Source: Candidatus Kapaibacterium sp. (lineage in GTDB: Bacteria > Bacteroidota > Ignavibacteria > Kapaibacteriales > UBA2268). Taken from it: a stretch of DNA of 64,000 bases. The stretch covers positions 5,280,001-5,344,000 of the forward strand of contig OY762428.1 in NCBI GenBank assembly GCA_963665665.1, read 5' to 3'. Both the position numbers and the translations under genes were made by a program. The notes below the pieces were generated by a model. It had not been told where the DNA came from. It did not search any database and was given only the letters and a program-made list of their open reading frames with translations. Below are positions 1-64,000 of this stretch, piece by piece (the stretch's first letter is position 1; the number at the start of each line of letters is the position of its first letter).

Positions 1-27
1 AGTTTATAAATTATTGCAGGAATAGAA

Positions 28-1479
28 ATGAAATATTTACTACTTTTAATTTTCCCGACTATACTTATCGCATCACAACCCGAATTTAATAATTATTTCA
101 ATGACCAGACAATGAGGATAGATTATTTTCATTTTGGCCATGCAAATAGTGATAATGTATCAATCGATAAAATTTATCAATACGACAAATGGGCAGGGAA
201 TCCGAATAAACTGATTGACAATTTCAACAATGGCGCTTATTATATAAAGATTTATGACTATCAAAGCGGACAGTTGATATATTCCTATGGCTTTGATTCT
301 TACTTCAAGGAATACAAAACCACGCGAGCAGGTATTGAAGGAAAAACAAAAGTTTATAGTGAAACAGCCAGAATTCCATTTCCAAAATCCAAGATATATT
401 TATCGGTTGAAATGAGATTAAGAGACCTTTCCCTGAAAGAAGTTTTCAGAACTGTAATTGATCCGAACGATGTTTCCATCATTTTTATGAAAAAACAAAA
501 AGTAAACCTGCTGATTGATGAAACTCATATTAGCGGGAACTGTCATGATAAACTGGATATTCTGATAGTGGGCGAGGGCTATTCAAAAGAAGAAACCGAA
601 AAATTCAAAAAGGATATGCAGCGTTTCAAAGATGTATTATTCAAATACCAACCTTATGCTGATTACAAAGATAAAATTAACCTGAGAGGAATTGTTGAAC
701 CTATGGATGAAAGTGGTGTTGACGAGCCAAGAGCCGGAATTTTTAAAAACAGCTCGCTTTCCTGTACTTTCAATTCTCTCGGTTCCGAACGCTACCTGCT
801 TACCGAGGACAATAAATCATTACAGGATATTGCTTATAATCTTCCATTTGATGCCCTTTATATTATGGTGAATAGTGAGCGATACGGTGGCGGCGGAATT
901 TATAATTTCTATTGCACATTTACAGCTGATAACCAGTGGTTCGAATATCTTTTTACACATGAATTCGGCCATTCTTTTGGCGGCCTGGCTGATGAATATT
1001 TTACTTCCAGTACAGCTTACGAAGAGTTTTATCCCAAAGGCATTGAACCTGTTGAACCGAATATTACCGCACATCCCGAAGATTTGAAATGGAATGAATT
1101 TATCAGCAAAGGAATTGAGATACCGACTCCCTGGAATAAAAAGGCATTCATTGATCAGGGAATTGTTTGGGGTAAGAAACGAATGGAAATGAATGATAAT
1201 ATTGCCAGGCTAAAGAAAATTGCTGCTCCTGAGAAAGATATAAAAGAAGCCGAGAAAGAGTATGTTAAACTTGACAGAAAAAATTCCGAAGAAGTTGATG
1301 CATTGATCAGGGATAATAAATATTATGGTAAAGTCGGAGCATTCGAAGGGGCCGGTTATGTTGCCGAAGGGCTTTATCGCCCTATGATAGACTGTATAAT
1401 GTTTTCCAAAGGCAGCAAACCATTCTGCAAAGTATGTGAAAATGCAATTATTAAAAGAATTCTTCATTATGTGAATTAA
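28..1479 (+). CDS. Peptidase M64 family (IgA peptidase-like) zinc metallopeptidase, secreted
   Basis: Signal peptide; DILIVGEGY motif; HEFGHSFGGLADEY zinc-binding motif; GAFEGAGY..GLYRP..DCIM..FCKVC C-terminus typical of M64. Confidence 0.9.
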   Translation: MKYLLLLIFPTILIASQPEFNNYFNDQTMRIDYFHFGHANSDNVSIDKIYQYDKWAGNPNKLIDNFNNGAYYIKIYDYQSGQLIYSYGFDSYFKEYKTTRAGIEGKTKVYSETARIPFPKSKIYLSVEMRLRDLSLKEVFRTVIDPNDVSIIFMKKQKVNLLIDETHISGNCHDKLDILIVGEGYSKEETEKFKKDMQRFKDVLFKYQPYADYKDKINLRGIVEPMDESGVDEPRAGIFKNSSLSCTFNSLGSERYLLTEDNKSLQDIAYNLPFDALYIMVNSERYGGGGIYNFYCTFTADNQWFEYLFTHEFGHSFGGLADEYFTSSTAYEEFYPKGIEPVEPNITAHPEDLKWNEFISKGIEIPTPWNKKAFIDQGIVWGKKRMEMNDNIARLKKIAAPEKDIKEAEKEYVKLDRKNSEEVDALIRDNKYYGKVGAFEGAGYVAEGLYRPMIDCIMFSKGSKPFCKVCENAIIKRILHYVN

Positions 1480-1701
1480 TAAATATTCCTGACCTTAAAA
1501 AGTAATCTATTTATTACCGGTATTGATATCCGGAAAAAGAGTCTAGATTTTTTAAATGAAATAGTCAATTATGATAAATCATTAAACAATGCTTTGAGGT
1601 ATGCTGTTTCTTGATTATATTGAATATTGTTGTTTCGGGAATACAGCAGGTGATAGCAATTACTGTTGTAAAAAAGGTAAACTTATTATTGAGAATTGAA
1701 G

Positions 1702-2571
1702 ATGAGAAAAATTTTATTTGTATTGGCATTCCTTATTTCGGTTCCGTTAATAGCAGACGATTTGGAAAATCTGCTTGACGGGGAACTTGATAAAGAAATT
1801 ATTTACGAGAGCGCTACATTCAAATCAACAAGAGTGGTAAACTGTCATTCAATTGAACGTGTTCGGGGAGGAGAACTTGATTTCAGGGTAGCACACAGGT
1901 TTGGCAGATTAAATTCCGGATTTGATGATTTCTTCGGATTTGATGATGCAAGTACTTATATCAGCCTTGAAACTGGCATAACCGATTGGATGATGGTTGG
2001 CCTGGGGCATGCCACAGTTAGAAAATTCAATAACGGCTTTTTGAAACTCAGCTTACTTCGCCAGGCAAAAGAAAATGCTTTCATACCCGTTTCCGTGTCT
2101 GCTTTCACGAGCATAGCACACACTTCTGTCGAATATCCTGATAGTGACCCCCGGGATGAATTTGATTCCAGGCTTGAATATGCTTTTCAGTTATTGATTG
2201 CGAGGAAATTCACATCTGATCTGTCTGTACAACTATCCCCGACTATTGTTCACAGGAATATTGTAATGGGGGAGAATGATAATAATCTTTACTCCATTGG
2301 GCTTAGTGGCAGGTATAAATTATCAAACTGGGTATCGGTCAATATTGAGTATTTCCCTGTCTTGAATAAGGATGATATGAGCGGGGCCGAATTTTTCGAT
2401 CCTATTGCTATTGGATTTGATATTGAAACCGGCGGGCATGTGTTCCAATTGTATGTTACCAATGGGATTAGCATTATTGAAAGCGGCTATATTGGCAGGA
2501 CGAGCGGAAACCTGATTGATGGTGACATACACATTGGTTTCAATATTTCAAGAATGTTTAATTTATTTTAA
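1702..2571 (+). CDS. DUF5777 family outer-membrane beta-barrel protein
   Basis: TFKSTRVVNCHS, LDFRVAHRFG, GFDIETGGHVFQL and GFNISRMF motifs; signal peptide. ATG at 1702 preferred over TTG at 1696. Confidence 0.8.
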   Translation: MRKILFVLAFLISVPLIADDLENLLDGELDKEIIYESATFKSTRVVNCHSIERVRGGELDFRVAHRFGRLNSGFDDFFGFDDASTYISLETGITDWMMVGLGHATVRKFNNGFLKLSLLRQAKENAFIPVSVSAFTSIAHTSVEYPDSDPRDEFDSRLEYAFQLLIARKFTSDLSVQLSPTIVHRNIVMGENDNNLYSIGLSGRYKLSNWVSVNIEYFPVLNKDDMSGAEFFDPIAIGFDIETGGHVFQLYVTNGISIIESGYIGRTSGNLIDGDIHIGFNISRMFNLF

Positions 2572-2587
2572 ATTAATAATGAATATT

Positions 2588-3145
2588 ATGAAGAAAAATT
2601 TTTTTTTATTACTATTATTATGTCTTACAGGTTTTTCGGTTTCCAATGCCGAAAAATATTTCACCCGGACTGCAAAAATTCACTTCGTATCCGAGACAAA
2701 AATTATTGATATTGCAGGAACATCCGATCAGGCGATTTCTTTTTTAAATATTGAAAACGGTGATATTGTTTTCGGTATTCTGATTCAATCATTCAAATTT
2801 GATCAGGCTCTGGCAGAAGAACACTTTAATGAGAACTACATGGAATCTGATGATTTTCCCAAAGCAAAATTCAAAGGAAAAATTACAAACCTTTCCGATA
2901 TTGATTTTAAAAAAAATGGTATATACAAAGTAAAAATCTCAGGAAAATTGACAATTCACGGAGTTACAAAAGAAATAGTGACGGATGCAGAAATCATAGT
3001 GAAAGGCCAAAAAATTACCGGCAAGTGTAAATTTAAAGTAGATGTTTATGACTACGGGATTGAAATTCCGGAGATTGTATCCGACAAAGTGAACAGGATA
3101 ATACCAATTGAAATTATTGCTGATTATGAAGAATTTAAGAGATAG
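2588..3145 (+). CDS. YceI family lipid/polyisoprenoid-binding protein
   Basis: Signal peptide; EEHFNENYMESDDFPKAKFKG and GKLTIHGVTKEI motifs. Start moved to ATG 2588, after the upstream stop. Confidence 0.88.
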   Translation: MKKNFFLLLLLCLTGFSVSNAEKYFTRTAKIHFVSETKIIDIAGTSDQAISFLNIENGDIVFGILIQSFKFDQALAEEHFNENYMESDDFPKAKFKGKITNLSDIDFKKNGIYKVKISGKLTIHGVTKEIVTDAEIIVKGQKITGKCKFKVDVYDYGIEIPEIVSDKVNRIIPIEIIADYEEFKR

Positions 3146-3147
3146 TT

Positions 3148-3564
3148 ATGAAAAAGTTTATTATCACGGGTGTTTTTGTTGCTGTAGCATTAGCACTTAT
3201 TATTGTCTATAACTTTGTTTTCTCCGGGAAATCCGGATATTCTGACGTTGAACCCGAATACAGGATCAGCGCAGAAAAACTTTTCGAGGAATTCGAAGTA
3301 GATGAGGAAGCTTCCAATAAAAAGTACCTTTCTAAGATCATTGAAGTGGAAGGAAAAATTATAAAATCCGAAATTTCAGAAACTAAAAGAATATTATTTC
3401 TTGACACCGGTTCCGATATTGGAATGATCAGTTGTTCAATGTTCGATACAGAATCCAAGATCAGTTTCACGCATAACAGTATGATAAAGCTTCGGGGTAA
3501 ATGTGCCGGTTTCCTAATGGATGTAACTTTAACTGACTGCGTAATAATCGGGAATGGAAAATGA
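3148..3564 (+). CDS. OB-fold (tRNA_anti-like) membrane-anchored protein
   Basis: N-terminal TM segment; ISAEKLFEEFEVDEEASNKKYLSKIIEVEGKI and RGKCAGFLMDVTLTDCVI pattern; sits with DUF5777/YceI. Confidence 0.7.
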   Translation: MKKFIITGVFVAVALALIIVYNFVFSGKSGYSDVEPEYRISAEKLFEEFEVDEEASNKKYLSKIIEVEGKIIKSEISETKRILFLDTGSDIGMISCSMFDTESKISFTHNSMIKLRGKCAGFLMDVTLTDCVIIGNGK

Positions 3565-4205
3565 AGAAAATCTTAGTTTTACTATTAATATCATTATTTG
3601 TATCATGCAAAAATGAAAAAATTCCGATTGCTGCAGAATCCGGAGCAATAAAAGGTGAAGTTCTTGATGCAATGACCGGGCCTACGTACACAGCAACAGC
3701 TCCGGTAACTGGAGCAAATGTTTTTACATACCCGTTTATATCAGAAGCACTAAGTGATGTTAACGGTGAATTCCTGCTACAGGGAATACCTTCAGGTTGG
3801 TATTATCTTTATGCTGAAAAACAAGGTTACAACAAAATAATGATGCCTGTTGAAGTATTTTCTGATAAAGTCTCAGAGTCAAAGATACTCCTTAGGCCAC
3901 TAAACGAAGAAAACATACCCCCGGACACAGCTGTATGTTTGTATCCCAAGGATGGTTTCAATGTTTATGTAACAGATTTTGAGCTTCAGTGGGAATGCAC
4001 TGATCCTGATAGTAATCTCGTATTTTTTGATGTTTTTCTTGATGAAACAAATCCACCGTTTAAAAAAATTTACAGTTCGATCATGAGCCAGACTGCAAAA
4101 GTGGATAGCCTTGAAAAAGGTAAGGATTATTATTGGAGAATTTATGCCCAGGACTGGAACCATGCTTCAGTTCTCGGCCCGGTTTGGAAATTTACTGTAA
4201 AATAA
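3561..4205 (+). CDS. Lipoprotein with carboxypeptidase-regulatory-like domain and C-terminal FN3-like domain
   Basis: Lipobox FVSC; GAIKGEVLDA..SDVNGEFLLQGIPSGWYYLYAEKQGY; LQWECTDPD..YYWRIYAQD..GPVWKF. Confidence 0.7.
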   Translation: MKKILVLLLISLFVSCKNEKIPIAAESGAIKGEVLDAMTGPTYTATAPVTGANVFTYPFISEALSDVNGEFLLQGIPSGWYYLYAEKQGYNKIMMPVEVFSDKVSESKILLRPLNEENIPPDTAVCLYPKDGFNVYVTDFELQWECTDPDSNLVFFDVFLDETNPPFKKIYSSIMSQTAKVDSLEKGKDYYWRIYAQDWNHASVLGPVWKFTVK

Positions 4206-4206
4206 A

Positions 4207-4366
4207 CAAAAAGGACAGTCGCCGCATACTTTTGTCCCCGTAATCATTTTCTAATGATTTTACGACGCTGTCCTGATTGAAGTACATATTTTTCAAAGCT
4301 TGCTAAAAAAAGTTGCCCGGGGTTTGACAGACAAAAAGCCGACATAACACACGAACCCCCGGCAAC
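4207..4366 (-). ncRNA. Candidate small RNA: two tandem large-loop hairpins, each followed by a U-tract on the minus strand
   Basis: AGGACAG..CTGTCCT stem (about 4212-4274) and GTTGCC.GGGG..CCCC.GGCAAC stem (4312-4366), each preceded by an A-run on the + strand; no minus-strand CDS feeds them. Confidence 0.3.
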
Positions 4367-4603
4367 CCAGTCAAAGAACATGATTCTACGAACCCTTTAG
4401 CAACTCATGCTCTGAATACAAATACACTCCTGTTATTATTTTGTTACCTGCCAGTGAAAATTATTTTTTATTTAAATAAATTATAATGCCGTGTAACACA
4501 AAGGATTGATTTTGAACCTATATATAAAATATTAATTTCTTGTAATAATTCGCTGAAATTCATATATTAAATAAATCAATGAAAAACTATCCGGGGAATT
4601 AGA

Positions 4604-6208
4604 ATGAAACACATCTTAATAATATTATTATCAATGCTTTGTGCCTATTACTTAAAAGCCGAGGTTTATGAGGTTGGCAATGATAAAGAATATCAGCGTA
4701 TTGGCGACGTACCCTGGGAATCCCCATTGAATGCAGGAGATACGGTTAAAATTTATCAAAGGGATCAGCCATACAGGGAAAAATGGCTTATAACAGGCGC
4801 TGGTACTGATCATAGTCCGATTGTAATAATTGGAATACCCAATGATGCCGGATTAAAACCCGTGATTGATGGTGAAAATGCTATCACATGCCCTCGACAG
4901 AATTATTGGAACGAACCGCGTGGCGTAATAAAGATCGGCGGTTCCAATATTCCCGCTGACCAGATGCCTGAAAATATTATACTTCAGGGGCTGGATATAA
5001 GATCGGGGAGGGTTCCTTATGCATTCACAGGCAGGAACGGCATTACAGAGTATGAATGGAACAGCGCGGGCATATTTATTGAAAAAGGAAACAATATTAC
5101 AATTATGGATTGCGATTTGCACGACAATGGCAACGGGCTTTTCATAGCCGAACAGACCAACAATGCCCTGATACATGGCTGTCGCATCTACGATAATGGT
5201 AATCCGGGCCGCTATTTAGAACATAATTCCTACACAAGCGCTATGGGAATAATATTTCAGTTTAACTATTACGGACCGCTTAAAGAAGGTTGCGATGGCA
5301 ATAACCTTAAGGACAGATCAGCAGGGCTGATTGTACGTTATAACCATATCGAGGACGGAAACCGCCAGCTTGATCTTGTGGACGCAGGAAGCGAAGAACT
5401 TATAAACGATCCTTCATACAGGGAAACTTATGTTTATGGCAACGTCCTGGTGGAACACGATGGCGAGGGCAACAGCCAGATGATACATTACGGCGGAGAT
5501 TCAGGCGATGAAAACCGCCTCAGAAAAGGAACATTGTATCTATATAACAACACAATTGTCTCTTACAGGAGCGGTAACACAACACTTGTAAGGCTTTCAT
5601 CGGAACATGAGCAATGCCAGGCATTTAACAATATTATTATGGCAGATCATCTTGGATTTATCTCTGATAACGGATTCTTATGTCTTGAGAATAACTTCTT
5701 CAAAAACAATGCAGTTGTGTCGCATTCGGCTACAAACGGCGAAGTCGATGAAGAAAATAATATTAAAGCCGACGATCCGGGATTCATGGATTATTCCTGC
5801 GGGGATTTTCACCTTACAGAGAATTCCGTATGTATAGGCGCAGGGATTGATTTTCCACAGAATATCATTGAAAAAGGCCTGACACCGTTAATGGAACCCG
5901 ATATGGAAGACAGACAATACAAATCGCCGCCGGACCTCGGGGCGTTCGCGTACCCGGACGACTCGGGTATAGATGATCCTGTCGAGGAGGAAATAATTGC
6001 ATGGCCGAATCCGTTCAGAGAAGTTTTAAATATTCGCACGAGGTTCGGACAGCAAATCCGGATACAAAATATACTGGGGCAGCTTATAATGGAATACAAA
6101 GCCGGGACGGACGGCAAAGTTGAATTTCAACCGCAGGCACCAGGAATTTATTTCATAACAATCAGCAGTACAAACGGAAAAACGGTTTATAAGGCCGTAA
6201 AGATATAA
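4604..6208 (+). CDS. Secreted right-handed parallel beta-helix protein (polysaccharide lyase-like) with T9SS type A sorting domain
   Basis: Signal peptide; Asn/Gly-rich beta-helix repeats (GNNITIMDCDLHDNGNGLF, GNNLKDRSAG); DFHLTENSVCIGAG and PDLGAFAY; C-terminal WPNPF..LNI..PGIYFITI..KAVKI. Confidence 0.8.
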   Translation: MKHILIILLSMLCAYYLKAEVYEVGNDKEYQRIGDVPWESPLNAGDTVKIYQRDQPYREKWLITGAGTDHSPIVIIGIPNDAGLKPVIDGENAITCPRQNYWNEPRGVIKIGGSNIPADQMPENIILQGLDIRSGRVPYAFTGRNGITEYEWNSAGIFIEKGNNITIMDCDLHDNGNGLFIAEQTNNALIHGCRIYDNGNPGRYLEHNSYTSAMGIIFQFNYYGPLKEGCDGNNLKDRSAGLIVRYNHIEDGNRQLDLVDAGSEELINDPSYRETYVYGNVLVEHDGEGNSQMIHYGGDSGDENRLRKGTLYLYNNTIVSYRSGNTTLVRLSSEHEQCQAFNNIIMADHLGFISDNGFLCLENNFFKNNAVVSHSATNGEVDEENNIKADDPGFMDYSCGDFHLTENSVCIGAGIDFPQNIIEKGLTPLMEPDMEDRQYKSPPDLGAFAYPDDSGIDDPVEEEIIAWPNPFREVLNIRTRFGQQIRIQNILGQLIMEYKAGTDGKVEFQPQAPGIYFITISSTNGKTVYKAVKI

Positions 6209-6256
6209 ATTAAAAAGGATTAAAGCTTAAATTCCATAATAGAAACATAATATATT

Positions 6257-6284
6257 ATGCAATATAATCTACATTATGTAAACT
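6257..6284 (+). other. dif-like XerC/XerD recombination site
   Basis: ATGCAATATAA-TCTACA-TTATGTAAACT has the 11-6-11 layout with inner ATAA/TTAT palindrome; right arm matches the TTATGTAAACT XerD-type arm; intergenic between convergent genes. Confidence 0.55.
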
Positions 6285-6394
6285 AACTTATATTATGCAA
6301 TATCCATATCAAATACATTTTCAGGCCTGCCTCTTCCCTTTTTAGTGTAAATAGTGAAAGTTTTTTATATTTCATAATTCACACTCCAAGATCA

Positions 6395-8149
6395 TCATTT
6401 ACTCATCTGAAGTATAACAAGCTTGGCATAGATACCATTTTTCTCAATAAGTTCCTTGTGAGTGCCACTTTCCCGTATTTCCCCATGGTGAAGGACTATT
6501 ATCCTGTCGGCTTTTTTAACTGTGCTCAGCCTGTGAGCAATTACTATTGAAGTTCTGCCGCTGAATAATTTATGTAGTGAATTTTCGATGATATGTTCCG
6601 TCCCCGAATCAATTCCCGAACTTGCCTCATCCAGGATCAGTATTTCAGGATCTGCGGCAAAAGCCCTGCAAATAGCTATGAGCTGCTTTTGTCCGGTTGA
6701 CAAATTTGCTCCGAAATCTCCCGGATCGTATGCGAACCGGCCCGGCAGTTTGGATATAAAACCATAAGCCCCAACTGATTTTGCAGCTTCAATTAGTTTT
6801 TTATCATCGGGTTTGGACCCCGGGATAATATTTTCCGCCAGGCTGCCCCTGAAAATGATATTTTCCTGCATAACAAGGGCGGTTAATTTTCTAAAGGCAA
6901 TTGGATTTACTTCCCTGATATCAACTCCGTCAATGAAAATGTTACCAGAAAATCCATCGTAGAATCTGAGCAACAGGTTTACAATGGTTGTTTTTCCCGA
7001 TCCTGTTGCTCCAACAATAGCTACGGTCTCCCCTTTTTTTACTTCAAAATTTATATCTCTCAATACCTGTTTTTTTCCGTCATAAGAAAATGCTAAGTTT
7101 TTGAAATGAATGCTTTGCTTGAAACTATTTTTATTGTTTCCCAAATTGTTTTCAATACTGTCCTCATCAAGGAAGGAAAATATTTTCTCGGATGATGCCA
7201 TTGCAGCCTGTAAAGTTGTATATTTCTCGGAAAGATCACGCACCGGACGAAAGAACATCTCGATATACTGCATGAATGCAATTACAACCCCGGCGCTTAG
7301 CGAATGGGATATAACCGACCCGGCAGAATACCATAACGCCAATCCAAGCGCAAAACCACTTATTAACTCTATTGCCGGAAAGAACATCGAGAAATATTTA
7401 ACTCCTTTCAGATTCAGAGATAATGCACTGAAGTTCAGGAAATTGAAATCATCTTTACTCTTGTTTTCAGCATTGAATTGCTTCACAACATGAATACCGC
7501 TGAAAGTTTCGTTCAGGAAAGAATTCATTTCTGAAATTTTAATCCTGACCAATCGATAGATCTCGCGAATTTTTTTCCTGAAAAAGAAACTGACCGCAAG
7601 CAAAACCGGTAGTACTGACAATGTAATTAATGCCAGCCCCGCATCGGTATAAAACATGAATGCAACAATCCAGACAATATAAGCTATATCAGCGATAATC
7701 AGGACAATTCCTGATGTAAAGAGTTTGTTCATTGCCTCGACGTCGTTTGTAACGCGCGTTACCGGGCTTCCGACTGGATGCTTGTCAAACCAGGATATCA
7801 ATAGTGTGTGAATTTTGTCAAAAAGGGCTTTTCTGATATCAAAAAGGACTTTCTGCCCGGTTCTGTTCATAACATAAGTCTGAAAATATTTCAATATGCC
7901 CCGCACTACCAATACAATAGTAATCAATATTGCAATTTTCAGTACTCCGTTATAATCACCGTCGGGAATGTATTCATCAATGGCAATTTTGCTTAGGTAT
8001 GGTGTAAGTGGCGCAATGCCGGAACCTAAAATGGCAAGAACAAAAGCCGAGATAGCTGCTAATTTATATGGTTTCATAAATGCCAGCAACCTTTTCACGA
8101 GTTTCCACTCCGGCTTTTTATATTCAACCGTAAAACTAACGTTCCTCAT
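6395..8149 (-). CDS. ABC transporter ATP-binding/permease protein (MsbA/MdlB-like exporter)
   Basis: N-terminal multi-TM domain; Walker A GATGSGKT; signature LSTGQKQ; Walker B ILILDE; IAHRLST. Confidence 0.93.
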   Translation of the reverse strand: MRNVSFTVEYKKPEWKLVKRLLAFMKPYKLAAISAFVLAILGSGIAPLTPYLSKIAIDEYIPDGDYNGVLKIAILITIVLVVRGILKYFQTYVMNRTGQKVLFDIRKALFDKIHTLLISWFDKHPVGSPVTRVTNDVEAMNKLFTSGIVLIIADIAYIVWIVAFMFYTDAGLALITLSVLPVLLAVSFFFRKKIREIYRLVRIKISEMNSFLNETFSGIHVVKQFNAENKSKDDFNFLNFSALSLNLKGVKYFSMFFPAIELISGFALGLALWYSAGSVISHSLSAGVVIAFMQYIEMFFRPVRDLSEKYTTLQAAMASSEKIFSFLDEDSIENNLGNNKNSFKQSIHFKNLAFSYDGKKQVLRDINFEVKKGETVAIVGATGSGKTTIVNLLLRFYDGFSGNIFIDGVDIREVNPIAFRKLTALVMQENIIFRGSLAENIIPGSKPDDKKLIEAAKSVGAYGFISKLPGRFAYDPGDFGANLSTGQKQLIAICRAFAADPEILILDEASSGIDSGTEHIIENSLHKLFSGRTSIVIAHRLSTVKKADRIIVLHHGEIRESGTHKELIEKNGIYAKLVILQMSK

Positions 8150-9948
8150 TTTCCAGCCTCAATTTCACGCCCATTCATCAAAGAAGATATATGCTCAAGC
8201 TTTTCAGCAAATATTTCATCAATACCCGGCTGGATATCAACGTGTTTCACTTTGTTGCCACTATACCAGAAACTCATACCTGCCTCTGCCCCCTCGTAAG
8301 CTATCAGGTATTTATCACATCCGGGCAGGGTTAAAATATTTTTAACATCAATATCCATTTCCTCAAATACGGTTTTCAATCCGGAATAAACAACAACAGG
8401 CAGCCGGCTCAGAGGTTTGCCCGTAAAAGGGATTTCTTCGACAGGTACAATTTTATCTGTTCTGATAGCTTCAGTTACATCATTTTCATTTTTTAAATTA
8501 ACTTTTCTTACCGGCTCATTAATATACCATGCTTTCTCTGCTGCCCTCGTTATAGCGGTATAAGCCCATCTAAAAAATCCTATATTATTATAACCTCTTG
8601 GCCCGGCTTTAAAATCAATAAAAGCTTTGCTCCACTCACCGCCCTGTGATTTATGGCATGTAATCGCGTAACCGAATTTCACCCTTAAGCAATTCAGGTA
8701 GGGATCATGTTTTATCAGAGCCTGGTATTCCGCCGAAGACGTCCGGAGGCCGGGATACCTGCCCCTGAAATCCTGATATAGGGCCTGCGTTTCAAGGCTG
8801 CCAATGTCTCTTTCGGTGGAATAAAGTAAAGGCTCGTAAATTTTGCATATAATATCAGTATGTTTTCCGTTGAAATCAGGAAAGCGGATTGTCAGGTCGC
8901 GGAATACAAGTTTAATAATTTCCGGGCCTTCTTTTCCATATACGGATACGGACTTTTCCTCGGCCTTCCTTCCGGCCCGGATAACCTCTCCAATCTCACC
9001 ATTCATCAGGTCAATTTTATAATTATATGTATTATTAACAACCATAACTCGATCGCCCTTACAAATTGATGCTTTTGAAGGAAAAAAATGCTTCCTGATC
9101 ATTTCGTTGTAATAACTTACCTGGCGGTTTGTAAAGGCTATCAAAATTGTTTCCGGATCAGGCTTATTACCACAGGCTTTGATATAATCATTCATAAAGT
9201 CGTGTTTGGCAGTACTATATGTATATTTACTGTCGGCGGTTATCGATATATTATAAAAATCCTCATCCCTGATACTGTTTCTAAGCGCCGTGGCATTAGC
9301 CAGAATTGAGCTTTCTTCTTTTTGCCGGACTATGTCTGTCATTTCAAAAACAGGAACATTCAATTCAAAGTTGAAATCATAATAATCAGGGCTAAGCGCA
9401 GGTGAATATTCAGAATTAACAGGAGGCAACTGTGCGGGGTCGCCAAAGAAAATAATTTTATTTTTCCTGATATTTACGAACTCAATCAGATCCTGCAGCA
9501 AATGCCCCGAACCAAACCTGAAAATGTCCTGTTCCGAATACAAGTCCGATATCATCGAGGCTTCGTCAACAAGAATCACCCCGTTAAGCATATCATTTTC
9601 TTTTAGTTCAAAAATAAATTGAAACAGCCTGCCAGTGGATTTTTTCCTTGCTCCGGCACGGTTTTCGGTGTCAATCTGATAAATTCCACGATGGATTGTT
9701 TCAGCAGCCTGCCCTGATTTTTCTGAAATAACCCTGGCGGCCCTGCCCGTTGGCGCAAGAACAGAATATTGCCTGCCGTGGGCTTCAAGGTATGCTGCAA
9801 GTTTATCAAGTAAAAATGTTTTCCCTGTACCGGCATATCCTTTCAATATAAAAACCGGATCAGAACTTTCAATAAATTCATCCATCAACTCTGCCGCTCT
9901 TTTCTGGGAGTGGCTCAATTCACTATCTATGAACTCTGTAAAACTCAA
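8146..9948 (-). CDS. RecD-like superfamily 1 ATP-dependent DNA helicase (AAA_30/UvrD_C_2)
   Basis: GYAGTGKT, LAPTGRAA, VDEASM, GDPAQLPPV and YAITCHKSQGGEW helicase motifs. Confidence 0.9.
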   Translation of the reverse strand: MSFTEFIDSELSHSQKRAAELMDEFIESSDPVFILKGYAGTGKTFLLDKLAAYLEAHGRQYSVLAPTGRAARVISEKSGQAAETIHRGIYQIDTENRAGARKKSTGRLFQFIFELKENDMLNGVILVDEASMISDLYSEQDIFRFGSGHLLQDLIEFVNIRKNKIIFFGDPAQLPPVNSEYSPALSPDYYDFNFELNVPVFEMTDIVRQKEESSILANATALRNSIRDEDFYNISITADSKYTYSTAKHDFMNDYIKACGNKPDPETILIAFTNRQVSYYNEMIRKHFFPSKASICKGDRVMVVNNTYNYKIDLMNGEIGEVIRAGRKAEEKSVSVYGKEGPEIIKLVFRDLTIRFPDFNGKHTDIICKIYEPLLYSTERDIGSLETQALYQDFRGRYPGLRTSSAEYQALIKHDPYLNCLRVKFGYAITCHKSQGGEWSKAFIDFKAGPRGYNNIGFFRWAYTAITRAAEKAWYINEPVRKVNLKNENDVTEAIRTDKIVPVEEIPFTGKPLSRLPVVVYSGLKTVFEEMDIDVKNILTLPGCDKYLIAYEGAEAGMSFWYSGNKVKHVDIQPGIDEIFAEKLEHISSLMNGREIEAGK

Positions 9949-10125
9949 TCGCTCACTTTTTGATTTTAAAAAAATATCAAAGTAGTTTAGAAAATTGGAA
10001 AATATGAAAAAAAATGTTTATCTTTAACCTGACTTTTGGGAATTGTATAATTATTTGAAAATTTGTAATATTATGATTTTGGATCATGTTATTAACTAAT
10101 CAACTTATTGTGTTGAAATTTATAT

Positions 10126-10133
10126 TACTTTTG
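10126..10133 (+). promoter_or_regulatory. Bacteroidota-type -7 promoter element TAnnTTTG
   Basis: TACTTTTG, 14 nt upstream of the ATG at 10148. Confidence 0.4.
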
Positions 10134-10147
10134 CAAAGGAGACCCCT

Positions 10148-11416
10148 ATGAAATACCGTCTTACAAGTCTCATGATTTTTTTAATCCTCCCGCTTTTTAT
10201 TTCATGTGGAAATAAAAATGATACAGAAGGAATGTCCGGTACAATTGGCAAAGTGGAAAAACATCATGAAAATGATAATGCAGGTATTGTTTTAAGAAGT
10301 GAGTTTTTCAATAATAAGGAAGAAGTCCAGAAAACAATAGCTCTTCTCGCTGCATTTAATTATAAAATGGGTAAAGTTCTTCTTGATATCGAAGATTGGT
10401 GGATACCCCGGATCATGAAATACGACAACACACCTCAGGGTCAGGAATTAGCTAATTCTTTGAAAGACTATATGAAGTTTGTAAAGAATAATAAATATAA
10501 AACCAACAAAACCATATCCTTGCTACTTGATATCAATTCCGGAAAAATGGATTACTCCAAAGATATTGATCATTATTTTATTGAGTTTTTCAATTATATC
10601 GAACAATTGATCAAAAAAAATGAGCTATTTATAAATTCCACCAACTCGATGGAAAAAATTATTGCATCCGGCGAAGCAGGCAAAAAAGCTGATATGCTTA
10701 ATAATATCCGCGAAGTCAGAGATAAAATGATAATAAAAACAGCTTCTATTGCACTGCTTACCGGCGATTCGAAAACCGCGAAATATGCCCTTGAAAAAGA
10801 GATTCATGATCCTGGTTTGTTGAAAGATATTCCTGCAAAAGAAAAAATCCACCAGGGAGATGCCCGGGCAGTTTTCGAGGACTTTTATGTGGATGAAGAT
10901 AAGATTCTGACATATTATTCGAAAACTGATGATCATGGTTTTTATAGTGGAAATGTTGGATTGGCTGTTTATGCTAATCCCGGAATAGATACGGGAAACC
11001 CCAATCCTATTGAAGTGATTAAATTATTTCAATCCGATATTATTCCCGGAATCGATAACATGAAACAGGTTGCTTTATCAGAGTATAAACTTGAATTTTT
11101 CGCCCGGGAAGAAGTTAAAGTTATCTTATCCCAGGATAAATTGAGTGCCGTATATGCCTTTGATAAACTGAGCACAGATTATTCAGAGTTGCTCTGTTCG
11201 ATTATGGACAAAGAAAAACTGGATTTAATTGATCTTACAGCAAAAGACGAATTGTCCTCAGCAAATAAGAAACTTGGAGTTTATATTTTTGCTTCTGATA
11301 AAATTGGAGATACTGATGATATAATCAAACTTACTCCGGCTATAGAACGAATCGGAGTATATAGCATCCTGGAGTTATTTGGCAATAAAAACGAAGATTT
11401 AGATTTGCAGGAATAA
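10148..11416 (+). CDS. Hypothetical lipoprotein
   Basis: 422-aa ORF, AAGGAG RBS, lipobox FISC; no family recognised. Confidence 0.7.
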   Translation: MKYRLTSLMIFLILPLFISCGNKNDTEGMSGTIGKVEKHHENDNAGIVLRSEFFNNKEEVQKTIALLAAFNYKMGKVLLDIEDWWIPRIMKYDNTPQGQELANSLKDYMKFVKNNKYKTNKTISLLLDINSGKMDYSKDIDHYFIEFFNYIEQLIKKNELFINSTNSMEKIIASGEAGKKADMLNNIREVRDKMIIKTASIALLTGDSKTAKYALEKEIHDPGLLKDIPAKEKIHQGDARAVFEDFYVDEDKILTYYSKTDDHGFYSGNVGLAVYANPGIDTGNPNPIEVIKLFQSDIIPGIDNMKQVALSEYKLEFFAREEVKVILSQDKLSAVYAFDKLSTDYSELLCSIMDKEKLDLIDLTAKDELSSANKKLGVYIFASDKIGDTDDIIKLTPAIERIGVYSILELFGNKNEDLDLQE

Positions 11417-11423
11417 ATGGCAA

Positions 11424-11460
11424 TTACTCATCCGATGACTTCAAGTCATCGGATGAGTAA
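11424..11460. repeat. Perfect 18-bp inverted repeat (REP-like hairpin or terminator)
   Basis: TTACTCATCCGATGACTT-C-AAGTCATCGGATGAGTAA, directly after the stop at 11416. Confidence 0.8.
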
Positions 11461-11530
11461 ATAAAAAGCCCCGTTAATATCTACCCCGGAAATCAATGGA
11501 AGAATGATGTACAAAGAGTTACGGACGGAA

Positions 11531-14491
11531 ATGAAGAAGATAATTTTTACAGTGATATTTATCATTACTACAATTCAATTACACTCGCAGGTAATGGAAT
11601 ATTCCTACGAGGACCTGGATCTATTTTATTTCGATCCAAGGCATTCTTACCTGATTCCACATGCTGCCGGTACATTTGTAAATGCAATGGAATTCCACAA
11701 GAAATTCTGGGATTACACTCCAAGCGAAGACGTGCAGATACTACTGAATGATTTTTCCGATGACGGTAACGGAGGTACTATCGTGATTCCGTGGAATTTT
11801 ATATCACTTGGGATTGCTCCCTTCGAATATACATTCGATGTTATTCCGTCCAATGAACGTATGCAGTGGCTTATGAACCATGAGCTTGTCCATGTGGTAA
11901 TGTGCGACAAAGCTTCCCCGGGGGATAACTTCTGGCGTTCCATTTTCCTCGGAAAAGTCGGACAGGATCCGAACGATCCTTTATCAATGGTATACAGCTA
12001 TCTTACAACTCCCCGCTGGTATTCCCCGCGCTGGTATCACGAAGGCATAGCTGTTTTCATGGAAACATGGATGTCCGGCGGCCTTGGCCGTACTCTTGGT
12101 GGTTATGACGAAATGGTATTTCGTTCGATGTATCTTGATTCCGCGTATTTCTACAGGGTTGTGGGCCTTGAAACAGAGGGAACAACAATTGATTTCCAGG
12201 TGGGAGTAAATGCATATCTTTATGGAACACGTTTTATTGCATGGCTGGCAAAAACTTATGGAGTAGAGAAAGTTCGTGCCTTTTATTCAAGAACTGATGA
12301 TTCTGATAAATTCTATGCTTCCCAGTTCGAAAAAGTTTTTAATATCGACGTAGAAGATGCATGGGAAAATTGGATAGCATGGGAGAAAGAACATCAAAAG
12401 TCCAATATCGAAAAAGTAAATAAATATCCTGTAACTGATTTCCGAAATATTACTTTCGAACCACTCGGCACGGTTTCACGACCTTTTATTGATTCTGAGA
12501 CAGGGAAGATCATTGTTGCTGTGAACTATCCCGGAGATATGGCACATGTGGAAAGCATTGATATTGAAACAGGCCAAAGAGAAAGAATTTGCGAAATAAT
12601 CACCCCTAAACTCAACTATGTTACCAGCTTGTGCTATGATGAAGTATCGAAAACCGTTTTTATGGCCGAAACCAACAATAATTGGAGGGGGCTGAGTAAA
12701 TATAATATTAAAACAGATGAAAAAGAATACCTGATTGAAACCACACGTGCGGGAGATTTCGCACTTAACAATAAAGACAGATCCCTGTGGGCAGTACAGA
12801 ATATGAGCGGCAGGACTTCACTAATACGTATTCCGCCGCCGTATAATACATTCGATATTATTTTTACTATTCCCTACGGGAAGTCGCTTTTTGATATTGA
12901 TGTCTCCCCTGACGGTGAAATGCTAAGCGCCACATGGTCCGAACTCAGCGGAAGGCAATCACTTGTTTGCTTTAATATCAGGGAACTGATAAACGGCAAT
13001 AGCGATAAAAGAACACTTTTTGAATTCGAGGATAATTCCGTATCAAATTTTGTTTTCTCCCCCGACGGAACAAAACTTTACGGAACTTCATATTATACCG
13101 GAATTTCAAATATTTTTGAAATTGATGTTGAAACAGGCGAAATGCAAGCCCTGTCCAACGCGGAGGCCGGACTTTTCCGCCCTACTCCTGTTGGAAATGA
13201 TTCCCTGCTCGTGTTCAAATACACACGCAACGGTATGCTGCCTGTGATGACAGGGATAAACCCGATAGAAGATATTGAACCAATTGATTACTTAGGGCAG
13301 ATGGTAGTTGAAAAAAATCCGATTGTAAAAGAATGGGCTTTGGAGCCTGCTGCAAAAGCCGTTATGCTTGATACAAATATTGCCAGCGAAGAGCCTTTCA
13401 GCCTTTTCACCGGTATTGGCCTTGCCTCGGGCTACCCGATTGTTGAAGGATATAAAAAATATGCCGCATTCGGATATAAAATAAATTTCAGGGATCCCCT
13501 TGGAATGCACAACCTGCAATTAAAATCTTCATATACAGCAAACAGCAATCTGCCGGAAAAAGAAAGGCTTCATGCCGGAATTTCCTATAACTACTGGGAC
13601 TGGTATATAAACGCCGCGTACAACCCGGCGGATTTCTATGATCTTTTCGGGCCTGTAAAACTGGGCCGTGCCGGATGGTTCGCCTCGGTGAAATACCACA
13701 AGGACCTGATATACAATCACAAGCCACACCATTCGGATTTTTACCTTCGCCTTAGCGCTTATGGCGACCTGGAAAAAATGCCTTCATACCAGAACGTTAA
13801 TGCCTCCTTTGATAAACTTTATACAGCGACAGCTCAATTCCACAGGAACTTCTTCCGTAAAAGCCTTGGATCGATAGAACCTGAATCCGGCTATGATATT
13901 AAGATATGGTCGCATACAAATCTTGCCAACGAGGAATTCTATCCTCTGCTGTTTGGGCAGTTTGATTTTGGAGGCCTCCTCCCTATGCGCAATTCTTCAA
14001 TCTGGCTTCGTACAGCAGCCGGACATTCATTAAAAGATGACGGAAGCCCATTCGGAAATTTTTATTTCGGCGGATTCGGCAATAATTATATAGATCGTTT
14101 CAATCCACAGGATATGAAAAATTCAGACTACCTTGCCGTGAAAAAATACAGGATGCTTGAATCCTTCCCCGGGCGTGACCTGAATGAACTGGAAGGACGC
14201 AATTTTGTTAAAAGTTTTGCCGAAGTGAACTTTACACCAATTCGTTTCCGCAGGCTGGGATTCCTGTATATGTACAGCACTTATGCTCAGTTTTCATGCT
14301 TTGCCGGCGGTATAATTCTTAACCCGGATAAAGATTACCGCCGCCAGGTTTATAATATCGGTGGACAACTTGATTTCCAGGTGGTATTCTTCTCATTGTT
14401 GAAAACCACACTTTCATTTGGCTATGCCCGCTCCTTCGAGAATGGACTCCGCCCCGACGAAGAATTTATGATTTCATTGAAATTGCTTTAA
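11531..14491 (+). CDS. Large outer-membrane protein: gluzincin-like peptidase domain + TolB/PD40-like beta-propeller + C-terminal beta-barrel
   Basis: Signal peptide from ATG 11531; HELVH..PRWYHEGIAVFME; VSPDGEML and FSPDGTKL propeller motifs; amphipathic beta-strand C-terminus (LSFGYARSF..FMISLKLL). Confidence 0.7.
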   Translation: MKKIIFTVIFIITTIQLHSQVMEYSYEDLDLFYFDPRHSYLIPHAAGTFVNAMEFHKKFWDYTPSEDVQILLNDFSDDGNGGTIVIPWNFISLGIAPFEYTFDVIPSNERMQWLMNHELVHVVMCDKASPGDNFWRSIFLGKVGQDPNDPLSMVYSYLTTPRWYSPRWYHEGIAVFMETWMSGGLGRTLGGYDEMVFRSMYLDSAYFYRVVGLETEGTTIDFQVGVNAYLYGTRFIAWLAKTYGVEKVRAFYSRTDDSDKFYASQFEKVFNIDVEDAWENWIAWEKEHQKSNIEKVNKYPVTDFRNITFEPLGTVSRPFIDSETGKIIVAVNYPGDMAHVESIDIETGQRERICEIITPKLNYVTSLCYDEVSKTVFMAETNNNWRGLSKYNIKTDEKEYLIETTRAGDFALNNKDRSLWAVQNMSGRTSLIRIPPPYNTFDIIFTIPYGKSLFDIDVSPDGEMLSATWSELSGRQSLVCFNIRELINGNSDKRTLFEFEDNSVSNFVFSPDGTKLYGTSYYTGISNIFEIDVETGEMQALSNAEAGLFRPTPVGNDSLLVFKYTRNGMLPVMTGINPIEDIEPIDYLGQMVVEKNPIVKEWALEPAAKAVMLDTNIASEEPFSLFTGIGLASGYPIVEGYKKYAAFGYKINFRDPLGMHNLQLKSSYTANSNLPEKERLHAGISYNYWDWYINAAYNPADFYDLFGPVKLGRAGWFASVKYHKDLIYNHKPHHSDFYLRLSAYGDLEKMPSYQNVNASFDKLYTATAQFHRNFFRKSLGSIEPESGYDIKIWSHTNLANEEFYPLLFGQFDFGGLLPMRNSSIWLRTAAGHSLKDDGSPFGNFYFGGFGNNYIDRFNPQDMKNSDYLAVKKYRMLESFPGRDLNELEGRNFVKSFAEVNFTPIRFRRLGFLYMYSTYAQFSCFAGGIILNPDKDYRRQVYNIGGQLDFQVVFFSLLKTTLSFGYARSFENGLRPDEEFMISLKLL

Positions 14492-14543
14492 GAGGACTTC
14501 TGTTGATTTCCACTCCGTCCCGTGCCCGGCTTGGGATGGAGAA

Positions 14544-14570
14544 ACCTGTCCCCGATCCATCGGGACAGGT
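14544..14570. terminator. Hairpin downstream of the outer-membrane protein gene
   Basis: ACCTGTCCC-CGATCCATC-GGGACAGGT, 9-bp stem, no clear U-tract. Confidence 0.35.
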
Positions 14571-14574
14571 CGAT

Positions 14575-14781
14575 GGTGGTTTCTTAAAAATTCCCCTCGT
14601 TGAGGGGTGGCGTGCGCAGCGAGTCGGGGTGGATTCTTTTTCTTAGTCCCAAGGTATTATTATCCACGAACTAAAGCACGTGGCTATTGAATTTGACGAT
14701 TATAAAGCTGGAAGGTCATTCTGAGCGCCAGCGAAGAATCCATTCTTTATGCACTATCTGCAAACGAAAATGGATTCTTCA
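14575..14781 (+). repeat. About 205-bp composite REP-like block, copy 1 (direct repeat of 16172-16384)
   Basis: AAAATTCCCCTCGTTGAGGGGTGGCG.., TATCCACG..CGTGGCTATTGAATTTGACG and GTCATTCTGAGCGCCAGCGAAGAATCC modules in the same order as at 16172-16384. Confidence 0.85.
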
Positions 14782-14810
14782 GTCGCAAGAGCATCGGAAT
14801 TATATAAAAA

Positions 14811-14963
14811 GCTCCGTAGGAGCGGAATTTTTGTAGATAATTTTTACATTGCGATTATTAAAAGCTCCGTAGGAGCGACACAATCTTTTGCCAATGTCGC
14901 CCCTACGGGGCTGTTGTCCTTTCCGGATTCGCCTTTCTACAAAAATGTCGCGGCTACGCCGCT
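14811..14963. repeat. Cluster of four short REP-like palindromes
   Basis: GCTCCGTAGGAGC (14811, 14864) facing GCCCCTACGGGGC (14899) and GCGGCTACGCCGC (14950). Confidence 0.75.
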
Positions 14964-14979
14964 GTCGATTTTTCTCTCT

Positions 14980-15085
14980 CATTACGAAGTTGTACTTCGT
15001 AATGCAGTTTTCCTGAAACTGAGCTTCATAATTCCAAAGTAGAACTTTGCAAGAAATATTCCTTCCCAAGTACAACTTGGGAAGG
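14980..15085 (+). repeat. REP doublet (REPIN-like), copy 1 of 3
   Basis: CATTACGAAGT-TGT-ACTTCGTAATG and CCTTCCCAAGT-ACA-ACTTGGGAAGG; recurs at 26466-26572 (inverted) and 63863-63970. Confidence 0.85.
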
Positions 15086-15296
15086 AGGGAAATAACAACA
15101 TAATACCTCCTTCTCCGGCCATTATACCCCGTTCTTCCATCCCAATGAACAGGCCGCCGGCCTTAATTCCCCATCCTGTGGTTTCAATGAACCGGATAAT
15201 TTCCTTATTTCAATGCTGTTTCGAACCAGAATCCAAATGTTTGGGCTAATTGCTTTGTTGGCAGGGCTTTAAACTGCCTTGGCCGGAGGTATTGAA

Positions 15297-15593
15297 CTAC
15301 TGTTTGGCCTTAATGTAGTGAAATTTGGCCTCATTGAACACTTGGTTGACCTTATTGAACACTTGGTTGATCTTACTGAACACTTGGTTGGCTTTACTGA
15401 ACACTTGGTTGACCTTATTGAACACTTGGTTGGCTTTACTGAACACTTGGTTGACCTTACTGAACACTTGGTTGATCTTACTGAACACTTGGTTGATCTT
15501 ACTGAACACTTGGTTGGCTTTACTGAACACTTGGTTGACCTTACTGAACACTTGGTTGACCTTACTGAACACTTGGTTGACCTTACTGAACAT
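15297..15593 (-). CDS. Possible 98-aa heptad-repeat protein (FSKVNQV)n; coding status uncertain
   Basis: GGAGG 8 nt before ATG 15593; same length and same C-terminus (NEAKFHYIKAKQ) as 27179-27475; several other frames are also open because of the repeat. Confidence 0.25.
   Translation of the reverse strand: MFSKVNQVFSKVNQVFSKVNQVFSKANQVFSKINQVFSKINQVFSKVNQVFSKANQVFNKVNQVFSKANQVFSKINQVFNKVNQVFNEAKFHYIKAKQ
15327..15592 (+). repeat. 21-nt tandem array, arm 1 of fold-back element A (12 units, consensus GACCTTACTGAACACTTGGTT)
   Basis: Directly visible; 12 EHLV-containing heptads in the ORF track. Confidence 0.95.
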
Positions 15594-15972
15594 GTTCTTT
15601 GCCTCCGACCAAGAGTTCAATGCCTCCGACCAAGGCGTCAATGCCTTCAACCAAGGCGTCAATAACTCCGACCAAGGCATCATTATCTTCAACCAAGGCA
15701 TCATTATCTTCAACCAAGGCATCATTATCTTCAACCAAGGCATCATTATCTTCAACCAAGGCATCATTATCTTCAACCAAGGCATCATTATCTTCAACCA
15801 AGGCATCATTATCTTCAACCAAGGCATCATTATCTTCAACCAAGGCGTCAATATCATCAAACATCGGTGCAATAGCTTCAACCAAGAGTTCATTATCTTC
15901 AACCAAGGCGGCAATAAAGCAAAACATTGCTGCAATAGGTGCAAACAAGAGTTCATTATCTTCAAACATCGG
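15593..15972 (+). repeat. 21-nt tandem array, arm 2 of fold-back element A (8 near-identical CATTATCTTCAACCAAGGCAT units plus degenerate units)
   Basis: Units start at 15681, 15702 ... 15828; core TCAACCAAG is the reverse complement of the arm-1 core CTTGGTTGA. Confidence 0.95.
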
Positions 15973-16171
15973 GGCATTGCTTCTGACCCCTCCCAAACCC
16001 TCCCCGAAGGAGAGGGCTTTGAAGAAGAACAAGGCGGCAATGACTTAGAACATCGGTGCATTACCATAGACTCTTCCTACCTCCCCCCGGCCCCCTCCTT
16101 CGAAAGGAGGGGGAGTTAATTCTATGTTATTTAACTTCTTATCCCCTCCTAATGTAGGAGGGGAATACAGG

Positions 16172-16400
16172 GGTGGTTTCTTAAAAATTCCCCTCGTTGA
16201 GGGGTGGCGAGCGCAGCGAGACGGGGTGGTTTCTTTTTCCATAGCTTCTGGTCAGGGCGTCATTATCCACGAGATAGAGCACCTGGCTATCGAATTTGAC
16301 GATTATAAGGCTGGAAGGTCATTCTGAGCGCCAGCGAAGAATCCATTCTTCACACACTATCTGCAAACAAAGATGGATTCTTCACTTTGTTCAGAATGAC
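16172..16400 (+). repeat. Composite REP-like block, copy 2, ending in a complete GTCATTCTGAG..CAGAATGAC inverted pair
   Basis: Aligns by eye with 14575-14781; inverted pair at 16318-16400. Confidence 0.85.
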
Positions 16401-16475
16401 CTACAGGAATGTCCCCAGCTGGCGGGGGACAGTTCTTTTCATAGATTTATTAAAATTCAGGGAGGAATTAAATAT

Positions 16476-16811
16476 TTAATAATCATCGATGATATCGGGT
16501 TCCCAGAGATGTTTATCCAGGTCAACAGCTTCGGCTTTGAATGTTATTCCTTCGGACAGCAGTAATTCTTTCATCCTGAAAGGTGTGCCAAAGTGTATCT
16601 TGCCGCTTAGTTCACCAAGACGATTAACAACCCGGTGGGCGGGTATATCGCTGTCATCGCCAATTCCGTTCAGTGCCCAGCCAACCATCCTGGCTCCTGA
16701 TGCAAGCCCGGCAGCCCTGGCTACCCTGCCGTATGTACACACTTTGCCGGCTGGTATCTGCCGGACAACTGCATATACTTTTTGGAAAAAATCTTTATTC
16801 TTTTCAGCCAT
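16476..16811 (-). CDS. Alkyltransferase-like (MGMT family/Atl) DNA base-flipping protein
   Basis: VRQIPAGKVCTYGRVA, ARMVGWAL, and PAHRVV (catalytic Cys of PCHRV replaced by Ala). Start moved to MAEK. Confidence 0.88.
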   Translation of the reverse strand: MAEKNKDFFQKVYAVVRQIPAGKVCTYGRVARAAGLASGARMVGWALNGIGDDSDIPAHRVVNRLGELSGKIHFGTPFRMKELLLSEGITFKAEAVDLDKHLWEPDIIDDY

Positions 16812-16848
16812 TTTGAATGATGTTTTGATCATTAAATAAAAAATATTG

Positions 16849-17376
16849 CTAATAATTTGATTCGTCCCGCCATGTAAATATTTTCCACGGATCTGAACCC
16901 TTGCTGCGTTTTAAATTGAAATTTGCCCTGCCCTGAATACGGATAATATCACTTGGGCTGAATATTATTTGCAGTGTGAACCCTCTGGATATCTCCCGTG
17001 TCAGGCTGTCGCCGGAGGAAACAACGACATCATTCCATATCAGGTCCAGATTTTGGGTGGCATTGAACAGCCGCGAAGTAGTTAGCATATCTTCCTCGCG
17101 GCCCCAGGATACATCCACGCCCCGATCGTAGTTACTGAAAACGAAAGTAAAATCATCAGCAAGCAGGTTGCCGTAAACAACTGTATCTTTAAAAAGGTAA
17201 GCATAGCGGAAGTTCTGAAAAACTCCGTCTGTTTCCGTTTGGTCGCCGAGAACTGCATCACCGGAATCACTATCGTCGAGCCCTGGGGCAAAAGGATTGA
17301 CACAGGAAACAAGAATAAATAACAGAAGGAATAAAATTCCCCTGCTGAAATTACTGATATTGAAAAACCGAACCAT
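16849..17376 (-). CDS. Hypothetical lipoprotein (NTF2-like fold possible)
   Basis: Lipobox LVSC-VNPFAPGL; start moved to ATG 17376, just after the upstream kinase stop. Confidence 0.7.
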   Translation of the reverse strand: MVRFFNISNFSRGILFLLLFILVSCVNPFAPGLDDSDSGDAVLGDQTETDGVFQNFRYAYLFKDTVVYGNLLADDFTFVFSNYDRGVDVSWGREEDMLTTSRLFNATQNLDLIWNDVVVSSGDSLTREISRGFTLQIIFSPSDIIRIQGRANFNLKRSKGSDPWKIFTWRDESNY

Positions 17377-17380
17377 GCAA

Positions 17381-18532
17381 CTATGACGGTTTGCCGGCCA
17401 GTGGTAGTGTAAATATAAAGTTGCTTCCCTCTCCCGGTTCGCTTTCAACCCATATCTTGCCAAACATATCCTCTATCAGTTTCTTAACAATGGACAGACC
17501 CAATCCGGTTGAGTTTTCTGAACCTGTCGGGCGGGCACTTAGTTTTGCAAATTTCTGAAATAATTTCTTTCTGTCTTCTTCGGTAATTCCCGGGCCCTGA
17601 TCCTGGACTTCAACTTTTACATAGTGCCTTTCCGTGATTATTGATGCCCTGATCCATATCTTTTTTTCGATAGGCGAAAATTTAATAGCATTGGATATCA
17701 GGTTGTCGAGTATCTGATTAATTTTGTTTAAATCAGCAAAAACGGGGATTTCTTCCTCGGGAACATCAATTATAAGTTCAATACTTTTTTCCTCCGCTCT
17801 CATCACGAATCTTTTCATTGCCGTGTTAAGTTCCGAACACATGTCGAAATCAGTAAAATCCATTTTCATCTTGCCTTCTTCAATGGCATTAATATCAAGA
17901 AGGTCGGTTACTAATGAAAACATATTCTGTGCAGATTTATAAATATCCTTACTAAAATCCTTTATTTCATCCATAGAAAGCTCAAAATCCCCCCTTACAA
18001 TAACCTCTGACAGGCCAAGAATAGCTCCGAGCGGATTTTTCAAGTCGTGGGCAGTAATCCCGATAAATTCGTTTTTATCCTTGTTCAGCTTAATTAGCTT
18101 TTCATTCTGTTCCATTATCAGGTCTTTGGAAAGCTTCAATTCCGTATGAGTTCTAATACGTGAAAGCAGCTCTTCTTTCTTAAATGGTTTGGTGATATAG
18201 TCAACACCACCAAGGTTAAATCCCTGAACAATGTCCTCGGTTTCCGTTTTGGCAGTCAGGAAAATCACGGGAATTTCTTCTGTTTCAGGATTTGCCTTCA
18301 AATGCCGGATAACCTCGAAGCCACTCATTTCAGGCATCATGATATCCAACAGGATCAAATCCGGCTTATCGGCTTTAACCATCTCGATAGCATCTTTACC
18401 GTTATCTGCCACAGAAATCTCAAATCCGGCTTCTTCAAGAATGGTACCGATAACCTGTAAATTTTTCAATATATCGTCTACTACCAGTACGTATGGTATT
18501 TTATTATCAATTATATCTGATGGAATTATCAT
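17381..18532 (-). CDS. Hybrid response regulator-histidine kinase (REC-HisKA-HATPase)
   Basis: VLVVDD, LILLDIMMP, AHDLKNPL, NLISNAIKFS, DQGPGI, TGLGL. Confidence 0.93.
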   Translation of the reverse strand: MIIPSDIIDNKIPYVLVVDDILKNLQVIGTILEEAGFEISVADNGKDAIEMVKADKPDLILLDIMMPEMSGFEVIRHLKANPETEEIPVIFLTAKTETEDIVQGFNLGGVDYITKPFKKEELLSRIRTHTELKLSKDLIMEQNEKLIKLNKDKNEFIGITAHDLKNPLGAILGLSEVIVRGDFELSMDEIKDFSKDIYKSAQNMFSLVTDLLDINAIEEGKMKMDFTDFDMCSELNTAMKRFVMRAEEKSIELIIDVPEEEIPVFADLNKINQILDNLISNAIKFSPIEKKIWIRASIITERHYVKVEVQDQGPGITEEDRKKLFQKFAKLSARPTGSENSTGLGLSIVKKLIEDMFGKIWVESEPGEGSNFIFTLPLAGKPS

Positions 18533-18579
18533 GTTTTCTCCGTTTTAAAATCCTTCATTCCACTTCACGCTGCGATATT

Positions 18580-20616
18580 CTATAATTTAGCATTATCGAG
18601 ATAATTTTTCAACTCATCAATCAAATTATCGTAATTTTTTAATAATTTTTTTACTTTCTGCTGGTCAAAATTGTTTGCAGCCTTAAGCAAATCATTCCCA
18701 AAGTCACTTATCAGTCCTGTCTGATAACTGTTTCCTGCATCAACAATTTCAAATGCCAGCTCCTTAATCAGTTTCATTCTGCCTGATTTTTTTAATTCAT
18801 CCACTTTAGGGCTGATAAATTTATCAAGCAGGTCCAGCAATATTTTTATCTGATCCGGAAATTCCGAATATCTGGATTCTGTTTCAGACTCGATCAAAAC
18901 TTCCGTTTCACTTTCAATTGTTTCAAAATAAAGGAATTTTCTCATTTCTAACAACAAATTGACGGCTGAAACAGGTTTTTTTACGTAAGAATCTATTCCT
19001 GTATCAAAAAGTTTATCTTTTTCTTCTTCCATCGCAAAAGCAGTTAAACCAATAATGGGTATAGAAGCCGTACCCGGATTTGATTTCAATATAATTGTAG
19101 CTTCAAATCCATCCATTACAGGCATTTTCATATCCATTAAAATAATATCAGGCTTAAAATGCTTCAGTATCTCTACAGCATCCCGGCCATTATCAGTTTC
19201 GTATATATCACTGACTTTATCTTTCAGGATTTCTTTAATGTATTTCCTGTTGTTTTCAACATCATCGGCAATCAAAATCTTTGAACCAGGAAAAATAATA
19301 TTAGTATCAAGTTCGGATTTTGTTTCTGAATAGACAATTTCTTCTTCTGCCGCAATTTCAATTTCGGGCAGGAACACAGTAAATTTTGTACCTCTGTCAG
19401 AGCTTTCAAGGGAAATCGAGCCTCCCATCAATTCAACAAGCCTTTTGGTAATAGTAAGCCCGAGGCCGGTTCCGCCATAGGATTCTGAGTTATTGCTAAC
19501 AGGCTGATAAAATGCTTCGAATACATGTACAATATCTTTTTCAGGAATGCCAATACCGCTGTCCTCCACAATAATTGCAATGCTGGCAATATTTCCGTCA
19601 TTCACGATGTTTGTAGCAGCCAGCCTTATAAAACCTTTTCTTGTAAATTTAACAGCGTTACCCATCAGGTTTATAAGAATTTGTCTCAATCTTGATTCAT
19701 CAACGATCAGGTAAGCAGGAAGATCGTCGTCGATTTCAATACGCATTTCAAGGTCCTTATCCTCGATTCTCAGAATAAATACACCCCGGATATCCGATAA
19801 GAGCCTTTTTATATCAAGGGGCTTAGGTGCAAGGCTGATTTTATCGGCTTCAATTTTTGATAAGTCGAGTATATCATTTATAAGATCCAGAAGATTTTTA
19901 CTGCTGTTAACCACCGAACTGATGTATTCAATATTTTTCGGATCTTTTATTCTGCTCGACAAAAGCTCACTGAATCCAATGATTGCATTCATAGGAGTTC
20001 GGATTTCATGTGACATATTTGCCACGAATTCGCTTTTCAGCCTGTTTGCCGCATCGGCTTTTTCTTTGGCGCGTATAAGGTCCTTTTCAACTTTTTTTCT
20101 TATTGCGATCTCTTCGCTTAATTGTTTAAGATATTTATTTTTTACCTCAACATTGGCACGCAATGAAATATTAGAAAGGGTAAGTTTTTTCAGTTTTATC
20201 AGTGTTTGTGTTCTTGCCAGAAGTTCCCGGTTGTTAAAGGGCTTTACAAGATAGTCATTGGCCCCTGCTTCAAGGCCTTTCACTACATCCTCGGTTTCTT
20301 TCAGTGAAGTCAGGAATAATACAGGAAGTTCATAAAGGCTGAATTTCTTCCTGACATTTGCACATACTTCGTGTCCGTCCATGCCGGGCATCATAACGTC
20401 CAGAATAATCAGGTCAATCCCCTTTATCTGGCTTACTATCTGCAATGCCCTTTCTCCATTTTCGGCTTTGTAGGTTTTGTATCCAAAATGATTCAGGTAT
20501 TTTTCTATAAGCCTCAATGTCATAACATTATCATCAACCACTAATACAATGTTTGACTTTTCTGCGGCCTTGTTGATATGTTCATCTGTTGATTGCATTA
20601 ACTTTTTTCCGGACAT
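18580..20616 (-). CDS. Hybrid histidine kinase (REC-HisKA-HATPase-REC)
   Basis: VLVVDD..LDVMMP, MSHEIRTPMN, NLMGNAVKFT, GGTGLGL, second receiver ILIADD..MDMKMP. Confidence 0.93.
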   Translation of the reverse strand: MSGKKLMQSTDEHINKAAEKSNIVLVVDDNVMTLRLIEKYLNHFGYKTYKAENGERALQIVSQIKGIDLIILDVMMPGMDGHEVCANVRKKFSLYELPVLFLTSLKETEDVVKGLEAGANDYLVKPFNNRELLARTQTLIKLKKLTLSNISLRANVEVKNKYLKQLSEEIAIRKKVEKDLIRAKEKADAANRLKSEFVANMSHEIRTPMNAIIGFSELLSSRIKDPKNIEYISSVVNSSKNLLDLINDILDLSKIEADKISLAPKPLDIKRLLSDIRGVFILRIEDKDLEMRIEIDDDLPAYLIVDESRLRQILINLMGNAVKFTRKGFIRLAATNIVNDGNIASIAIIVEDSGIGIPEKDIVHVFEAFYQPVSNNSESYGGTGLGLTITKRLVELMGGSISLESSDRGTKFTVFLPEIEIAAEEEIVYSETKSELDTNIIFPGSKILIADDVENNRKYIKEILKDKVSDIYETDNGRDAVEILKHFKPDIILMDMKMPVMDGFEATIILKSNPGTASIPIIGLTAFAMEEEKDKLFDTGIDSYVKKPVSAVNLLLEMRKFLYFETIESETEVLIESETESRYSEFPDQIKILLDLLDKFISPKVDELKKSGRMKLIKELAFEIVDAGNSYQTGLISDFGNDLLKAANNFDQQKVKKLLKNYDNLIDELKNYLDNAKL

Positions 20617-20792
20617 CTGTTTTATTTATAATACCAATACCTTTATTCAGCACCAAACTTCACGAATTTATTATCAATAATTAAACCATTTTTTATGCTA
20701 AAATCGTAATATTATTTCAGGTTACAAATTATTAATTATCTTTAATAAAACAAAATATTAAAAATAATATTTCCAATTCGAAATTTATCTTC

Positions 20793-20800
20793 TATATTTG
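20793..20800 (+). promoter_or_regulatory. Bacteroidota-type -7 promoter element TAnnTTTG
   Basis: TATATTTG, 28 nt upstream of the antiporter ATG. Confidence 0.45.
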
Positions 20801-20828
20801 CCTGTAAGTTAAATAATCCGGTAAAGAA

Positions 20829-22064
20829 ATGGACATATTTGGAATAATCTCGGTATTACTTACATTAACTGCACTATTCAGCTATATTAATTATAAATTC
20901 TTAAAACTACCTGCAACAATAGGTGTTATGTTAATTTCACTTGTTATATCACTTAGCCTGATACTGATTTCAGGTAGTTCGGGTGATTTTGCACAAAAGG
21001 CAACCTTATGGCTGAACAAAATCGATTTTGATTACGCTGTAATGCAGGGCATGCTTAGTTTTTTACTTTTTGCCGGTGCGTTGCATGTAAATATCAATGA
21101 TCTGGCTAAAGAAAAACTAACGATAACATTACTTGCTACTCTCGGAGTTGTCCTTTCTACATTTATATTCGGAAGCCTGTTTTACCTGATAAACCTTGCA
21201 TTCGGATTTGGAGTTGACTTTATATACTGCCTGCTTTTCGGTTCGATCATATCGCCGACGGATCCCATAGCTGTACTCGGCATACTGAAAACAACCGGGG
21301 CGCCAAAAGACCTTGAAACAGTTATAGCCGGAGAATCCTTATTTAACGATGGTATAGGTGTTGTGGTGTTCCTGGTAATTTCAGGAATAGCTTTTGGCGG
21401 TGGCGATGTAAGTTTTACATCCGCAGCATGGCTTTTTACAGAAGAAGCAGTCGGGGGTGCATTGCTTGGAATAATACTTGGATGGACATCCTACTACTTG
21501 CTGAAATCAATTGATAATTACCAGGTTGAAGCTTTGATAACGCTGGCTCTTGTAATGGGAGGCTATAAACTGGCTTCTTCATTTCACATGTCAGGCCCCA
21601 TTGCAATTGTTGTTGCCGGATTATTTATCGGAAATAAAGGAAGAAACTTCGCAATGTCCGATAATACCCGAAACAGGCTGGATGATTTCTGGGAATTGAT
21701 CGATGAAATACTCAATTCAATACTATTTGTACTGATTGGGCTTGAACTATTAGTACTTACTCTGAATTTTCAATGGTTTGCCGCCGGATTAATTGTAATT
21801 CCACTTGTTCTTTTATCACGTTTTGTAAGTGTTTCACTACCACTTCTTGTGCTAAAATTCAAAGGTGAAAAGAAGAAAGGCTTGATTCCTGTTTTAACCT
21901 GGGGAGGTTTGCGCGGTGGAATTTCAGTTGCTCTTGCCCTTTCGCTTCCTCCGTCAGCCGAAAGGGATATAATATTGGTATTTACATATATTGTGGTAAT
22001 ATTTTCAATTTCCGTGCAAGGCTTATCAATTAAAAAACTGGTTAATAAAGTCATAAACAATTGA
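20829..22064 (+). CDS. nhaP: CPA1 family Na+/H+ antiporter
   Basis: Multi-TM protein; SPTDPIAV, GESLFNDG and WGGLRGGISVALAL motifs. Confidence 0.9.
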   Translation: MDIFGIISVLLTLTALFSYINYKFLKLPATIGVMLISLVISLSLILISGSSGDFAQKATLWLNKIDFDYAVMQGMLSFLLFAGALHVNINDLAKEKLTITLLATLGVVLSTFIFGSLFYLINLAFGFGVDFIYCLLFGSIISPTDPIAVLGILKTTGAPKDLETVIAGESLFNDGIGVVVFLVISGIAFGGGDVSFTSAAWLFTEEAVGGALLGIILGWTSYYLLKSIDNYQVEALITLALVMGGYKLASSFHMSGPIAIVVAGLFIGNKGRNFAMSDNTRNRLDDFWELIDEILNSILFVLIGLELLVLTLNFQWFAAGLIVIPLVLLSRFVSVSLPLLVLKFKGEKKKGLIPVLTWGGLRGGISVALALSLPPSAERDIILVFTYIVVIFSISVQGLSIKKLVNKVINN

Positions 22065-22180
22065 AATTAAAGCTTATATAGTTTAGCAACATTCCAATAC
22101 GAAAAATAATTATATTAAAAATCAGTAATTTTTAATGCGTAAAATTCTGAAAATGTTGCTAAATTGCAATTAATAGTAAT

Positions 22181-22762
22181 GTGACTTTTTGGTCGGAAGT
22201 ATTGAACTATTTTTTTGTTCTTATGATTGCAATTACTCTCGGAATAGATGCCTTTGCTGTTTCATTTGCCGGTGGTGCATACTACGGCAAAGCTGATAAA
22301 AGGCAAAAATTCCGCCTATCATTCCATTTTGGACTTTTCCAGTTTTTGATGCCAATTATCGGATGGCTTGCAGGTGCAAGTATTGTTGATATTGTTGCAG
22401 ATTATGACCATTGGATAGCTTTTGGCTTATTAGCTCTGATCGGCGGGAATATGATCCGGGATTCTTTTTCGGATGATGAGAAGATCAGGAAAGATATATC
22501 CAAAGGTTTTTCTCTTATCAGTTTATCGGTAGCAACAAGCATTGACGCACTTGCGGTTGGGTTCAGCCTGGGAATTGTGGGTGATAAAATTATTATTCCG
22601 GCAATTATTATCGGGATTGTAGCTGCCATTATGAGCCTTGCGGGAATCAAATTGGGTGAAATATCGAACAGGAAATTTGGCGGAAGAATTTCTATGGCCG
22701 GGGGTATTATCCTTATTTTAATAGGTATATCGATACTTGCGGAACATTTAGAGCTTTATTAA
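22181..22762 (+). CDS. mntP: Manganese efflux pump MntP family
   Basis: LGIDAFAVS, FGLFQFLMP, DHWIAFGLL, ATSIDALAVG. Confidence 0.9.
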   Translation: MTFWSEVLNYFFVLMIAITLGIDAFAVSFAGGAYYGKADKRQKFRLSFHFGLFQFLMPIIGWLAGASIVDIVADYDHWIAFGLLALIGGNMIRDSFSDDEKIRKDISKGFSLISLSVATSIDALAVGFSLGIVGDKIIIPAIIIGIVAAIMSLAGIKLGEISNRKFGGRISMAGGIILILIGISILAEHLELY

Positions 22763-22781
22763 CAGAAAAAAGGATTATTTC

Positions 22782-23759
22782 ATGATGATAAAAACAGCTA
22801 TTGTACAGATCCCACCGGTTTTCATGAATCTGGAAGAATCAACATCACTGGCTGATAAATTAATCAGGGAAGCTGCTTCTAATGGTGCCCGTGTTATAGC
22901 TTTTCCGGAAACCTGGCTGACAGGCTACCCGGTATGGATTGATAATGCCCCGAAGGCAGCTGTATGGGATTTTCCTCCTGCTAAAGAATTGTTTGTTCTT
23001 ATGCATGAAAATTCTGTTGATATCGAAGGCCCGGAAATCAAACAATTGCACAATACAGCAGTTGAAAACAATGTAATTGTAGTGCTGGGAGCTAACGAAA
23101 AACTCGGTGGTACTATTTATAATTCTCAAATTTATTTAACTCCGGATCCGGAACAAATAATTGTTCACAGAAAGCTGGTTCCTACTTATACAGAAAGAAT
23201 GGTATACGGCAGGGGCGACGGAAGCGGATTATTTCCACTTGAATCTGAATTTGGCGTTATTGGGGGGCTAATATGCTGGGAACACTGGATGCCAGCTGCC
23301 AGAATGGCCATGCATTCAACTAATGAGTTAATACATATTGCTCAATGGCCATCTGTAAATGACCTGCATTTTATGGCAAGCCGGCATTATGCCTTCGAAG
23401 GCGGAACTTACGTACTGGCCTGTGGAACGGTTCTGTCAAAAGGAGACGTGATAGAAGGGATTAAAAGCCAAAAAAAAATATCGGATTCTGTTATTGAATT
23501 ACTTGAATCAATAGAAGGTAATAACTCAAAGCTTTTGCAAACAGGTGGCAGTTGTGTTATTTCCCCTGATACATCTTTGATCACAGATCGGGTATTCAAC
23601 GAGAAAACAATTATTTATTCTGATTTTGAAACCAGGGATTGTACAAAATCAAAACTCACCCTTGATGTGAACGGCCACTATTCCCGCCCGGATATTTTTG
23701 AGCTGGAAATTGACAGAAGGCCATTATTGAATATTTCTCAACAAACGATAGTTGAATAA
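22782..23759 (+). CDS. Nitrilase (carbon-nitrogen hydrolase family)
   Basis: Catalytic triad motifs FPETW, HRKLVPTYTER and LICWEH; GHYSRPDIF. Confidence 0.9.
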   Translation: MMIKTAIVQIPPVFMNLEESTSLADKLIREAASNGARVIAFPETWLTGYPVWIDNAPKAAVWDFPPAKELFVLMHENSVDIEGPEIKQLHNTAVENNVIVVLGANEKLGGTIYNSQIYLTPDPEQIIVHRKLVPTYTERMVYGRGDGSGLFPLESEFGVIGGLICWEHWMPAARMAMHSTNELIHIAQWPSVNDLHFMASRHYAFEGGTYVLACGTVLSKGDVIEGIKSQKKISDSVIELLESIEGNNSKLLQTGGSCVISPDTSLITDRVFNEKTIIYSDFETRDCTKSKLTLDVNGHYSRPDIFELEIDRRPLLNISQQTIVE

Positions 23760-24154
23760 TGGATAACCTGAAATTATTACTTGTCATATTTGTTGGCGGA
23801 GGCCTTGGAGCAACTTTAAGATACACTGCCGGTAATTATATCCATGAATTATTGCAGAGGTTCAATTTCCCCTATGGTACTATTGCCGTTAATATTCTCG
23901 GATGTCTGCTTATTGGTTTTCTCGGAGGTTTTTTTGATTCCAGGGAATATCTTTCTACTGAAGTGCGTGCTTTTCTTATTATAGGTATGCTTGGTGGTTT
24001 TACTACTTTTTCAAGCTTCGGCTTCGAAACATTCAAATTATTACAGGAATCCCAGATTTTTAAAGCTTTTATAAATGTCTTTGCATCAATAACTTTTGGG
24101 ATACTGGCGGTATTCGCGGGATATATCCTGTCTATATATGCAAATAAGGTTTAA
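23759..24154 (+). CDS. crcB: Fluoride efflux channel CrcB/Fluc
   Basis: GGGLGATLRY, FPYGTIAVNILG, GGFTTFSSF. Confidence 0.95.
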   Translation: MDNLKLLLVIFVGGGLGATLRYTAGNYIHELLQRFNFPYGTIAVNILGCLLIGFLGGFFDSREYLSTEVRAFLIIGMLGGFTTFSSFGFETFKLLQESQIFKAFINVFASITFGILAVFAGYILSIYANKV

Positions 24155-24188
24155 TTTTAATAATAATTTAAAAACAGGGGGATATTTA

Positions 24189-24641
24189 ATGAAAACGAGG
24201 ATTATTTTAATTTTGATTTTATTTTTCGGGATTTCAGTTTTTGCAAACAATAAAACAGCAAAATCAGGGCGCGGCACTTTAATAGTGGAAGTTGTATCAC
24301 TAAAAAGTAATAAGGGAATTATACGTTCACACCTATACGATAATTCATCTGATTTTCCAACATCCTGCCGCAATGCCGTAATGAAGAATACTTCGTCAGA
24401 GCTATCTAACCACAAAGCAATTATTGTTTATAAGGATGTGCCTTATGGTGAATACGCAATGACAACTCATCACGATGAGAACAATAACGGTAAAATGGAT
24501 AAAACCTGGATTGGAATGCCCGACGAGGGATGGGGTGTTTCAAACGATGCAGAAGCTCTGATAGCTCTCCCGGATTATGATGATGCAAAATTTGTAATAA
24601 ATTCAGAGAAAAAGACAATTAAAATAACTATGCGTTATTGA
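24189..24641 (+). CDS. DUF2141 domain secreted protein
   Basis: Signal peptide from ATG 24189 (GGGGGA RBS); YGEYA..HDENNNGKMD..GMPDEGWGVSND. Confidence 0.85.
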   Translation: MKTRIILILILFFGISVFANNKTAKSGRGTLIVEVVSLKSNKGIIRSHLYDNSSDFPTSCRNAVMKNTSSELSNHKAIIVYKDVPYGEYAMTTHHDENNNGKMDKTWIGMPDEGWGVSNDAEALIALPDYDDAKFVINSEKKTIKITMRY

Positions 24642-25507
24642 TTGAACAGGGCATCGATGTCATCCTGGCTGACTTCATCATCAGAATCCCCGCCACCGCC
24701 AAATAAAGCGTCAATATCATCGGCAGAGACTTCTTCATCATCTTCTGTCGGTATTTCTTCAATACCGGCCTGTGCAGCAAACAAAGCATCAATGTCATCA
24801 ACATCTATGTCATCGTCATCATCAGAACTGTCTTCCTTAAGATCATCATCAGTCAGTGAACCGTCGGCATGTTTCTGCATTAAAGCATCTACTTCATCCT
24901 GGCGGTTATCTTTCTTTGTCAAAGCATCAATAGCTTCCGGGTCGAAAGCAATTTCCCTGTGCAGGGTTGAAATATTGGTATCCGGATCATCATTAGTACC
25001 AGAGGACATTTCCGGGCTGTCGATGAATGCCATGAGCGCTTCAGTATTGAACTGGCCAACAATTGCATTAAGCTTCCTTTGCATTGTTGTCAGAAGATGG
25101 TTAACAGCCGCAATCTGCTGCGATGTAATATCCTGAACCTGAAGAGCCATCATAATAGCCATCGAATCGCCATTAATATCATTTATTATATTGTTTGCCT
25201 GCTCAATAACGCCATTATTCTCATCGCCCTGAATATTATTCAATAATTCAGATATTGAAGTTGATTTCTGAGTGATACCATCAACAGTATTAAGAATTTC
25301 ATTTGTTGCCATTTCAGTAGCTTCAGTAACTTTAGTAAGCTTTTTGGTAGCTTTCGGAACTTTTTTTACATTATCGTTAATTGTCAGGTTCACATTATCC
25401 ACAATAGGCTTCACTTCCTTGATGAAATTTATCATCTCATTCAGGAAGGGCATAATTTGCAATTCTTCGGCCTTTTTTTCCAATTCGTTAATGTCAATTT
25501 TACTCAT
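24635..25507 (-). CDS. cheZ: CheZ-like chemotaxis phosphatase
   Basis: L..VTEATEMATNEIL; IMMALQVQDITSQQI (DxxxQ catalytic motif); acidic linker; C-terminal SQDDIDALF. Confidence 0.75.
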   Translation of the reverse strand: MSKIDINELEKKAEELQIMPFLNEMINFIKEVKPIVDNVNLTINDNVKKVPKATKKLTKVTEATEMATNEILNTVDGITQKSTSISELLNNIQGDENNGVIEQANNIINDINGDSMAIMMALQVQDITSQQIAAVNHLLTTMQRKLNAIVGQFNTEALMAFIDSPEMSSGTNDDPDTNISTLHREIAFDPEAIDALTKKDNRQDEVDALMQKHADGSLTDDDLKEDSSDDDDDIDVDDIDALFAAQAGIEEIPTEDDEEVSADDIDALFGGGGDSDDEVSQDDIDALFNQ

Positions 25508-25674
25508 TTTTGTTCCGAAAAGGTTATGAAATCACAATTATTTTAAGATAACACTTTTTTTAAATTAAAAAAACGAAATTGTTACAAAATTAACGTTATA
25601 TAATATTCACAATTACTGTTTGCCACATTTTCATTATATTCGGATTGATGTAAAATTACTTATAGGGAATAACC

Positions 25675-26379
25675 ATGAAAAGATTATTATTAGTGAGCAA
25701 TTCAACGCTACATGGCAGCGGATATCTTGACCATTGTGCAGAAGAAATCAAGTCATTTCTTGGCAATACAATAAAAAAAGTACTATTTGTTCCTTTTGCC
25801 AGGCCTGGTGGCATCAGCCATGACGTATACACATCCAAGGCCTCGGAAAGATATGCTGAATTGGGATATGAGCTTATAGGATTACATACCTTTGATGATC
25901 CGAAGAAAGCAGTAGAAGAAGCTGAAGCTATGTTTATTGGCGGAGGTAACACTTTTGTTTTGCTTGGAGGGCTTCAGGAAGCGGGAATTATTGAGCTTAT
26001 CAGGGAAAAAATCGAGAACGGAATGCCGTATATCGGAACAAGTGCAGGTTCTAACGTTGCCTGCCCGACTATAATGACTACTAACGATATGCCCGTTAAA
26101 CAATTGAATAATTTTAATGCAATTAATGTATTTCCCTATCAGATAAATGCACACTACCTGGATCCGGACCCGAACTCAACCCATAAAGGTGAAACAAGAG
26201 AAACAAGGCTTAAAGAATACATGGTATTCAACGAAACGCCAATAATAGGACTGCGCGAGGGATGTATGGTTCACGTGGAAGGAGAAAAAATGCTGTTGAA
26301 AGGCAGCACAGGTGCCAGGATATTCAAACGTGGGCATGACCCCATGGAAATCAGCCCGGTTTGCGAGATAAAGATCTAA
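25675..26379 (+). CDS. pepE: Dipeptidase E (peptidase S51)
   Basis: LLVSNST, IGGGNTF, GTSAGSNV, TTNDMP, QINAHY, GETRETR. Confidence 0.95.
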   Translation: MKRLLLVSNSTLHGSGYLDHCAEEIKSFLGNTIKKVLFVPFARPGGISHDVYTSKASERYAELGYELIGLHTFDDPKKAVEEAEAMFIGGGNTFVLLGGLQEAGIIELIREKIENGMPYIGTSAGSNVACPTIMTTNDMPVKQLNNFNAINVFPYQINAHYLDPDPNSTHKGETRETRLKEYMVFNETPIIGLREGCMVHVEGEKMLLKGSTGARIFKRGHDPMEISPVCEIKI

Positions 26380-26465
26380 TATTTATTAAAAAATAAAGAT
26401 TGAAATGGCGGAACAGGTTCGTGAGAAGCCGGACGAGTACTGTTAAATTCCATTCTGATTTCTCT

Positions 26466-26572
26466 CCTTCCCAGGTTGTACCTGGGAAGGATTATTCCCA
26501 CAAAGTTTTACTTTGAAATAGAGAAGCATAACTTCAAATGAAAATTGCATTACGAAGTACAAGTTCGTAATG
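26466..26572 (-). repeat. REP doublet (REPIN-like), copy 2 of 3, inverted
   Basis: CCTTCCCAGGT-TGT-ACCTGGGAAGG and CATTACGAAGT-ACA-AGTTCGTAATG. Confidence 0.85.
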
Positions 26573-26582
26573 AGGGGGCATC

Positions 26583-26607
26583 GTAGGGGCAACCCTTGTG
26601 GTTGCCC
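26583..26607 (+). repeat. GTAG-type REP hairpin
   Basis: GTAG followed by the GGGCAACC-CTTGT-GGTTGCCC hairpin. Confidence 0.75.
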
Positions 26608-26611
26608 GAAA

Positions 26612-26870
26612 AAGAATCCATCTTTGTTCGCCAGATAATGTGTGAAGAATGGATTCTTCGCTGGCGCTCAGAATGACCTTCCAGCCTTATAATCGTCAAA
26701 TTCAATAGCCACGTGCTTTAGCGCGTGGATAATGACGCCCTGGTCGGAAGCAAAGAAAGAAAACCTCCCCTGTATTCCCCTCCTCCCCGAGGAGGGGATA
26801 AGAAATTAAATATCATAGAATTAACTCCCCCTTCTTCCGAAGGATGTGGCCGGGGGGAGGTAGGAAGGGT
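26612..26870 (-). repeat. Composite REP-like block, inverted homolog of about 16075-16384
   Basis: GGATTCTTCGCTGGCGCTCAGAATGAC, CGTCAAATTCAATAGCCACGTG, TTCCCCTCCT..AGGAGGGGATAAGAA. Confidence 0.85.
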
Positions 26871-26879
26871 CGAAAGCAA

Positions 26880-27179
26880 AGCACCGATGTTTGATTCTAT
26901 TGTTTCCTTGTTCGGAGTTATTGATGCCTTGTTCGGAGTCATTGCCGCCTTGTTTGAAGATAATGAACTCTTGTTTGAAGCTATTGCAGCAATGTTTGGC
27001 TTCATTGCTGCCTTGTTCCAAATCGATGCACCGATGTTTGATGATAATGAACTCTTGTTTGAAGCTATTGCAGCGATGTTTGATGATAATGAACTCTTGG
27101 TCGACACTATTGCAGCGATGTTTGATGATATTGCTGCCTTGTTTGAAGGCATTGAACTCTTGTTCGGAGGCAAAGAACA
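26880..27179 (-). repeat. Degenerate 21-nt array, arm 2 of fold-back element B
   Basis: 21-nt phased CTTGTT/GATGTTTG cores; homologous to 15593-15972. Confidence 0.9.
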
Positions 27180-27475
27180 TGTTCAATAATGTCAAACAAG
27201 CGTGGGATGAAGTCAAACAAGCGTGGGATGAAGTCAAACAAGCGTGGGATAAAGTCAAACAAGCGTGGGATGAGGCCAAACAAGCGTGGAATAAAGTCAA
27301 ACAAGCGTGGGATAAAGTCAAACAAGCGTGGGATAAAGTCAAACAAGCGTGGGATAAAGTCAAACAAGCGTGGAATAAAGTCAAACAAGCGTGGGATAAA
27401 GTCAAACAAGCGTGGGATAAAGTCAAACAAGCGTGGAATGAGGCCAAATTTCACTACATTAAGGCCAAACAGTAG
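27179..27475 (+). CDS. Possible 98-aa heptad-repeat protein (WDKVKQA)n; coding status uncertain
   Basis: GGAGG 8 nt before ATG 27179; amphipathic heptad; same length and C-terminus as 15297-15593. Confidence 0.25.
   Translation: MFNNVKQAWDEVKQAWDEVKQAWDKVKQAWDEAKQAWNKVKQAWDKVKQAWDKVKQAWDKVKQAWNKVKQAWDKVKQAWDKVKQAWNEAKFHYIKAKQ
27180..27445 (-). repeat. 21-nt tandem array, arm 1 of fold-back element B (12 units, + strand TAAAGTCAAACAAGCGTGGGA)
   Basis: Directly visible; 12 PRLF-containing heptads in the ORF track. Confidence 0.95.
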
Positions 27476-27676
27476 TTCAATACCACCGGCCAAGGCAGTT
27501 TAAAGCTCTGCCAACAAAGCATTTAGCCCAAACATCAGGATTCTGGTTCAAAACAGCATTGAAGTTAGGAAATTATCCGATTCATTGAAACCACAGGATA
27601 GGGAATTAAGGCCGACGTCCTGTTCATTGGGGTGGAAGAACGGGTAAACAGAGCAAAAGCATGAGGCGATTATGTT

Positions 27677-28150
27677 GTCATTCTGACGGAGCGAAGCGAC
27701 AGAAGAATCCATCTTCTTTAGTAGCTGATGCATAAAGAATGGATCCTTCGCTTCGCTCAGGATGACACCCGCCAACTATAATAACTTCAATCGGAAAAAG
27801 AATCCACCCCGTCTCGCTGTGCTCGCCACCCCTCAACGAGGGGAATTTTCCGGAAATCCACCCCCGGCCTTTCCCGACACGTCGGCGCCAGCGGTGGACA
27901 TTCCCATCCGTCATTCTGACGGAGCGAAGCGACGGAAGAATCCATCTTCGTTTGCAGATAGTGTGTGAAGAATCCACCCCGTCTCGCTGCGCTCGCCACC
28001 CCTCAACGAGGGGAATTTTTCAGGAAGTCCCCCCCTGTATTCCCCTCCTCCCCGAGGAGGGGATAAGAAATTAAATATCATAAGATTAACTCCCCCTCCT
28101 TCCGAAGGCGGGGGCTCACTTCAAAGGCTTCCCCTTTGGGAGGGGTCGGA
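27677..28150. repeat. Mosaic of REP-like modules
   Basis: GTCATTCTGAC..CTCAGGATGAC pair (27677-27766); two CCACCCCGTCTCGCTG..CCCCTCAACGAGGGGAATTTT copies (about 27804 and 27973); about 28030-28110 repeats about 26765-26845. Confidence 0.85.
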
Positions 28151-28613
28151 AACAGAATTAGAATAATCAATATCTGTGACTTCAAAAATTACGTAGGTTC
28201 CAGATGTCTGAATTTATTCCTATGAAAAAAATATGATAACTATTCTGGCTGTAATGAATCTGAAAAAAAGAACCGAAATATTGGATGACAAGGGATTAGT
28301 TAGTAATATTAAAATATTTACGAACCAATATTAATACAAGTACCATTATTTAAAAGCCACACACATCATTCCGGGTGGTATATGTTTCCAATTACAATTT
28401 AAAAAATTAACAAACAATTGGGTCGGCTGTTCTTCTCCTCTTCATTATCAATTTTTTTATTGCGGCGAAACCGCCGACGGTTTTTATTCCTTTGGATTTA
28501 TGGAGGAATGTAGTTTATTATTCTTCCGAACAACTATTCAAATTTATTTGACAGCCCATCCATAATTACTAATGTCGTATTATAGCCCTTGCTTTGCAAT
28601 AAGTACAACCCAC

Positions 28614-28652
28614 AAAAAAACCTTCCTGAGGTTAATAAACCTGAGGAAGGTT
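28614..28652 (-). terminator. Rho-independent terminator of the M3 peptidase gene
   Basis: AACCTTCCTGAGGTT-AATA-AACCTGAGGAAGGTT stem with an adjoining A-run (U-tract on the minus strand). Confidence 0.65.
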
Positions 28653-28680
28653 GTGGAATATCAATTTATCATCAATATTA

Positions 28681-30804
28681 TTAATCAAGCCCTCTGCGGT
28701 GGAGAAGAGGTTTGATGTCAGGTTCTGATCCGCGGAACTGAACATATAGTTTCATCGGGTCGTCGGAACCGCCTTTTGCAAGAACGTTTTCCCTGTAAAG
28801 CTGAGCCGTCTTCTGGTCAAACAGATCAGTTTCCTTGAAGGCCTGGAATGCGTCGGCATCAAGTACTGCTGACCATATATAGCTATAATAGCCGGCTGAG
28901 TATCCGCCTGCAAAAATGTGACGGAAGTAGGGGCTGCGGTAACGAACGATAATTTCAGGAATAAGGCCCATTTTGTCGAGTGAAGCTTTTTCAAATTCCA
29001 TTGTTTTAACTTTTTCAGCTTTCGTCATAGTGTGCCAGTCCATATCAAGAAGAGCGGCAGACATATATTCTGTTGTTACAAATCCCTGGTTAAATTTTGA
29101 GGATTTGGAAATTTTTTCGATCAGTTCATCCGGGATAACTTCGCCTGTTTCGTAATGTTTGGCATAAAGTTTCAGCATTTCAGGCTCTCCAGCCCAGTTT
29201 TCCATTATCTGCGAAGGAAGTTCAACAAAGTCACGGGGAACATCTGTACCTGATATACCATAATAGTTGCATTCTGAAAGAAGGCCGTGCAGGGCATGTC
29301 CAAACTCATGGAAGAGTGTTGTTACTTCCTCAAAACTGAGAAGAGAAGGTTTGTCGCCTGTTGGCTTGGAGAAGTTACATACATTGCAGATAATAGGTGT
29401 TACTTCTTTTCCATCAAGAACCTGCTGTTTGCGGTATGCATTCATCCATGCTCCGCCGCGTTTGCTTGCTCTCGGAAAATAATCAGTATAAAGGATACCG
29501 ATATGAGAGCCGTCTTTGTCTTTCACTTCAAAAACAGTTACGTCTTCGTGATATTTGGCAATGTCATTTCTTTCTTCGAATGTAATGCCCCAAAGTTTAT
29601 TTGCAAGCATAAATGCACCGTCGCGAACGTTTTCAAGTTTGAAGTAAGGCCTGAGCTGTTCTTCATCAAGGTCGTATTTTGCTTTTCGAACTTTTTCAGT
29701 GTAATACCACCAGTCCCATGGCTGTAGTTTGAAATCGCCGCCTTCTTTGTCAATCATTGCCTGAAGGTCTTTTGCTTCTGTTTTTGCTCTTGCAACAGCA
29801 GGTGTCCATATCTGGCCAAGAAGCTCATAAACTTTATCGGGAGTTTTTGCCATATTGTCTTCCAGAATATATTCAGCCCAGTTATTATATCCAAGCAGAT
29901 TAGCTTTTTCAACTCTTAGTTGAGCAATTCTTGATGCATTATTTTTATTGTCAAGTTCGTCGTTGTTATTACCCATGTTGGCATAAGCCATAAGGATTTT
30001 TTCCCTTAGTTCACGTTTGTCCGAATACTGGATAAAAGGAATAAAGCTTGGTTTCTGGATTGTAAATACCCATTTGTGATCATAACCTTTGGCTTTGGCT
30101 TCTGCCGCAGCGGCGTCAATAACTGATTGGGGAAGTCCTGCCAGGTCTTCTTTATTGTCAAGAACCATTTCGAACTTGTTTGTTTCTTTCAGAACATTCT
30201 CGCCAAAGTTCAGAGTCAGCATGGCAAGTTCTTCGTTGATTTTTTTCATTTTCTCTTTGTCTTCGGCATTCAGGTTAGCGCCGCCCTTAACAAAGTTCTT
30301 ATAATATTTATCAAGAAGCCTGTCCTGTTCTGTTGTAAGGTTTAGTTCGGCTTTTTTATCATTTATCGCTTTAATTCTGCCGAAAAGTTTTTCATTCATG
30401 TAAATATCGTCATTCAGGCCTGAAATCAGCGGAGTAACTTCTTTTGAAATCTCCATAAGTTCGTCACTTGTTTTAGCTGATGTCATGTTGAAAAATACTC
30501 CGGATACTTTACGAAGAAGCGGACCTGAATTATCAAGGGCAACAACTGTGTTCTCGAATGTAGGTTCTTCGGTGTTTTCAGCAATTGCTTTTATTTCGGC
30601 TTTCTTCTCTTCGATTCCTTTTTTCAGTGCCGGAAGGTAGTGCTCGTTTTTAATTTTTTCGAAAGGAGCTGTTCCAAATGGTGTGTCCCACTCAACGAAG
30701 AAAGGATTTTCATCTGTTGTAACGGGTTCCTGAGTCTCATTTTTTGTGCAAGCGGACATGAATACCCCCACAAATGCCATAAGTAATAGTAATTTTTTCA
30801 TCAT
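28681..30804 (-). CDS. dcp: M3 family metallopeptidase, peptidyl-dipeptidase Dcp (lipoprotein)
   Basis: Lipobox MSAC; KRGGAWM, FHEFGHALH, DFVELPSQ, GGYSAGYYSYIWS. Confidence 0.92.
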   Translation of the reverse strand: MMKKLLLLMAFVGVFMSACTKNETQEPVTTDENPFFVEWDTPFGTAPFEKIKNEHYLPALKKGIEEKKAEIKAIAENTEEPTFENTVVALDNSGPLLRKVSGVFFNMTSAKTSDELMEISKEVTPLISGLNDDIYMNEKLFGRIKAINDKKAELNLTTEQDRLLDKYYKNFVKGGANLNAEDKEKMKKINEELAMLTLNFGENVLKETNKFEMVLDNKEDLAGLPQSVIDAAAAEAKAKGYDHKWVFTIQKPSFIPFIQYSDKRELREKILMAYANMGNNNDELDNKNNASRIAQLRVEKANLLGYNNWAEYILEDNMAKTPDKVYELLGQIWTPAVARAKTEAKDLQAMIDKEGGDFKLQPWDWWYYTEKVRKAKYDLDEEQLRPYFKLENVRDGAFMLANKLWGITFEERNDIAKYHEDVTVFEVKDKDGSHIGILYTDYFPRASKRGGAWMNAYRKQQVLDGKEVTPIICNVCNFSKPTGDKPSLLSFEEVTTLFHEFGHALHGLLSECNYYGISGTDVPRDFVELPSQIMENWAGEPEMLKLYAKHYETGEVIPDELIEKISKSSKFNQGFVTTEYMSAALLDMDWHTMTKAEKVKTMEFEKASLDKMGLIPEIIVRYRSPYFRHIFAGGYSAGYYSYIWSAVLDADAFQAFKETDLFDQKTAQLYRENVLAKGGSDDPMKLYVQFRGSEPDIKPLLHRRGLD

Positions 30805-31034
30805 ATCTTTTAGTTAGTTAAACAAACATTTCTAAAATCAATGTTCAAAATAATCATAAAAGAGCATATCTAAAAATAGTATTGTCATTTTTTTTTCGGG
30901 CAATAAAACCATAATCATGTTCGTTATAGGGTGTAAACTATATGATTGACAAGTAATATAAATTTATACTTGCATTTGGGAATAATTTTTACTTTATTAA
31001 CTTACTTATAATTTGACATTTATCGGGATTTGAT

Positions 31035-32276
31035 ATGAAGAAGTCCTTACTGATTTTAATCCAATTTTTAATAATTTTTACTACTTCTCTGATCTTTGCT
31101 GATTCAAATAATTCAATAGCAGTAAAGGATGCCATTGAAATTGCAGAAAAGAATAACCCTGAGCTGAACGCGATGAAAAACGAGCTTGAAGCACTCGGTT
31201 ACAGGAAAACATCAGTTTACAGCCCTGAAAAAACATTTATCAATTACGCAGAAGAAGGTGTAAACGGTAATTTTTACGCAGAAAAGCGTTTCAGTATTAT
31301 ACAGGGATTTGATTTCCCGTTAAAAACAATTTACAGGGCATCTGCTATAAATGCTGAACGGGAAAGCCTGGAATTAAAAATTGATTCAAGGATTAGGGAG
31401 ATCAAAGCTGAAGTAAAAAAAACTTATTCACGGCTTGCATATTATCAGCAGGTTTTGAAGATACGGCAGATTCAGACTTCCCTTGCTGACTCTCTGAATA
31501 AGGCGGTATATTTCAGATTTGAGGCCGGATATGCAACTGAACTTGACAAAATGAAATCCGAGATATTTCTTGAAGAAGCCCGAAACGACCTGAATGATAT
31601 TAAAGTGAAGCTTCATGTTTCCCGTTATGATCTGTTCACTTTGATTGGACTCGACCCGGAAAAACAATCTTACGATATTGAATTTCCTGATTCACTTGTA
31701 TACAGGGATGTAGAAATTATTCAAAATGAAGTTCTGGGACTTCTCGAAAAATACCCGGGTGTTAGCAGCAGTATGAAAAAACAGGAAATTTATAATAACT
31801 ATGCTAAAGCAGCCACCGCTGATCTGCTACCGGATTTGAACCTGGCTTATCATAAACATGATTACGGAGACGGCTTTGATTTTTTCGGTTTTGAAGTAGG
31901 CCTTAGCTTACCGGTTTGGTTTTTCCTTGATCAATCTGCAAAAGCACAGGAACAGACTCTTCTTGGTGAAAATGCAAGATGGCTGCACAAGCAAAGCCTG
32001 CTTGCCTGGAAAAAGGAAATTGAATATTCATGGCATGGTTACGACGAAAGCAGAAAAAAAATTAAAAGGTTTAACGAGAAGATCAGGAATAAATCCCTGA
32101 AACTGCGGGAACTGACTTTTCTTGCCTACAGGGAGGGACAGATCGGTTTGCTTCAGATGCTTGATGCCGAGAAAATTTACCTTGACAACGAGCTAAGGTA
32201 TCTTGAAGAACTTTTGAATTACTATTTAAATATCCTTGACCTTGAAAAATTTACTAATGAAAACTATTTATTCTAA
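31035..32276 (+). CDS. TolC family outer-membrane efflux protein (CzcC-like)
   Basis: Signal peptide; AIEIAEKNNPEL, LLPDLNL, GLSLPVW, AYREGQIGLLQMLDA; first gene of an RND operon. Confidence 0.88.
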   Translation: MKKSLLILIQFLIIFTTSLIFADSNNSIAVKDAIEIAEKNNPELNAMKNELEALGYRKTSVYSPEKTFINYAEEGVNGNFYAEKRFSIIQGFDFPLKTIYRASAINAERESLELKIDSRIREIKAEVKKTYSRLAYYQQVLKIRQIQTSLADSLNKAVYFRFEAGYATELDKMKSEIFLEEARNDLNDIKVKLHVSRYDLFTLIGLDPEKQSYDIEFPDSLVYRDVEIIQNEVLGLLEKYPGVSSSMKKQEIYNNYAKAATADLLPDLNLAYHKHDYGDGFDFFGFEVGLSLPVWFFLDQSAKAQEQTLLGENARWLHKQSLLAWKKEIEYSWHGYDESRKKIKRFNEKIRNKSLKLRELTFLAYREGQIGLLQMLDAEKIYLDNELRYLEELLNYYLNILDLEKFTNENYLF

Positions 32277-32292
32277 TTCATCGGAGCCCAAA

Positions 32293-33480
32293 ATGATAAA
32301 AAACAGGCTTATAATATTATTAATATCTGTTGTTTTTATCTCATCATGTTCGGACAATAAACCGGAAGTTAATGAGAATGTTGAGTCGCTGCCTCCTTCA
32401 ATTGCAGTTCAGGAAGAAACTGTTTCCTCAGTAATTGAACTTTCGGACGAACAGGCCGGACAGCTTAATATTGAAACCGAATCAGTTAAAGCAGGCCGGC
32501 TGGATATTAAAATTGCAGCACCTGCAAATGTTTTTCCGGCACCGGAAAATCTAAGGATAATATCTGCACCTGTCAGCGGCAGGGTTGTTGCTATAAATTA
32601 TCACGAAGGCAATATGGTAAGCAAAGGAGATATCCTTCTCGAAATTGAAAGCCTTGACTTTGCCAACATGGTTTCGGAGTATTTAAGATCATTAGCAGAT
32701 AAGGAATATTATTCCAGCAATTACAACCGTCTTAATAAACTTGCCAAACAAAATATAAGCAGCAGGAGCGACCTGGAAAAAGCTGAAAGCGAACTCAGGA
32801 GAGCTTCCAACTTATTAACTGCGGCACATTCAAAACTTCTGGCAATTGGCATCAGCCAAAAAGAAATGAATGCATGGGCTAACGGAGCCGATCCGGGAGC
32901 TATTATTAAAATACGTGCCGGTATAAGCGGTAAGCTGAACGAGCACCTTGTTGATATGGGACAGGCAGTAAATATATACGACAAGATGCTAACGATTATA
33001 AATCCAAGTAAGGTAATGATTAAAGGGTTTTTATCGCCTCATGACGCATCACTTGTAAGGCCGGGTGATACGGCTTTTACCGAAACACTCAAAGGGCATG
33101 AGCACAGCAGGGTTGCCGGAATTATCCATTCTATAAACCCCGCCCTTGATGAAAACAACAAATCTGTGGTTGTAAATGTTATGGCTTCTCCGAACAATGG
33201 CTGGCCAAGGCCGGGACAAAGCATAAGGCTGGTAATTGATTCCAAAACCGACGACAATGTGATATACATTCCTGTAAAAGCAATTGTTTATGATGGTGAT
33301 AAAGCATTGGTTTTCGTCAAAAAGTCCGGAAACCAATGGGAGAAGAGATATATTGAAATAAAAAGGTCATTCGAAGATTTTGCTGTTGTTCAAAGCGGCC
33401 TGAAGGCCGGAGAGGAAGTAGCTGTTTCGAAGATATTCAACCTGAAAGCGCTCGCCAGATTCGAGCAATTTGCCGATTAA
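32293..33480 (+). CDS. RND efflux periplasmic adaptor subunit (CzcB-like)
   Basis: Lipobox ISSC; ISAPVSGRV..GNMVSKGDILL lipoyl-like motif; IPVKAIV, SGLKAGEEV. Start moved to 32293. Confidence 0.9.
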   Translation: MIKNRLIILLISVVFISSCSDNKPEVNENVESLPPSIAVQEETVSSVIELSDEQAGQLNIETESVKAGRLDIKIAAPANVFPAPENLRIISAPVSGRVVAINYHEGNMVSKGDILLEIESLDFANMVSEYLRSLADKEYYSSNYNRLNKLAKQNISSRSDLEKAESELRRASNLLTAAHSKLLAIGISQKEMNAWANGADPGAIIKIRAGISGKLNEHLVDMGQAVNIYDKMLTIINPSKVMIKGFLSPHDASLVRPGDTAFTETLKGHEHSRVAGIIHSINPALDENNKSVVVNVMASPNNGWPRPGQSIRLVIDSKTDDNVIYIPVKAIVYDGDKALVFVKKSGNQWEKRYIEIKRSFEDFAVVQSGLKAGEEVAVSKIFNLKALARFEQFAD

Positions 33481-33501
33481 TGAATTTCACGGAGTAAAAA
33501 A

Positions 33502-36500
33502 GTGATTTTAAATAAAATTATTGATTTTAGTTTAAGGCAAAAACTTGTTGCCATATCAATTATTCTGCTGATGGGATTCGGGGGCTTTCTCTCGCTAAGG
33601 GATATCCCAATAAACTCCCTGCCGGATGTTACTCCCGTTCAGGTACTGGTTATAACCAAAGCTGGCAGGTATTCTCCTTATGACGTTGAAAAACTTGTAA
33701 GTTACCCGATAGAAAATGCAATGAACGGACTCCCGGAAGTTAAAGAGATCCGTTCGATTTCCCAGTTCGGTTTATCAGCAGTAACAATTGAATTTGAAGA
33801 AAGTACAGATATTTATTTTGCCCGGCAAATGGTAAGCCAGCGCCTGCAAAGCATTGTAGACGAACTCCCGGAGGGTGTATCATCGCCTCAGTTGGGGCCA
33901 ATATCCACAGCTCTTGGCGAGATTTACCAGTACGTTGTCCGGGGCGACGGTCATTCGCTTACCGAGTTGAGAACTATACAGGACTGGATGATAGCCCCGC
34001 AGCTAAAAACAATAAAAGGGGTAACTGAAATTACAGCATTCGGCGGGTATGTAAAGCAGTACGACCTGACAATATTACCAGGCAGGCTAAGGATGCTTAA
34101 TATCGGCCTGAACGATGTTTTGGCTGCTATTGCAAATAATAACAGTGTTTCAGGTGGTAATTACCTCGAGCATAACCGTGAGCAATATATTATCCGGGGT
34201 TACGGACAGATAAAAAAAGAATCTGATATCGGTGATATAGTCGTTACCAACCTGAACGGACGGCCAATTTTTATACGAGACATCGCAGAAATCAGTATTG
34301 GCCGGCAAATGCGCCAGGGAGCTGTAACCCAGGATGGACAGGGCGAAGTTGTTACCGGCATAATTATGATGCTTCGCGGGGGGAATTCAAGGGATGTTAT
34401 AGAGTCAATTGTTGATAAAATTGAAAATATCAGCCTGTCTCTGCCAGAAGGTGTTTCAATTGATAAATTCTACGACCAGTCCGACCTGATCAGCAGAACT
34501 ACCGGCACTTTAACAACGAACCTGCTTGAAGGCGGCTTCTTTGTTATAGTAGTATTACTATTACTACTTGGTGAAATTCGTGGAGCGCTTATCGTTGCCT
34601 CGGTAATTCCTCTTTCAATGCTTTTTGCATTTATTGGAATGCGTGAATTCGGGTTGGCGGCAAACCTGATGAGCCTTGGAGCCATTGACTTTGGTATGGT
34701 TGTGGACGGCTCGGTGGTGATGATTGAAAACCTTGTACACAGGCTGCAAAATGCCGGGGAGGGAAAATCAAAGATAAAAATTATGCGAGAGGCTGCCCAC
34801 GAGGTTTCCCGCCCGATATTCTTCGGTGTATTAATAATATTAATGGTTTATGTTCCGATAATGACTTTCAGCGGTATGGAGGGCATTCTGTACCGACCGA
34901 TGGCAATTACCGTTGCAACTGCAGTATTTGGTTCGCTGATAATCGCACTCGTTTATGTGCCTGCTATGGCGGCTTTCGTATTCAGGAAAGGCATAAAAGT
35001 CAGGAAGAATTTTATTATAGGAAAGTTGCAGCCGGTTTATAAAAAATTCCTTGAAAGAGTAATAAATAAAAAATTAGCTGCTATTATAGTTTCCGTGATA
35101 TTACTTATTGCATCGCTATCCCTGATTCCTTTCATGGGAACGGAATTCCTTCCGGAACTTGACGAAGGCTCTATTCTTGTTGAACAGGTAAGAATGCCAA
35201 GCGTAACACTGAAGGAATCAGTTCAAAATGCCAACTGGCTTGCAGGAATACTTGTAAAGGAAATTCCCGAGATACAGACCGTTGTTCCTAAAACAGGACG
35301 TTCCGACCTTGCTAACGACTGGATGGGCGTTCACCAGACCGACGTCTGGGTGCTGCTAAAACATCCCGACGAATGGCGGCCCGGGATGACAAAAGAAGAT
35401 ATACAGGATATGATACGTCCTTACCTTGAAAAGGAACCGGGGCTTTCATACAACTTTACACAGCCGATAGCAATGCGTGTGGACGAGCTAACTTCCGGAG
35501 TTAAATCCGACGTAGCTGTTAAAATTTATGGCGAAGGGCTTGAAGAACTGAACGCTATAGGCCAGGAGATATTAAAAGCGGCGCAAACCCTTCCCGGAAC
35601 TGATAATGTTTATCTTGAACAGCCCATTGGCCAGCCTTACCTGAACATTGATATCGACCGCGAAGCCGTTGCGAATTATGGCCTGAATGTTGACGAAGTG
35701 CAGCGTGTGGTTGAAGTGGGAATAGGTGGTTCACCTGCCGGCGAAGTTTTCGAAGGACAGAAAAGATTTGAAATTGTAGCAAGATTTCCACAGGCGCTCA
35801 GGGATAACTTCGATGAGATTGGCAATGTGCCTGTTCACCTGCCCAAGGGAGGCTTCATTCCTTTGAAAGAAGTGGCCGATATTTATCCGCAGGAGGGCCC
35901 GAGAGAGATATTCCGCGAGAACGGATGGCGGCGCGTGGTGGTAAGTATAAACCTTGCCGGAATTGATATTGGTACCTACGTTGCAAACCTGAAGGATGCC
36001 ATATCCAAATCGTCGAATATACCATCCGGTTACTTTATTGAATACGGTGGTGCATTCGAAAACCAGCAAAGGGCTATGAACCACCTGATGCTTGTGGTTC
36101 CACTTTCACTTATGATCATACTCGGCCTGCTTTACATGATGTTCGGCAGGATAAGATATGCCAACCTGATTTTCCTTAATCTGCCATTTGCTCTTTCCGG
36201 CGGGATAATATTACTCTGGCTCAGAGGATTGTACCTGTCGGTTTCAGCAAGTATCGGATTCGTTGCTTTATTTGGCGTAGCGGTGCTGAACGGTATTGTG
36301 CTTGTAGCTCATCTGAACGAATTACGCCAGAAGGGTGTTTCGCTAAAGGAAGCAGTGATAAAAGGGGCTTCGGACAGGCTGAGGCCGGTATTGATGACGG
36401 CCCTCGTGGCAAGTCTCGGTTTTATTCCCATGGCGTTCAATACAGGACCAGGATCAGAGGTTCAAAGGCCGCTTGCAACAGTCGTTATCGGCGGACTGAT

Positions 36501-36594
36501 AACAGCTACGCTGCTTACACTTCTGGTACTTCCTACAATCTACTACTGGATTGAATCCGACGACAGGCTGCCACAAAACGAAGCTGAATTTTAG
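33502..36594 (+). CDS. czcA: CusA/CzcA family heavy-metal RND efflux transporter
   Basis: LPDVTPVQV, ANLMSLGAIDFGMVVDGSVVMIEN, RLRPVLMTA, EVQRPLATVVIGG. Confidence 0.92.
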   Translation: MILNKIIDFSLRQKLVAISIILLMGFGGFLSLRDIPINSLPDVTPVQVLVITKAGRYSPYDVEKLVSYPIENAMNGLPEVKEIRSISQFGLSAVTIEFEESTDIYFARQMVSQRLQSIVDELPEGVSSPQLGPISTALGEIYQYVVRGDGHSLTELRTIQDWMIAPQLKTIKGVTEITAFGGYVKQYDLTILPGRLRMLNIGLNDVLAAIANNNSVSGGNYLEHNREQYIIRGYGQIKKESDIGDIVVTNLNGRPIFIRDIAEISIGRQMRQGAVTQDGQGEVVTGIIMMLRGGNSRDVIESIVDKIENISLSLPEGVSIDKFYDQSDLISRTTGTLTTNLLEGGFFVIVVLLLLLGEIRGALIVASVIPLSMLFAFIGMREFGLAANLMSLGAIDFGMVVDGSVVMIENLVHRLQNAGEGKSKIKIMREAAHEVSRPIFFGVLIILMVYVPIMTFSGMEGILYRPMAITVATAVFGSLIIALVYVPAMAAFVFRKGIKVRKNFIIGKLQPVYKKFLERVINKKLAAIIVSVILLIASLSLIPFMGTEFLPELDEGSILVEQVRMPSVTLKESVQNANWLAGILVKEIPEIQTVVPKTGRSDLANDWMGVHQTDVWVLLKHPDEWRPGMTKEDIQDMIRPYLEKEPGLSYNFTQPIAMRVDELTSGVKSDVAVKIYGEGLEELNAIGQEILKAAQTLPGTDNVYLEQPIGQPYLNIDIDREAVANYGLNVDEVQRVVEVGIGGSPAGEVFEGQKRFEIVARFPQALRDNFDEIGNVPVHLPKGGFIPLKEVADIYPQEGPREIFRENGWRRVVVSINLAGIDIGTYVANLKDAISKSSNIPSGYFIEYGGAFENQQRAMNHLMLVVPLSLMIILGLLYMMFGRIRYANLIFLNLPFALSGGIILLWLRGLYLSVSASIGFVALFGVAVLNGIVLVAHLNELRQKGVSLKEAVIKGASDRLRPVLMTALVASLGFIPMAFNTGPGSEVQRPLATVVIGGLITATLLTLLVLPTIYYWIESDDRLPQNEAEF

Positions 36595-36603
36595 CTTGAA
36601 ACT

Positions 36604-36638
36604 CAGACGTCCGGCTCTACAAAGGTGCTGGACGTCTG
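36604..36638. repeat. 14-7-14 hairpin repeat, copy 1 (also a possible terminator of czcA)
   Basis: CAGACGTCCGGCTC-TACAAAG-GTGCTGGACGTCTG. Confidence 0.7.
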
Positions 36639-36721
36639 AATTAAATCCATCAAAAAATTCATTTATCACTGCCCTTCAGATATTACTAAAAGGGAAAAAT
36701 GTCCAAAATCTTACTTATTTT

Positions 36722-36838
36722 ACCTTGGATTCTAACCATATTTTTGATCATTTTACCTTGGATTTTGACCATTTTTTTGATCATTTTACCTTGGATTTTG
36801 ACCATTTTTTATTTATATTAACCTTGGATTTTGACCAT
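36722..36838 (+). repeat. Four direct repeats of ACCTTGGATTTTGACCAT at an exact 33-bp period
   Basis: Starts at 36722, 36755, 36788 and 36821; the first copy has two mismatches. Confidence 0.9.
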
Positions 36839-36853
36839 ATAAGGATATATCAA

Positions 36854-38194
36854 ATGAAAAGAACTATATATAAATATCTGATTAAATGGAAAAATGAACC
36901 TTCAAGAAAACCATTGTTGCTACGCGGAGCAAGGCAAACCGGTAAAACATATATTGTTGAGGAATTTGGTTCGAATGAATTTGATAACGTTATTACATTG
37001 AACTTTGAAAGAAATCCTGAGTACAAAGCTATTTTTGATACCTATGACACAAATGATATCCTTGAAAAAATTACTTTATTTACCGGACGATCTTTTAGCA
37101 TTGGAAAAACCCTGATCTTTTTGGATGAAATTCAGGACTGCCCGAAAGCAATTATCGCTCTCCGATATTTTTATGAAGAGAAACCTGATATTCATATTAT
37201 TGGGGCGGGATCATTGCTTGAGTTCAGTTTGAATTCCGAAGACTTCAGAATGCCGGTTGGCCGCATTCAGTATATGTTTATGTATCCAATGTCCTTTATT
37301 GAATTTTTAAATGCTATAGGCGAAATTGCTTTAGCTGATTATATTCAAAAGTTTGAAAATCTGAATAAATTAACCCCCGAACTACATGAAAAACTATTAT
37401 CATTAGTTCAAAAATACTTTATCACAGGTGGTATGCCGGAAGTTGTTCAGGAATATATTTCATCAAATGATTTCATTAAATGCAGAAGGATTCAAAGATC
37501 GATACTTGATACATATATTGACGACTTTGCAAAATATTCAAGTATTATTAAGCACAAATATTTAAAAACAGTCTTCAATTCAATTCCATCTATTTTGGGA
37601 AACAAAGTTGTTTACTCCAAGATTGAAAGTTCATATAAATCCAGAGATTTAAAAGAAGCAATAGAACTTCTTGAAACAGCGGGTATAATTACCAGGTGCA
37701 TACGTTCAGGCGGTTCGGGAATTCCATTGAAAGCATCCGTCAGAGAAAATTTTTACAAATTGATTTTTCTTGATATTGGTTTATTCAATTCTTTAAGCGG
37801 TATGATTGAAAAAACTGCGAATGAAAAGAACCTTGATGTGATCTTCAAAGGCGCTGCAACAGAACAGTTTGTAGGACAGGAAATAATTTGCAGCCAAAGC
37901 CCGTTTACCAAACCCGGCCTTTTTTATTGGGCAAGAGAAGCTAAAAACAGCAATGCCAAGCTTGACTTTTTAATTGAAAAAGGTGGCGAAGTAATTCCTA
38001 TAGAAGTTAAATCAGGTAAAAAAGGAGTATATAAAAGCTTAAATATGTTTATTGAGAAATTTAATTCAAAGAATGCTCTAAAAATTTCTCAAAATCAATA
38101 TAGTGTAGAGAATAACATTATTTCATTACCATTATATGGGATCAATTCTTATATCAGGAATGCAGAAGTCCGACACATGCGAGGTGTTGAATAA
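36854..38194 (+). CDS. AAA_14 ATPase with C-terminal DUF4143 (PD-(D/E)xK-like) domain
   Basis: LLRGARQTGKT, IFLDEIQ, GAGSLL, GGMPEVV, KLIFLDIGL, DFLIE..IPIEVKSG; true start MKRTIY at 36854 with AAGGA RBS. Confidence 0.9.
   Translation: MKRTIYKYLIKWKNEPSRKPLLLRGARQTGKTYIVEEFGSNEFDNVITLNFERNPEYKAIFDTYDTNDILEKITLFTGRSFSIGKTLIFLDEIQDCPKAIIALRYFYEEKPDIHIIGAGSLLEFSLNSEDFRMPVGRIQYMFMYPMSFIEFLNAIGEIALADYIQKFENLNKLTPELHEKLLSLVQKYFITGGMPEVVQEYISSNDFIKCRRIQRSILDTYIDDFAKYSSIIKHKYLKTVFNSIPSILGNKVVYSKIESSYKSRDLKEAIELLETAGIITRCIRSGGSGIPLKASVRENFYKLIFLDIGLFNSLSGMIEKTANEKNLDVIFKGAATEQFVGQEIICSQSPFTKPGLFYWAREAKNSNAKLDFLIEKGGEVIPIEVKSGKKGVYKSLNMFIEKFNSKNALKISQNQYSVENNIISLPLYGINSYIRNAEVRHMRGVE
38163..38189. repeat. 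14-7-14 hairpin repeat, truncated copy 2, overlapping the ATPase 3' end
   Basis: CAGAAGTCCGACAC-ATGCGAG-GTGTTG, then homology stops. Confidence 0.6.
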
Positions 38195-38208
38195 TAAAAA
38201 AGAACTTA

Positions 38209-38424
38209 ATGGCCGAAAAATTGGAACTCATGCAGATCATACTTGATTCATACGATCTGGAAATGATCAAGGAAATCAAAAAAGTTATTGACCACAATAA
38301 AGTCTAGGATTTCAAGACAAAGTTATCGGCTGAAGAGAAACGCGATATCCTTGAAGGTATAGAAGATACGGATAATAGCCATATTCTCAATTATTATGAA
38401 TACATGGCTAAACACAGCCCATGA
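38209..38424 (+). pseudogene. Disrupted small addiction-module antitoxin-like gene
   Basis: MAEKLELMQIILDSYDLEMIKEIKKVIDHNKV*DFKTKLSAEEKRDILEGIEDTDNSHILNYYEYMAKHSP; in-frame TAG at 38305-38307; ATGA overlap at 38421 where a toxin would start. Confidence 0.55.
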
Positions 38425-38519
38425 AGAAAATGGGTTTTAGTACGTTGTTGCATTTATTGACAATAAGAATTTACCATCGCTTCTGCATTACGGTATTTAG
38501 AGGGTTAATATATTTATTT

Positions 38520-39683
38520 TTAATTCTTTCTTTCCCTTACCAGTACAGTTCCAACAAGTTTATCTTTAATCATGAAATCATTCATTGTATTTCTAAAAGA
38601 ATCATTTGCTTTTTCATAATCAAAATCAAATAAAACAAGAAATATCGGACCGGATTTCCAAGCATTGCTATATTTTTCAAGCTGCCCTTTGGCTCTGTCA
38701 ATTGCGCCAGTAGTAGCATCTCTCTTAAGTTCAAGCATAATAAGATTATCTATAACAATATCAGCTCTTCCTTTACCATTATACTCCAGTTCTAAAGGAA
38801 CTTCTGTTTGTATATTGGATTCCGGTAACGCTTTTTTTAACCTTTTAAAGAGCCTGTCCTGATACATATATTCCTTGTCAGCGGAGTTTGGATTCCAGCC
38901 ATTAAGTACGTCAAGAACCTTTTCAATCAAATGATGTTTATAAATTGACTTTGCCTCAGTAAGATGGAGGTTATCTTTCATATTATAGACGTAATTGTAT
39001 TTACTTATGGAATTAGGAGAATTATTAATACTAATTTTTTCAATTTCGGTAATTAATTTTAAATTGAAAATCTTCAATAAATCTGAAAAAAGTCTTTTCT
39101 TGTAAGATTTATCTTTTGAAAATATATAGAGGAAAAGAAATAGAGACGTAAATAGAACAACACTCCAGTAATTGTCAAGATTCAATACAAATAATTCTGA
39201 ATTATCAGGAGAAAAACCAAAGGGCATAATAACAAAAATTATTATTTGAAAAACAATCACAATTGATTTCATAATAAGTGCTGCCATTATTATAGATTTT
39301 GCAGCAAAATACATTTTTTCATATTTCGCATGATTCATATATTGTCTTTTTGCTTCATTAAACGATTCATAATAACTATGAATTTTAAATTTTGTTCTTT
39401 CCCATGTCCAATTACCATCATCATCTCTCCAACTGCCTATCCATGCAAAAGTCGAAACAAAAACAAAAGCAAATAAAAGTAAATTGCTTATGCCGGTAAA
39501 AAGCACTTCCTGATGGCCATCAGTTGATATAAAATTATCAATTTCAGGACCAATATAAATACAAATCAAAAATGCAATTATAAAATACTGAAGTCTTTTA
39601 CCATACAGCTTTCTGTCAATATAATCCATCTTATCAAAAAATCTTGTAATCTTTGATTTTAAGCTATTTGTACTTATTTCCAT
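38520..39683 (-). CDS. Membrane protein (about 4 TM) with C-terminal PD-(D/E)xK nuclease-like domain (GxxExxY-like)
   Basis: Four hydrophobic segments, then KEYMYQDRL..QTEVPLELEY..RADIVIDNLIMLELK..GQLEKY; visibly AT-rich. Confidence 0.65.
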   Translation of the reverse strand: MEISTNSLKSKITRFFDKMDYIDRKLYGKRLQYFIIAFLICIYIGPEIDNFISTDGHQEVLFTGISNLLLFAFVFVSTFAWIGSWRDDDGNWTWERTKFKIHSYYESFNEAKRQYMNHAKYEKMYFAAKSIIMAALIMKSIVIVFQIIIFVIMPFGFSPDNSELFVLNLDNYWSVVLFTSLFLFLYIFSKDKSYKKRLFSDLLKIFNLKLITEIEKISINNSPNSISKYNYVYNMKDNLHLTEAKSIYKHHLIEKVLDVLNGWNPNSADKEYMYQDRLFKRLKKALPESNIQTEVPLELEYNGKGRADIVIDNLIMLELKRDATTGAIDRAKGQLEKYSNAWKSGPIFLVLFDFDYEKANDSFRNTMNDFMIKDKLVGTVLVRERKN

Positions 39684-39989
39684 CTTCTACCTCTCCATAA
39701 AAATATAATTGTTTCTCAAATTAATTATTATCATAATTCACAAATAAAATTAAGGGGATGTGAGATATTTTATAATTTTGTAAGTAATTAAATATATCCT
39801 CACAACAGATATAATGCATAATAATTAAATTAATAAAAAAGAATAAAAGATGCAAGCAACAATACAAATAGCTACTTTCCGTCCTGCCGTGGTTTACAGA
39901 AGAAGCTTTTCCCGATAGATCATAGTTCTCTCACAATTTTTATTTTATTGTTATATACACGTATTATATTGGATTCATTCAGGGAATTT

Positions 39990-40292
39990 ATGCTTAAAGT
40001 TTTAATTATTGCTGTATTTCTTTTTATTATCTCTTTCTATTTGAAAGCCCAAAGCGGTTATTGGACGAAGATGAATCCTGATGTTTCACCACTGGCATGA
40101 GGTTACCACAGGATGACAACAGCAGGAGACGGCTATGTTTTAAAATTTGGCGGAACTGACACCGAAATTGGAAAATCCGATCAAACATGGTTAATAAACC
40201 TCATGAATATAATCTTTCATCCGGCATTTACATTGCATGTTTTAAAACCGGGAAGGAAGAGATATACAAGAAGATTTGGGTGGAATGATTGA
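39990..40292 (+). pseudogene. Truncated secreted kelch-repeat protein remnant
   Basis: Signal peptide, then WTKMNPDVSPLA*GYHRM..VLKFGG..SDQTW; TGA at 40098-40100 sits where kelch repeats have Arg. Confidence 0.5.
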
Positions 40293-40305
40293 ACGCCTTA
40301 GAATG

Positions 40306-40340
40306 CAGAAGTCCAACACCTGAGGAGTGTTGGACTTCTG
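40306..40340. repeat. 14-7-14 hairpin repeat, copy 3 (perfect; possible terminator of 40364-41551)
   Basis: CAGAAGTCCAACAC-CTGAGGA-GTGTTGGACTTCTG. Confidence 0.75.
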
Positions 40341-40363
40341 TAATTTTAGAAATATAATAAAAT

Positions 40364-41551
40364 CTAAAAATCAAGTTCTTTCTTGAAGCTTCCGAATACT
40401 TCCAGTATCCTGTCAAGGTGATGTTTCTCGTGCGAAGCCATGTAGCTTGTACGCATCATGCTCATGTTGGGCGGAACTCCCGGAGGTATGAAAGCATTAA
40501 CAAAAACGCCTGCATCGAAAAGCTTACGCCAGAACATCATAGCTTTCTCGGTATCTCCTACGATAACAGGAACGATTGCCGTCGGGCTTTCAATGATATT
40601 GAATCCCAGATCACGGAAACCTTTCCTCATATAGTCTGAATTATCGATTAGTTTATCAACCAGGCCGGGATCCTCTTCCAGAACGTCAAGGGCTGCAAGT
40701 GTTGCTGCACAAGATGAAGGCGTCGGGCTGGCGCTGAAGATAATGGCTGCCGAATGATGTTTCAGGTAATTAATTACCCTTTCTTTACCGCCAATAAATC
40801 CGCCAAGAGATGAAAATGTTTTGGAGAAAGTACCCATTACTAAATCTGTTTCTTCCACTCTGTTGTGATGAGTCGGGGTACCGCGTCCTCCCCTGCCGAT
40901 AACGCCAACAGCATGAGCATCGTCAACCAGTACCCGTGCGCCATACTTTTTGGCAACATCAAGAATACCCGGAAGATTTACGATTTCACCTGTAACAGAG
41001 AATACTCCGTCGGTTACGATAAATTTGCCGGCGCTGTCGGGAATATTTTTCAACTGCCTTTCAAGGTCTTCCATATCATTATGTTTGTAGCGAACAAACT
41101 GTGCAAATCCGCCTTTGGCCATCATAGCGCCATTCACGATACATGCATGGTTCTCCTTGTCGCTTATAACATAATCCCCTCGCTGAGCAAGGGTTGAAAT
41201 TGTACCGAGAGCAGTCTGGTATCCTGTACTGAAAAGTAATACATCCTCGGTACCAAGAAATTTTGCAAGTCTTTCCTCAAGTTCTATATGCAGGTCGAGT
41301 GTTCCTGTCAGATAGCGCGATCCTGAACAGCCTGTACCATACTTTTCAATGGCTTTTATGGAGGCTTCTTTAACTCTTGGATGAGCAGTAAGGCCAAGAT
41401 AGTTATTCGATCCGGCCATGATCATCTTTTTACCATTCACGAAAACTTCCGGCCCCTCGTTTTCCTGGATAGGATGAAAATAAGGATATAGCCCGAGTTT
41501 TTTTACATCATCGGCTCTCGTGAATTCATAACATTTCTGAAAAAGATCCAT
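40364..41551 (-). CDS. Alpha-oxoamine synthase family PLP enzyme (serine palmitoyltransferase-like/BioF-like)
   Basis: [40 protein letters not shown] (PLP lysine). Confidence 0.88.
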
Positions 41552-42004
41552 TTATTCTCCGCTGTGTATTATTAACATCAAAAAAAATATTTACAGTTGC
41601 CCGAATATATAAAAAAAATTTAATTTTAATAACAAAAATTAAAATGTAACACATGTTATTTATTTATAAGGCTGATATTTCATGTGCCAGGCAATAAAAA
41701 TCTGTCAGAAGAAGTATGCCAGTCAAAATCAGAGAAAAAATTGCAATCAGCTGTTCAATTTATTATCCTAAGTTTACAGCGGGATTTTCTAATCGTATTT
41801 ACCATCACATTTATTCATATCCGGATAAGGTTCGCAAAGGCGATTGAACCCGGCAGGGCGTTGTTCTGCAAAGTTAAACTTTGAAATTTTGAATAATAGC
41901 TTCATATTCAGAAATTATTAACTGAAAATTATTAATCATGCAACTTCTCTGCAATGAATCATCAGAATATTTGGCCAGTTTATGACTTTTTGCAATTTCT
42001 TTAT

Positions 42005-42012
42005 TAATTTTG
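42005..42012 (+). promoter_or_regulatory. Bacteroidota-type -7 promoter element TAnnTTTG
   Basis: TAATTTTG, 35 nt upstream of dtd. Confidence 0.4.
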
Positions 42013-42047
42013 CGGGATTTTGATAATTAAACAGGAAACTATTATTG

Positions 42048-42488
42048 ATGCGGGCTGTTATACAAAGAGTAAAGAGAGCGAAAGTAACAACGGGAGGCCA
42101 GGTAACCGGCCGGATTGAAAAAGGCCTTTTAGTGCTTCTCGGGGTTTCCACAGATGACAATGAAGATAAAATTCAATGGATGGCAAACAAAATCGCCAAC
42201 CTGAGAATTTTTCCGGATGACAATGAAAAGATGAACAAATCCGTCCTTGATATTGATGGCGGTATATTGGTTGTTTCAAATTTTACTCTATACGGCAGCC
42301 TGAAAAAAGGATTCAGGCCAAGTTATTCTGATGCAGCGCCACCGGAAATCGCCGAGCCGATTTACGAAAAAACTGTTCAGAGAATCAGAGACCAATTTGG
42401 AATAGACGTTCAAACAGGTATTTTCGGAGCAATGATGGATGTGGAATTATGCAATTGGGGACCAGTTACAATTAGCATTGAAAAATAA
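42048..42488 (+). CDS. dtd: D-aminoacyl-tRNA deacylase
   Basis: MRAVIQRV, LRIFPDDNEKMN, SNFTLYG, FGAMMDVEL.NWGPVT. Confidence 0.96.
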   Translation: MRAVIQRVKRAKVTTGGQVTGRIEKGLLVLLGVSTDDNEDKIQWMANKIANLRIFPDDNEKMNKSVLDIDGGILVVSNFTLYGSLKKGFRPSYSDAAPPEIAEPIYEKTVQRIRDQFGIDVQTGIFGAMMDVELCNWGPVTISIEK

Positions 42489-42505
42489 TTCAGGCAGGAA
42501 TAATT

Positions 42506-43033
42506 ATGGGTACATGTCAAATAGGAAATATAATCAAGCCGAAGGGTTTCAAAGGCTCTATGTTTGTAAACGGCCTTCCGCCGAAGAATCCTTTTCTGAA
42601 CCCTGGCACGGAAGTCAGTGTCGGCTTTTCCGAAAAATTTTCACGAAAAATGAGAATTAAAAGCTGGAAACACTTTAACAACGGGGCACTGGTCAGCTTC
42701 GAGGGAATAAGTTCGGATACTGATGTAAGCGAACTGGTGGAAAAAGGTATTTTCGTTGACGAAGATTACATTATCTATAAGAAAAGAAAAGTTTTTCCGG
42801 GCGAGGAAATTGTCGGCGCTACAGTTTATGACAATGCAAGCGGACAAATTCTTGGTGACATAATAGAAGTATGGATTCTTCCCGGGAATGATGTATGGCT
42901 GATGAAGACCGATCGTGGAAATTTGCCTTTGCCGGTAATAAAACACGTGATTAAAGATGTGGATATTGATAAAATGGAAATCAGAATAGAACTGATACCG
43001 GGTTTGGAAGATTTGGTAACTAAGGAAGTTTGA
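42506..43033 (+). CDS. rimM: 16S rRNA processing protein RimM
   Basis: IGNIIKPKGFKG N-terminus; PRC-barrel C-terminus (GNDVW..LP..KDVDID..IPGL); directly upstream of trmD. Confidence 0.85.
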   Translation: MGTCQIGNIIKPKGFKGSMFVNGLPPKNPFLNPGTEVSVGFSEKFSRKMRIKSWKHFNNGALVSFEGISSDTDVSELVEKGIFVDEDYIIYKKRKVFPGEEIVGATVYDNASGQILGDIIEVWILPGNDVWLMKTDRGNLPLPVIKHVIKDVDIDKMEIRIELIPGLEDLVTKEV

Positions 43034-43725
43034 TGTCATCGCTTATAAGAATTGATTTAGTAGCAGCCGTTCCGGAGATATTCGATTCGGCGCTGAACAG
43101 CAGCATAATAAAAATTGCAAGAGAAAAATATTTAGCAGAAATTTATGTGCATAACCTTCACGATTATGCTAAAGATCGTTTTCGCCATATTGACGATATG
43201 CCTTATGGCGGGGGTGCGGGGATGATAATTCAGTGCGAACCTGTATTTGATTGTATTGAAGGTTTGATGAAAGAACGCGATTACGACGAGCTGATATTTA
43301 CCTGTGCCGACGGTAAACCATTCACACAATCTGATGCAAACGAGCTTTCAATGAAAAAAAACATACTGATACTTGCAGGGCATTATAAAGGTATTGACCA
43401 GCGAATCAGAGACTTGCTAATCACAAGGGAAATATCAGTAGGGGACTACGTATTGAGCGGAGGAGAGCTGCCTGCACTGATTATTACAGATGCCATTGTC
43501 AGGCTTTTGCCCGGAGTTCTCGGGGATATGGAATCCGCTCTTGAGGATTCATTCATGGACGGCCTGCTGGAACCCCCACAATATACACGGCCACCCGTTT
43601 TTCGCGGGCTGGAAGTACCACAGGTGCTTCGCGACGGTAATCACAGCGAAATAGAAAAATGGCGGCGCGAGCAAAGCCTTGAAAAAACTGCAACCAAACG
43701 CCCCGATCTTCTGGAAGATGAGTGA
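43033..43725 (+). CDS. trmD: tRNA (guanine37-N1)-methyltransferase
   Basis: DDMPYGGGAGM, GHYKGIDQR, SVGDYVLSGGE, PQYTRP. Confidence 0.97.
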   Translation: MSSLIRIDLVAAVPEIFDSALNSSIIKIAREKYLAEIYVHNLHDYAKDRFRHIDDMPYGGGAGMIIQCEPVFDCIEGLMKERDYDELIFTCADGKPFTQSDANELSMKKNILILAGHYKGIDQRIRDLLITREISVGDYVLSGGELPALIITDAIVRLLPGVLGDMESALEDSFMDGLLEPPQYTRPPVFRGLEVPQVLRDGNHSEIEKWRREQSLEKTATKRPDLLEDE

Positions 43726-43798
43726 CCATATTTAATTCAAATTTTTTAAACTTCCAACATAGGAAAATAACAAAGTTGATTTCTCCCACACACCAAAT

Positions 43799-45361
43799 CT
43801 ACTCCATCTCATCATCCACTAGGTAGTGTGCGCCCATGTTGGCACGCGCCTCCATTGTTGAAGCTGTAACGGCTATAGCAGTCTGAACGCCGTTCCTGAG
43901 TTGGATCATCGCTTTGGTCATTTTAGCTTTGCGATAGAACTGCTCTACTTCCGTCTGAAGGTGACGCAGGTTTGTCTGTGCCCTGTGCAGCCTCTGTTTT
44001 GTCCTGACCAGCCCAACGTAATTCCACATCGTATTTTTAATCGAGCGCCAGTCCTGGGCAATTAATGCAGGATCAACAAAGCCTTCTTCGTCTTTCCATG
44101 GATATATTTCCGGAAAGTATCTGTTCTGGTCGTCCTCGCAGCTTTCGGCGGCGTCGCTTCCTGCGGTATAGCCCCAAACCACGTTTTCCAGCAGTGATGT
44201 AGATGCCAGCCTGTTTGCACCGTGAACTCCCGTGCAGGCAACCTCTCCGACGGCGTAAAGCCTTTTCAGCGACGTCCTCCCCCGAAGGCTAACGCCAACG
44301 CCGCCACATGAATAGTGCGCGGCAGGTACTACCGGAATCGGTTCGGAGGTTATATCAACACCCGCCCTGAGGCAATGCGCGTAAATACCCGGGAAACGTC
44401 CTTTTATCCACTCATTGTCCTTGAACGAAAGGTCAAGGTATACGCAAGAATGTTCAGTATCAAGCATAGTCTGGTGTATTCCCCTGGCAACAATGTCCCT
44501 CGGTGCCAGCGAACCCTGCGGATGGAATTCCTTCATAAAATCCCGTCCGGTTTTATCTATCAGTCTGGCACCTTCGCCGCGCATGGATTCCGAGATCAGA
44601 AATCTGTCATGCTCGTTATAAAGTGTTGTTGGATGGAACTGGATGAATTGCAGGTTGAAAACTCTTGCCCCGGCCCTCCAGGAAAGAGCAATACCGTCAC
44701 CGGTAGCTTCTTTGGGATTTGATGTATGCAGGTAAATTTGGCCCAGCCCGCCGGTTGCAAGTATTGTTGTTGCAGCATAGATCGGAAAAACATTTCCTTT
44801 TTCGTTGTTCAGAACCAATGCCCCGTAGCAAGCGGGTTTTTTATAAATATCAAGGGAATTTGTTGAGTGGTGCGACAGAGTAAGAAGATCAATCACAGTA
44901 TGATCAAGAATTATATCGATATAGGGATGATCCTGCAAAACTTTAAGCACTGCTTTTTGTATATATTCGCCGGTTTTATCCTTTGAGTGGATTATTCTTG
45001 CCTCGGAATGTGCGCCCTCTTCGGTCAGGTCAAGCTGGTTGTTTTTCGTTTTATCAAAATCAACGGCGCAACGTTCGAAGAGGAATTTTTCAACAAGTTT
45101 GGGGCCCATCTTTGCAAGCTGGTCCACAGCGCTTTCCCAGCTGTGCCCGGCTCCGGCTTCCATAATATCCTGTTTCAGTTTTTCCGGGGAATCATTTCTC
45201 CCCTTATATATTATGCCTCCCTGAGCATAAGGTGTGGAACCGCTCATCAGCTCGGGAGTTTTGGTAAGAATAGTTACATGTTTACCGCGGTCAGCCGCTG
45301 TAATGGCTGCAATTGCCCCGGCAAGGCCTGTTCCGAGTATAAGAATTTCTGTTTTTTTCAT
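43799..45361 (-). CDS. nadB: L-aspartate oxidase
   Basis: GTGLAG, AQGGI, EGAHSEARIIH, QFHPT, LAPRDIVAR, PAAHYSCGG, GVHGANRLASTSL. Start moved to MKKTEIL. Confidence 0.95.
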   Translation of the reverse strand: MKKTEILILGTGLAGAIAAITAADRGKHVTILTKTPELMSGSTPYAQGGIIYKGRNDSPEKLKQDIMEAGAGHSWESAVDQLAKMGPKLVEKFLFERCAVDFDKTKNNQLDLTEEGAHSEARIIHSKDKTGEYIQKAVLKVLQDHPYIDIILDHTVIDLLTLSHHSTNSLDIYKKPACYGALVLNNEKGNVFPIYAATTILATGGLGQIYLHTSNPKEATGDGIALSWRAGARVFNLQFIQFHPTTLYNEHDRFLISESMRGEGARLIDKTGRDFMKEFHPQGSLAPRDIVARGIHQTMLDTEHSCVYLDLSFKDNEWIKGRFPGIYAHCLRAGVDITSEPIPVVPAAHYSCGGVGVSLRGRTSLKRLYAVGEVACTGVHGANRLASTSLLENVVWGYTAGSDAAESCEDDQNRYFPEIYPWKDEEGFVDPALIAQDWRSIKNTMWNYVGLVRTKQRLHRAQTNLRHLQTEVEQFYRKAKMTKAMIQLRNGVQTAIAVTASTMEARANMGAHYLVDDEME

Positions 45362-45619
45362 TTTTCCAGCCGATATATTCAATAAACAGTAATTTTTTAT
45401 CAAAAATTATTTTGATACTATACATACCAAACTTAAGAAAATTTTTGAATTATTAGTTCGAATAGTTCTTCGAAAGATAAGAAAACATGATATAACCTGA
45501 ATATTACTTGTTATCAATTATTGGTATTCAGCAAAAATCATAATAAAAAATCAATATAAATTATTTCGATAATGATTTTCCAATAATAATTAGCAATAAT
45601 TTGTATATGATATCAGAAT

Positions 45620-46708
45620 TCAGGTAAGAAGTTTTATCCTTGTAAATATTTCTTCAAGCTCAGCAGTTTTAAGAACAGCTTTATAAAAATTTGTATTGGC
45701 ATGCTGTTCAATCTTAATTCCTTTGTAATCAATATATCTGTTACTGCGATTAATGTCAAACCAATAAACAAGGGAAATATTTCGCCTGTCAATTTCTATG
45801 GCTGTCATTCCCCTTTTACCAATAACAGCTCCGGAATTAAAAAGCAAAGGCAGAAGTAATTCATCTTTGTAAAGGGCATTCCTTAGCATTGTTTGTTTTT
45901 GCGAGCTGATTGATTTTAGCTCTTTTTTATAATTATCAATTTGCCGCCGGATCTTATGTTTTTTCCCTTCCCCGGATTTTTTATATTTTCTCAGGAGTTT
46001 TTCAATTCTGAATATCAGGTTGTCTTTCTTTGACTGGGATTCGAAAAGTGGTTTGTGAGTATGGCCTATGATTGAAATCATTTTTCTGCTGGCAGAATAC
46101 CAATAAGAACGTAACTCTGTGTCGAAAATTTTCTTTTCATCAAGGGTAAATGTAGTATTTTTTATTCTGAAAATATCGGCAAAATAGCGCACCATTGTTC
46201 TGCTGAACAGATTATAATCCTGCAGCAGACCCGAACACTGATGTCCGTGAAAAATAAAAATTGTATTCTCCCCAAGCCTGAGTTTAACAGCTTCCTGAAT
46301 ACTTTTATTTATATCCGGATATGAATTATATTTCAATTCATAATCATGATTACCGAATATTTTTATCAGCTTATCCCTGTCAGCAAAATCACCGAATATG
46401 GAATAAATGTCTGGCCAGTTCTCAACAATATCTTTCAGGTGGTATTTATATAATTCTTCAATATCCCCATTCAATACCAGGGTATAATCTTCCTTACGAT
46501 AATATGAATCAAGAATTTGAGCGAACATCTCGGAATTTGCCACAAACTCGTCCATTGGGCCGGCATTGCCTATATGTATATCAGAAATAATTACCAGACG
46601 GCTATTGTTGTCGATTTGAATATTCGGAGCCTCCTGAAAAAGTTTATCCATTCTTGCCCTGAATGCCTTGCTTCTTATTTTACTATCCGCCCCGTTCATT
46701 TTTATCAT
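45620..46708 (-). CDS. Calcineurin-like metallophosphoesterase (LpxH-like superfamily)
   Basis: SDIHIG, NGDIEEL, FGNHD, FHGH, GHTH, NSG motifs. Confidence 0.85.
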   Translation of the reverse strand: MIKMNGADSKIRSKAFRARMDKLFQEAPNIQIDNNSRLVIISDIHIGNAGPMDEFVANSEMFAQILDSYYRKEDYTLVLNGDIEELYKYHLKDIVENWPDIYSIFGDFADRDKLIKIFGNHDYELKYNSYPDINKSIQEAVKLRLGENTIFIFHGHQCSGLLQDYNLFSRTMVRYFADIFRIKNTTFTLDEKKIFDTELRSYWYSASRKMISIIGHTHKPLFESQSKKDNLIFRIEKLLRKYKKSGEGKKHKIRRQIDNYKKELKSISSQKQTMLRNALYKDELLLPLLFNSGAVIGKRGMTAIEIDRRNISLVYWFDINRSNRYIDYKGIKIEQHANTNFYKAVLKTAELEEIFTRIKLLT

Positions 46709-46713
46709 TCATC

Positions 46714-49104
46714 TTAGGAAACTTCGTCAAAATCAACTATCAGCTTTTTCAAAGCCTTCTCAAGAGAATACCTATGCCTTACATTCTCAACCGATTTTAT
46801 TTTCATATTACTGTATTCATCATCGCTTTCGTTGAAGAGGAGGCTGCTAATCTTTTCTTTCCACTCTTCTTTACTATTGGATTCTACTACCAGTCCGGTA
46901 TTGTTATTTATAATTATCTCTCTCGGGCCGCCAACCCCGGAAACAAGGCATGGAATTCCGCATGCCTGCGCTTCCAGAACCGACATTCCGAAAGTATCTG
47001 TTTCGCTTGGAAATACAAAAAGGTCGGCAGCGCGGTAGACATCGCCGAGTTTTCCGCGATCGATTTTACCAGTAAACACAAATTCATCACTACCGGAATA
47101 TTTAAGTTTTAATTCTTTTAGATATGGCCCGTCTCCGGCTATCATCAGATTTAATTTTTTGCCGGATTTATTCAGTTCATGAACAGAATCAAAAACCACG
47201 TTAAGATTTTTATCCTTCGAAATTCTTCCAGTGAACAAAAGCAGAGGTTTGCCGTTCAGGTTGAAATATTCTCTTACTTTAGTCTTTTCTTCATCGCCGC
47301 CTGGATAAAATACCGACTCGTTCACCCAACGCCGGAAACGCTTAATCTTACGATTATCGAATCCATATTCTTCAAGAATATATTTGTATTCCAGAGCCGG
47401 GCTGGCAATAATATCGGATTTATCATAAAACCATCGGATATAACTCTTCATCATAATATTCAGCAGGTCGTCGTCGGCAATTTTAGCAAGCTGCTTTTCA
47501 AAATCTGTATGGAAAATATTTATTGAAGGAATCTTCAGAAGTTTTGCTGCCAGAAGGCCTACCAGCCCTACAAAACCCGGCGTTGATATGTATATTTCAT
47601 CCGGATCGTAATCGTAAATAGCCCGAAGCGATTCCAGCAGCGAGGGAACTTTCAGAGTATAGGATTCGTAATATGGCATGTGAAAATCGAATACAGAATT
47701 CAGTTCGAAAATATTCGGAGGCAGGTTGTCCCTGTTTTCGTTTTCGGTAATACATGCGGCAATTTTTACATTCAACCCCTCTTCGTAAGCAAAATTACTG
47801 TATTCTTTCAATGTTGCAGAAACACCGTTTAAATCATCAATTGTATCAGTAAACCATAATACTTTTGTCCGGACTTTTTTTGATTCTGGAAGTAATTTAT
47901 TCTTAAGTTTTCTAATTAATTCCCTGTCCCTGAAAAGGTAGTTCATGGCAGTAATGAAGGGTGTAGTCAGAAATAATGCCGGAAGAACCGTAACAGCTTT
48001 CATAAATGAATTGACAACATCCATATCCTTAAGGTTATCCCTAAGGTAAATACCGATATTCTTAACAAGCTCGTCGGTCAGGTTGCTAAAACTATCAAAA
48101 GCTATTTTAATTCTGATTTCCGGATCAGCATCTTTTACTTCCTCAAGTTTTTTTACAAGCTCAATAATCTTTCTTGAAATAACATCATCATCACGCACAG
48201 TTACATTGTAGCCCTTGAGTTTTATTTTATTCATAAGGCTGAGTGATCCTGTATCAAATATCAGGTCATTTACATTCCCAATAAATTTTGAGCCGAATTT
48301 TTTATTTTTCTTTTCCGTATAGTCCCATGCTACTTTATAAACAGAGAATGCCAGGGAGGCGAAATCGTTGCTTCTGCCGGCCACATCGCATTCTCCCTTT
48401 CTTAAGCGGCTAAGGAACTGATCTGCTGAAAGAGAATATGCCTCGGTATAAGTTTTCCCAATAAACAGCCCTGCGGAATCATCGCTTCCCGCAATAAATT
48501 TCTTTTGCCAGGGATGCTTTCCTACAGGTTCAATACCATGCTTATCTTTCAATTCATGGATTTTTTCTTTTGTTAGTCCGGATAGTATTTCCATAACAGC
48601 TTTATTTGTTCGCAGGTTTTTCTCGCCGTTAATACCCTCGAATACATTGAAAAGCAGAATCAACTTTTCGAAATGTGCGACAGAAAGCCTTCCGTTAACA
48701 GCATAAACCGGATGAGCCACGGCATGAGGAAATTTTTTCTTAGCAAGATAATCTCTCAGCTCGTAAATATTTTTTCTTTTATTCTCTATCTTTTCGAAAT
48801 GCTTTTCTTCAAATCCGTAAATCAGAATATGAACCTTGCAGCCGTCTTCGGGGAAATATGCTGTTGATTCAACCCCGGTAAAAGTAGTTTCAGGGTATTT
48901 TTTTCTGAGTTCCATTATACCATCAATATTGTTGTGATCAGTAATGGTAACCATATCCATCCCGCGAGCCATTGCCGTTTTGTAAATATATTTCGGTTTG
49001 GAATATGATTCACCCGCTCCGAGCCTTTGCAGGAACCAGTCAGAAGGATGGTTGCTGTAGATTGAATGTACGTGAAGGTCTGCTTTCATCAATTTTCCGT
49101 TCAA
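46714..49104 (-). CDS. PHP-domain + GT4 glycosyltransferase fusion
   Basis: DLHVHS, TITDHN, AHP, GSD (PHP); WFTDT..NGVS, GRISKDKN, FPSETDTFGMSVLEAQACGIP (GT4). Confidence 0.88.
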   Translation of the reverse strand: MNGKLMKADLHVHSIYSNHPSDWFLQRLGAGESYSKPKYIYKTAMARGMDMVTITDHNNIDGIMELRKKYPETTFTGVESTAYFPEDGCKVHILIYGFEEKHFEKIENKRKNIYELRDYLAKKKFPHAVAHPVYAVNGRLSVAHFEKLILLFNVFEGINGEKNLRTNKAVMEILSGLTKEKIHELKDKHGIEPVGKHPWQKKFIAGSDDSAGLFIGKTYTEAYSLSADQFLSRLRKGECDVAGRSNDFASLAFSVYKVAWDYTEKKNKKFGSKFIGNVNDLIFDTGSLSLMNKIKLKGYNVTVRDDDVISRKIIELVKKLEEVKDADPEIRIKIAFDSFSNLTDELVKNIGIYLRDNLKDMDVVNSFMKAVTVLPALFLTTPFITAMNYLFRDRELIRKLKNKLLPESKKVRTKVLWFTDTIDDLNGVSATLKEYSNFAYEEGLNVKIAACITENENRDNLPPNIFELNSVFDFHMPYYESYTLKVPSLLESLRAIYDYDPDEIYISTPGFVGLVGLLAAKLLKIPSINIFHTDFEKQLAKIADDDLLNIMMKSYIRWFYDKSDIIASPALEYKYILEEYGFDNRKIKRFRRWVNESVFYPGGDEEKTKVREYFNLNGKPLLLFTGRISKDKNLNVVFDSVHELNKSGKKLNLMIAGDGPYLKELKLKYSGSDEFVFTGKIDRGKLGDVYRAADLFVFPSETDTFGMSVLEAQACGIPCLVSGVGGPREIIINNNTGLVVESNSKEEWKEKISSLLFNESDDEYSNMKIKSVENVRHRYSLEKALKKLIVDFDEVS

Positions 49105-49107
49105 ATT

Positions 49108-50847
49108 TTAGTTATTTACAAAACTTTTCTGTAGGTAATAACGTTCCTTTTTATCAGCTTTCACCATATCCATGTCAACCAGTATCAGTCCGTCAATAGA
49201 ATCTGAGAATTTTTTGTCAACAGCAAAATCATAGAATTTCGAGCCGCCGTATTCAGTCAATTCAGAATATCTCCTGTATAGAACAGGAATAGTAAATCCC
49301 TGAACTCGCAGATTATTTTTCAAAATCCTGAAATCCCCTGTTGGATTATCTGAATTGAAAAGTTTTTCAAGTTCCTGATTGTCCTTCTTGGATATTCGGT
49401 AGGGATATATTGCATTAGCCAGGTTTGCGTCTCCCCCATACCATTTATTATAATAATAAATGATCATATTTTTCGCTGAATCAGGGTAGTTATCGCTTAT
49501 ACTGACTGCTCCCCACAGGTATCGTATTTCAGGATTCTTCTGTAAGAATGAGCCTATACCCTGCCAGATATAATCCAGGGCGTAACTTCTCCAGTATTTT
49601 TGCTGAATGAAGCTTCTTCCCATTTCGATTGATTTGTTCAATATCGGCCTGAAATCATCGCTGAACTTAAACTGTGATGCATTATATAATCCCTTAACAC
49701 CCAGATCGTTTATTATTTCCTTACACATGCCGAGCCTGTACGCACCGGCAATTTCAAGCTCGTCGTCGTCCCAAAGAACAATATGGCGGTAATAAACATC
49801 ATACTCGTCAAAATCAAATGACCTGCCGGTTCCCTCGCCTACTTTACGGAAAGTGATCTCGCGAAGACGGGCAATTTCCATCATTACATTTTTTCCCTTT
49901 TCATAATCAACAAGGAAAATCTGCATTCCGTCGCTCGTTTTACCAATCAAATCATTCTGCAGGAGTTCTGACTTGAGTATTTTTCTCGGTACAGGATGAA
50001 TAATTGTCTTTTCAGTGCCATATATAGCTGATTTATTCTTTTTCAGCCTGTAAACATGTTTTTTGAGTAATTTAATCTGAACTTTCGGATGAAGTATATT
50101 CTTCTTAAAAGATTCCGGATTAATGGGATCGCCAAATTTTATTGAAATTGTTTTATTCTTTTTATTGAACAACTCATGCGGTAAGAGGAAAGTTGCTGCA
50201 TTCCTGTAAATCATCGAAGTAAAATAAAAAAGAGCAGAATTTCTGGCCTTGACAAATGCCGGTAACACGGGAGCGTTGTGTTTACGTGCAAAGCTTAAAG
50301 CTCCCCTTCTCCATTTGCCGTCGCATATACCCTTTGGTGTAAACCTTGAAACTTCCCCTGCTGGGAAAAATATTACCGCCTCGTCATTAGCCAGCGCCTG
50401 ATCGATATTTTTCAGGTATTTTTTTTGATTTTTAAGGGAGAATACATCGTAGGGCAGGAAAAGATTGTCCAATGGTTCTATCAGTGACAGGACGTCATTA
50501 GCCACGATCTTTACATCAGGCCTGACTTCGGATACAGCCTTGAGTAATGCCAGGCCATCGAGTGACCCCATTGGATGGTTAGACACGATAACGAGTTTTC
50601 CCTCGGACGGAATTTTCATTCTGTCCTTACTGGATACGGAATATGAAAAATCAAGGTATTCAAATAATTTATCAATAAAATCGAAACCTTTCAGGTGTCC
50701 GGAATTAGCAATAAATTCATTTACTTCCTTTACATGCAAAGCTTTGTTTCCGATTTTCAACAGCCCCCGGGTAAGAAATCCCGGATACTTATTAAAGAAG
50801 TTTGGCGCCTTGCTGCTGATAATTTCTTTTAAATCAATCTTTTCCAT
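49108..50847 (-). CDS. PlsC-type acyltransferase + GNAT N-acyltransferase fusion (OlsF-like aminolipid synthase)
   Basis: NHPMGSLDG (HxxxxD), IFFPAGEVS; EIARLREITFRKVGEGTG, GAYRLG, IEMGRSFIQ. Confidence 0.82.
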   Translation of the reverse strand: MEKIDLKEIISSKAPNFFNKYPGFLTRGLLKIGNKALHVKEVNEFIANSGHLKGFDFIDKLFEYLDFSYSVSSKDRMKIPSEGKLVIVSNHPMGSLDGLALLKAVSEVRPDVKIVANDVLSLIEPLDNLFLPYDVFSLKNQKKYLKNIDQALANDEAVIFFPAGEVSRFTPKGICDGKWRRGALSFARKHNAPVLPAFVKARNSALFYFTSMIYRNAATFLLPHELFNKKNKTISIKFGDPINPESFKKNILHPKVQIKLLKKHVYRLKKNKSAIYGTEKTIIHPVPRKILKSELLQNDLIGKTSDGMQIFLVDYEKGKNVMMEIARLREITFRKVGEGTGRSFDFDEYDVYYRHIVLWDDDELEIAGAYRLGMCKEIINDLGVKGLYNASQFKFSDDFRPILNKSIEMGRSFIQQKYWRSYALDYIWQGIGSFLQKNPEIRYLWGAVSISDNYPDSAKNMIIYYYNKWYGGDANLANAIYPYRISKKDNQELEKLFNSDNPTGDFRILKNNLRVQGFTIPVLYRRYSELTEYGGSKFYDFAVDKKFSDSIDGLILVDMDMVKADKKERYYLQKSFVNN

Positions 50848-50873
50848 GATATATACCCCCGGTTAAATAAAAT

Positions 50874-51761
50874 TTATACCTGAACTCTTCTCAATTTTCT
50901 TCTTATAGGAATTTCGCTGTCATATACTCTTTTAATACCATCGCCGAGTGATGATTCAATATCCCGAATATTTGAAATAAGCCTGAACAGGCCTCCGATT
51001 TCAACCGAAGCTGCCTGGTCGGATCCCCACATTGCCCTGTCCAGGGTAATATGCCTCTCAATGAAATTTGCCCCTAGAACAACAGTTGCCCATGTCGGTG
51101 CCAGCCCGGTTTCATGCCCTGAATAACCGATCGGCATTTCCGGGTATCTGTCTTTCAAAGTTTGAATAACATTAAGGTTTAATTCATCCAATTTGCAGGG
51201 ATATGTTGATGTGGAATGTGCAAGCAGAATATTGTCCCTGCCAATAGTTTCAAGAGCCATATCAATTTCATCCATAGTGGACATGCCAGACGATAGCATT
51301 AATGGTTTGCCCGTGGATTTCACTTTTTTCAAAAGCTCAAGGTCTGTTAAAGCTGCAGAAGGAGCTTTATGGAATGGAGGGTTGAACCTTTCGATAAAAT
51401 CAACTGATGGTTCGTCCCAGCAGGAAGCAGTCCACACAATACCGTTTGACTTACAGAAATCATCGATTTCCTGATATTCAGCTTCTCCGAATTCAACCTT
51501 GTAGCGATAATCAATATAAGTCATTCTTCCCCAGGGAGTATCCCTTTCGATTAGTTTCTGATCGTCAGGAACGCACAATTCCGGAGTACGTTTTTGGAAT
51601 TTAACTGCGTTTGCTCCCGCAGCGGCTGCCCCGGCTATAAGTTTTTTGGCAAGTTCGACGGAACCATTGTGGTTTATTCCGATTTCACCGATCACCCATG
51701 TCGGGTGGCCGTCGCCGATAAAATCATTTCCGATTTGAATTTCTCTTTTATTCATTTCCAT
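50874..51761 (-). CDS. N-acetylneuraminate synthase (NeuB) family protein, short form without SAF domain
   Basis: EIGINHNGS, VKFQKR, STYP, GYSGHE, IERHITLDR. Confidence 0.9.
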   Translation of the reverse strand: MEMNKREIQIGNDFIGDGHPTWVIGEIGINHNGSVELAKKLIAGAAAAGANAVKFQKRTPELCVPDDQKLIERDTPWGRMTYIDYRYKVEFGEAEYQEIDDFCKSNGIVWTASCWDEPSVDFIERFNPPFHKAPSAALTDLELLKKVKSTGKPLMLSSGMSTMDEIDMALETIGRDNILLAHSTSTYPCKLDELNLNVIQTLKDRYPEMPIGYSGHETGLAPTWATVVLGANFIERHITLDRAMWGSDQAASVEIGGLFRLISNIRDIESSLGDGIKRVYDSEIPIRRKLRRVQV

Positions 51762-51921
51762 GACCGAATTTATGTGTAAATATTTATTTGCTTAAAATTT
51801 TATTTTTCGTTATCTCATAACAATGTCTTTTTTTTCTGAATTTGTAAAATTTGTCTTTCTGATTCCGCGAATAAATGCAAGCTTTTACTCATGAAGAAAT
51901 GACACGAAAATCAGCTAAACA

Positions 51922-52021
51922 ATTCCCCTCCTTCGGCGGGATTCCCGAAGGGCTGGATTGAGTTGAGAATAAATTCAAGAAGAAGAAACCACCCATTTGA
52001 TCCCCTCCAATGGAGGGGAAT
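51922..52021. repeat. Degenerate ATTCCCCTCC..GGAGGGGAAT inverted-repeat element
   Basis: Terminal inverted ATTCCCCTCC/GGAGGGGAAT with internal AAACCACCC; related to modules at 14.6, 16.2 and 27.8 kb. Confidence 0.55.
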
Positions 52022-52228
52022 GATAAACAATTTATATTATTTATTTCCATATTTCCCTATGATACAATACTTTATTAAACACTCACCTATCATTAGGCGG
52101 AATCTAACTGAATGAAGATTTCATTTTATTGATCCATACCAGAATAATGAACTCTTTACCCAGCATATCCCTCCCTCTTCAGGTTTTATAGACATCCCTT
52201 TGATATTCTTTTTTCAAATAACAATCTG

Positions 52229-53068
52229 CTACCAGGCAGTCCAGCCACCATCAACAACGAGGTTGGCGCCTGTCATATAGGAAGAAGCGTCGCTTGCCAG
52301 GAAAACCACGGCACCTCTGTAATCTTCAGGTGCAGCCATTCTTCCAAGAGGTGTTTTGCGGGAATAATTCTGTATAAAGAATTCGTCCTGCCCGTTCTCA
52401 ACTCCGCCGGGAGAAAGAGTATTCACACGCACGCCGTTCTTTCCCCAGTAAGTTGCAAGAAAGCGGGTGAAAGAAATTACTGCGCCCTTTGCAGCAGGAT
52501 ACACGGCGGATTTAAAAAATTTCTGTGAACCGTCCGGCTTCATGTATAACGACTGGTCCGGCGCTACAATTCCATAAGTTGATGCAATATTGATTATGCT
52601 GCCTCCGCCCTGTTTAGCCATTTCAGCACCCAGCACCTGGGAACTTATAAACATACCTGTTATGTTCACGTCCAGAACTTTCCTGAAAAGTTCTACAGGA
52701 TAATTCTCAAACATCGAGGGATTGTTCTTTGAATTTCTTTTTGAAGAATCCGGCGCGTTAATGGGCTGTTCCACCATATCGTTTATTGCAGCGTTATTCA
52801 CCAGGACATCTATATGGCCGTACCTTTGCAGGATGTTCGTGCGCAGCGCTTTAACAGACTGAACATCCGTAATATCCAGCATCACGCCGGTTGACCATGT
52901 TGGTAACTGGGCGGCAAATTCTTCACAGGCATCCCTGTCGAGATCGCATACTACAACGTTTGCCCCGGCATCGGCAAGCGCTATACAATGCTGCCTTCCG
53001 ATCAACCCGAGAGCGCCTGTAACGACTGCCGTCTTATCGTTCAATAAGAATTGTTCGGATAGTTTCAT
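52229..53068 (-). CDS. SDR family oxidoreductase
   Basis: TGALGLIG, VLVNNAA, YPAAK, NTLSPGG, NLVVDGGWT. Confidence 0.92.
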   Translation of the reverse strand: MKLSEQFLLNDKTAVVTGALGLIGRQHCIALADAGANVVVCDLDRDACEEFAAQLPTWSTGVMLDITDVQSVKALRTNILQRYGHIDVLVNNAAINDMVEQPINAPDSSKRNSKNNPSMFENYPVELFRKVLDVNITGMFISSQVLGAEMAKQGGGSIINIASTYGIVAPDQSLYMKPDGSQKFFKSAVYPAAKGAVISFTRFLATYWGKNGVRVNTLSPGGVENGQDEFFIQNYSRKTPLGRMAAPEDYRGAVVFLASDASSYMTGANLVVDGGWTAW

Positions 53069-53069
53069 A

Positions 53070-54404
53070 TTATTGTTTCCTGGGTTTCATGTTAAAATTA
53101 CCGACTTTCCTGAAAACCGGTTCAACAGGATCACCTTTAAGCAATTCACCGGCATTAGCGTTTTCGACCGCTTTTTTAAGCATGGGTAGTACCTCGCGGT
53201 AAACTTCGAGGGTATAATTAACATCATTTTCAGTGTGCGAGAATGACATATTATGGAAACCTCCCCAAAGGATTCCCCTTTTAATCATTTCCTGCTGGAC
53301 ATAAGATTTAAGAATTAGCGGATTACCGGCTTTGGCGTCAAAAGTCATCAGGCTACGGAAGTTATACCCCTTTGCTGATGTATAATCCATTTTTAGCGAA
53401 GACGCTATTTCATTGTATCCGTCTTTAAGCATCTTTCCCATTCTGTCAAGATGCCCCTGAACATCACAATTTCTCATTTCCTCGATCGTAGCTTTTGCCG
53501 CTGCAAGCGACAGGGCTTCGCCGCCGAAAGTGCCATAGAAGAATACTTCCGATTCAACAGCCCTCATAATGTCCCTGCGGCCTGTTATAATTGATAATGG
53601 CATCCCGTTGGCAACAGCTTTTGAAAAAGTTGCAATATCGGCTTTGATACCGAAATATTCCTGCGCCCCGCCAAGAGCAATTCGGAAACCTGTCCACATT
53701 TCATCGAATATAAGGACAATGCCTTTTTCATCGCAAATAGCTCTGAGCTTCTGCAGGAAGCCGTCTTTAGGAGCGTCAAATACAACCGGCTCAAGAATAA
53801 TTGCAGCCGTATCGTCGTCAATTGAATCCAATACGGAATCGATATTATTATAGTCGAATGTATAAGAAAGCTGCTTTGTATATTCAGGTATTCCCTTATC
53901 CCAGTCTGTAACGGTTATATACCAGTCCTGGGCCCCGTGGTAACCGCAGCACAGAATGGTGTTCTTTCCGGTAAATGCTCTCGCCAGCCTGATTGCGCCG
54001 GTTGTTACATCGTTGCCAATCTTTGAAAACCGTACAGATTCGGCATTTGGAATAATATCCCTGATAAGCTCTGATACTTCAACTTCCAGCCTGTGCGGAA
54101 GCGAGAATGTGATACCGTCTTCAAGCTGCTGTTTGATCGCTTCATCAATTTTATCATAAGCATAACCGAGAGATAGCGGTCCGACTCCCATTGTGTAGTC
54201 AATGTATTCGTTTCCGTCCACATCCCATACGCGGCAGCCCTTGCCACGCTCCAGATAGACAGGCGCTACGCCTTTCACGTATTGGCCCGGGCCTTTTGCC
54301 AGCGTCTGAGTATGCTTAGGTATTAAACCCTCCGCCCTTTCGCATAATTTTAGCGACTCCGAAATATCCGGATAATTATCATTGAATTTAACGCCGTTCG
54401 GCAT
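53070..54404 (-). CDS. Class III PLP aminotransferase (GSA-aminomutase-like, sugar-cluster type)
   Basis: DVDGNEYIDY, GYHG, LIFDEMWTGFR, FSKAVANGMP, TFGGE. Confidence 0.9.
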   Translation of the reverse strand: MPNGVKFNDNYPDISESLKLCERAEGLIPKHTQTLAKGPGQYVKGVAPVYLERGKGCRVWDVDGNEYIDYTMGVGPLSLGYAYDKIDEAIKQQLEDGITFSLPHRLEVEVSELIRDIIPNAESVRFSKIGNDVTTGAIRLARAFTGKNTILCCGYHGAQDWYITVTDWDKGIPEYTKQLSYTFDYNNIDSVLDSIDDDTAAIILEPVVFDAPKDGFLQKLRAICDEKGIVLIFDEMWTGFRIALGGAQEYFGIKADIATFSKAVANGMPLSIITGRRDIMRAVESEVFFYGTFGGEALSLAAAKATIEEMRNCDVQGHLDRMGKMLKDGYNEIASSLKMDYTSAKGYNFRSLMTFDAKAGNPLILKSYVQQEMIKRGILWGGFHNMSFSHTENDVNYTLEVYREVLPMLKKAVENANAGELLKGDPVEPVFRKVGNFNMKPRKQ

Positions 54405-54421
54405 AATTCCCCCGCTTATTA

Positions 54422-55336
54422 TTAATTTATTTTATTGAGTATTTTTTTGACAATATCTTCAGGCATAAAGCCTTCGTATTTCATAATTTCATTAAGCATT
54501 AACGGTTTGAACCATTTTTTATCAAGCCCTACCGGTACTATTTCAGGAAACACTCTCCTTTTTGTAAGCAGATTTGAAATAATCGAGAACAATCCGTTTT
54601 GGATAAAATGATCTTCTACAGTTACCAAAGTGTTGCATTCCAACGCAGCATTATAAATTGTCGCCTCATCCAGTGGGCTGAGTGTTCTTAAATTGATAAC
54701 CCTGCAAAGGTAGCCTTTTTTATTCAGGAGTTCTGCTGCTTTCAGGGTATTTTCAAGCATAATACCTGTTGTTATCAGTGCAAAGTCATATCCTTTCCCG
54801 AACACTTCGGCCTTGCCTATTTTAAACGGTTCGTGCTCAATACCGGTTTTATTATCATTATACCTGATATAGAATGGCATTTTAGAAGTAAGTATCTCCG
54901 GCAGACCGGACATCATTTCATCATAGTCCGACGGCGCAAAAACTCCCATTCCGGGGATACCGGCAATCAGGCCCATATCTTCTATTGCCTGGTGAGTCGG
55001 GCCGTTTGCCTGGGAAAGAAATCCTGCAAAACTGCCTACAAGCTTAACAGGCAGGTTTCCATAGCCTACATCTGTGCGAATAAATTCAAAAGACCTCATT
55101 GTAAGGAATGCCGCAAGAGCGTGAACAACGGGAACCCTTCCCCTGATGGCCATACCGGCTGCAGCGCCTACAAGCGTCATTTCAGAAATTCCGGTATCAA
55201 CGAAATTTTTCTCAATCAACGAAGGGATATTCCTTAAAGAAGCCCTGTTCTCGGCTGTCATCACAACGTATCGCTTATCTTCTTTTATAATCGTATGTAA
55301 TAATTCTTCGTAACTCATATCAAGCCTTTTATCCAA
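54422..55336 (-). CDS. Transketolase, C-terminal subunit
   Basis: DTGISEMTLVGAAAGMA, GPTHQAIED, VTVEDH. Confidence 0.9.
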   Translation of the reverse strand: MDKRLDMSYEELLHTIIKEDKRYVVMTAENRASLRNIPSLIEKNFVDTGISEMTLVGAAAGMAIRGRVPVVHALAAFLTMRSFEFIRTDVGYGNLPVKLVGSFAGFLSQANGPTHQAIEDMGLIAGIPGMGVFAPSDYDEMMSGLPEILTSKMPFYIRYNDNKTGIEHEPFKIGKAEVFGKGYDFALITTGIMLENTLKAAELLNKKGYLCRVINLRTLSPLDEATIYNAALECNTLVTVEDHFIQNGLFSIISNLLTKRRVFPEIVPVGLDKKWFKPLMLNEIMKYEGFMPEDIVKKILNKIN

Positions 55337-55338
55337 TA

Positions 55339-56160
55339 TTAGTCTTTAACTTCTTCAAGAACTCTTTTCAACTCTTCATCAGTAAAGTTGCAGAACCATT
55401 TATCCCATCTCGCTTCTATCGAGGCGGCACCTTTTCCGCGAACCGTATCGGCAATTATTACTGTCGGTTTTCCGGATTCAGCAGGAACATTTGAAAATGC
55501 GGTTTCAATCGATTCGAAATCATGCCCGTTGCATTCCAGGGCTCCCCAGCCGAAAGCCCTGAATTTCTCAGCTATATTGCCAAGAGGTATTAGTTCTTCG
55601 GTCTGCATGTTTGCCTGGAATTTGTTTCGGTCAATTATCAGGATAAGGTTGTCAACTTTATGCGCCGTTGCAACAAGAGCAGCTTCCCAAGCAGAGCCTT
55701 CGTTCAGCTCGCCGTCGCCCATCAGAACAACTACTTTATCTTCTGAATCGCTGAGTTTCATTTCAAGAGCTGCTCCAAGGCCAATCGGCAAGCCGTGACC
55801 AAGCGAACCGGAATGAAAATCAACGCCTGCAACGTTAACATTAGGATGCCAATAGATATCGTCTTCTTCTTTCAGGTGAGAATTCAGCCTGTTTTTTTCA
55901 ATAAATCCCATCTCGGCAAAAACTGAATATAAGGCAGGCACAGAATGCCCTTTCGAAAGAAAGAACATATCCCTGTCTTTTTTATCCAGGTTATCTTTGT
56001 TCACGTTCAGATAATCATTGTAAAGCCAGAGTATTATATCGCTGCACGACATTGCAGATCCTGTAAAGGCGCCTCCGTTCGTGGACATTTCAAGAATAGA
56101 GCGTCTTACATTCCGTGCCTTTTCCTCAAGGCTGATCAACTTTTCTTTTGTCATTTTCAC
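55339..56160 (-). CDS. Transketolase, N-terminal (TPP-binding) subunit
   Basis: LSKGH, HP, SGSLGHG, GDGELNEGSAWEA, DGH-like NGHD, TVRGKG. Confidence 0.9.
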   Translation of the reverse strand: MKMTKEKLISLEEKARNVRRSILEMSTNGGAFTGSAMSCSDIILWLYNDYLNVNKDNLDKKDRDMFFLSKGHSVPALYSVFAEMGFIEKNRLNSHLKEEDDIYWHPNVNVAGVDFHSGSLGHGLPIGLGAALEMKLSDSEDKVVVLMGDGELNEGSAWEAALVATAHKVDNLILIIDRNKFQANMQTEELIPLGNIAEKFRAFGWGALECNGHDFESIETAFSNVPAESGKPTVIIADTVRGKGAASIEARWDKWFCNFTDEELKRVLEEVKD

Positions 56161-56966
56161 CTTCCTGATATAACGAATCTTGTTTCTTCCGGGCGAACAG
56201 TATTCAATTCCGAAACATGGTTCCTGTACCAGTTCACCCCGCTATATAAATTGTTTATTTTCATGATCTCCGGTTTGGTCTCCAGCAGATCAATAATTTC
56301 AGTTAAAGTAAAAGGCCTTTCAGGCGTGTAAAGTTCCTCGTAAATCCTTTTTATAAAATCGTAGTCCTCGCGGTAATCGATTGTAAATCTATGGGACATA
56401 GAGTAATTTAGCCCGGTTTCCCACTCTACATTTCCAATCCTATACTTCTTCGGATTATCCCAGATATAAGGCGTGGTATGTTCAAGTTCGAAATTCTTTT
56501 CGGCGTTACGCCATGCTTCTTTCAGTATTCCGAATGGCATAACTTCCACATCGTTCCCGTCCGGATAAGTTGCAGGGTGCAGGTTCGATACAAAGTCGTA
56601 TTTTTCCTGATTATAGAGATAAAACCTGATAACTTTATCAATCACCGAAGGATCAATTAAGGGGCAGTCCGAGGGAATTTTCAGAACCACGTCGGCTTTA
56701 TGTTCAAGTGCTGCGCGGTAATGCCTGTCCAGCAGGTTGGTTGCATGGCCGCGATATACCGGGTATCCTTCTTTTTCGGCAATTTTTACAATTTCATCGT
56801 CGGATTCGTCTTTTGTGGTGGCAACCACAATTTTTGCAGGCAATGATGCGAAGGACATTCTTTCAAGCTGCCTTACGAATAACGGTTTGCCAAGTAAAGG
56901 CAGTAAAGTTTTGCCCGGAAGTCTTGATGATCCTGTTCTGGCCTGCATTATTATTACAATATTCAT
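56157..56966 (-). CDS. SpsF-like cytidylyltransferase family protein
   Basis: QARTGSSRLPGK, DCPLIDP, YPDGNDVE, EHTTPYI, RFTIDYRED. Confidence 0.88.
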   Translation of the reverse strand: MNIVIIMQARTGSSRLPGKTLLPLLGKPLFVRQLERMSFASLPAKIVVATTKDESDDEIVKIAEKEGYPVYRGHATNLLDRHYRAALEHKADVVLKIPSDCPLIDPSVIDKVIRFYLYNQEKYDFVSNLHPATYPDGNDVEVMPFGILKEAWRNAEKNFELEHTTPYIWDNPKKYRIGNVEWETGLNYSMSHRFTIDYREDYDFIKRIYEELYTPERPFTLTEIIDLLETKPEIMKINNLYSGVNWYRNHVSELNTVRPEETRFVISGR

Positions 56967-56980
56967 TTTTCTCCTGTAAA

Positions 56981-58030
56981 TTAAGCTACCTTTTTTACTG
57001 CTTTTGAAGGCTGCTTTTTAAACCAATTAAAATTTTTCTTCGTTAGTTCGCGTCCCGGCTCATTGAGCAGTTTTTCGCATACGGCTGCAATGTTGGCGGC
57101 TGACTGTCCGCCATTCTGCATCGGGGCCAGCCTTTTCAGCATATTCAGATCGAAATAGGAATATACTTTTTTGCCAAGAGCAATTCCCGTGTAAACCACA
57201 GTGGAATATTTTGCTATAAGTGTGTCGCAATTGGCTATCATTTCATGAATGTTCCCGCTTGTATAAACCAGGGCTTCGGGGGCATATTCGTTTATTTCGC
57301 GGGTGGCCCTGTCGAATTCCTCGTTCGGATGCAGTTTGAATATCAACTGTTTGCCCTTGGCAATTTTCACAGCATATTCAATAAATTTCTTCCTGTTTTC
57401 ATATTTGAATGTCTCTCGGGAATCAGACGTTGCTACAAGCACGAAATCTTTATGGGGAAAATCATTATCAGCATAGGCAATACAGTTGTCATAATTAGGA
57501 ATGCCTGTAACTATAAGTTTATCCCTGTCGATGCCGTTCCCGGAGAACATATCTTTATATCCCTCGCTAGCAACGCAGAAATAATTATATTTACCGGAAA
57601 GGCCTGTTGTTGATGTACTGGCAAGCCAACGCGGCATTTTCAGCCATTTGGCCATGTAGTATGCCAGGTTTTTCGGGTCAGTCATGCCTTCCTGAACCAA
57701 TACAACTTTTTTATTTTGAATATTCCTCGGAACAATAAGGTCGCTGCATGTAAGAACCAGATCATAATCACGACTGTTTCCCTGGTAATCGATTGGAAGT
57801 GTATTAGATTTCAGATATTGAATTGTATTATCCCTGAAACTGCCACCGAGAATCGAGAAATCCAGGTATCCTTTTTGGGCAAGAGTATCGATAAACCCAT
57901 CTGCATAATAAGGTGAAAAATAGCTGTTACAGTTTTTAAGATTCTTCGAAACCTGGTGCATCATAGTTGTCTGATTTATCGATCCGCAGATCATCAGGAC
58001 GTTTTTTTTGCGGTTATTTCTGGTTTTCAT
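56981..58030 (-). CDS. Hypothetical protein, GT-B-like fold (UDP-GlcNAc 2-epimerase/sialyltransferase-like)
   Basis: VQEG, VTGIPNYD, FKLHPNE, YSTVVY motifs; first gene of the sugar operon. Confidence 0.6.
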   Translation of the reverse strand: MKTRNNRKKNVLMICGSINQTTMMHQVSKNLKNCNSYFSPYYADGFIDTLAQKGYLDFSILGGSFRDNTIQYLKSNTLPIDYQGNSRDYDLVLTCSDLIVPRNIQNKKVVLVQEGMTDPKNLAYYMAKWLKMPRWLASTSTTGLSGKYNYFCVASEGYKDMFSGNGIDRDKLIVTGIPNYDNCIAYADNDFPHKDFVLVATSDSRETFKYENRKKFIEYAVKIAKGKQLIFKLHPNEEFDRATREINEYAPEALVYTSGNIHEMIANCDTLIAKYSTVVYTGIALGKKVYSYFDLNMLKRLAPMQNGGQSAANIAAVCEKLLNEPGRELTKKNFNWFKKQPSKAVKKVA

Positions 58031-58429
58031 ATGCTGCTTTAATATTTCAATTAATATAATGACAGCAATTTACTCCCTTAGTATTAATACAAAATAAAGT
58101 TGTTATTAAAGTTGTCTGAACAGAGGCAATATGTAGCTATATATTATATATAATATACTTTTACAGCTATTGCGATTATATAGGTAGGGAATATTTGTAA
58201 GGATTTACTAAATAAATAAACCAAAGATTAACAAAGGCCGGCATTACTTAACAGAAAACAGATAAATCGGTAAAGAATATTACTGACCAATAGTAGAATT
58301 CTGTATCCGAAAGGCCTGCCCGTTTTAATTGCTCTTTCGGATATCCTGTCCGAAAGATACAAGAATTGGGAAATCCTTTCACTGCATTGCGTCGGGATAC
58401 GGAGATAGCGGGTCAAAGAGTTTCAGGAT

Positions 58430-58520
58430 GACACCCCCCCACCTCCGTCAAATTCAATAGCCAGGTACTTTAGATCGTGGATAAAGATGCCTTGTTTTTC
58501 TTCAAAGCCCTGCCCTTCAA
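58430..58520 (-). repeat. Partial copy of the composite REP block
   Basis: CGTCAAATTCAATAGCCAGGTACTTTAGATCGTGGATA (58446-58483) matches 26694-26731; TTCTTCAAAGCCCT is the reverse complement of AGGGCTTTGAAGAA at about 16013. Confidence 0.7.
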
Positions 58521-58641
58521 GGGGCACTGCACATTACGAGGGTTTCACACTGAGTGTGTTTGGGAGGGTTGGGAACTGAATAGGAATATTCAATAACCGC
58601 GACTTAGTAAAATACGTGGATCCCGGATTTATGAATTTATT

Positions 58642-58676
58642 AAAAAAAAGTCCGGGAAAAATCAATCCCCGGACTT
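58642..58676 (-). terminator. Rho-independent terminator of dxs
   Basis: AAGTCCGGG..CCCGGACTT stem with an adjoining A-run. Confidence 0.7.
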
Positions 58677-58699
58677 ATCTCTTTAATAGCAACAATAAT

Positions 58700-60634
58700 T
58701 TATTTCATTTTGATATAATCGTTTACAGTTTCGGATTTCAATTCCATTGAAAGCATCTGTGCAGCGCTGTTAGCTATTCCGACTGCATCCAGTCCAAGAT
58801 CTGCATGAAGTTCATCCTGGCTCCCGTGTTCAACCGGATTATCCGGAAGGCCGAGAATTTTCGTTTCAATATTTGTATGATTTTTTACAGAGAAAGCTTC
58901 AAGAACAGCAGATCCGAAACCGCCCTGTTTCTGATTGTCTTCAACCGTGATTACCTTATCAAACCTGCTATAAATCGAATCTATCATTTTCATATCGATT
59001 GGCTTAACGAACCGGGCGTTAATAACCTCGGCGGAAATATTGTTTTCTTCAAGTATTTCAGCAGCCTTTAGCGATGTTGTTACCATTTTCCCGATAGCGA
59101 GAATTGCAATATCTTTTCCCTCTTTCAAAGTTTCAGATTGCCCGATCCTTATCTGGCTGGCTGGCTTATCATCAAGCCCAAGTCCGCTGCCTCTCGGGTA
59201 ACGAATTACAACCGGGCCTTTATCGTAATGATTAACTGCCGTATGAAGCATATTCCTCAGTTCCTGCTCATCCTTGGGTGCCATGACAACTATACCCGGT
59301 ATTACCCTAAGATATGAAAGATCGAGAGTTCCGTGGTGTGTTGGCCCGTCGCTTCCCACAAGGCCGGCCCTGTCGATAGCAAAAACAACATGGAGTTTTT
59401 GTAGGGATACATCATGAATTATCTGGTCATAAGCCCTTTGCAGGAATGAAGAATAAATCGCAACAACGGGAACCAGGCCCTGCATTGCCATTCCGGCAGC
59501 ATAAGTTACAGCATGTCCTTCGGCTATACCAACATCAAAAACTCTTTCTGAGAATTTTTCCTGAACCATATCAAGGCCTGTTCCGTCAGGCATGGCAGCA
59601 GTAATTCCAACGATTTTTTTATTCTTCTCCATTTCCTTTATCATAGCATGTCCGAAAACATCCTGATATTTTGGGATTTTCTTTCCTGAAGATTTAATTG
59701 GCGTTCCTGTTTCCCTGTCAATTTTTCCAATGGCGTGAAGTTTGTGCGCATCGTTTTCAGCCGGGGCATACCCCTTTCCTTTCTGGGTTATTATATGAAG
59801 GAAAACCGGCCCTCGTACTTCTTTTATGAGGGTCAGCATTTTTATCAGTTTTTGGACATTATGGCCGTCAATAGGGCCAAAATAATTAAACCCGAGAGCT
59901 TCGAAAAGTACGCCGGGCGTAACGATAGCTTTTACGCCATCTTCAAGCCTTGAGGCAATTCTTCTTAGCCTGTCGCCAAGGCTGTCCATTTTACCGGCAA
60001 TATCCCAGATGTTATCCCGAATTTTCTGCATTGTTGTTGATGCATATAACTCATTGAAATAATTTGATAGTGCAGAGACATTGGATGCAATCGAGAAATC
60101 ATTATCATTCAGAATAACAATCATATTTCTTTTCTGAACGCCACAGTTATTCATAGCCTCGAATGCCATACCGCCAGTCATAGATCCGTCGCCGATTATA
60201 GCGGCTACATTGTAATCCTCACCTTTTAAATCTCTTGCTGTAGCCATACCCAGAGCTGCCGAAATACTTGTACTGGCATGCCCTGCCCCGAAAGCATCAT
60301 AAGGGCTTTCGGCAGGTTTCAGGAAACCGGAAATACCGCCCTTTTTCCTGATAGTATGCAGTACATCCCTTCGGCCAGTAATAATTTTGTGAGGATACCC
60401 CTGGTGGCCAACATCAAATATTATTTTATCCTTTGGTGTATTGAAAACATAATGCAAAGCAACGGTAAGTTCCACTACTCCCAAACCGGCTCCAAAATGG
60501 CCACCGCTTTTGGTAATTGTATCAACCATGAAATCACGTACTTCATTACACACTTGTGGAATAGCGCTTTTTTCAAGTTTACGCAGGTCTTCGGGAGAAT
60601 TTATCTTATTAAGGTATTTATATTTTTCGCTCAT
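58700..60634 (-). CDS. dxs: 1-deoxy-D-xylulose-5-phosphate synthase
   Basis: GGHFGAGLGVVEL, DVGHQGYPHK, GDGSMTGGMAFEA, DVGIAEGHA, DRAGLVGSDGPTH, IRYPRG. Confidence 0.97.
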   Translation of the reverse strand: MSEKYKYLNKINSPEDLRKLEKSAIPQVCNEVRDFMVDTITKSGGHFGAGLGVVELTVALHYVFNTPKDKIIFDVGHQGYPHKIITGRRDVLHTIRKKGGISGFLKPAESPYDAFGAGHASTSISAALGMATARDLKGEDYNVAAIIGDGSMTGGMAFEAMNNCGVQKRNMIVILNDNDFSIASNVSALSNYFNELYASTTMQKIRDNIWDIAGKMDSLGDRLRRIASRLEDGVKAIVTPGVLFEALGFNYFGPIDGHNVQKLIKMLTLIKEVRGPVFLHIITQKGKGYAPAENDAHKLHAIGKIDRETGTPIKSSGKKIPKYQDVFGHAMIKEMEKNKKIVGITAAMPDGTGLDMVQEKFSERVFDVGIAEGHAVTYAAGMAMQGLVPVVAIYSSFLQRAYDQIIHDVSLQKLHVVFAIDRAGLVGSDGPTHHGTLDLSYLRVIPGIVVMAPKDEQELRNMLHTAVNHYDKGPVVIRYPRGSGLGLDDKPASQIRIGQSETLKEGKDIAILAIGKMVTTSLKAAEILEENNISAEVINARFVKPIDMKMIDSIYSRFDKVITVEDNQKQGGFGSAVLEAFSVKNHTNIETKILGLPDNPVEHGSQDELHADLGLDAVGIANSAAQMLSMELKSETVNDYIKMK

Positions 60635-60858
60635 GGATATCGCTTTATCTTAGATTTTGTCAATATTTTGCTAATAAATCAGATTACAAATAAAACAGAC
60701 GGCAATTTATGAAAAAAGTTTTAAACTTTGTTTTATTATCTCATATACAGACTGATTCCCGCGATTGTTATTTCAGATTATTCGTAATAATCCATCGCTA
60801 ATACAAACAACCTTTATATTCTGATAAGAAAAATCATTGAAATTGCACTCATGTTTGT

Positions 60859-60866
60859 TAATTTTG
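60859..60866 (+). promoter_or_regulatory. Bacteroidota-type -7 promoter element TAnnTTTG
   Basis: TAATTTTG, 28 nt upstream of the TTG start at 60895. Confidence 0.35.
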
Positions 60867-60894
60867 TATGTTATTAAATAAATTGTAGACAGAA

Positions 60895-62337
60895 TTGCAA
60901 AAATTAAAAAGCCATAGTAATATCCCGTTATTTGTTGATCTTGACGGAACTCTGATAAAAGGGGACTGCCTGTTCGAAGCGTTGGTTTACCTTATAAAAA
61001 CCAATCCGCTGATAATTTTTTTACTTCCGTTTTATCTTCTTAAGGGACTGGCTTCCTTCAAATATAAAATTTTCAGGGCGGCCTTGCCAAACCCGTCGAT
61101 ATTGCAGTATAAGCATGAGCTGATAGAATTTCTGAAAAATGAAAAAGAATCCGGAAGAAAGCTTATCCTATTAACTGCCAGCCCGAATTCAATAGCCGAG
61201 GCTGTTTCTGAGCATCTCGGGATATTTGACGAATTCAGGGGATCAGACGGAAAAATCAACCTGAAAGGAAAGAAAAAAATTGATTATATAAAATCCCGGA
61301 ACGATACTGCCGGTGGCTTTATTTATGCCGGTGATTCAGAGCCGGATATTCCAATCTGGAAAGAAGCAAATGAGATAATTATTGTTGGCTCTGAATCTAA
61401 GATTAAATATTTTGAAAAAAGAACCGGAAAGAAATCTGTTTCTTTTCAAACAAAGAAAAACCTGCTGAAATTGCTTATAAAAGAGATCAGGGTTTATCAG
61501 TGGGCAAAGAATGTACTCCTTTTTATTCCCCTGCTAATGGCACATAAAATCGGTGATGTTCAGCCATGGTTAAATACTGCACTTGCCTTTGTAGCCTACA
61601 GTTTAACTGCATCATCGGTATATGTATGGAATGATTTGATGGACCTGAAGGCGGACAGAATGCACCCGCGAAAAAACAAACGTCCTTTCGCATCCGGCAA
61701 TCTGCCTATAGCTTTAGGGCTAATCATTTCTCCTCTTCTTTTAACAGCCGGGCTTTCCATAGCAGGATTATTAATCAGTACCAGGTTCCTGATTATTCTT
61801 ATCGCTTACTTTGTGATTACCACAGGGTATTCTTTCTTCCTGAAGAAGATTTATATTCTTGACATTATAATATTATCAAGCCTCTATACATTCCGGCTTA
61901 TTGCCGGCGGCACAGCTGCCGATGTGATGGTTTCACAGTGGCTAATGGCCTTTTCCATGTTTATTTTCCTTAGCCTTGCTATTGTAAAAAGATATACCGA
62001 GCTTACTGTAATGCAGAAACAGAACAAAGAAAGAAGCAAAGGCAGGGGATATCTTGTTGCTGATATGGCTTTGCTCAGGAACCTCGGGCCGGTAAGCGGA
62101 TATATGTCCGTTCTGGTGCTGGTACTATACCTCGATTCTTCAAGCATAAAAAGATTGTACAGCCATCCTGAAATCCTTTGGGGAATTGCACCGCTGCTTC
62201 TCTACTGGATAACAAGGATATGGTTCAAAGCATACAGGGAACAAATGAGTGACGACCCGATAGTTTTTACCGGTAAAGATTACGTGAGTTATATAATCGG
62301 GATTTTGGTAGCAGTATTATTGATCGGAGCAAGCTGA
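60895..62337 (+). CDS. HAD-like + UbiA family prenyltransferase (polyprenyl-phosphate phosphoribosyltransferase-like)
   Basis: VDLDGTL and YAGDS (HAD); RVYQWAKN, NDLMDLKADRMHP.KNKRPFASG, DDPIVF (UbiA). Confidence 0.9.
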   Translation: MQKLKSHSNIPLFVDLDGTLIKGDCLFEALVYLIKTNPLIIFLLPFYLLKGLASFKYKIFRAALPNPSILQYKHELIEFLKNEKESGRKLILLTASPNSIAEAVSEHLGIFDEFRGSDGKINLKGKKKIDYIKSRNDTAGGFIYAGDSEPDIPIWKEANEIIIVGSESKIKYFEKRTGKKSVSFQTKKNLLKLLIKEIRVYQWAKNVLLFIPLLMAHKIGDVQPWLNTALAFVAYSLTASSVYVWNDLMDLKADRMHPRKNKRPFASGNLPIALGLIISPLLLTAGLSIAGLLISTRFLIILIAYFVITTGYSFFLKKIYILDIIILSSLYTFRLIAGGTAADVMVSQWLMAFSMFIFLSLAIVKRYTELTVMQKQNKERSKGRGYLVADMALLRNLGPVSGYMSVLVLVLYLDSSSIKRLYSHPEILWGIAPLLLYWITRIWFKAYREQMSDDPIVFTGKDYVSYIIGILVAVLLIGAS

Positions 62338-63647
62338 TGAGTGAGAATTATCCTTCATGGGGAAGATACCCGGAACATAAACCGCAAAAAGTGATTAAAC
62401 TTGGCTGGAGAAATGAAGTTCCTGATCTGGACGTTTTCGACAAACCAATACTTCCTTACGGATACGGGAAAAGTTATGGAGACAGCTGCCAGAATTCCGG
62501 GGGAGTGATCATAGAAACAAAAGGCCTGGACAAATTTATTAAATTTAATCCTGAAAATAATACTATCAGAACCGAGGCCGGAGTTACTCTGGCACAGATA
62601 CTGGATTTCATTGTTCCAAGGGGATATTTTCTTGCTTCTACTCCCGGTACAAAGCATATTTCTGTCGGCGGGGCTATTGCTAATGATGTTCATGGTAAAA
62701 ACCACCATAAAGGCGGAACTTTCGGCTGCCATCTGAACGAATTTGAACTTATCCGCTCCGACGGAGCGAAGATGATTTGTTCTCGTGAAGAAAATTCAGA
62801 AATGTTTTCTGCCACGATTGGCGGTTTGGGGCTGACAGGACTGATAACTCAGGCTGAATTCGGTATCAAGCCTGTTGACAGCGCTTATATAGCAATGGAA
62901 AGCATTAAAGTGGACAGCCTTGAGGAGTTTTTTGAAGTAAACAAAGAATCAGAGCAGGATTTTGACTATACTGTTTCCTGGGTTGATTGTACTGCTACGG
63001 GAGCAAACATCGGGCGCGGGCTATATTCCAGGGGAAATCATGCTTCACCTGATGATTATGATATACCGCCTCTTCCTATAGAGAAAAAATCCACATTTCC
63101 TTTCGATGCCCCTTTTATAAATTTTATGTCGGTATATGCTTTTAACCAGATGTATTATCACAAGCAGCTTCGGGAAAAGGAAGAAATGCTCGTACATTTC
63201 GATAAATTCTTTTACCCGCTGGATGCTGTAAATGACTGGAACAAAGCTTATGGGAAAAACGGCTTCCTGCAATATCAATTCGTAATTCCTTTTGGAAATG
63301 AAATGGAAGTATTGAAAGAGCTTCTGGTTAATATCGAATCTTCTGGCTTATCATCATTCCTGACCGTACTTAAAACATTCGGAGACATTAAATCGCCCGG
63401 AATGCTCTCATTCCCGAGACCCGGCGTTACAATGGCAATCGATTTCAGAATGGACGGACAAAAAACATTAGACACACTTACAAAACTGGATGATATTGTA
63501 AAAGAAGCCGGCGGAGTTCTTTATCCTGCTAAAGATGCAAGAATGCCCGGTGAAGATTTCAGGAATTATTATCCCGAATGGAAGGAATTCTCGAAATATA
63601 TCGACCCTGCATTTTCTTCTTCCTTCTGGCGGCGTGTAATGAAATAG
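62337..63647 (+). CDS. FAD-binding oxidoreductase, DprE1-like
   Basis: GKSYGDS, PGTKHISVGGAIANDVHGKNHH, GGLGLTG, FFYPLD, GFLQYQFVIP, YPAKDAR. Confidence 0.88.
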   Translation: MSENYPSWGRYPEHKPQKVIKLGWRNEVPDLDVFDKPILPYGYGKSYGDSCQNSGGVIIETKGLDKFIKFNPENNTIRTEAGVTLAQILDFIVPRGYFLASTPGTKHISVGGAIANDVHGKNHHKGGTFGCHLNEFELIRSDGAKMICSREENSEMFSATIGGLGLTGLITQAEFGIKPVDSAYIAMESIKVDSLEEFFEVNKESEQDFDYTVSWVDCTATGANIGRGLYSRGNHASPDDYDIPPLPIEKKSTFPFDAPFINFMSVYAFNQMYYHKQLREKEEMLVHFDKFFYPLDAVNDWNKAYGKNGFLQYQFVIPFGNEMEVLKELLVNIESSGLSSFLTVLKTFGDIKSPGMLSFPRPGVTMAIDFRMDGQKTLDTLTKLDDIVKEAGGVLYPAKDARMPGEDFRNYYPEWKEFSKYIDPAFSSSFWRRVMK

Positions 63648-63664
63648 GTACTTCTATCGGTTAT

Positions 63665-63722
63665 TGGCTATTGAATTTGACGATGGTAAAACTGAATGTC
63701 ATCCTGAGAGAATCGAAGGATC
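63665..63722 (+). repeat. Partial composite REP block
   Basis: TGGCTATTGAATTTGACGAT..GTCATCCTGAG..CGAAGGATC, matching 14681-14741. Confidence 0.7.
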
Positions 63723-63862
63723 AATTTCTAATTGATAATTGATAATTGACAATTAAGAATTAAAAATTGTAAGAAGCCGCTATGTCCCCCGCTGGCTGGG
63801 GTGGATTCTTTTTCAGATTGTTGGCCAATAATTTTGAAAATTCCCCCTCAACGCTCCCCACT

Positions 63863-63970
63863 CAATACGAAGTTGTACTTCGTAATGCAATTTTTATTTG
63901 AAGCTGTGCTTCTCTATTTCAAAATAGAACTTTACATGAAATATTCCTTCCCAGGTACAACATGGGAAGG
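63863..63970 (+). repeat. REP doublet (REPIN-like), copy 3 of 3
   Basis: CAATACGAAGT-TGT-ACTTCGTAATG and CCTTCCCAGGT-ACA-ACATGGGAAGG; spacer homologous to 15005-15060. Confidence 0.85.
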
Positions 63971-64000
63971 AGGGAAAAAAATCATAACTCTAAAGCATTC

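Follow-up and report, generated by a model that had tools for sequence, protein, structure and literature searches.

Facing 21-nt tandem arrays in a dispersed composite repeat of a Candidatus Kapaibacterium genome

The window analysed in this work is a stretch of 64,000 nucleotides of the Candidatus Kapaibacterium sp. assembly GCA_963665665.1 (contig OY762428.1, positions 5,280,001 to 5,344,000); positions below are counted from its first letter unless genome positions are indicated. It contains two copies, A and B, of a composite repetitive element, which lie on opposite strands and both sit between convergent genes. The neighbours of the two copies are PepE, Dcp, an Ogt-like gene and an unnamed 995-aa ORF, and no Rep, Par or other candidate DNA-binding gene adjoins the element at these two loci. 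In order, the element consists of left modules with hairpins, two 21-nt arrays (first a heterogeneous one and then, beyond a centre, a homogeneous one) and a conserved flank of 250 nt. The heterogeneous array is called arm 1 here and the homogeneous array arm 2, which is the reverse of the naming used in a preliminary description of this DNA.

Copy B is located on the plus strand and starts with a left module of GC-rich hairpins (26690-26869). According to the copy-number profile this module is itself present in about 90-100 copies, and the region 26701-26880 has 158 blastn matches. Arm 1 of copy B (26870-27163) comprises 14 units of 21 nt with the core CTTG[T/G]T[T/C]GA on a grid anchored in the flank; the corresponding TRF rows cover 26898-27148. 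It is followed by the centre unit TCGGAGGCAAAGAACATGTTC (27164-27184), a type I centre containing the 10-nt palindrome GAACATGTTC at 27175-27184. Around this palindrome, CTTGTTTGA (27138-27146) is mirrored by TCAAACAAG (27213-27221). Arm 2 (27185-27436) is built of 12 units of GATAAAGTCAAACAAGCGTGG, found by TRF at 27186-27436 as 12.0 copies with 94% matches, and the conserved right flank, delimited by the conservation profile, extends over 27437-27670.

Copy A (15102-15986, minus strand) shares its centre with copy B. Its right flank (15102-15335) was located by a blastn match at genome positions 5295128-5295335 (93.8% identity) and borders on an arm 2 of 12 units (15336-15587; TRF 15335-15592, 12.3 copies, 91%). 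The centre unit occupies 15588-15608, with GAACATGTTC at 15588-15597, and arm 1, with 18 units on the 21-nt grid, spans 15609-15986 (TRF rows 15600-15965).

The first 57 nt of the flank differ between A and B at a single base, while the consensus units differ at 7 of 21 positions. In copy B the core base is A/T in all 12 units of arm 2 and in eight of the nine CTTG-type units of arm 1; in copy A it is C/G in 12 of 12 units of arm 2 and in 14 of 15 in arm 1. The preliminary description had reported the same centre, register, 12 units per copy and flank and unit differences, all of which were reproduced, and the core-base counts agreed exactly. It had gone on to propose that each locus carries a specificity word of its own, rewritten across both arms while the array length is held, possibly by an active templated process.

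No long gene-like ORF was found inside the element. The right flank has no Rfam match up to E = 1 (26000-28500 searched), its alifold energy is near zero and no conserved fold is seen, so a structured RNA family was rejected. A CRISPR array was rejected as well, since the units abut head to tail without spacers.

Between the flanking genes, the entire 1.8 kb consists of a patchwork of repeats, each with 30-290 copies. Short hairpin repeats (GAATCCATC...GATGGATTC and GTCATTC...GAATGAC, about 80-130 genome copies) flank the element at 26600-26690 and 27675-27770 and occur also at 27900-27975. In the opening part of the left module, at 26700-26736, lies a motif of about 35 nt (ATTCAATAGCCACGTGCTTTAGCGCGTGGATAA...) that recurs with 86-95% identity in several other genera of the family and is the sole part of the region common to other genera. 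A 33-nt tandem repeat (3.8 copies, 89% matches) is located elsewhere in the window, at 36717-36840. Because both ends of the element lie inside other repeat families (30-130 copies), which mask them in a search for terminal repeats or target duplications, its true termini are not definable.

Searching the element's own 5.46 Mb genome with the 224-nt right flank (27437-27660), much as the preliminary description had advised, gave 53 blastn matches at 84-100% identity, and two more long-form copies lack this flank. A and B thus belong to a dispersed composite repeat with no fewer than 53 copies, and to speak of B as the second copy is misleading. In all 53 copies a single unbroken 21-nt grid runs from the flank through both arrays. 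Their centres fall into four forms: type I (GAACATGTTC) in 26 copies, type II (..ATAATGAG[T/C]AACCTC) in nine, type III (..TTGATTATAATC) in four and, in the other 14, a long form with the arms separated by a very AT-rich core of about 500 nt. A 501-nt query taken from this AT-rich core matches at full length at 16 places in the genome. Many dispersed copies of a short element that has no transposase of its own constitute a MITE-like trait.

The stretch 26000-28500, which includes the 3' part of pepE and all of repeat island B, occurs twice in the genome. Its second copy lies near C1:5,034-5,037 kb, where the array has 16 units rather than 12. Contigs obtained from four sequencing runs over 25600-28800 break inside the repeats; in the unique flanks, about 12 of 712 bases differ in two runs of another sample.

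Outside this genome, the flank DNA has no match in 40 relatives, and comparison of the whole element with 253 other genomes of the order yields only matches of up to 55 nt, to other short repeats. Exact flank and centre patterns gave 0 matches in species-representative genomes and metagenomes, in a scan that possibly did not cover the records of the genome itself. Blastn searches against plasmids and phages, of the kind that the preliminary description had suggested for the units, gave no match to the element. Judging by these searches, the family appears to be restricted to this lineage or species.

The genomic setting of the copies was analysed on a crude gene map consisting of ORFs of at least 150 aa with a gene-like codon score, from which 63 ORFs inside elements were excluded. 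The 53 copies fill 52 gaps, 24 of them convergent, 23 tandem and 5 divergent, against 7.9, 36.1 and 7.9 expected from all gaps (P 4e-9), which amounts to a three-fold enrichment between convergent genes. Convergent gaps make up 86 of the 319 gaps of at least 800 nt. The orientation of the copies shows no preference in tandem gaps (12 vs 11) or relative to the replichore (31 of 53 co-oriented, P 0.27), and sigma-70-like promoters are about as frequent as expected (4 found vs 4.6). Such placement resembles that of REP-like or MITE-like repeats, which may survive where they are least harmful or act at gene 3' ends. The most likely host role would be that of a bidirectional hairpin at gene 3' ends, involved in termination or in RNA 3' protection, a role proposed for REP/BIME repeats.

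In the 39 compact copies the number of units in arm 2 ranges from 6 to 20 (mean 11.9, sd 3.07). Twelve units are present in eleven copies, 11 units in nine and 13 units in five, so the distribution peaks at 11-13. Arm 1 has 4-28 units in the same copies, and the unit numbers of the two arms are uncorrelated (r -0.01). The twin of copy B at genome position 5,035,944 has a 100% identical flank and 16 units vs 12, and another pair with identical flanks has 7 vs 8 units. Since copies with identical flanks differ in their units, unit number must change faster than the flanks mutate. Fast change combined with a narrow spread looks like a stationary distribution with no held value; what is left of the proposal that length is held is the peak itself.

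The idea of one word per locus did not survive the comparison of all copies either. About six array types (TGTTC-AGT, CGTGG-GAT, TCCTC, ACCTC, CTGTC and the long-form type) recur, each of them at many loci, and they are scattered over the flank tree. Well-supported sister flanks can carry different array types (e.g., 654052/4573707, at 100/99 support), and therefore arrays and flanks have different histories. This discordance points to recombination among the copies.

Active rewriting was one of the possibilities raised by the preliminary description. An enzymatic system of this sort would regenerate the arrays at each locus either by reverse transcriptase templating, as in diversity-generating retroelements, or by HUH hairpin processing. 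That arrays outpace their flanks, as seen between A and B (7 of 21 unit positions vs 1 of 57 flank bases), and that units are homogeneous within an array (94% matches) is in line with such a process. However, the genome, which is 99.48% complete, has no match to RVT_1 (PF00078), so a diversity-generating retroelement was rejected. The search for co-occurring enzymes found one clear Y1_Tnp gene (HUH, IS200/RAYT-like; 75.7 bits; C1:1,821,817-1,822,161), but it is flanked on both sides by its own, different hairpin repeats (8-27 copies), and the locus has no blastn match to island B. The array types, moreover, are discrete and common to many loci. Enzymatic rewriting is close to refuted by these findings, and we consider it highly improbable.

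Complementarity between the facing arms is far beyond chance. In register, 0.47-0.64 of the positions can form Watson-Crick pairs (mean 0.573), compared with 0.29-0.30 out of register, and complementarity is equal at any 21-nt shift. Both strands fold back better than their shuffles (z -4.5 and -4.6). A long perfect hairpin as the functional unit was rejected, the arms being only 47-64% complementary.

Covariation between the arms was assessed over all 441 pairs of unit positions. The symmetric pair formed by position 21 of arm 1 and position 12 of arm 2, the core base, ranks first by complementary covariance, and three further symmetric pairs are among the top ten. Summing complementary covariance gives 0.295 for the true register, whereas the 20 shifted registers range from -0.14 to 0.08 (permutation P 2.5e-4). 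The effect is small (58.5% complementarity within a copy vs 57.0% between copies) and local: counted from the centre, the first unit of arm 1 agrees with the other arm in 88% of copies and the second in 78%, and agreement beyond the second unit is 52-80%, i.e., at background. The centre-proximal core states in the 39 copies are G-C in 24, T-A in 13, G-A in two and T-C in none, so 37 of 39 are complementary, and the two covarying sites lie 33 nt apart. The Fisher values for this association (1.3e-8 overall, 1.2e-4 within type I) both overstate independence because the copies share ancestry and recombine with each other.

The G:C / T:A covariation is therefore real, specific to the palindromic register and confined to one or two units adjacent to the centre. 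In this respect the arm-to-arm covariation seen by the preliminary description in two copies holds for the family, and the claimed rewriting across both arms shrinks to the centre-proximal units. That description had named unit counts varying freely together with uncorrelated arm cores as the outcome speaking against it; across the family the counts do vary, and the cores are correlated, near the centre only.

Matched cores could also be expected if each array were a series of phased sites recognised by a factor that binds DNA or RNA sequence-specifically, with one core per 21 bp (two helical turns) and the same core in both orientations, a view which comes near to the specificity word proposed earlier. 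Within the otherwise variable units a 9-nt core is invariant or nearly so according to positional entropy, and related cores (TTTGAA / TTCAAA) are found in arrays of other genera whose units are otherwise different. The covariation of the core base between arms, the narrow distribution of array length and the position of long-form arrays around the very AT-rich core of about 500 nt are all in line with phased sites. On the other hand, arm 1 mixes G and T cores in most copies, whatever the other arm has. The genes next to A and B include no candidate for a binding protein, the element has no plasmid or phage match, and a chromosomal family of more than 50 members with a bias to gene 3' ends does not resemble origins or centromeres. 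Phased binding sites are, in our view, distinctly unlikely.

Since 21 nt equal seven codons and the conserved positions fit the a/d/e positions of a heptad, three coding layouts were tested: ORF1 and ORF2 both on the plus strand, convergent ORFs and one long ORF. In the plus strand cassette, an acidic hydrophobic ORF1 (ending with GGKEHVQ-stop) overlaps the 5' end of a basic ORF2 (MF(N/S)K...), whose start codon is an ATG inside the centre. In the convergent layout, two paralogous ORFs read arm 1 on the plus strand and arm 2 on the minus strand. The arrays would then encode small coiled-coil-like proteins, and the covarying core bases would correspond to residues (V/V or F/F) that match between partner helices.

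Some observations agree with such proteins. In the 26 copies with a type I centre, GGAGG precedes the ATG of the centre by 8 nt, and a minus-strand frame starting with MFGL...AGLY is intact in 14 copies. The lowest pN/pS values are those of ORF1 (arm 1 frame +2, 0.58) and ORF2 (arm 2 frame +0, 0.42), i.e., of the plus strand in both arms. Codon log-odds trained on 1,488 long ORFs give gene-like values for arm 1 frame +2 (0.21) and arm 2 frame -0 (0.28), compared with 0.30 for real genes. For arm 2, however, the two statistics disagree, as pN/pS selects frame +0 and codon use selects frame -0. Neither pN/pS value beats the null obtained by moving the variable positions around within the unit (P 0.12-0.13 for the named frames; 0.42 and 0.65 for the minimum over six frames).

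A frame kept open across copies, with its start and stop, is not found. Four of the six frames are about equally stop-free in each arm, and the ATG of ORF2 is absent from the long form and from type III centres. In most copies the minus-strand frame (-0) has an in-frame TGA or TAA in the flank part, and it places a proline in every heptad of B-type arm 2. The frame of ORF1 traverses GC-rich hairpin modules that also occur alone. Flank diversity by codon position is flat (0.145, 0.160, 0.151), so substitutions there have no codon periodicity.

Database searches gave a similar picture. No Pfam family reached the cut-off for the candidate ORFs 26887-27186 (+), 27179-27472 (+), 27110-27493 (-) and 26824-27447 (-), which returned only sub-threshold coiled-coil noise. 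The lone match above the cut-off was PF11727 (ISG65-75; 25.6 bits vs 25.1) on the plus strand read-through 26891-27472; it falls on the low-complexity heptad stretch and was read as spurious. In a set of 5.8 billion proteins, the plus frame of arm 1 has 7 matches, all to proteins that are unnamed (4 encoded by this genome, 3 by other contigs), and the other two candidate frames match nothing; these protein-set searches brought up no homologue outside the lineage and none with a name. An exact look-up of 10 candidate ORFs found none of them in the protein collection. Scanning for the period-21 pattern detected at least 88 loci across many phyla, mostly within longer open frames, and some of these are clearly coiled-coil proteins. 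Such a distribution lends the heptad proposal some plausibility, and since most of the loci are in longer open frames, it also indicates that 21-nt arrays as such are common in coiled-coil genes.

Overall, the coding signals of the arrays contradict each other, and the best reading of the arrays is a non-coding one. Small heptad-repeat proteins are a possible but rather unlikely alternative.

Arrays with this period are not limited to the palindromic family. Of the 272 non-overlapping TRF arrays in the genome, 196 have a period of 21 or a multiple of it, and 66 of these 196 are more than 2.5 kb away from any copy of the family. A second, unrelated family consists of paired 21-nt arrays in direct orientation at about 25 loci (e.g., C1:235709-236291), where units of CCAACGCTAAGACGGCACATC are followed by units of GAACGCTCGGAAAGCTTGGGG, about 10-15 of each, in a single register. 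TAACTGA heptamer arrays, known from marine Beggiatoaceae (PMC4679880), do not occur in this genome. The genome also lacks pmoA and has a DsrC/TusE-like gene.

Other genera of the same family also possess many 21-nt arrays located beside conserved 'leaders'. One unit from another genus is identical to that of copy A at 16 of 21 positions, although its array is a lone one bounded by stops. The complete genome of another genus contains many 21-nt array loci, and in 9 of the 15 loci examined there, two adjacent arrays with unrelated units lie beside conserved 'leaders' of about 100 nt. Four loci of genome G160 (L152, L153, L155 and L159) have in common a conserved upstream stretch and the opening ATGTC[T/C]TTCATTAAGGTTTTAAT..., after which the 21-nt arrays differ. 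A second leader, with alternation of ATG and TTG at one position, is common to three further loci.

A fixed period, equal to seven codons or two helical turns, together with a narrow range of lengths suggests a constraint beyond plain slippage. One may speculate that this bacterial family has a functional class of its own, made up of 21-nt arrays with about 12 units, which would be either hypervariable heptad micro-proteins or phased binding arrays, maintained at a length of about 250 bp and with cores matched between the arms. This would cover the palindromic pairs at more than 50 loci, the second family of direct pairs and the leader-side arrays of other genera; in the micro-protein variant, acidic and basic partners derived from sense and antisense strands would be included. 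We regard a common functional class as unlikely.

With moderate confidence, we favour the view that the element is a non-coding, species-restricted palindromic double minisatellite, and that slippage, ectopic recombination and template switching at the quasi-palindrome have shaped it. Its appearance is more that of rapidly changing repetitive DNA than of a programmed rewriting system. The element would be non-autonomous repeat DNA that gathers in the 3' intergenic 'repeat islands' of the genome, and its two opposed arrays would be old, diverged mirror images that have remained about 57% complementary. Unit numbers shift quickly through replication slippage or unequal exchange, as the copies with identical flanks document, and have what looks like a stationary distribution around 12. 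Ectopic recombination or gene conversion shuffles arrays and flanks, as shown by the conflict between the flank tree and the array types. Finally, a core change arising nearest to the palindrome centre may be copied to the facing arm by intramolecular template switching, and homogenisation of the array may then spread it through arm 2. For the template-switching step we rely on inference, and tight linkage of sites 33 nt apart, after a single fortuitous pair of changes, could produce this association as well.

What these processes leave unaccounted for is that 21-nt arrays with about 12 units dominate in this genome and are also present in related genera. As a whole, the earlier interpretation is partly supported. 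Its central idea of a word rewritten with length held is mostly not supported, and the explanation that it had kept as a fallback, slippage plus template switching, is the one favoured by the evidence.

A literature search found no paper describing such an element. If the double minisatellite view is true, the family provides a natural example of a minisatellite within a dispersed bacterial repeat and of concerted array evolution, and probably also of template switching at quasi-palindromes in a genome from nature. A caution is likewise in order, as 21-nt arrays that are open in several frames can mimic genes or 'systems'. If, instead, a functional class exists, a whole bacterial family would have undescribed length-controlled 21-nt arrays or heptad micro-proteins. 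The regularity of period 21 and about 12 units across array families and genera is the part most worth pursuing.

Several known systems share features with the element. In plasmid iterons and centromere-like arrays, direct repeats recur at intervals of about two helical turns, and AT-rich DNA lies next to some of them. The present arrays have the same spacing and, in the long form, AT-rich DNA nearby. Unlike iterons, they have no Rep or Par gene nearby (at A and B), are present in more than 50 chromosomal copies and show no similarity to plasmids or phages.

REPs are single palindromes of about 20-40 nt, whereas the element described here has 12-unit tandem arrays in place of such a palindrome. 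A RAYT gene sits among copies of the very repeat whose spread it promotes; the Y1_Tnp locus of this genome is surrounded by repeats other than those of island B, and membership in a REP/BIME-RAYT system (PMC2817692) was rejected on these grounds. The likeness to REPs and BIMEs consists in abundant hairpin-forming repeats, mosaic intergenic clusters and a preference for gene 3' ends, as well as in the presence of a single-copy Y1 transposase in the genome.

Another parallel is offered by BrickBuilt of Porphyromonas gingivalis, a minisatellite inside a MITE (PMC4596501). Both elements are intergenic and confined to one species, with 19 copies of BrickBuilt and at least 53 of the present element, and both have a spacerless tandem repeat of about 20 nt (23 there, 21 here) between a conserved 'leader' and 'tail'. 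The BrickBuilt MITE has small terminal inverted repeats, whereas here the termini lie hidden inside other repeats. Unlike that element, the present one has two arrays facing each other across a palindromic centre or an AT-rich core and comes in several array types, and its period is exactly 21 nt and common to other array families in the genome.

For the covariation, the relevant precedent is E. coli, where quasi-palindromes are hotspots of template-switch mutation (PMC7202029). The present element is likewise an inverted repeat whose arms match imperfectly, and a change in either arm may be copied to the other; template switching of the E. coli kind would yield complementary G:C / T:A states beside the centre. 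The E. coli case is known from short laboratory reporters, unlike the natural arrays considered here, for which template switching is deduced from covariation and the change must then spread along a tandem array.
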